Notes under the pieces: generated by a model
Seen by the model: the letters and a program-made list of their open reading frames with translations, nothing else
Database searches by the model: none
Told to the model about the DNA's origin: nothing
Shown here: piece after piece, positions 1 to 5,569 of the stretch
Numbering within the stretch: the stretch's first letter is position 1
How the letters are laid out: each line of letters starts with the position of its first letter
From: Candidatus Saccharimonadota bacterium
Lineage (GTDB): Bacteria > Pseudomonadota > Gammaproteobacteria > Enterobacterales > Enterobacteriaceae
Length of the DNA stretch: 5,569 nt
Reading direction: 5' to 3'
Assembly (NCBI GenBank): GCA_036689235.1
Contig: CP144770.1
Location: 1 to 5,569 of the forward strand
Made by a program: the position numbers and the translations under genes

Positions 1-198
1 ATATATATATATTTTATATTACTTTTTTTTTTAAATTATTTTCTAAAAAATATAATAAATAAAAAATAAAATAATAAAATAATTAAAAAAAATTTAATAA
101 AATAATTAATAATTTATAAATAAAAATTTATTATAAAAATATTTGTATATATAAAATTTAATAAAATTATAAATTATAAAAAAAATAAAAATAAAAAT
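1..198. other. Non-coding leader upstream of repA containing only 3 G/C in 198 bp; candidate origin or repA control region
   Basis: Counted directly: the only non-A/T bases are c22, c43 and g145. The single G sits in TTGTAT (143-148), a -35-like hexamer about 50 nt upstream of the repA ATG. A 15-nt string TAATAAAATAATTAA occurs twice (72-86 and 95-109, 23-bp spacing). (AT)6 lies at 1-12. No ORF is present under either code. Confidence 0.4.
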
Positions 199-230
199 AT
201 GAATAATAAAAAAAATAAAAATAAAAATAT
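176..230. repeat. Perfect 25-bp direct repeat x2 (176-200 and 206-230, 30-bp period) straddling the repA start codon
   Basis: ATAAAAAAAATAAAAATAAAAATAT is read identically at 176-200 and 206-230. The repA ATG (199-201) overlaps the end of copy 1, and copy 2 encodes part of the N-terminal KKNKNKNI. Both copies contain the 18-nt core AAAAAAAATAAAAATAAA. Confidence 0.8.
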
Positions 231-981
231 TGGATATGCAAATAATTTTTTAACTAGTATATTAATACCATATTCAAATATATCTAAATATTATTTTGAA
301 AGAACTAATAAAAATAGTTCTTTAAAAATTATTTCTGATCCAAATTATGGATTACCATACGGTAAAATACCAAGAATATTAATGATATGATTATGTACTG
401 AAGTTATATTAAAAAAATCTCCAAAAATATATTTAGGAAAAACTCAAAATGAATTTTTTAAAAAATTAGGTTTTATACCTACTAGCGGAAAAAATGGTTC
501 AATAAATAGAATAAAAAATCAGGTTATAAGATTATTTAATTCTAAAATATCAATTATATATAAAAAAAAAAATTTGTATAAATTTAAAAATTTAAATATT
601 ATAAATAATGCTATTTTATTTTGAAAAAAAAGTAATACATTTTGAAAAAATAATATTTTATTATCTAAACAATTTTATGAAAATATAAAAAATAATTCTA
701 TAAAAATAAATTTAAAAATAATAAAAAATACAAGATCATCACTTACTTTAGATATATATATTTGATTAATATGAAAAATTAAAATATTAAAAACAAAAAA
801 ATCTATTACAATATCTTGAAGAAAAATTGAAATACAATTTAGTTTTAGTAATAAAAATTCTAATAAAAAATTATATAATTTTAAAACAAAATTTATAAAA
901 GAATTAAAATATTTTTTTTCATATTACCCAAAAATTAATATAACTTTTTTAAAAAAAGGATTAATAATTAAAAAAAAATAA
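199..981 (+). CDS. repA: Plasmid replication initiator, RepA_C type (Pfam PF04796-like), 260 aa under translation table 4
   Basis: ATG 199 is the first ATG after the in-frame TAA at 121-123. The frame stays open to TAA 979-981 if six in-frame TGA codons (388, 622, 643, 763, 772, 817) are read as Trp. The product contains GLPYGKIPRILMIWLCTEVILKKSPKIYLGKTQNEFFKKLGFIPTSGKNGSINRIKNQVIRLF, then LFW..TFW, then SSLTLDIYIWLIWK and ITISWRKIEIQF. From memory this follows the RepA_C pattern (LPYG..PRLLL.WL.TEA...I.LG.S..EF...LG..TGG..G...R...Q..RLF ... SPLALDLY.WLTYR ... IPW..L..QFG). The TGA codons fall on the conserved Trp positions. The 63-aa ORF in the supplied track is only the N-terminal fragment. 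Confidence 0.85.
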
Positions 982-998
982 AAATAAATTATTATATA
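971..998. repeat. 28-bp direct repeat, copy 1 (partner at 1106-1133); overlaps the repA stop codon
   Basis: AAAAAAAATAAAAATAAATTATTATATA is read identically at 971-998 and 1106-1133 (135-bp spacing). It shares the 18-nt core AAAAAAAATAAAAATAAA with the repeats at 176-230. Confidence 0.8.
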
Positions 999-1075
999 AT
1001 AATAACATATTAATTATATACTAATATCACATTTCCAATTAAAATTAAAGTTAAATTAATAAATCAAATCCAATT

Positions 1076-1100
1076 CAAAAACAAAACCAAAACCAAAAAT
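1076..1100 (+). repeat. Phased A-tract / CCAAAA-like micro-repeat (CAAAAACAAAACCAAAACCAAAAAT)
   Basis: A5, A4, A4 and A5 tracts are separated by C or CC at roughly 6-nt spacing. This lies inside a strongly strand-skewed stretch (1021-1100) where I counted 14 C and 1 G, between the two 28-bp repeats. Confidence 0.6.
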
Positions 1101-1105
1101 AAAAG

Positions 1106-1133
1106 AAAAAAAATAAAAATAAATTATTATATA
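1106..1133. repeat. 28-bp direct repeat, copy 2 (partner at 971-998)
   Basis: Identical 28-mer, flanked by mismatches on both sides (g1105 vs a970; c1134 vs a999). Confidence 0.8.
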
Positions 1134-1172
1134 CATTATAATAAAAACCAAATTTATAAAATATAAATAAAG

Positions 1173-1202
1173 TTAACTTTTATTTTTTTTTTATGATATA
1201 AT
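1173..1202 (+). promoter_or_regulatory. Candidate sigma70-type promoter for the polygalacturonase gene (TTAACT - 18 bp - TGaTATAAT)
   Basis: A consensus TATAAT lies at 1197-1202, preceded by an extended -10 TG at 1194-1195. The -35-like TTAACT at 1173-1178 matches TTGACA at 4 of 6 positions. This would give a 5' UTR of about 65-70 nt. TATAAT-like strings are common in DNA this AT-rich, so the call is weak. Confidence 0.3.
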
Positions 1203-1266
1203 TATTTTAATTTTTAAATATTTAAATTTTTATGTTTTAATACTTACTTTATTAAACAATTTATAT

Positions 1267-1270
1267 AGGA
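1267..1270 (+). promoter_or_regulatory. Shine-Dalgarno element (AGGA) 5 nt upstream of the polygalacturonase ATG
   Basis: The sequence is tatAGGAtttttATG. None of the other three genes has any purine-rich G-containing motif in the 20 nt before its ATG. Confidence 0.7.
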
Positions 1271-1275
1271 TTTTT

Positions 1276-1335
1276 ATGAAAAAAAGTATATATTTAATTT
1301 TAATGAGTATTTTATTTATAAATACAGCTATAGCT
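1276..1335 (+). other. Sec-type signal peptide of the polygalacturonase (predicted cleavage AIA|SG after residue 20)
   Basis: MKKSIYLILMSILFINTAIA has a basic N-region (KK), a hydrophobic core and an A-x-A cleavage motif. The mature N-terminus SGDTRNIKEP..PSSC lines up with the mature start of PehA as I recall it (SDSRTVSEPKTPSSC). Confidence 0.8.
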
Positions 1336-2517
1336 TCTGGAGATACACGTAATATAAAAGAACCTATAATTCCTTCAAGTTGTATAGTTTTAAAAGCTAA
1401 TAATAAAAATAATACTAATGAAATTCAAAAATCAATAGATACTTGTGCTAAACAAAATAAATTAGTTGAATTAAAATCTGATAATAAAAATTTTCATTTC
1501 TATTCAGGTCCAATAAATATACCTTCTAATGGTGGATTATTAATTAATAAAGGAACTATATTATCTGCTATACCCGATCCTAAATTATATGACAATGGAA
1601 ATAACAAATGTGGTAAATTAGACAATTCAGGTAAATCATGTAAACCTTTTATAATTATAAATAATTCTGAAAATAATGGAATATATGGTGAAGGAATTAT
1701 TGATGGTCAAGGTAATTCAATAATGAAAGGTAGTAATAAAACATGGTGGAATTTAGCTAGTGAAGCTCAAAAAAAAAATCAGTCACAAAATGTTCCAAGA
1801 TTAATAATAATAAAAAATTCAAAAAATTTTACTCTTTATAAAATATCATTAAAAAATTCACCTAACTTTCATGTTTCAACAAATAATGTTAATGGACTTA
1901 CAGTATGGAATATAAATATAAATACTCCTGCTGATGCCCGTAATACTGATGGAATAGATCCAGGTTCATCAACTAATGTAACTATAGCCCATTCATATAT
2001 TAGTACTGGAGATGATAATGTAGCTATAAAAGCTTCTAATGGACCTACATCATATGTATCAATATTAAATAATAATTTTGGTAAAGGACATGGAATGTCA
2101 ATAGGTAGCGAAACATTAGGTAAAGTAAATAATATTTTAGTAGATGGTTTGTCAATGAATGGAACAACTAGCGGTTTACGTATTAAAAGTGATATATCAA
2201 AAGGTGGTTTAGTAAATCTAATTACATATAAAAATATATGTATAAAAGATGTAAAAAATCCTATATATATAGATATGTTTTATAATAAAAGTGCTAAAGG
2301 AAATAAAATACCTGAATTTAAAAATATAAATTTTGATTCAGTAAAAATATTAACACCAGGTAATTTTATTTTTAATGGTATAAAAGGAAATAATATTGAA
2401 GTTATATTTTCTAATGTAAGTATAAAAAAAGGCTCTACAATAGTAATGAATAATGTTACTTCTAAAGGTAAATTAGAAGAAAATGCTACTGGAAATATTT
2501 GTCCTACAAGAAAATAA
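1276..2517 (+). CDS. pehA: Secreted endo-polygalacturonase, glycoside hydrolase family 28 (enterobacterial PehA/Peh-1 type), 413 aa
   Basis: The ORF is intact under both code 11 and code 4. All GH28 signature blocks are present: ARNTDGIDP (D225), STGDDNVAIK (D246/D247), GKGHGMSIGSE (H272) and GLRIKS (R302/K304). Long collinear similarity, recalled from memory, to Pectobacterium carotovorum PehA includes EP..PSSC..LKA, FYSGPI.IPS, NSGIYG.G.IDGQG, WW.LA, PRLI.I.KSKNFTLY..SL.NSPNFHV, NGTT.GLRIKSD and PI.ID. There is an N-terminal signal peptide and an AGGA RBS. Confidence 0.97.
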   Translation: MKKSIYLILMSILFINTAIASGDTRNIKEPIIPSSCIVLKANNKNNTNEIQKSIDTCAKQNKLVELKSDNKNFHFYSGPINIPSNGGLLINKGTILSAIPDPKLYDNGNNKCGKLDNSGKSCKPFIIINNSENNGIYGEGIIDGQGNSIMKGSNKTWWNLASEAQKKNQSQNVPRLIIIKNSKNFTLYKISLKNSPNFHVSTNNVNGLTVWNININTPADARNTDGIDPGSSTNVTIAHSYISTGDDNVAIKASNGPTSYVSILNNNFGKGHGMSIGSETLGKVNNILVDGLSMNGTTSGLRIKSDISKGGLVNLITYKNICIKDVKNPIYIDMFYNKSAKGNKIPEFKNINFDSVKILTPGNFIFNGIKGNNIEVIFSNVSIKKGSTIVMNNVTSKGKLEENATGNICPTRK

Positions 2518-2571
2518 AATAATAAAATAAATAAACAAATTCTTTAAAGAAAAAGATTAAATAAAGTAAGT

Positions 2572-2605
2572 AAATACCTTAAATCTTTTAAGATTTAAGG
2601 TATTT
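2572..2605. terminator. Bidirectional rho-independent terminator shared by the convergent polygalacturonase gene and the minus-strand ORF
   Basis: AAATACCTTAAATCT (2572-2586), a TTTA loop, and AGATTTAAGGTATTT (2591-2605) form a perfect 15-bp stem that I checked pair by pair (3 G:C pairs). T residues follow on the + strand and a T-rich run follows on the - strand. It lies 55 nt after the PG stop (2515-2517) and 9 nt from the minus-ORF stop (2615-2617). Confidence 0.75.
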
Positions 2606-2614
2606 TAAAAAAAA

Positions 2615-3424
2615 TTAAAGATATTTTATTGAAGTTTGTCTTATTCCATTTTTACAAAAAATAATAGAATCTATTTTATATATTTTTTTTTTATTTATTA
2701 AATTATTTTTATATAAATAATATTTTTTAGGTGTTACTCATCAACTTATTTTTCTTCTTTGAAAAAAACATAACATATATCCAATATTACTAATATTATT
2801 TATTTCACTTAATAATATAGAAATATTTTTATTTAAAATACAATTAATAAATTGTAATGTTTTATTACTAAATTTAAATTTTTTTATATATAAAGAAATT
2901 AATAAAAAAATTTTATTTTTATAAAAAATTTTAAATAAATTAAATATTTTAAATAAAATAATATTATTTGGAAAACCTAAAATATTTGGATAATTAATAA
3001 AAATTATTTTATCTAATTTATTTAATTTATTTAAATTATAAAAAAATTTTTTATAAAAACTATATCATTTGTAAATATTAGAACACTGATAATTAATATT
3101 TATAAAAACTTTAATTTTTAAAATATTTTTTATATAATTATATATATTATTAATATAATTTATATAATATAAAATATTAATTTTTTTAAAATTATAAAAT
3201 TTAAAATTTAAAGTTAAATTAATATTATTTTTAAAACATATTTTAATTAAATTTAAAAAAAAAATATTATTTATATCTTCATTATATTTTAATAATATTT
3301 TTATATTATTTATATATTTTATATAATTTATAATTTTTTTAAATTTTATTTTTTTATATAAATTATAAATATTTATACCTCTTATAACAGGTAAAATATT
3401 TTTTTTTTTTAATATTTTCTTCAT
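2615..3424 (-). CDS. Hypothetical protein, 269 aa under translation table 4; no family assignable by eye
   Basis: The track ORF 3065-3424 ends at a TGA (+ strand tca 3065-3067). Read as Trp, the frame continues with no TAA or TAG for another 150 codons to TAA (+ strand tta 2615-2617), passing two more TGA codons at 2741-2743 and 2738-2740 (ISWWVTP). I checked every triplet of the extension. An 810-nt open frame is very unlikely by chance in DNA this AT-rich. The start is ATG at 3424-3422, bounded upstream by an in-frame TAA, with no SD. The protein is dominated by I/K/N/F/Y/L, which limits recognition. Confidence 0.55.
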
Positions 3425-3482
3425 ACATATATTTTATTATAATTAAATATTAAATAATAATATTATTAATAATAAAATAAAT
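3425..3482. promoter_or_regulatory. 58-bp divergent intergenic region, presumed to hold the promoters of the minus-strand ORF and the GH67 gene
   Basis: It is the only space between two divergently oriented start codons (3424 and 3483). It contains TATAAT at 3438-3443 (40 nt before ATG 3483) and a 14-bp palindrome TAATAATATTATTA at 3455-3468. No element is individually convincing in this composition. Confidence 0.3.
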
Positions 3483-5462
3483 ATGATAAAAAAAAATTTT
3501 TCAAAATGTTGAATAAAAAATAAAAATATAAATAAAAATAAAATATACAAAATATTTAAAAATATTTATATAAAAAAAAAATATAATTTTATAAAAAATG
3601 AAATAATTTATTTAATAGGAAAAGAAAAAATAAAATTTAAAAATAGAATTAAAGATTCCAAACTTATATTTTTAACAAATAAAAACTTAAAAAATGAAGA
3701 ATTTATAATTAAAAATATAAAAAATAAAATATTTATTTTTTCCAAAAATAAAAATGGATTTTTATATTCTATATATCATTTATTAGAAATTATAAAATTA
3801 AAAAAAATAAATAAAAAAAATATTTACATATATGAAAAACCCAATATAAAATTAAGAATTATACAACATCTAGATAATTTAGATGGATCAATAGATAAAG
3901 GATATTCTGGAAATTCAATTTTCTTTTTTAAAAATAATATTAATTATAATTTTAATAGAATAATATATTATTGTAGACTATTATGTAGTATTAAAATAAA
4001 TAATATATGTATTAACAATTTTGATGTAAATATACCATCAACTTTTTTAATAACAAAAAATTGATTAATTCAATTATATGAAATATATAAAATATTATAT
4101 AAATATAATATTAAAATGTTTATATCAGTTAATTATCAAAGTCCTTTGATATTAGGTAAATTAAATACATTTGATCCATTAAATAAAAAAGTTATAAAAT
4201 GATGAGAAAATAAAATAGAAGAAATATATTCATACATACCTAAACTTGGAGGAATATTAATAAAAACAGATTCAAAATATAATAAAGGACCTTTATATTA
4301 TAAAAGAAATCACATAGAAGGATGTAAAAATATAGCAAAAAATTTAAAATATTTTAAAGGAATTTTAATATGAAAATGTGATATATATAAAAAACAAAAT
4401 TGAAGAAATAAGAATAAAGATAAAATATTAAATAATTATAAATATTTTAGTAAATTAAATAATAAATTACCAAATAATTTAATTTTACAAATTAATAATC
4501 CTATAGGATATCAAATAAGAGAACCAGTATCTCCTTTATTAGGAAGTATGAATAATACATCTCAAATATTAGAATTACAGATGAATCAAGAATTTACTGG
4601 ACAACAAATAGATTTATGTTGATTACCACCTCAATGAAAAAATATACTTAATTTTGATACACATTATTATAAAAATAAAAAATCTAAAATAAAAAAAATA
4701 ATTTCAGGAAAATTACATAAAAATAATAAATACTATGGAATATCAGTAATTTCTAATATAGGAAATAATTATTATTGAACTAAAAATTATTTATCACAAT
4801 GTAATATATTTAGTTATGGAAAAATATTATGAAATTTAAATATTAATTTAAATAATTTATTAAAAGATTGAATTAAATTATCATTAAGTAACAATAATAA
4901 AATAATAAAAAAAATAAGAAAAATAATTTTTAATAGCTGAAAAAATTATGAAAGATACACTACACCATTAGGATTAGGAGGTATGGTAGATCCAAAATCA
5001 AATTATAAATGTAATATAGATGGATACGAATATATAAATTCAGGTATATATCATAATTCAAATAGATATAGTATAGGATATAATAGAACTTTAAGTGGAT
5101 CAAAATTTACAAAACAATATTTAAATAAAAATTTTATAAAATTTAATAATATAAATAAATGCCCAGAAGATTTAATATTATTTTTTCATAATTTATCATA
5201 TAGTCATTTTTTAAAAAAATATAAATGTTCAATAATACAATATATATATAATTCTCATTTTAAAGGTGTTAAAAATATATATAAATGAATAAAATTATGA
5301 AAAAAAACAAAATTTTATATAAATAAAAATATATTTAAAAATGTTAAAAAAAAACTAAAGAAACAATTTAAAAATTCTATTGAATGAAGAGATAAAATAA
5401 ATACATATTTTTATAGAAAATCAGGTATAAAAGATAAATTTAATAGAAAAATATATGAATAA
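3483..5462 (+). CDS. aguA: GH67 alpha-glucuronidase homolog, 659 aa under translation table 4; the active site appears degenerate (see findings)
   Basis: From ATG 3483 to TAA 5460-5462 the frame is open when 15 in-frame TGA codons are read as Trp (3510, 4062, 4200, 4203, 4371, 4401, 4620, 4635, 4776, 4830, 4869, 4938, 5286, 5298, 5385). I translated codon by codon. It is collinear with Geobacillus stearothermophilus AguA as I recall it: LRIIQHLDNLDGSIDKGYSGNSIFF vs [39 protein letters not shown] vs YIPDFGGFVVKADS; IREPVSPLLGSM vs VREPVSPLFGAM; NQEFTGQQ vs TQEYTGQQ; PPQWKNILNFDT vs IPQWKEVLDFDT; SWKNYERYTTPLGLGGMV vs SWRIYENYTSPLGVGWMV; CPEDLILFFH vs CPDELLLFFH; and the C-terminus [26 protein letters not shown] vs [26 protein letters not shown]. 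At least 11 of the 15 TGA codons align with Trp in that enzyme. There is no signal peptide. The 101-aa track ORF 4983-5288 is an internal fragment. Confidence 0.92.
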
Positions 5463-5569
5463 ATTTATATTATATTTTTTTTATAAAATAAAATTATAAA
5501 TTTATTAAAATATATTTATAATATAATATATATATATATTAATTTAATAAATTAATTATAATAATATAT
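5458..5569. other. 112-bp tract of pure A/T after the GH67 stop, including (AT)7 at 5526-5539 and (AT)3 at the window end
   Basis: The last G is g5457, and I found no G or C from 5458 to 5569. The window starts with (AT)6, so joining the ends would create an (AT)9 run and about 133 bp of uninterrupted A/T (5458 through 21). Confidence 0.7.

Follow-up and report, generated by a model that had tools for sequence, protein, structure and literature searches.

Gene content and circularity of the replicon

The window analysed here, a stretch of 5,569 nt, has four ORFs that reach 50 aa, and none further, when read with translation table 4 (UGA=Trp), namely a plasmid replication initiator gene (repA), a GH28 endo-polygalacturonase gene (PG), ORF3 on the reverse strand and a GH67 homolog (Table 1). 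Among these ORFs there is no mobilisation, partition, toxin or transposase gene, and neither tRNA genes nor Rfam matches were found in the window. The overall GC content is 14%, and by 500-nt windows it goes from a minimum of 4.6% around ORF3, whose GC content is 7% and whose composition is dominated by I, K, N, F and Y, up to 26% within PG, which at 24% is the highest of the four genes. As for the genetic code, repA has 6 in-frame TGA codons read as Trp, and all 15 Trp codons of the GH67 gene are TGA, 11 of which align to Trp of G. stearothermophilus AguA, so that UGA=Trp is supported; code 4 has also been published for Stammera (bioRxiv 10.1101/2023.12.12.571295).

Table 1. Genes, candidate signals and key residues of the window, with their coordinates
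Feature	Position	Strand	Evidence
repA, plasmid replication initiator, 260 aa	199..981	+	PF04796 RepA_C E=9e-23
Candidate origin region	954..1133	.	direct repeats, C-rich tract, GC skew
PG promoter candidate: TTAACT, 18 nt, TATAAT, extended -10 (TG 1194-1195)	1173..1202	+	top-scoring promoter-like site
Shine-Dalgarno AGGA, 5 nt before PG start codon	1267..1270	+	ATAGGAT conserved
GH28 endo-polygalacturonase (PG), PehA type, 413 aa	1276..2517	+	PF00295 E=9e-60
33-nt PG 3' UTR block AATTCTTTAAAGAAAAAGATTAAATAAAGTAAG	2538..2570	.	100% identical in five plasmids
15-bp hairpin between convergent PG and ORF3	2572..2605	.	terminator scan and folding
ORF3, degenerate GH5 beta-mannanase homolog, 269 aa	2615..3424	-	synteny, profiles, predicted fold
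GH67 homolog ('alpha-glucuronidase'), 659 aa	3483..5462	+	PF07488 E=2.5e-102, PF07477 E=2.4e-63
GH67 Lys265 (AAA), position of AguA Glu285	4275..4277	+	gapless local alignment ADSEF vs TDSKY
GH67 Gly342 (GGA), position of AguA Asp364	4506..4508	+	alignment with homologs
GH67 Glu370, retained, equivalent to AguA Glu392	4590-4592	+	alignment
GH67-repA spacer	5463..5569, continuing 1-198 over record junction	.	~90% A+T

In a PLSDB megablast with the window, all 19 matches are plasmids of Ca. Stammera capleta, every one of them typed as non-mobilizable, and the best matches show ~85% identity across 78-80% of the window and belong to the same size class of 5.5-5.8 kb. Four close relatives of this size (L001-L004), deposited as complete circular plasmids, carry orthologs of all four genes in the same order, repA-PG-ORF3(rev)-GH67. 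Moreover, the NCBI WGS contig JADDOK010000003.1 is 99.96% identical to the window and circularly permuted. Its 119-bp terminal overlap corresponds to window 993-1111, in the candidate-origin spacer, and each of the two records reads across the break point of the other, the junction 5569|1 being internal to the contig; since the break points are mutually bridged, a closed circle of 5569 bp is supported.

A sequence-only reading of this DNA had proposed a plasmid-like mini-replicon made up of a plasmid-type initiator and just three other genes, with extreme AT content, UGA=Trp usage, no mobilisation, partition, toxin or transposase genes and a likeness to Stammera, and in all these points it is borne out. 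It could not say whether the replicon had been described; judged by the identities and synteny above, the replicon is already known and sequenced, as a member of the published 'PG + AG' plasmid type of Ca. Stammera capleta. This bacterium, whose genome is reduced and in which UGA is read as Trp, belongs to the Enterobacterales and lives as an extracellular gut symbiont in tortoise beetles. In fact, Stammera strains have been reported to carry 1-2 plasmids each, of 2.5-9 kb, which encode PG, GH67 and other enzymes and reach a higher copy number in feeding stages, and in the symbiont of C. alternans PG and GH67 lie on a plasmid (bioRxiv 10.1101/2023.12.12.571295).

Orthologs of repA are present in all Stammera plasmids examined (49-75% aa identity), and the ortholog in L010 matches 1075 PLSDB plasmids annotated RepA and is homologous to RepA of the IncW plasmid R388 (33% identity, E=9e-41). 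With dN/dS at 0.18-0.36 (NG86) against a neutral expectation of 1.14, this member of the widespread PF04796 family would replicate the plasmid. Replication probably starts in the spacer that separates repA from PG, where two imperfect 45-nt direct repeats (954-998 and 1089-1133, 84% identical) flank a C-rich tract of CAAAAC repeats at 1076-1104 and the GC skew is strongly negative; in L001 the same spacer bears a tandem array of 80 bp x 2.9 copies with poly-C tracts (94% matches, score 408), and that of L003 is similar. The GH67-repA spacer shows little conservation in the alignment across relatives and a loose 30-nt periodicity at 46-230 (TRF: period 30 x 6.3 copies, 68% matches).

The polygalacturonase gene and its signals

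The PG protein begins with a Sec signal peptide of residues 1-22 (nt 1276-1341), the mature N-terminus of PehA aligning to residue 23, and all its catalytic motifs are intact, namely NTD (1942-1953), GDD (2008-2019), GHG (2086-2100) and RIK (2179-2190). It matches Pectobacterium PehA (1BHE) with E=3e-102, PGs of plants and fungi scoring no better than 1e-28, which agrees with the PehA type assigned to it before; this match and the nearest non-Stammera relatives of the GH67 protein, AguA of Klebsiella (40-41% identity), both fit the Enterobacterales ancestry that had been suggested. The aa identity with the nearest orthologs is ~90%, and dN/dS is 0.11-0.19, the tightest constraint among the four genes.

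Several non-coding signals around PG are conserved as well. The promoter motif TTATGATATAATTA has 0-1 substitutions across L001-L004; because the count of promoter-like sites in the whole window is not above the shuffled expectation, it is this conservation and not the scan that supports the candidate. Further downstream, the 5' UTR block ATACTTACTTTATTAAACAA has 0-2 substitutions among close plasmids, and ATAGGAT does not vary in the five closest ones. Behind the gene, the block AATTCTTTAAAGAAAAAGATTAAATAAAGTAAG is unchanged in the window and L001-L004 while the flanking non-coding DNA has diverged, and L005-L008 retain only AAATAAAGTAAG from it; folded by itself, this block is not significantly structured (z=-0.66). 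The hairpin next to it is the sole terminator-like site in the window against 0.3 expected, with a folding energy of ~-18 kcal/mol (z=-3.8 for the + strand and -4.1 for the - strand), and the relatives have a hairpin of other sequence at the equivalent place, for example AAAACCC...GGGTTTT. It is thus a candidate bidirectional terminator for PG and ORF3.

As far as its sequence features tell, PG is clearly a functional cargo gene, and the only one in which the full machinery is kept. The beetle would digest pectin with this enzyme, and a higher plasmid copy number would give a higher PG dose, the published account of which rests on experiments with the C. alternans strain.

Loss of catalytic residues in the GH67 homolog

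The GH28 and GH67 families named in the earlier reading are the right ones (Table 1). In the GH67 protein, PF07488 covers the middle domain and PF07477 the C-terminal domain, the N-domain reaching merely E=0.068, and the match to G. stearothermophilus AguA has E=4e-163. In AguA, we take Glu285 to be the catalytic acid and Asp364 and Glu392 the two candidate bases (Zaide 2001, Nurizzo 2002, Golan 2004). These roles are in keeping with an E285N mutant among the PDB entries, with the C. japonicus numbering and with conservation in 60/60 homologs. The complete Glu/Asp/Glu triad is present in all 60 non-Stammera homologs versus 5 of the 24 Stammera proteins: K, N, C, I or T replaces the acid in 19/24, and Gly or a gap replaces Asp364 in 18/24, each position being invariant in the 60. 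Moreover, the loop after the acid position is shortened in several Stammera lineages. By this alignment, both the catalytic acid and one of the candidate bases are gone from the GH67 protein of the window, which leaves it a single catalytic carboxylate out of three. It has further lost W150, E158, R159, N201, K359, G361, F365 and W540 among the family-invariant positions, keeping Glu386 and altogether 76/98 of such columns (78%), while among the hispine-type Stammera GH67s four of five keep 93-94/98 and the fifth 84.

It may be asked whether the cargo nevertheless consists of working digestive enzymes, the GH67 protein freeing (Me)GlcA from xylo-oligosaccharides made by beetle GH10 enzymes by means of substitute acid/base residues. 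Purifying selection on the gene is strong (dN/dS 0.15-0.28 vs neutral 1.12, the plasmids compared all sharing the loss of catalytic residues) and a good part of the invariant positions, Glu392 among them, is kept. [quoted passage not shown] Purifying selection and up-regulation could be equally compatible with an enzyme having a rearranged catalytic apparatus. Against this stand the loss of the residues listed above and an acid position that is unconstrained in Stammera; in addition, inspection by eye shows no evident signal peptide, unlike in PG, polymeric xylan is not a substrate of GH67 enzymes (PMC3879575), and no activity assay was found in the accessible literature. We therefore regard an active GH67 as unlikely. 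The earlier proposal that the plasmid supplies digestive enzymes holds for PG, with its complete motifs and signal peptide, and probably fails for GH67, with its missing carboxylates.

ORF3 as a relic of a GH5 beta-mannanase

ORF3 had been taken as an orphan, and indeed neither it nor any of its orthologs has a match in Pfam or NCBIfam. L001-L008 and one chromosome each have an intact ortholog at the syntenic place; the gene is missing in L009 and L010. The syntenic counterpart in L011 is a PF00150 GH5 protein (E=2e-30), which matches the beta-mannanase 1WKY with E=6e-74. The ORF3 profile aligns with this protein by hhalign at 95.8% probability (E=6.6e-9, 250 columns) and the L005 ortholog does so by blastp (E=1.4e-12); the pairwise match of the ORF3 of the window itself is weak (E=0.022), so that the case is transitive, via profiles and synteny. 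For an AF2 model of low confidence (pLDDT 58), the top three Foldseek matches are T. fusca GH5 mannanase (E ~1e-6, TM 0.56). On these grounds ORF3 is no orphan but a homolog of GH5 beta-mannanases that has diverged strongly.

In place of the acid/base NE motif, ORF3 has FININYQC (nt 3083-3106), and it keeps the nucleophile-equivalent Glu207 (nt 2804-2806). It is probably catalytically dead, yet with a frame held open by selection. The chance of such an open frame is 4e-15, the remaining five frames having 14-48 stops, and dN/dS is 0.42-0.74 vs neutral 1.31, values that, as with GH67, are lower than the 2.5th percentile obtained by simulating neutral evolution. At the C-terminus, codons of the conserved motif CKNGIRQTSIK have changed synonymously, and the length differences among orthologs preserve the frame.

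Retention of the degenerate cargo genes

In one Stammera chromosome (CP144768.1, genome 268 kb), PG-ORF3-GH67 is kept between eno and truA without repA, which indicates that the three genes are cargo and not maintenance genes. This bears on the question whether ORF3 and GH67 are functionless pseudogenes heading for deletion, their open frames being a historical accident. Such a history would fit their lost catalytic residues, the position of ORF3 as the AT-rich and least conserved gene (56-62% aa identity among close relatives), its absence in two plasmids and the truncation of GH67 in L010. However, at least 10 diverged lineages have an open ORF3 frame though stops arise easily at such composition; in neutral simulation only 5e-5 of its copies are still open after 80 substitutions and 0/20,000 after 160. 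Considering also the selection on both genes and that both are still intact in the chromosomal cassette, having outlasted the transfer into so small a genome, this explanation is very improbable.

That the window is a piece of a chromosome or an artefact of assembly merely looking circular, as such cassette integrations are published (bioRxiv 10.1101/2023.12.12.571295) and circularity of the window is read from assembly overlap alone, is hardly credible in view of an intact repA under purifying selection that the integrated copy lacks, the lack of flanking housekeeping genes, the independent permuted contig and the four circular relatives.

To sum up, we consider the window, with a probability of about 80%, a complete circular Stammera plasmid in which PG is working and ORF3 and GH67 are likely pseudoenzymes. 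That two of the three cargo genes would encode pseudoenzymes is apparently unrecognised in the accessible literature. As purifying selection and an intact state in the chromosome go together with catalytic loss, these two products, derived from glycoside hydrolases and no longer resembling canonical enzymes, would most likely be retained for a non-canonical role, for example binding or another non-hydrolytic function.

Replicon identity, gene content and circularity

The replicon in the window is already known: it belongs to a plasmid class that has been published, and both deposited relatives, among them a nearly identical contig, and published descriptions of Stammera plasmids cover it. Read with the standard bacterial code its reading frames are broken up, while code 4 (UGA=Trp) gives four ORFs with 50 aa or more and no others, and the Pfam calls for repA, the GH28 polygalacturonase (PG) and GH67 lie far over the curated cut-offs (see the table of features). 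Neither tRNA genes nor Rfam families were found in the window, and no mobilisation, partition, toxin or transposase gene is among its code-4 ORFs, so that the plasmid-like, four-gene description in the sequence-only reading was accurate. The G+C content is 14% overall and ranges in 500-nt windows from 4.6% around ORF3, the reverse-strand gene, to 26% inside PG.

Features of the window, with coordinates, strand and supporting evidence
Feature	Coordinates	Strand	Evidence or remarks
repA	199-981	+	PF04796 RepA_C, E=9e-23
Two 45-nt direct repeats	954-998, 1089-1133		repA-PG spacer, flanking a C-rich tract; iteron candidates
Extended -10 promoter candidate, TG-n-TATAAT	1194-1202	+	conserved in the five closest plasmids
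PG	1276-2517	+	PF00295 GH28, E=9e-60, 203 bits
33-nt non-coding block	2538-2570		just past the PG stop; 100% identical in five plasmids that are ~15% divergent elsewhere
15-bp hairpin	2572-2605		between convergent PG and ORF3; z=-3.8 (+ strand) and z=-4.1 (- strand)
ORF3	2615-3424	-	without Pfam or NCBIfam match
GH67	3483-5462	+	middle domain PF07488, E=2.5e-102; C-terminal domain PF07477, E=2.4e-63

A megablast search of PLSDB returned 19 matches, all 19 of them to Ca. Stammera capleta plasmids, and the best three (CP144816.1, CP043986.1 and CP144814.1, with lengths of 5.5-5.8 kb) show 84.7-85.6% identity across 78-80% of the window. The order and orientation repA - PG - reverse ORF - GH67 is the same in the four closest plasmids (L001-L004), in the related record L007 and in the WGS contig JADDOK010000003.1. 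Amino acid identity to the closest plasmids amounts to ~90% for PG, 80% for GH67, 57-75% for RepA and 56-62% for ORF3. A public protein collection contains proteins identical to ORF3 and GH67, and these lead to the contig just named (assembly GCA_015142155.1), whose 5,688 bp include a direct repeat of 119 bp at its ends; subtraction of the repeat gives 5,569. In fact the two sequences are circularly permuted versions of each other, with two mismatches (99.96% identity) and different start points on the circle, and the window probably represents another deposit of this plasmid, circularised anew. The end-to-start junction of the window falls within the contig, and the overlap of the contig corresponds to 993-1111 of the window. 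As each record spans the break of the other, a closed circular extrachromosomal molecule is supported, at the assembly level only; the relatives of the window are deposited as circular plasmids. The earlier proposal of a Stammera-like accessory plasmid is supported on these grounds.

Stammera strains are reported to have 1-2 plasmids, 2.5-9 kb in size, with genes for host-beneficial enzymes, and in the symbiont of C. alternans PG and GH67 lie on a plasmid whose copy number goes up in feeding stages (bioRxiv 10.1101/2023.12.12.571295). For a copy number above that of the chromosome, and shifting relative to it, the published case is the C. alternans strain alone. The closest known systems are CP043986.1 (p1, from Chelymorpha alternans), pStChg1 (CP144816.1), pStChb1 (CP144814.1) and pStChc1 (CP144818.1), which have the four genes of the window in the same order and orientation and resemble it in size (5.5-5.8 kb), in code 4 and in GC content (14-16%). 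At ~15% nucleotide divergence from the window, they have in common with it the PG promoter, the ribosome-binding site, the 33-nt 3' UTR block, the Lys and Gly of GH67 and the GH5 relic, which are described below.

Genetic code and base composition

The 24 in-frame TGA codons are spread over three of the genes in the window. All 15 Trp codons of GH67 are TGA, and 11 of the 15 align to Trp in the crystallised GH67 enzyme AguA of Geobacillus stearothermophilus, which bears out the UGA=Trp usage claimed before; judged from this alignment, the recoding is real in the window. Annotation in the Stammera literature likewise uses code 4 (bioRxiv 10.1101/2023.12.12.571295).

Trp is encoded almost solely by TGA in the window and in most of the related records L001-L009, L011 and L017. 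Three other related records, L010 (CP144791.1), L016 (CP144772.1) and L018 (CP144778.1), have zero in-frame TGA against 35, 39 and 23 TGG codons, respectively. The recoding is not shared by every plasmid that bears the label Ca. Stammera capleta, and the standard code may still be in use in some lineages. Moreover, the G+C content of PG is 24% against 7-14% for the other three genes of the window, and as it is 23-28% in 12 of 12 plasmids this is a general difference. The PG of the window encodes Trp by TGG only; a PG-specific avoidance of TGA was considered and rejected, since TGA is present in the PG genes of other strains.

The initiator protein and a candidate origin

RepA matches PF04796 with 81.8 bits (cut-off 26) over profile positions 2-179 of 181, and its earlier placing in the RepA_C family is thereby confirmed. 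A less A+T-biased Stammera ortholog matches 1,075 PLSDB plasmids annotated RepA. The RepA of the IncW plasmid R388 also belongs to PF04796, and the Stammera ortholog aligns to it with 33% identity (E=9e-41) over 89% of the length. R388 is conjugative, has a size of 34 kb and contains genes for partition and transfer, whereas the window has none of these, and iterons or an oriV matching those of IncW were not identified in it. Nearer in size is the 5458-bp plasmid NZ_CP012592.1 of the psyllid symbiont Ca. Profftella armatura, whose RepA is of the same family and shows 37% identity to a Stammera RepA.

We infer that the origin of replication lies in the repA-PG spacer, where the direct repeats are found. 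This spacer is shorter in the window, with its two 45-nt repeats, than in the C. alternans plasmid L001, where the homologous spacer holds a tandem array of 80 bp x 2.9, and the sequence of the spacer repeats is not conserved from plasmid to plasmid.

The polygalacturonase and its flanking elements

PG matches Pectobacterium PehA (1BHE) with E=3e-102 over residues 23-396, far above plant and fungal polygalacturonases, and its four catalytic motifs NTD, GDD, GHG and RIK are all identical to those of PehA. Residue 23 stands opposite the N-terminus of mature PehA and is preceded by the hydrophobic stretch MKKSIYLILMSILFINTAIASG, so that the N-terminus before it would be a typical signal peptide. 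Together with the Pfam match this agrees with the earlier assignment to a secreted GH28 endo-polygalacturonase of the PehA type. The dN/dS of PG, 0.11-0.19, is the lowest of the four genes.

Upstream of PG, the five closest plasmids (the window and L001-L004) have in common a conserved block of the 5' UTR, the ribosome-binding site AGGA and the promoter candidate. A promoter scan was set aside as evidence, being uninformative by itself because its total of 78 promoter-like sites is below the shuffled mean of 85. Downstream, the 33-nt block has no significant structure of its own (z=-0.66), and more distant plasmids keep only its final 12 nt (AAATAAAGTAAG). Other hairpins stand in for the intergenic hairpin at the same position in the relatives.

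Loss of the active site in GH67

Annotated as an alpha-glucuronidase (AG), the last gene had been taken for a GH67 homolog, and our results uphold the family and reveal the loss of most of the catalytic set. The family follows from its middle and C-terminal domains and from the match to AguA (E=4e-163); the N-terminal domain PF03648 is matched weakly (E=0.068 over 36 residues), and Klebsiella homologs, the nearest relatives with 40-41% identity, are likewise without a recorded PF03648 match. However, two of the three catalytic carboxylates are gone. Lys265 stands in a gapless stretch at the column of AguA Glu285, exactly where an E285N mutant in the PDB is altered, and Gly342 stands at the column of Asp364, while Glu392 of AguA is kept as Glu370. 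The three columns are likewise occupied by Glu, Asp and Glu in GlcA67A, the GH67 enzyme of Cellvibrio japonicus, with a numbering offset of +4, and we take these columns to be its Glu292 (the acid) and its Asp365 and Glu393 (candidate bases).

The catalytic roles of the three columns rest on established knowledge and on their conservation in a sample of 84 homologs from a large protein collection, comprising 60 non-Stammera and 24 Stammera proteins. Glu/Asp/Glu is found in 60/60 of the former and in 5/24 of the latter; at column 285, 19 of the 24 Stammera proteins have K, N, C, I or T, and at column 364, 18 of them have Gly or a gap. The window protein keeps 76 of the 98 columns that are invariant in non-Stammera GH67s, its other losses including W150, E158, R159, N201, K359, G361, F365 and W540. 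With Glu/Asp/Glu intact in five Stammera proteins, four of these keep 93-94 of the 98 and the fifth keeps 84. Nevertheless the dN/dS of GH67 is 0.15-0.28 against a neutral value of 1.12 in five plasmids that all share the active-site loss.

The Stammera papers that were read name this gene 'AG, a xylanase' by annotation, and no enzyme activity assay of a Stammera GH67 was found in them. GH67 enzymes act on xylo-oligosaccharides only and not on polymeric xylan (PMC3879575). No signal peptide is evident by eye in either GH67 or ORF3. As a separate observation, an MFS transporter gene lies beside GH67 in three related records (L005 2918-4126, L006 6534-7736 and L008 5588-6772), and the related record L009 has a fragment of a xanthine/uracil permease at 1975-2802. 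The MFS neighbours hint that the ancestral cassette could have imported oligosaccharides which were cleaved inside the cell, by an enzyme that was not secreted.

ORF3 as a relic of a GH5 mannanase

ORF3 had been labelled an orphan, and this label no longer applies, because synteny, profile comparison and fold link it to GH5. The plasmid pStCha1 (L011), which has a higher GC content, encodes a GH5 protein at the syntenic position, with PF00150 at E=2e-30 and a match to the Bacillus beta-mannanase 1WKY at E=6e-74. The ORF3 ortholog of L005 matches this GH5 protein over its full length in blastp (E=1.4e-12), and the ORF3 profile aligns to it in hhalign with a probability of 95.8% (E=6.6e-9, 250 columns). 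The AlphaFold model of ORF3, of low confidence (pLDDT 58), has alternating beta/alpha elements, and Foldseek with this low-pLDDT model finds as its top three PDB matches the GH5 mannanase of Thermobifida fusca (E~1e-6, TM 0.56). Neither PF00150 nor any other Pfam family is matched by ORF3 and eight orthologs at E up to 1, and a profile search against PDB sequences gave chance-level matches only. By profile comparison, synteny and fold, ORF3 is a homolog of GH5 (subfamily 8-like) beta-mannanases.

As in GH67, the catalytic residues are affected. At the acid/base site, ANEW of L011 corresponds to FININYQ in ORF3, and the Glu is absent there in 10/10 orthologs. ORF3 has Glu207 (in LLSEINN) opposite the nucleophile motif GEFG, where the orthologs in L005, L006 and L008 have K or N instead.

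Several results argue that ORF3 is still maintained as a protein-coding gene. Its orthologs in eight further plasmids and one chromosome are intact (245-277 aa) and always convergent to PG. An open frame of 269 codons has a probability of 4e-15 at its own composition, and the other five frames contain 14-48 stops. Simulated copies stay open after 80 random substitutions with a probability of 5e-5, and the real orthologs differ at ~160 or more sites. Moreover, dN/dS (NG86) is 0.42-0.74 against a neutral mean of 1.31 and a 2.5th percentile of 0.80, from simulations of the same composition conditioned on stop-free frames, and the C-terminal CKNGIRQTSIK is kept through synonymous changes. A role of ORF3 in plasmid maintenance was rejected, for the gene outlasts chromosomal integration whereas repA does not.

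GH5 is said to be confined to hispine symbionts (bioRxiv 10.1101/2023.12.12.571295), so that the GH5 nature of the relic seems to have been overlooked until now.

The cargo cassette across Stammera genomes

In the 268-kb chromosome CP144768.1, PG-ORF3-GH67 lies between eno and truA (record 140788-157597, locus coordinates 5959-10093) with intact ORFs of 415, 269 and 661 aa and without a detectable RepA homolog. As ORF3 and GH67 are intact in a chromosome without repA, their retention has a cause other than plasmid replication. Cassette integration events are reported in the Stammera literature, and CP144768.1 agrees with this.

The slot between PG and GH67 is variable and contains, depending on the plasmid, a GH5 gene (or its relic) or a PL4 lyase. 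A strict coupling of GH5 decay with the loss of the GH67 active site was rejected: L010 combines PL4 with a GH67 lacking both Glu285 and Asp364, and CP144772.1 and CP144854.1 combine PL4 with an intact GH67.

The hispine-type plasmid pStCha1 (CP144823.1) has the same backbone, RepA-PG-GH5(reverse)-GH67. Unlike the window, it has a GC content of 22%, an additional CE8 pectin methylesterase and a Pfam-recognised GH5 with NEW and GEFG, and its GH67 retains the full Glu/Asp/Glu and 93/98 of the family-invariant columns. It looks like a less decayed state of the cassette in the window.

Interpretation and significance

To sum up, the novelty is limited to the reading of two cargo proteins as pseudoenzymes; the replicon itself adds nothing new. 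RepA, placed by its family, would drive a multicopy plasmid from the putative origin in the spacer. The plasmid would thereby amplify a secreted PehA-type pectinase for the host, as the intact motifs and the predicted signal peptide suggest and as the literature on sister strains makes probable for its activity. It also carries two further genes, derived from hydrolases, which have lost their canonical catalytic residues and are still under selection. With a probability of about one half, we consider that in tortoise-beetle Stammera PG is the sole working digestive enzyme, and that GH67 and the GH5 relic are conserved pseudoenzymes with a non-hydrolytic role, for example in oligosaccharide binding or in assistance to PG.

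Catalytically inactive homologs of glycoside hydrolases exist elsewhere, for example the GH18 chitinase-like lectins. Selection has preserved the fold and the bulk of the sequence in such proteins although the catalytic carboxylates are replaced, and the likeness to the Stammera proteins is an analogy only. At the level of the replicon, the pLeu/pTrp plasmids of Buchnera, the pectinase symbiosis of reed beetles with Macropleicola and the 5.5-kb plasmid of Ca. Profftella are comparable as tiny non-mobilizable plasmids with host-useful genes in a reduced symbiont. The cargo of the window is a secreted digestive enzyme with two hydrolase relics and not a set of amino-acid biosynthesis genes. The Stammera paper itself draws the comparisons with the copy-number control of Buchnera pLeu and with the PG of Macropleicola (bioRxiv 10.1101/2023.12.12.571295); Macropleicola and Buchnera are likened here by description.

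This plasmid class underpins a well-studied digestive symbiosis between beetle and bacterium, in which the digestive range and the outcomes of cross-infection are inferred in papers from the presence or absence of the PG, RL and AG genes. If the AG of most tortoise-beetle symbionts is without the catalytic acid, a Glu in 60/60 sampled non-Stammera homologs, such inferences need an enzymatic check, and if the pseudoenzyme reading is true, PG + AG would be too wide a 'digestive range' for what has been published on these symbionts. Moreover, a 2-kb pseudoenzyme under strong purifying selection in a 0.27-Mb genome calls for an explanation. On the same reading, the ancestral cassette would have included GH5 in tortoise-beetle lineages as well as in hispine symbionts, and with ORF3 as its relic the mannanase history would become that of an ancestral gene which decayed in many lineages of tortoise-beetle symbionts rather than that of a hispine-only gene.

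Follow-up and report, generated by a model that had tools for sequence, protein, structure and literature searches.

Candidatus Stammera capleta is an extracellular, pectinolytic gut symbiont of cassidine leaf beetles (tortoise beetles), and its use of genetic code 4 has been known since 2017 (attributed by later papers to Salem et al. 2017), with the published annotation using this code. In the reference Stammera genome prfB is absent and trnW reads UGG, corresponding to a CCA anticodon (PMC10540940, table 2), and the anticodon stem of this tRNA-Trp is 5 bp long (PMC13092985). A UCA-anticodon tRNA-Trp has been reported in no Stammera genome, the CCA anticodon being the only one found. The prfB gene has been lost from most strains yet is present in some assemblies, and one basal Stammera clade retains the standard code. 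Stammera is among very few bacteria reading UGA as tryptophan via a canonical CCA-anticodon tRNA alone. Mycoplasmatales, Candidatus Hodgkinia cicadicola and Candidatus Nasuia deltocephalinicola also read UGA as tryptophan and have lost release factor 2 (RF2), but encode a cognate UCA-anticodon tRNA-Trp, which Stammera is without. Candidatus Zinderia insecticola is more similar, with a tiny and extremely A+T-rich insect-symbiont genome that has lost RF2 and lacks a UCA-anticodon tRNA-Trp, so that the CCA-anticodon tRNA must read UGA. However, in the Zinderia tRNA the anticodon stem is only 4 bp long, a shortening that was shown to raise UGA reading, whereas that of Stammera is reported to be canonical (PMC13092985), and the Zinderia short-stem model therefore leaves Stammera decoding unexplained. 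Candidatus Providencia siddallii PSAC, like Stammera a gammaproteobacterial symbiont reading UGA as tryptophan with only a CCA-anticodon tRNA-Trp, keeps prfB, has UGA in 20% of its genes and apparently uses some UGA stops.

The DNA analyzed here, referred to as the window, is a stretch of 5,569 nucleotides (contig CP144770.1). All 19 PLSDB matches to the window were Stammera sequences, the top ones showing 85% identity across 78-80% of its length, and plasmids CP144816, CP043986 and CP144814 shared approximately 85% nucleotide identity and identical gene order with it. By this nucleotide similarity and common gene order with sequenced Stammera digestive-enzyme plasmids, the window is identified as an approximately complete plasmid (5.6 kb) belonging to Candidatus Stammera capleta, from a strain set apart from published Stammera by 10-20% divergence. 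The following features were assigned:

199..981, plus strand: repA, RepA_C plasmid replication protein, 260 aa (Pfam PF04796, E 9e-23, residues 53-207)
1276..2517, plus strand: GH28 polygalacturonase, 413 aa (Pfam PF00295, E 9e-60)
2572..2605, no strand assigned: terminator-like hairpin with a perfect 15-bp stem, between the convergent GH28 gene and minus-strand ORF
2615..3424, minus strand: degenerate GH5 (subfamily-8-like) beta-mannanase homolog, 269 aa (hhalign, gene position, AF2 model)
3483..5462, plus strand: GH67 alpha-glucuronidase homolog, 659 aa (Pfam PF07488, E 2.5e-102; PF07477, E 2.4e-63)

The order repA, GH28, minus-strand ORF, GH67 is also that of plasmids CP043986, CP144814, CP144816 and CP144818, in which TGA stands for tryptophan at orthologous sites as in the window. 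Orthologs of GH28, GH67 and repA were found at 17 loci and those of the minus-strand ORF at eight. The hairpin was the sole terminator-like site in the window, shuffled sequences averaging 0.3. A promoter scan returned 78 sites where shuffled sequences predicted 85 and was uninformative in such A+T-rich DNA, and repeat families in the window were mostly low-complexity chance matches.

A sequence-only reading of this DNA had proposed that UGA is read as tryptophan in three genes, and its codon counts proved exact when the genes were translated with table 4. Six in-frame TGA codons are present in repA (first bases 388, 622, 643, 763, 772 and 817), three in the minus-strand ORF (plus-strand 3065-3067, 2741-2743 and 2738-2740) and 15 in GH67 (first bases 3510, 4062, 4200, 4203, 4371, 4401, 4620, 4635, 4776, 4830, 4869, 4938, 5286, 5298 and 5385), with no TGG in any of the three. 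The GH28 gene has three in-frame TGG codons (1744, 1747 and 1906) and no TGA, and TGG is therefore not gone from the replicon. Each of the four genes ends in TAA, as had been claimed, and none contains an in-frame TAA or TAG, although each gene's two alternative frames hold 24-88 TAA apiece. Every ORF of a 21-kb chromosomal locus from a related strain (L005) likewise stops at TAA or TAG, so that UGA was absent as a terminator throughout this small sample; with only four stop codons in the window, the lack of UGA stops there is weak evidence taken alone. Translation with table 11 broke repA, the minus-strand ORF and GH67 into 7, 4 and 16 pieces, including the 63-, 119- and 101-aa fragments described previously, and coding density was far greater with table 4 (86.5%) than with table 11 (approximately 38%).

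Positions of the TGA codons were compared with alignment columns from 31 non-Stammera homologs of GH67 and 19 outgroup RepA proteins. For 12 of the 15 GH67 codons the aligned column is 77-100% Trp, and TGA occupies 11 of the 14 GH67 columns in which Trp reaches 80% or more, whereas Trp accounts for 0.76% at positions other than TGA. In repA, five of the six codons have aligned columns with 63-100% Trp, and the sixth falls in an invariant Tyr column. The overlap between TGA and conserved Trp was highly significant by hypergeometric test (P = 2e-18 for GH67, P = 4e-9 for repA). Two of the three TGA codons in the minus-strand ORF fall on Trp residues of GH5 mannanases, bringing the number at Trp positions of homologs to 19 of 24 against a background of approximately 0.8% Trp. 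These data uphold the earlier placement of the codons on conserved tryptophans, and every Trp motif then listed is present in the translations. The remaining sites have Tyr or Leu columns in homologs (GH67 residues 194, 380 and 602, with Tyr, Tyr and Leu/Met/Phe in the aligned columns; repA 192; minus-strand ORF 229). Because they stay TGA or TGG within Stammera, they are read as probable lineage-specific aromatic substitutions.

Comparison with Stammera orthologs gave a concordant result. Three related plasmids (L011, L015 and L016) use only TGG for tryptophan, and L011 and L015 have TGG at every one of the 15 GH67 TGA sites, while L011 and L016 have it at five of the six repA sites. Among close relatives, TGA/TGG swaps were seen in all four genes. 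Pfam and PDB alignments cross the TGA codons uninterrupted in a single frame, that of PDB 1mqp (Geobacillus stearothermophilus AguA) covering GH67 residues 82-658 with E 4e-163. Tryptophan columns, TGA/TGG interchange with orthologs and single-frame alignments are three independent tests that support reading UGA as tryptophan, and nothing in the window speaks against it. We put the probability that Stammera translates with genetic code 4, with UGA as tryptophan and UAA (and UAG) as stops, at roughly 0.96. The 24 in-frame TGA codons are here shown to be tryptophan positions of intact genes under selection, namely repA, the GH5-derived ORF and GH67.

Three other explanations for the TGA codons were weighed. 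Under the standard code the three genes would be pseudogenes carrying nonsense mutations on a decaying plasmid, a view that can draw on their fragmentation by table 11, on the extremely reduced, A+T-rich genome and on the fast evolution of the minus-strand ORF (dN/dS 0.54-1.0). However, all 24 interruptions are TGA and none is TAA or TAG, although TAA/TAG triplets are 5-20 times more common in the other frames, and the interruptions fall on Trp columns, are spanned by single-frame HMM and PDB alignments and have TGG counterparts in relatives. The ORFs also remain open across 8-17 diverged lineages, whereas at 5% divergence a neutral simulation left the minus-strand ORF open in less than 1% of its runs and closed it in more than 99%. 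The dN/dS values for GH67 and repA are 0.23-0.36; all such values are NG86 estimates distorted by extreme base composition and serve for between-gene comparison only. Already refuted by the Trp columns, the TGG codons of relatives and the neutral simulation, decay under the standard code is exceedingly improbable. An equally negligible chance is given to UGA being a sense codon for another residue, that is Gly (code 25), Cys or selenocysteine. UGA encodes Gly in Gracilibacteria and Absconditabacteria and selenocysteine in many bacteria, but the aligned columns here are Trp, with aromatic exceptions, rather than Gly or Cys, the orthologous codons are TGG, and 24 sites across three unrelated proteins are incompatible with selenocysteine.

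Ambiguous decoding, in which RF2 is retained and UGA is partly a stop and partly read through by the CCA-anticodon tRNA-Trp, would make full-length protein a fraction of the output, as has been proposed for the transitional P. siddallii symbiont. This explanation gains something from the near-cognate tRNA being Stammera's only tRNA-Trp, from the prfB genes reported in some code-4 Stammera assemblies and from the UGG codons kept by the highly expressed GH28 gene but not by its neighbours. However, a gene with 15 UGA in 659 codons would yield virtually no full-length product unless read-through approached 100% at each site, genes ending in TGA are absent from both the window and the chromosomal locus, and the published Stammera reference has UGA in 62% of its genes and no prfB. 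The window itself, with UGA in three of four genes and no gene ending in UGA, differs in this respect from P. siddallii PSAC. Partial termination at UGA is consequently judged very unlikely, if slightly less so than the other two explanations.

Extreme A+T mutation pressure has turned nearly all ancestral UGG codons into UGA, which has become synonymous. Reassignment of UGA to tryptophan would, from the literature, have followed loss of prfB. Decoding would then fall to the single canonical tRNA-Trp through a first-position C-A mismatch of its CCA anticodon, and no UCA-anticodon tRNA would be involved, unlike in Mycoplasma, Hodgkinia and Nasuia. In a search for tRNA genes the window had none, and the 21-kb chromosomal locus yielded none for tryptophan. 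The sequence-only reading had suggested searching for a UCA-anticodon tRNA-Trp and taking an intact RF2 with only a CCA-anticodon tRNA-Trp as refutation. That test would mislead for Stammera because its tRNA-Trp is CCA only; with prfB also present in some assemblies, half of the refuting combination is true despite code 4. The same reading regarded UGA recoding as a lineage marker, but the marker is not a clean one, given the standard-code basal clade and the three TGG-only plasmids. As to its description as an annotation trap, table 11 pipelines would miss three of the four genes of the replicon, and it is only for annotation that the finding matters, yet the trap has been avoided in public data: the protein collection already contains the exact full-length code-4 products of repA, the minus-strand ORF and GH67 (P0001, P0085 and P0135). 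The table 11 problem has been dealt with by published Stammera annotations and recent code-prediction tools, and the finding of code 4 here is correct, ordinary and already known. Overlooked by the sequence-only reading were the TGG-only GH28 gene, the GH5 descent of the minus-strand ORF and the absence of two carboxylates from GH67.

The GH28 gene is intact under both codes and encodes a product with a predicted signal peptide and the NTD, GDD, GHG and RIK motifs. Its Trp codons are all TGG in the window (3/3) compared with 48% TGG in code-4 Stammera plasmids, whereas repA, the GH5-derived ORF and GH67 have 88-93% UGA across plasmids and 100% in the window. Trp157 is encoded by TGG in 15 of 17 lineages, while Trp158 and Trp211, TGG in the window, are TGA in close relatives, comprising the four closest plasmids and the chromosomal locus L005. 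Parsimony on a quick NJ tree gave a tie for these two sites, between three forward changes and one forward change plus two reversions; given A+T-biased mutation, retention of TGG is the more plausible. One tentative and rather doubtful interpretation is that near-cognate CCA reading makes UGA slower or costlier than UGG, placing codon choice under selection. UGG might then have been held in GH28 as the very highly expressed and only catalytically intact enzyme gene of the plasmid, and repA and the two enzyme genes deprived of catalytic residues might have drifted to UGA. UGG retention in the highly expressed GH28 gene would in this sense be a testable hint of costly UGA decoding. If true, an unfinished codon reassignment would be recorded within one replicon, offering a handle on UGA decoding by a CCA-anticodon tRNA whose 5-bp stem is normal.

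Neither the minus-strand ORF nor its 8-sequence alignment matched Pfam, NCBIfam or PDB, and the only matches in a large protein collection were Stammera orthologs. A profile of the orthologs, however, aligned by hhalign with the intact GH5 gene of CP144823 (L013) over 246 columns (probability 96%, E 4e-9). This gene matches PF00150 (E 2e-30) and PDB 1wky (E 6e-74), and occupies the same place between GH28 and GH67 on the same strand. The GH5 identity came solely via profile comparison with this better-preserved Stammera gene. An AF2 model of the minus-strand ORF product, of low confidence (pLDDT 58), has eight strand-helix units consistent with a (beta/alpha)8 fold, and its top Foldseek matches were the T. 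fusca GH5 mannanase structures 3man/1bqc (E 1e-6, TM 0.56). GH5 belongs to clan GH-A, with the acid/base Glu in an N-E-W motif and the nucleophile Glu in a G-E-F-G motif. This catalytic pair is incomplete in the minus-strand ORF: the acid/base Glu and adjacent Trp are deleted in all eight orthologs (NINYQC compared with NIANEWF), and the EVHD and SIHxYEY motifs no longer have their His residues. Six of the eight keep the nucleophile Glu, whereas L006 and L007 have Lys in its place. Profile, gene position and model identify the ORF as a degenerate homolog of GH5 (subfamily-8-like) beta-mannanases without the acid/base Glu. This disabled mannanase implies that a mannanase already existed in the ancestor of tortoise-beetle symbionts and was not restricted to those of hispines.

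The GH67 product has the middle and C-terminal domains of its family (PF07488 and PF07477) and aligns with AguA 1mqp. In AguA, E285 is taken to be the general acid and D364 and E392 the water-activating pair, roles attributed to work by Golan et al. (2004) and Nurizzo et al. (2002). The window protein has Lys265 in place of E285 and Gly342 in place of D364, columns occupied by Glu and Asp in 60 of 60 non-Stammera homologs, and of the three carboxylates keeps only the E392 equivalent (E370). It is thus a family member by descent that, on these substitutions, is probably not a canonical enzyme, which puts in question the part that the so-called alpha-glucuronidase of tortoise-beetle Stammera is assumed to play in hemicellulose digestion. 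An E-to-N change precisely at E285 distinguishes the PDB mutant 1k9e from the 1mqp chain, and together with the 60/60 conservation this supports the residue roles given above.

Plasmids of Candidatus Stammera capleta (hereafter Stammera) in the plasmid collection were approximately 85% identical to the window across roughly 80% of its length, and all matches (19/19) were from Stammera, among them CP043986 from Chelymorpha alternans. The gene order of the window was also that of the Stammera plasmids. Nucleotide identity and shared gene order together indicate that the window is a Stammera digestive-enzyme plasmid. Re-translation with UGA as tryptophan (table 4) gave the following genes.

199-981, + strand: repA, 260 aa; six in-frame TGA, no TGG, TAA stop
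1276-2517: GH28 polygalacturonase (PF00295, E 9e-60); three TGG, no TGA, TAA stop
2615-3424, - strand: open reading frame (minus ORF), 269 aa; three in-frame TGA, no TGG, TAA stop
3483-5462, + strand: GH67, 659 aa; 15 in-frame TGA, no TGG, TAA stop

The sequence-only reading had claimed that UGA is read as tryptophan in three genes containing 6, 3 and 15 in-frame TGA codons and no TGG, and a codon recount returned the same numbers at the same coordinates and confirmed that every real stop is TAA (4/4 genes). The 63-, 119- and 101-aa fragments that it attributed to the standard code were reproduced among the pieces into which table 11 splits these genes. This three-gene picture held for the genes concerned but overlooked a fourth, GH28, which uses TGG only. 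No in-frame TAA or TAG was present in the window's genes, and 24-88 TAA codons lie in each gene's two other frames. Coding density was 86.5% under table 4 versus about 38% under table 11.

Pfam matches crossed the TGA codons in one frame, both for RepA_C (E 9e-23) and for the middle (E 2.5e-102) and C-terminal (E 2.4e-63) domains of GH67, and residues 82-658 of GH67 aligned with AguA, the alpha-glucuronidase of Geobacillus stearothermophilus (PDB 1mqp, E 4e-163). Every Trp motif listed in the sequence-only reading was found in the table 4 translations. When GH67 was compared with 31 homologs from outside Stammera (all pairs under 80% identity), 12 of the 15 TGA codons fell in columns that are 77-100% Trp and the remaining three in columns of Tyr, Tyr and Leu/Met/Phe, against a background of 0.76% Trp across 639 non-TGA positions. 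TGA occupied 11 of the 14 columns with at least 80% Trp (hypergeometric P = 2e-18). For repA, compared with 19 outgroup sequences, five of six TGA codons lay in 63-100% Trp columns and the sixth at a position where Tyr is invariant (P = 4e-9). The GH67 and repA results agree with the earlier claim that TGA codons sit on conserved Trp positions. Two of the three minus ORF TGA codons lay on Trp residues of GH5 mannanases.

Scanning of the GH28 protein against species-representative genomes yielded 17 Stammera loci, for which codon-level alignments were made. All GH67 TGA sites of the window (15/15) are TGG in the loci L011 (CP144772) and L015 (CP144775), and 5/6 repA TGA sites are TGG in L011 and L016 (CP144794). 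Flips between TGA and TGG at single sites were observed among close relatives in every gene, for example at GH67 positions 241, 297 and 606 in the related locus L001 and at minus ORF positions 120 and 229. The comparison is direct evidence for the synonymy of TGA and TGG in the Stammera lineage. Trp columns and TGG at orthologous sites both support the reading proposed from sequence, and these data demonstrate that in the window UGA is a sense codon for tryptophan and TAA is the stop.

An interpretation of the three genes as pseudogenes under the standard code is excluded by interruptions consisting of TGA only, their overlap with Trp columns, the TGG orthologs and the maintenance of the open reading frames. 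Incorporation of another residue at UGA, either Gly as in code 25 or Sec, is excluded by column content, since no Gly- or Cys-dominated columns were found at TGA sites in the GH67, repA and minus ORF alignments. Partial read-through of UGA, with RF2 still present, is unlikely, given that one constrained gene (GH67) contains 15 UGA codons and that no UGA stops were seen. The assignment of UGA to tryptophan in the window is correct and already known: Manzano-Marin et al. 2023 (PMC10540940), the Codetta screen (PMC8629427) and others credit the change in Stammera to Salem et al. 2017, and a study of 50 Stammera genomes performed all annotation under code 4 (bioRxiv 10.1101/2023.12.12.571295). The protein collection already contains the code-4 products of the three TGA genes in exact, full-length form (P0001, P0085 and P0135).

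The reference Stammera genome lacks prfB and has UGA in 62% of genes (PMC10540940), and prfB has been reported in some code-4 Stammera assemblies. The sole Stammera tRNA-Trp has a CCA anticodon (PMC10540940, among others) and is reported to have a normal 5-bp anticodon stem, in contrast to the 4-bp stem of the Zinderia variant. From the literature, the likeliest mechanism is that tRNA-Trp(CCA) would read UGA as a near-cognate codon with no competition from RF2. As Stammera has only the CCA tRNA-Trp, the search for a UCA anticodon proposed in the sequence-only reading would give a false negative, and the finding of only a CCA tRNA-Trp, held there to count against recoding, is half-true of a genuine code-4 organism.

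The plasmid loci L011, L015 and L016 use TGG throughout, with zero TGA in any gene, and mixed TGA/TGG usage was observed in GH67 of L013 (CP144823; 14/6) and L014 (CP144851; 10/9). According to a recent report (gTranslate preprint), a basal Stammera clade translates with code 11, and the TGA-free plasmids likely belong to it; together, TGA-free and mixed plasmids fit a graded conversion. L011 and L015 were not grouped together in a quick NJ tree of GH28 and GH67. At a further locus, L005 (CP144768, 10001-14135), a GH28/GH5-relic/GH67 cassette without repA lies in a 268-kb chromosome, with truA and a tRNA-Met as its neighbours at one end and eno at the opposite end. This cassette is a plasmid integration of the type mentioned by the 2023 Stammera study.

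GH28 is intact under both codes, and its three Trp codons are TGG (1744, 1747 and 1906), in contrast to 0 TGG and 24 TGA elsewhere in the window (Fisher P = 3e-4). Over code-4 Stammera plasmids, GH28 contains 22 TGG and 24 TGA codons (48% TGG) versus 7-12% TGG in GH67, repA and minus ORF (P = 1e-8, uncorrected for phylogeny). GH28 Trp157 is TGG in 15/17 lineages and is the sole TGG in any real gene of the 21-kb chromosomal locus L005, where all Trp codons of gyrB, rplS, truA, eno, tyrS and gyrA are TGA. G+C content peaks in GH28 (23.8% vs 7-14%), its dN/dS is the lowest, and its transcript reportedly ranks fourth in expression in Stammera. Near-cognate reading of UGA would be expected to favour UGG where translation demand peaks, as may be the case for GH28. 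Selection for the cognate codon may explain why this very highly expressed gene retains TGG.

In AguA, used here for residue numbering, we take E285 to be the general acid and D364 to be one of two water-activating residues. The E285 position is that mutated to Asn in PDB 1k9e, and the two columns are Glu and Asp, respectively, in 60/60 non-Stammera homologs. The window GH67 has Lys265 (4275-4277) and Gly342 (4506-4508) in these columns, within strongly anchored alignment without gaps, and retains the E392 equivalent. Both carboxylates are missing from 18/24 Stammera GH67 proteins; only five plasmids, L011, L013, L014 and L015 among them, encode GH67 in which they are retained. GH67 dN/dS against its closest relatives was 0.23-0.28, similar to repA, indicating that the gene is still constrained. 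Stammera GH67 is regarded as a working alpha-glucuronidase (bioRxiv 10.1101/2023.12.12.571295, among other literature); the GH67 of the window is possibly a pseudoenzyme or an enzyme whose active site is rearranged.

Sequence searches with the minus ORF returned no family. Its orthologs on seven related replicons share 44-63% identity and 47 invariant positions. Neutral simulation closed the frame in >99% of runs at 5% divergence; the frame remains open at an observed divergence of >20%, which argues that it is under selection. The ortholog profile matched an intact GH5 gene of CP144823 end-to-end (hhalign probability 96%, E 4e-9). This gene (PF00150, E 2e-30; Bacillus mannanase 1wky, E 6e-74) has the same position and strand, between GH28 and GH67. 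A low-confidence AF2 model of the minus ORF (pLDDT 58) contained eight strand-helix units, and its top three PDB matches were T. fusca GH5 mannanase (E 1e-6, TM 0.56). The acid/base Glu (NEW motif) is deleted in 8/8 orthologs, two conserved His are gone, the nucleophile Glu is present in 6/8, and dN/dS (0.54-1.0) is the plasmid's highest. Profile, synteny and fold evidence identify the minus ORF as a disabled GH5 beta-mannanase relic still kept open by selection. Endomannanases were stated to be absent from tortoise-beetle Stammera (2023 study); the relic implies that a mannanase gene was present in their ancestor. In L014 the GH5 gene (approximately 4755-5581, - strand) matches the intact L013 gene only as several shifted pieces and looks like a frameshifted pseudogene, a second route of decay independent of the minus ORF. 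No mention of UGG retention in GH28, of the GH5 relic or of the missing GH67 carboxylates came up in the papers searched; these side observations are apparently new.

In the repA-GH28 spacer, a 45-nt direct repeat (954-998 and 1089-1133; 84% identity, core AAAAAAAATAAAAATAAATTATTATATA), its two copies separated by a C-rich stretch, is a possible iteron- or origin-related element. The best promoter-like site (1173-1202), with a TG-extended -10, lies immediately upstream of GH28; neither this site nor the repeat is statistically notable in such A+T-rich DNA. A perfect 15-bp-stem hairpin at 2572-2605, the window's sole terminator-like site, lies between GH28 and the minus ORF, which converge, and probably acts as a terminator in both directions.

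Follow-up and report, generated by a model that had tools for sequence, protein, structure and literature searches.

Introduction

A small plasmid of the beetle symbiont Candidatus Stammera capleta carries a gene that is recognizably related to the GH67 alpha-glucuronidases, with a long reading frame that is fully open and a product that lacks most of the family's catalytic carboxylates. The question raised by this locus is whether the product still acts as an enzyme and, if it does not, what keeps the gene in place. Stammera and its tortoise-beetle hosts are a model for digestive symbiosis. In the literature up to 2026, the Stammera GH67 is called an alpha-glucuronidase or "xylanase", hosts such as Chelymorpha alternans are said to depend on it, and PG+AG versus PG+RL configurations are used to interpret the outcomes of symbiont swaps. 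No enzyme assay of the GH67 protein was found in the accessible literature on Stammera.

Results

The window, that is, the whole 5,569-nucleotide stretch analyzed here, is the Stammera plasmid read with genetic code 4. It encodes RepA, a GH28 polygalacturonase, an unannotated ORF (ORFx) and the GH67 gene:

199..981, forward strand: repA, plasmid replication protein RepA (Pfam PF04796, E=9e-23)
1276..2517, forward strand: GH28 polygalacturonase (Pfam PF00295, E=8.6e-60), which served as an internal control gene
2615..3424, reverse strand: ORFx, 269 amino acids, divergent from GH67; degenerate GH5 homolog by the match of its ortholog profile to GH5
3483..5461, forward strand: GH67 homolog, 659 codons plus TAA in code 4 (Pfam PF07488, PF07477)

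The plasmid is circular, and repA sits downstream of GH67. The GH28 product has a signal peptide, and its NTD, GDD, GHG and RIK motifs are all intact.

With TGA read as Trp, the GH67 frame runs from the ATG at 3483 to the TAA at 5459-5461 and contains 15 TGA codons, which bears out the 659-codon open frame of an earlier, sequence-only reading of this DNA. The product is 100% identical to a database protein (P0001; NCBI GCA_015142155.1, JADDOK010000003.1). Pfam scores for the middle domain (PF07488, E=2.5e-102) and the C-terminal domain (PF07477, E=2.4e-63) were far above gathering scores, and a phmmer search of PDB chains matched AguA at E=1e-163. Pfam did not detect the N-terminal domain (PF03648), yet this domain was modelled and superposes on that of AguA. 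The NCBIfam search returned no model matching the protein. The AF2 model, which is a prediction and not an experimental structure, had a pLDDT of 91.7 and a pTM of 0.92, and showed three domains, the central one a (beta/alpha)8 barrel. Foldseek aligned it with AguA (1k9d/1mqq) at a TM of 0.94 and an rmsd of 2.0-2.4 A over ~685 columns. Judged by its sequence and predicted fold, the protein belongs to the GH67 family. Neither a signal peptide nor an obvious uptake system was found for it.

Residues were mapped by three alignments, namely phmmer to PDB chains, MAFFT with 27 orthologs and MAFFT with 55 database proteins, and all three agreed. In AguA, Glu285 is the general acid, and Asp364 and Glu392 activate the nucleophilic water (Glu292, Asp365 and Glu393 in GlcA67A). 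Mutant entries E285N, E386Q and E292A exist in the PDB, consistent with these roles. The informative positions, all on the forward strand, are:

3870..3872: Leu130 (CTA) for the invariant Trp150 of the 4-O-methyl pocket, HWDN becoming HLDN (family alignment)
4275..4277: Lys265 (AAA) in the column of the general acid, AguA Glu285/GlcA67A Glu292 (phmmer, MAFFT)
4374..4376: Lys298 (AAA) for the invariant Arg318, IWRC becoming IWKC; AAA in 19 of the 23 orthologs of the carboxylate-lacking clade described below
4494..4496: Asn338 for the invariant Lys359, followed by a one-residue deletion of Gly361 (phmmer, MAFFT)
4506..4508: Gly342 (GGA) in the column of AguA Asp364/GlcA67A Asp365 (phmmer, MAFFT)
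4572..4574: Glu364 (GAA), equivalent to AguA Glu386 and retained; the codon is GAA in 28/28 orthologs from Stammera, and the residue is E in 33/33 across the family
4590..4592: Glu370 (GAA), equivalent to AguA Glu392/GlcA67A Glu393, the sole survivor of the three catalytic carboxylates (phmmer, MAFFT)
5040..5042: Ser520 for the invariant Trp540 (phmmer, family alignment)

The codons and coordinates given by the sequence-only reading for Lys265, Gly342 and Glu370 proved exact. The alignment to the GH67 family places no acidic residue of the window protein in the Glu285 or Asp364 column, and the Gly342 loop holds neither D nor E, as had been claimed. The phmmer column of Lys265 is also that of the N in the E285N mutant entry 1k9e, and the residue beside Glu370 is F in place of AguA Y393. 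That reading had further described the flanks as aligning without gaps. This does not hold for the Asp364 segment, where one residue is missing just upstream (lqi.nnpigyq against lqikNGPMDFq), but Gly342 still falls on the Asp column. The additional changes it listed, HWDN to HLDN (W150L), IWRC to IWKC (R318K) and QIKNGP to QINNP (K359N with loss of G361), were all recovered in the family alignment.

Outside Stammera these positions do not vary: 33/33 GH67s share D283, E285, D364, E386 and E392, and a second alignment gave E/D/E in 32/32. When columns invariant across the family were scored, the window protein kept 77 of 100 and had lost 23. The losses extend into the sugar pocket, where the label "pocket residue" is based on one paper (PMC8056927) and on strand-end positions. 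That paper describes W152/E160/N201/V202/N203/K283 of BhGlcA67 as a fully conserved methyl pocket (AguA numbering is 2 lower). Three of its six positions are changed in the window protein (W150L, E158D and N201D in AguA numbering), N199 and K281 are kept, and V200 was left unscored. Close to Ser520, Gly500 replaces Trp520 and Asn507 replaces His527.

Stammera GH67 orthologs were collected one by one from PLSDB, giving 28 in all. The carboxylates are retained in five, all from symbionts of hispine beetles, and absent in the other 23, which an NJ tree (BLOSUM62, no support values) places in a single nested clade. This clade comprises all of the tortoise-beetle symbionts plus two hispine lineages (Oxychalepus and Notosacantha). 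The sequence-only reading had treated the substitutions as an oddity of a single gene; the losses are real, but the state is clade-wide, and the protein concerned is regarded in the literature as a working digestive enzyme. The keepers are symbionts of hispines of the Alurnini, Arescini, Prosopodontini and Sceloenoplini, and four of the five have 94-96 of the 100 family-invariant residues. The GH67 of the Sceloenopla symbiont is intermediate: its carboxylates are kept, 85/100 invariants remain, and W150L, R159K, R318N and W540N are already there. According to the literature, GH67 has been lost altogether from some Stammera lineages.

Across the 28 orthologs, the columns have had different fates. 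At Glu285 the five intact sequences all have GAA, and the other 23 have K, N, C, T, I, D or a deletion; in 10 of these 23, the acid loop has lost 6-7 residues. At Asp364, the carboxylate-lacking clade has glycine encoded by GGT in 11 sequences and by GGA in nine. The glycines at 364 and 520 have persisted while their codons turned over synonymously between GGT and GGA. The equivalent of Glu386 is kept in 23/23 of the clade and that of Glu392 in 20/23, having gone in three lineages. Overall, 55 of the 100 family-invariant columns are still conserved along with Glu386 and Glu392, and the pocket positions K281, F320, F365, W540 and E158 vary inside the clade. We searched the clade for a replacement carboxylate that had migrated; the barrel contained none, and AguA-220 was the sole column to have gained an acidic residue.

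All 28 Stammera GH67 ORFs are full length, with 645-670 codons in each of the 23 carboxylate-lacking sequences. Approximately 12% of random substitutions in the gene would make a stop. In neutral simulations at the observed divergence, none of 20,000 sequences stayed open, and the probability of an open frame under neutrality on one short path was below 1e-37. Pairwise dN/dS over the whole tree gave no information, since dS reaches saturation near 0.5 when 96% of third positions are A/T. The ratios were therefore taken from close pairs only and read against a neutral calibration, NG86 being crude at 4% third-position GC. Inside clades already lacking the carboxylates, dN/dS was 0.15-0.29, compared with 1.5-1.7 under simulated neutrality (a 6- to 10-fold difference), 0.13 for the closest intact GH67 pair and 0.14-0.21 for the neighboring GH28. 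By domain, omega was even in the middle and C-terminal domains (0.19 and 0.21) and relaxed in the N-terminal domain (0.37). The gene is retained in genomes of 216-340 kb. In the plasmid-less Terpsis symbiont, a GH28-ORFx-GH67 cassette lies in the chromosome beside enolase, with GH67 intact at 661 amino acids and repA absent. These results demonstrate that purifying selection keeps the GH67 gene and that it is not a pseudogene. In C. alternans, the ortholog is transcribed and is up-regulated in feeding stages (foregut organs) alongside GH28 (bioRxiv 10.1101/2023.12.12.571295).

ORFx itself had no Pfam or NCBIfam match. When a profile of seven ORFx orthologs was compared with the GH5 mannanase encoded on the plasmid of the Chelobasis symbiont, the score was 56.6 bits; the best of 500 shuffles scored -12. 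By this comparison, ORFx is a degenerate GH5 homolog in which the acid/base Glu has been lost. This suggests that GH5 is ancestral in Stammera and not a late, hispine-limited acquisition. A C-terminal motif had made ORFx a candidate AraC-type regulator; this candidate was dropped, as Pfam was empty at E<=5 and there is no such neighbor at the Klebsiella locus.

Discussion

We propose that the GH67 gene probably encodes a pseudoenzyme derived from GH67 with its fold kept. The protein is an enzyme-family homolog that lacks residues essential for the family's chemistry, which is how a pseudoenzyme is defined. With Glu285, Asp364 and residues of the -1 subsite gone, canonical inverting hydrolysis of (4-O-methyl)glucuronosyl-xylose would be impossible, and we infer from the alignments that alpha-glucuronidase activity is absent. 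The preserved fold and the barrel and C-terminal domain, constrained almost like the essential GH28, point to a role independent of the GH67 active site. Our best guess, which is speculative, is that within the symbiont cell the protein serves as a structural component, a scaffold or a binding protein; the present analyses gave no clue to a specific non-catalytic role. The sequence-only reading had offered three options, a relic, a pseudoenzyme kept for binding or structural reasons and an altered mechanism or substrate, and the second is the best supported.

The likely course of events begins with a cytoplasmic, Klebsiella-like alpha-glucuronidase in the Stammera ancestor. In this account, Glu285 was lost on the stem of the tortoise-beetle symbionts (plus those of Oxychalepus and Notosacantha), and the mobile acid loop then drifted or was deleted. 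On the same stem, Asp364 became the Gly maintained since, and much of the -1 subsite was lost (W150L, E158D, N201D, R318K, K359N, W520G and W540S in the window protein).

There are counterpoints to the pseudoenzyme reading. Pseudoenzymes defined by sequence have sometimes proved active; some pocket chemistry could survive with Glu386, Glu392 and 55/100 invariants conserved; and up-regulation in step with GH28 during the feeding stages is what a digestive enzyme would show.

A neofunctionalized enzyme could account for some of the same observations. It would act on a different, perhaps dicot-specific substrate, with Glu392 and Glu386 working alongside an acid of non-homologous origin, substrate assistance or a pocket that has become more open. 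Strong purifying selection after carboxylate loss, the fixed and maintained D364G and W520G, the persistence of E386 and E392 (23/23 and 20/23), co-expression with GH28 and the apparent coincidence of the loss with a host-plant shift all speak for such an enzyme, and deletion of the acid loop would open the pocket. However, the clade has no newly conserved carboxylate in the barrel, with AguA-220 as its only gained acidic column. The hypervariable or deleted acid loop (K, N, C, T, I, deletion) and the pocket positions that differ by lineage argue against a common new active site, E392 is itself gone in three lineages, and the protein has neither a signal peptide nor an obvious uptake system. 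We therefore consider an altered mechanism or substrate disfavored and this alternative unlikely.

The idea of a relic caught before pseudogenization, a non-functional gene merely undisrupted so far, draws on the low GC of GH67 (14% versus 24% in GH28), the loss of 23% of family-invariant residues, the relaxed N-terminal domain (omega 0.37) and the complete loss of the gene in some lineages. It is refuted by the selection data and has become very improbable: the losses are common to 23 divergent orthologs with intact ORFs, frames of 645-670 codons are open in all of these lineages against a neutral probability below 1e-37 on one short path (Monte Carlo 0/20,000), dN/dS is 0.15-0.29 where neutrality gives ~1.6 (6-10 times higher), and the gene survives both in 216-340 kb genomes and after chromosomal transfer. 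It is more improbable still that the frame is kept for non-protein reasons, such as transcriptional or translational coupling to repA or plasmid stability. On the circular plasmid, GH67 does sit just upstream of repA, but the constraint is at the amino-acid level, with nonsynonymous changes far rarer than synonymous ones, and the Terpsis cassette keeps an intact GH67 without repA. Finally, the chance that the catalytic residues are really present and hidden by an alignment or sequencing artefact, a concern given that the earlier reading had no database sequence as its reference and that a one-residue indel lies beside the Asp364 column, is negligible in view of the concordance of phmmer and two MAFFT alignments, a loop without D or E, the same state in independently assembled genomes and the 100% identity of the P0001 protein.

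The pseudoenzyme reading would have consequences for this symbiosis. If GH67 is inactive in all tortoise-beetle symbionts, most of the clade has been assigned an incorrect function for this protein, and ancestral-state reconstruction of "host-beneficial factors" would mix active and inactive proteins. The loss would also mark a step in host-plant evolution, as the enzyme is intact in those hispine tribes that are said in the literature to feed mainly on monocots. An inactive protein whose gene occupies 36% of a 5.5-kb plasmid, in a genome of 0.2-0.3 Mb, would offer a clean example of a pseudoenzyme kept despite extreme genome reduction. The same reasoning holds for ORFx.

A bolder and more tentative proposal starts from an apparent monocot-to-dicot host shift at which the hydrolytic machinery was taken apart. 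The symbiont, whose genome is among the smallest known, would have held on to the 2-kb gene of this GH67-fold protein over the tens of millions of years since, for a new role important to the symbiosis, either non-hydrolytic or through new catalytic chemistry on a remodelled, opened pocket. We regard this as possible but doubtful. If such a new role were true, the "PG + AG" account of tortoise-beetle host dependence would need reinterpreting, and GH67 and the GH5-derived ORFx would be two glycosidase scaffolds put to new use on one plasmid.

Comparison with known systems

The Stammera protein shares its family and its modelled three-domain fold with AguA of Geobacillus stearothermophilus (1k9d/1mqq) and GlcA67A of Cellvibrio japonicus (1gqi). 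A cytoplasmic-type N-terminus with no signal peptide is also common to it and the known GH67 alpha-glucuronidases. Its nearest sequence relatives are the alpha-glucuronidases of Klebsiella grimontii/oxytoca, at ~41% identity. In contrast to the known enzymes, the window protein lacks Glu285, Asp364, W150, E158, N201, R318, K359, W520, H527 and W540, and has a one-residue deletion in the Asp364 loop. The Klebsiella GH67 locus has an adjacent MFS transporter or KdgM porin, whereas the Stammera locus has neither.

The closest contrast lies within Stammera. GH67s of the hispine symbionts (Alurnus, Chelobasis, Prosopodonta and Sceloenopla) are on a similar small plasmid, use code 4 and begin with M.YSRCWLP as the window protein does; unlike it, they keep E285, D364 and E392. 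Based on these carboxylates and on their 94-96/100 invariants, four of the five hispine-symbiont proteins are predicted to be active enzymes. To our knowledge, no GH67 pseudoenzyme has been described before.

In leaf beetles, inactive polygalacturonase homologs are known as GH28 pseudoenzymes (cited in bioRxiv 10.1101/2023.12.12.571295). They are likewise homologs of plant-cell-wall hydrolases retained despite substitutions at crucial positions; however, they belong to another family and are host-encoded and secreted, while the Stammera GH67 is encoded by a symbiont with a reduced genome and lacks a signal peptide. The chitinase-like lectins of GH18 are pseudoenzymes whose fold has remained under selection after the catalytic residues were lost, and the Stammera GH67 resembles them in retaining its fold under selection after catalytic loss.

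Results

Gene content and identity of the plasmid

GC content ranges from 5 to 26% across the 5569-base window, and its genes are readable only if TGA is taken as Trp. Under translation table 4, four genes are found:

199-981, forward strand: RepA (PF04796)
1276-2517, forward strand: GH28 polygalacturonase with a signal peptide (PF00295)
2615-3424, reverse strand: ORFx, an unannotated table-4 reading frame of 269 aa
3483-5461, forward strand: GH67 homolog of 659 codons (PF07488, E=2.5e-102; PF07477, E=2.4e-63)

Small Candidatus Stammera capleta plasmids from Chelymorpha beetles match the window DNA over its full length at ~83% identity, and at the protein level the GH67 shares 100% identity with an entry from NCBI assembly GCA_015142155.1 (contig JADDOK010000003.1). 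The window is therefore the enzyme plasmid of a tortoise-beetle foregut symbiont with a Mesomphaliini-type host. All three Trp codons of GH28 are TGG, with no TGA, while all 15 of GH67 are TGA; RepA (six TGA) and ORFx (three TGA) have no TGG. GC content is 24% in GH28 versus 14%, 13% and 7% in GH67, RepA and ORFx. The TGG use and higher GC of GH28 fit stronger constraint on that gene, or possibly a different history.

Catalytic residues of the GH67 homolog

A phmmer search against all PDB chains matched the GH67 protein to AguA (E=1e-163) and GlcA67A (E=1e-90). The alignment placed three residues in catalytic columns:

4275-4277, forward strand: Lys265 (AAA), column of AguA Glu285
4506-4508, forward strand: Gly342 (GGA), column of AguA Asp364
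4590-4592, forward strand: Glu370 (GAA), column of AguA Glu392; kept

Glu364, which corresponds to Glu386, is kept as well. In the printed phmmer alignment, the K265 column holds N in the E285N mutant entry 1k9e, and two independent MAFFT alignments returned the same catalytic columns. D283, E285, D364, E386 and E392 are invariant in 33/33 non-redundant non-Stammera GH67s, among them AguA and sequences from Klebsiella and Halanaerobiales. We take Glu285 to be the proton donor and Asp364 and Glu392 to be the water-activating pair. A sequence-only reading had proposed Lys at the general-acid column, Gly at the Asp column and a surviving Glu370; its coordinates and codons were exact, and all alignments agree with these assignments. 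Its gap-free flanks did not hold, as one residue is missing just upstream of the Asp364 column (QI-NNPIG vs QIKNGPMD). The neighboring changes that it listed (HWDN to HLDN, IWRC to IWKC and QIKNGP to QINNP) were borne out in the family alignment. As an internal control, the NTD, GDD, GHG and RIK motifs are all kept in the GH28 of the same plasmid.

Losses extend beyond the carboxylates. Of 100 columns at least 97% invariant among the 33 non-Stammera GH67s, the window protein keeps 77, and the residues lost include W150L, E158D, N201D, R318K, K359N, W520G, H527N and W540S. The 4-O-methyl pocket of BhGlcA67 (W152, E160, N201, V202, N203 and K283; AguA numbering is 2 lower) is completely conserved among characterised GH67s (PMC8056927), and three of these six residues are changed here. 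In the secondary structure of the AlphaFold model, the substitutions would map to the active-site face, where barrel strands 1, 2, 4, 5 and 6 have their C-terminal ends. Judging from the known roles of these residues, a protein that has no proton donor, only one member of the water-activating pair and a sugar-recognition pocket missing many of its residues should perform the canonical inverting hydrolysis of (Me)GlcA-alpha-1,2-xylose orders of magnitude more slowly, or not at all.

Distribution across Stammera

PLSDB holds 33 GH67-bearing Stammera plasmids; 27 orthologs were fetched and analyzed with the window, and all 27 frames are full length and open under code 4. Glu285, Asp364 and Glu392 are all kept ("intact") in only five, from the symbionts of Chelobasis perplexa, Alurnus ornatus, Prosopodonta limbata, Prosopodonta dorsata and Sceloenopla sp. 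(hosts assigned from plasmid names and Tables S1 and S2 of the paper). The Chelobasis, Alurnus and two Prosopodonta symbionts keep 94-96 of the 100 invariant columns and the Sceloenopla symbiont 85. Glu285 is absent from 23 GH67s, window included, and is replaced by K, N, C, T, I or D, with the acid loop shortened by 6-7 residues in 10 of them. The Asp364 column is Gly in 20 of the 23, and Glu392 is also gone in three. Further Stammera database proteins share this carboxylate-lacking state, one of them encoded on the chromosome of the Terpsis symbiont, which has no plasmid. Thus, the comparison of orthologs revealed a clade-wide loss of catalytic residues, much broader than the single sequence had indicated.

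In a neighbor-joining tree (no support values), Stammera GH67s are monophyletic and sister to the Klebsiella enzyme. Among them, a basal grade holds the intact sequences, and a single nested clade unites the carboxylate-lacking ones from Oxychalepus, Notosacantha and all tortoise-beetle tribes. This topology is consistent with a single ancient carboxylate loss, with Cistudinella as the one exception. The Cistudinella symbiont (L008, CP043988) has the only GH67 of that clade with Asp at 364 (GPIDFQ), and still lacks Glu285; its Asp could be a retention or a reversal, as the tree is compatible with either. The Sceloenopla sp. symbiont plasmid (L021, CP144772; GH67 at 473-2500) keeps the carboxylates and carries W150L, R159K, R318N and W540N, suggesting an intermediate state in which the pocket was remodelled ahead of carboxylate loss. 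The intact hispine-symbiont GH67s (L021, L022, L023, L025 and L026) also have Asn in place of Asp283, which precedes the catalytic acid by two residues and is otherwise invariant (ANSEG vs ADSEF).

Selection and retained fold

TAA or TAG is created by 11-12% of random substitutions in the window GH67 gene, and at its synonymous divergence from the C. alternans ortholog the probability of an open frame under neutrality is <1e-37. Random placement of only the 274 observed differences left 0 of 20,000 simulated sequences with an open frame. For the Chelymorpha-type clade, all of whose members are already without both carboxylates, dN/dS (Nei-Gojobori, code 4) was 0.15-0.29 for GH67, 0.14-0.21 for GH28, 0.22-0.44 for RepA and 0.42-0.74 for ORFx. 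To allow for possible estimator bias at a third-position GC of 4%, GH67 evolution was simulated with only stop codons forbidden; this neutral calibration returned 1.5-1.7, and the real values are 6-10 times lower. Close pairs from other carboxylate-lacking clades gave 0.21-0.29 and the closest intact pair 0.13. A dying gene is rejected by the simulations and by these ratios, and with it the earlier suggestion of a relic caught before pseudogenisation.

By domain, dN/dS was 0.19 in the barrel, 0.21 in the C-terminal domain and 0.37 in the N-terminal domain; constraint is even over the first two, segments of the former active site included, and relaxation is confined to the N-terminal domain. 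At the Asp364 column, the clade has GGT in 11 lineages and GGA in nine; Gly at the Trp520 column is encoded by GGT (12), GGA (6) and GGC (1), and the Arg318 column is AAA in 19. By these codons, some derived states (Gly at 364, Gly at 520 and Lys at 318) are maintained themselves. The AlphaFold model of the window protein (pLDDT 91.7, pTM 0.92) superposes on AguA at TM 0.94, and its sole within-barrel dip in confidence is the loop carrying D364G.

ORFx, a degenerate GH5 homolog

ORFx had no match in Pfam or NCBIfam. Its open frame, adjoining GH67, is conserved in Mesomphaliini, Terpsis, Ischnocodia and Physonota symbionts, with homologs in three fetched comparison loci:

L029, 5135-5944
L003, 1905-2696
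L032, 4564-5475

A profile of seven orthologs aligned end to end with the GH5 endomannanase encoded on the plasmid of the Chelobasis symbiont (PF00150, E=2e-30) at 56.6 bits, against -12 for the best of 500 shuffles. ORFx is missing ANEW, the acid/base motif of GH5, and for the most part retains the nucleophile Glu; its dN/dS lies below the neutral calibration of ~1.6. The plasmid thus carries a second degenerate glycosidase homolog. GH5 has been described as restricted to hispine symbionts and acquired late there (10.1101/2023.12.12.571295). The identification of ORFx as a degenerate GH5 homolog instead speaks against such a late, hispine-only gain.

Discussion

Since selection still acts on the whole protein, the window GH67 is probably best explained as a pseudoenzyme kept for a function in which the GH67 site plays no part. 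The fold would have been kept while the hydrolytic residues were lost, leaving a protein that serves a role independent of that site. This option of the sequence-only reading is favored by the missing catalytic residues, the purifying selection and the preserved modelled fold. Its proposal of an altered mechanism or substrate ranks second: a re-purposed enzyme with altered catalysis is the main rival, albeit an unlikely one. The barrel of the carboxylate-lacking GH67s has gained no conserved carboxylate, and Glu392 is dispensable in three lineages. The acid loop and pocket positions K281, F320, F365, W540 and E158 vary among lineages, and therefore there is no common new active site. Retention of the frame for plasmid maintenance fails, as the Terpsis symbiont cassette is chromosomal and without RepA, and its GH67 frame is still intact. 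That cassette (GH28-ORFx-GH67; Terpsis quadrimaculata symbiont chromosome, L029, CP144768.1, 3852-7986) has lost RepA with its three frames intact, and is flanked by enolase on one side and, on the other, by a small unannotated ORF that follows a pseudouridine synthase gene.

Retention of a pseudoenzyme would have direct consequences for interpreting the well-studied beetle-Stammera symbiosis. Published work (10.1101/2023.12.12.571295; 2026 Nature Communications, PMC12905250) lists the GH67 alpha-glucuronidase as a host-beneficial "xylanase", infers it to be ancestral, reports it transcribed and up-regulated in C. alternans foregut organs and describes C. alternans as depending on "PG and AG". 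Selection estimates there cover 124 core genes and GH28 only, catalytic-residue inspection the beetle-encoded GH28 only, and thin-layer assays polygalacturonase and mannanase only. We found no mention of the missing GH67 residues in the Stammera literature searched, a search that did not take in Salem et al. 2020. The "xylanase" label is loose even for intact Stammera orthologs, since GH67 enzymes leave xylan itself untouched and only trim oligosaccharides at the non-reducing end (PMC3879575).

The boundary between intact and carboxylate-lacking GH67s falls within the "hispines" of Table S2; by its tribes, Alurnini, Arescini, Prosopodontini and Sceloenoplini are intact, and Chalepini and Notosacanthini are carboxylate-lacking. 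We hypothesise that this division follows monocot versus dicot feeding better than it follows taxonomy. According to the preprint, the main food plants of hispines are monocots and those of tortoise beetles dicots (10.1101/2023.12.12.571295).

No signal peptide was found in any Stammera GH67 examined, intact or not; all begin M.YSRCWLP, an N-terminus like that of cytoplasmic GH67s. The Klebsiella GH67 is the nearest free-living relative, and on its contig (L031, 5001-9338) the gene is followed immediately by those for an MFS_2 sugar transporter and a porin of the KdgM family. Together, the lack of a signal peptide and these neighbors point to a cytoplasmic ancestral enzyme, coupled to uptake and acting on imported oligosaccharides. 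To our knowledge, no other pseudoenzyme has been described in the GH67 family.
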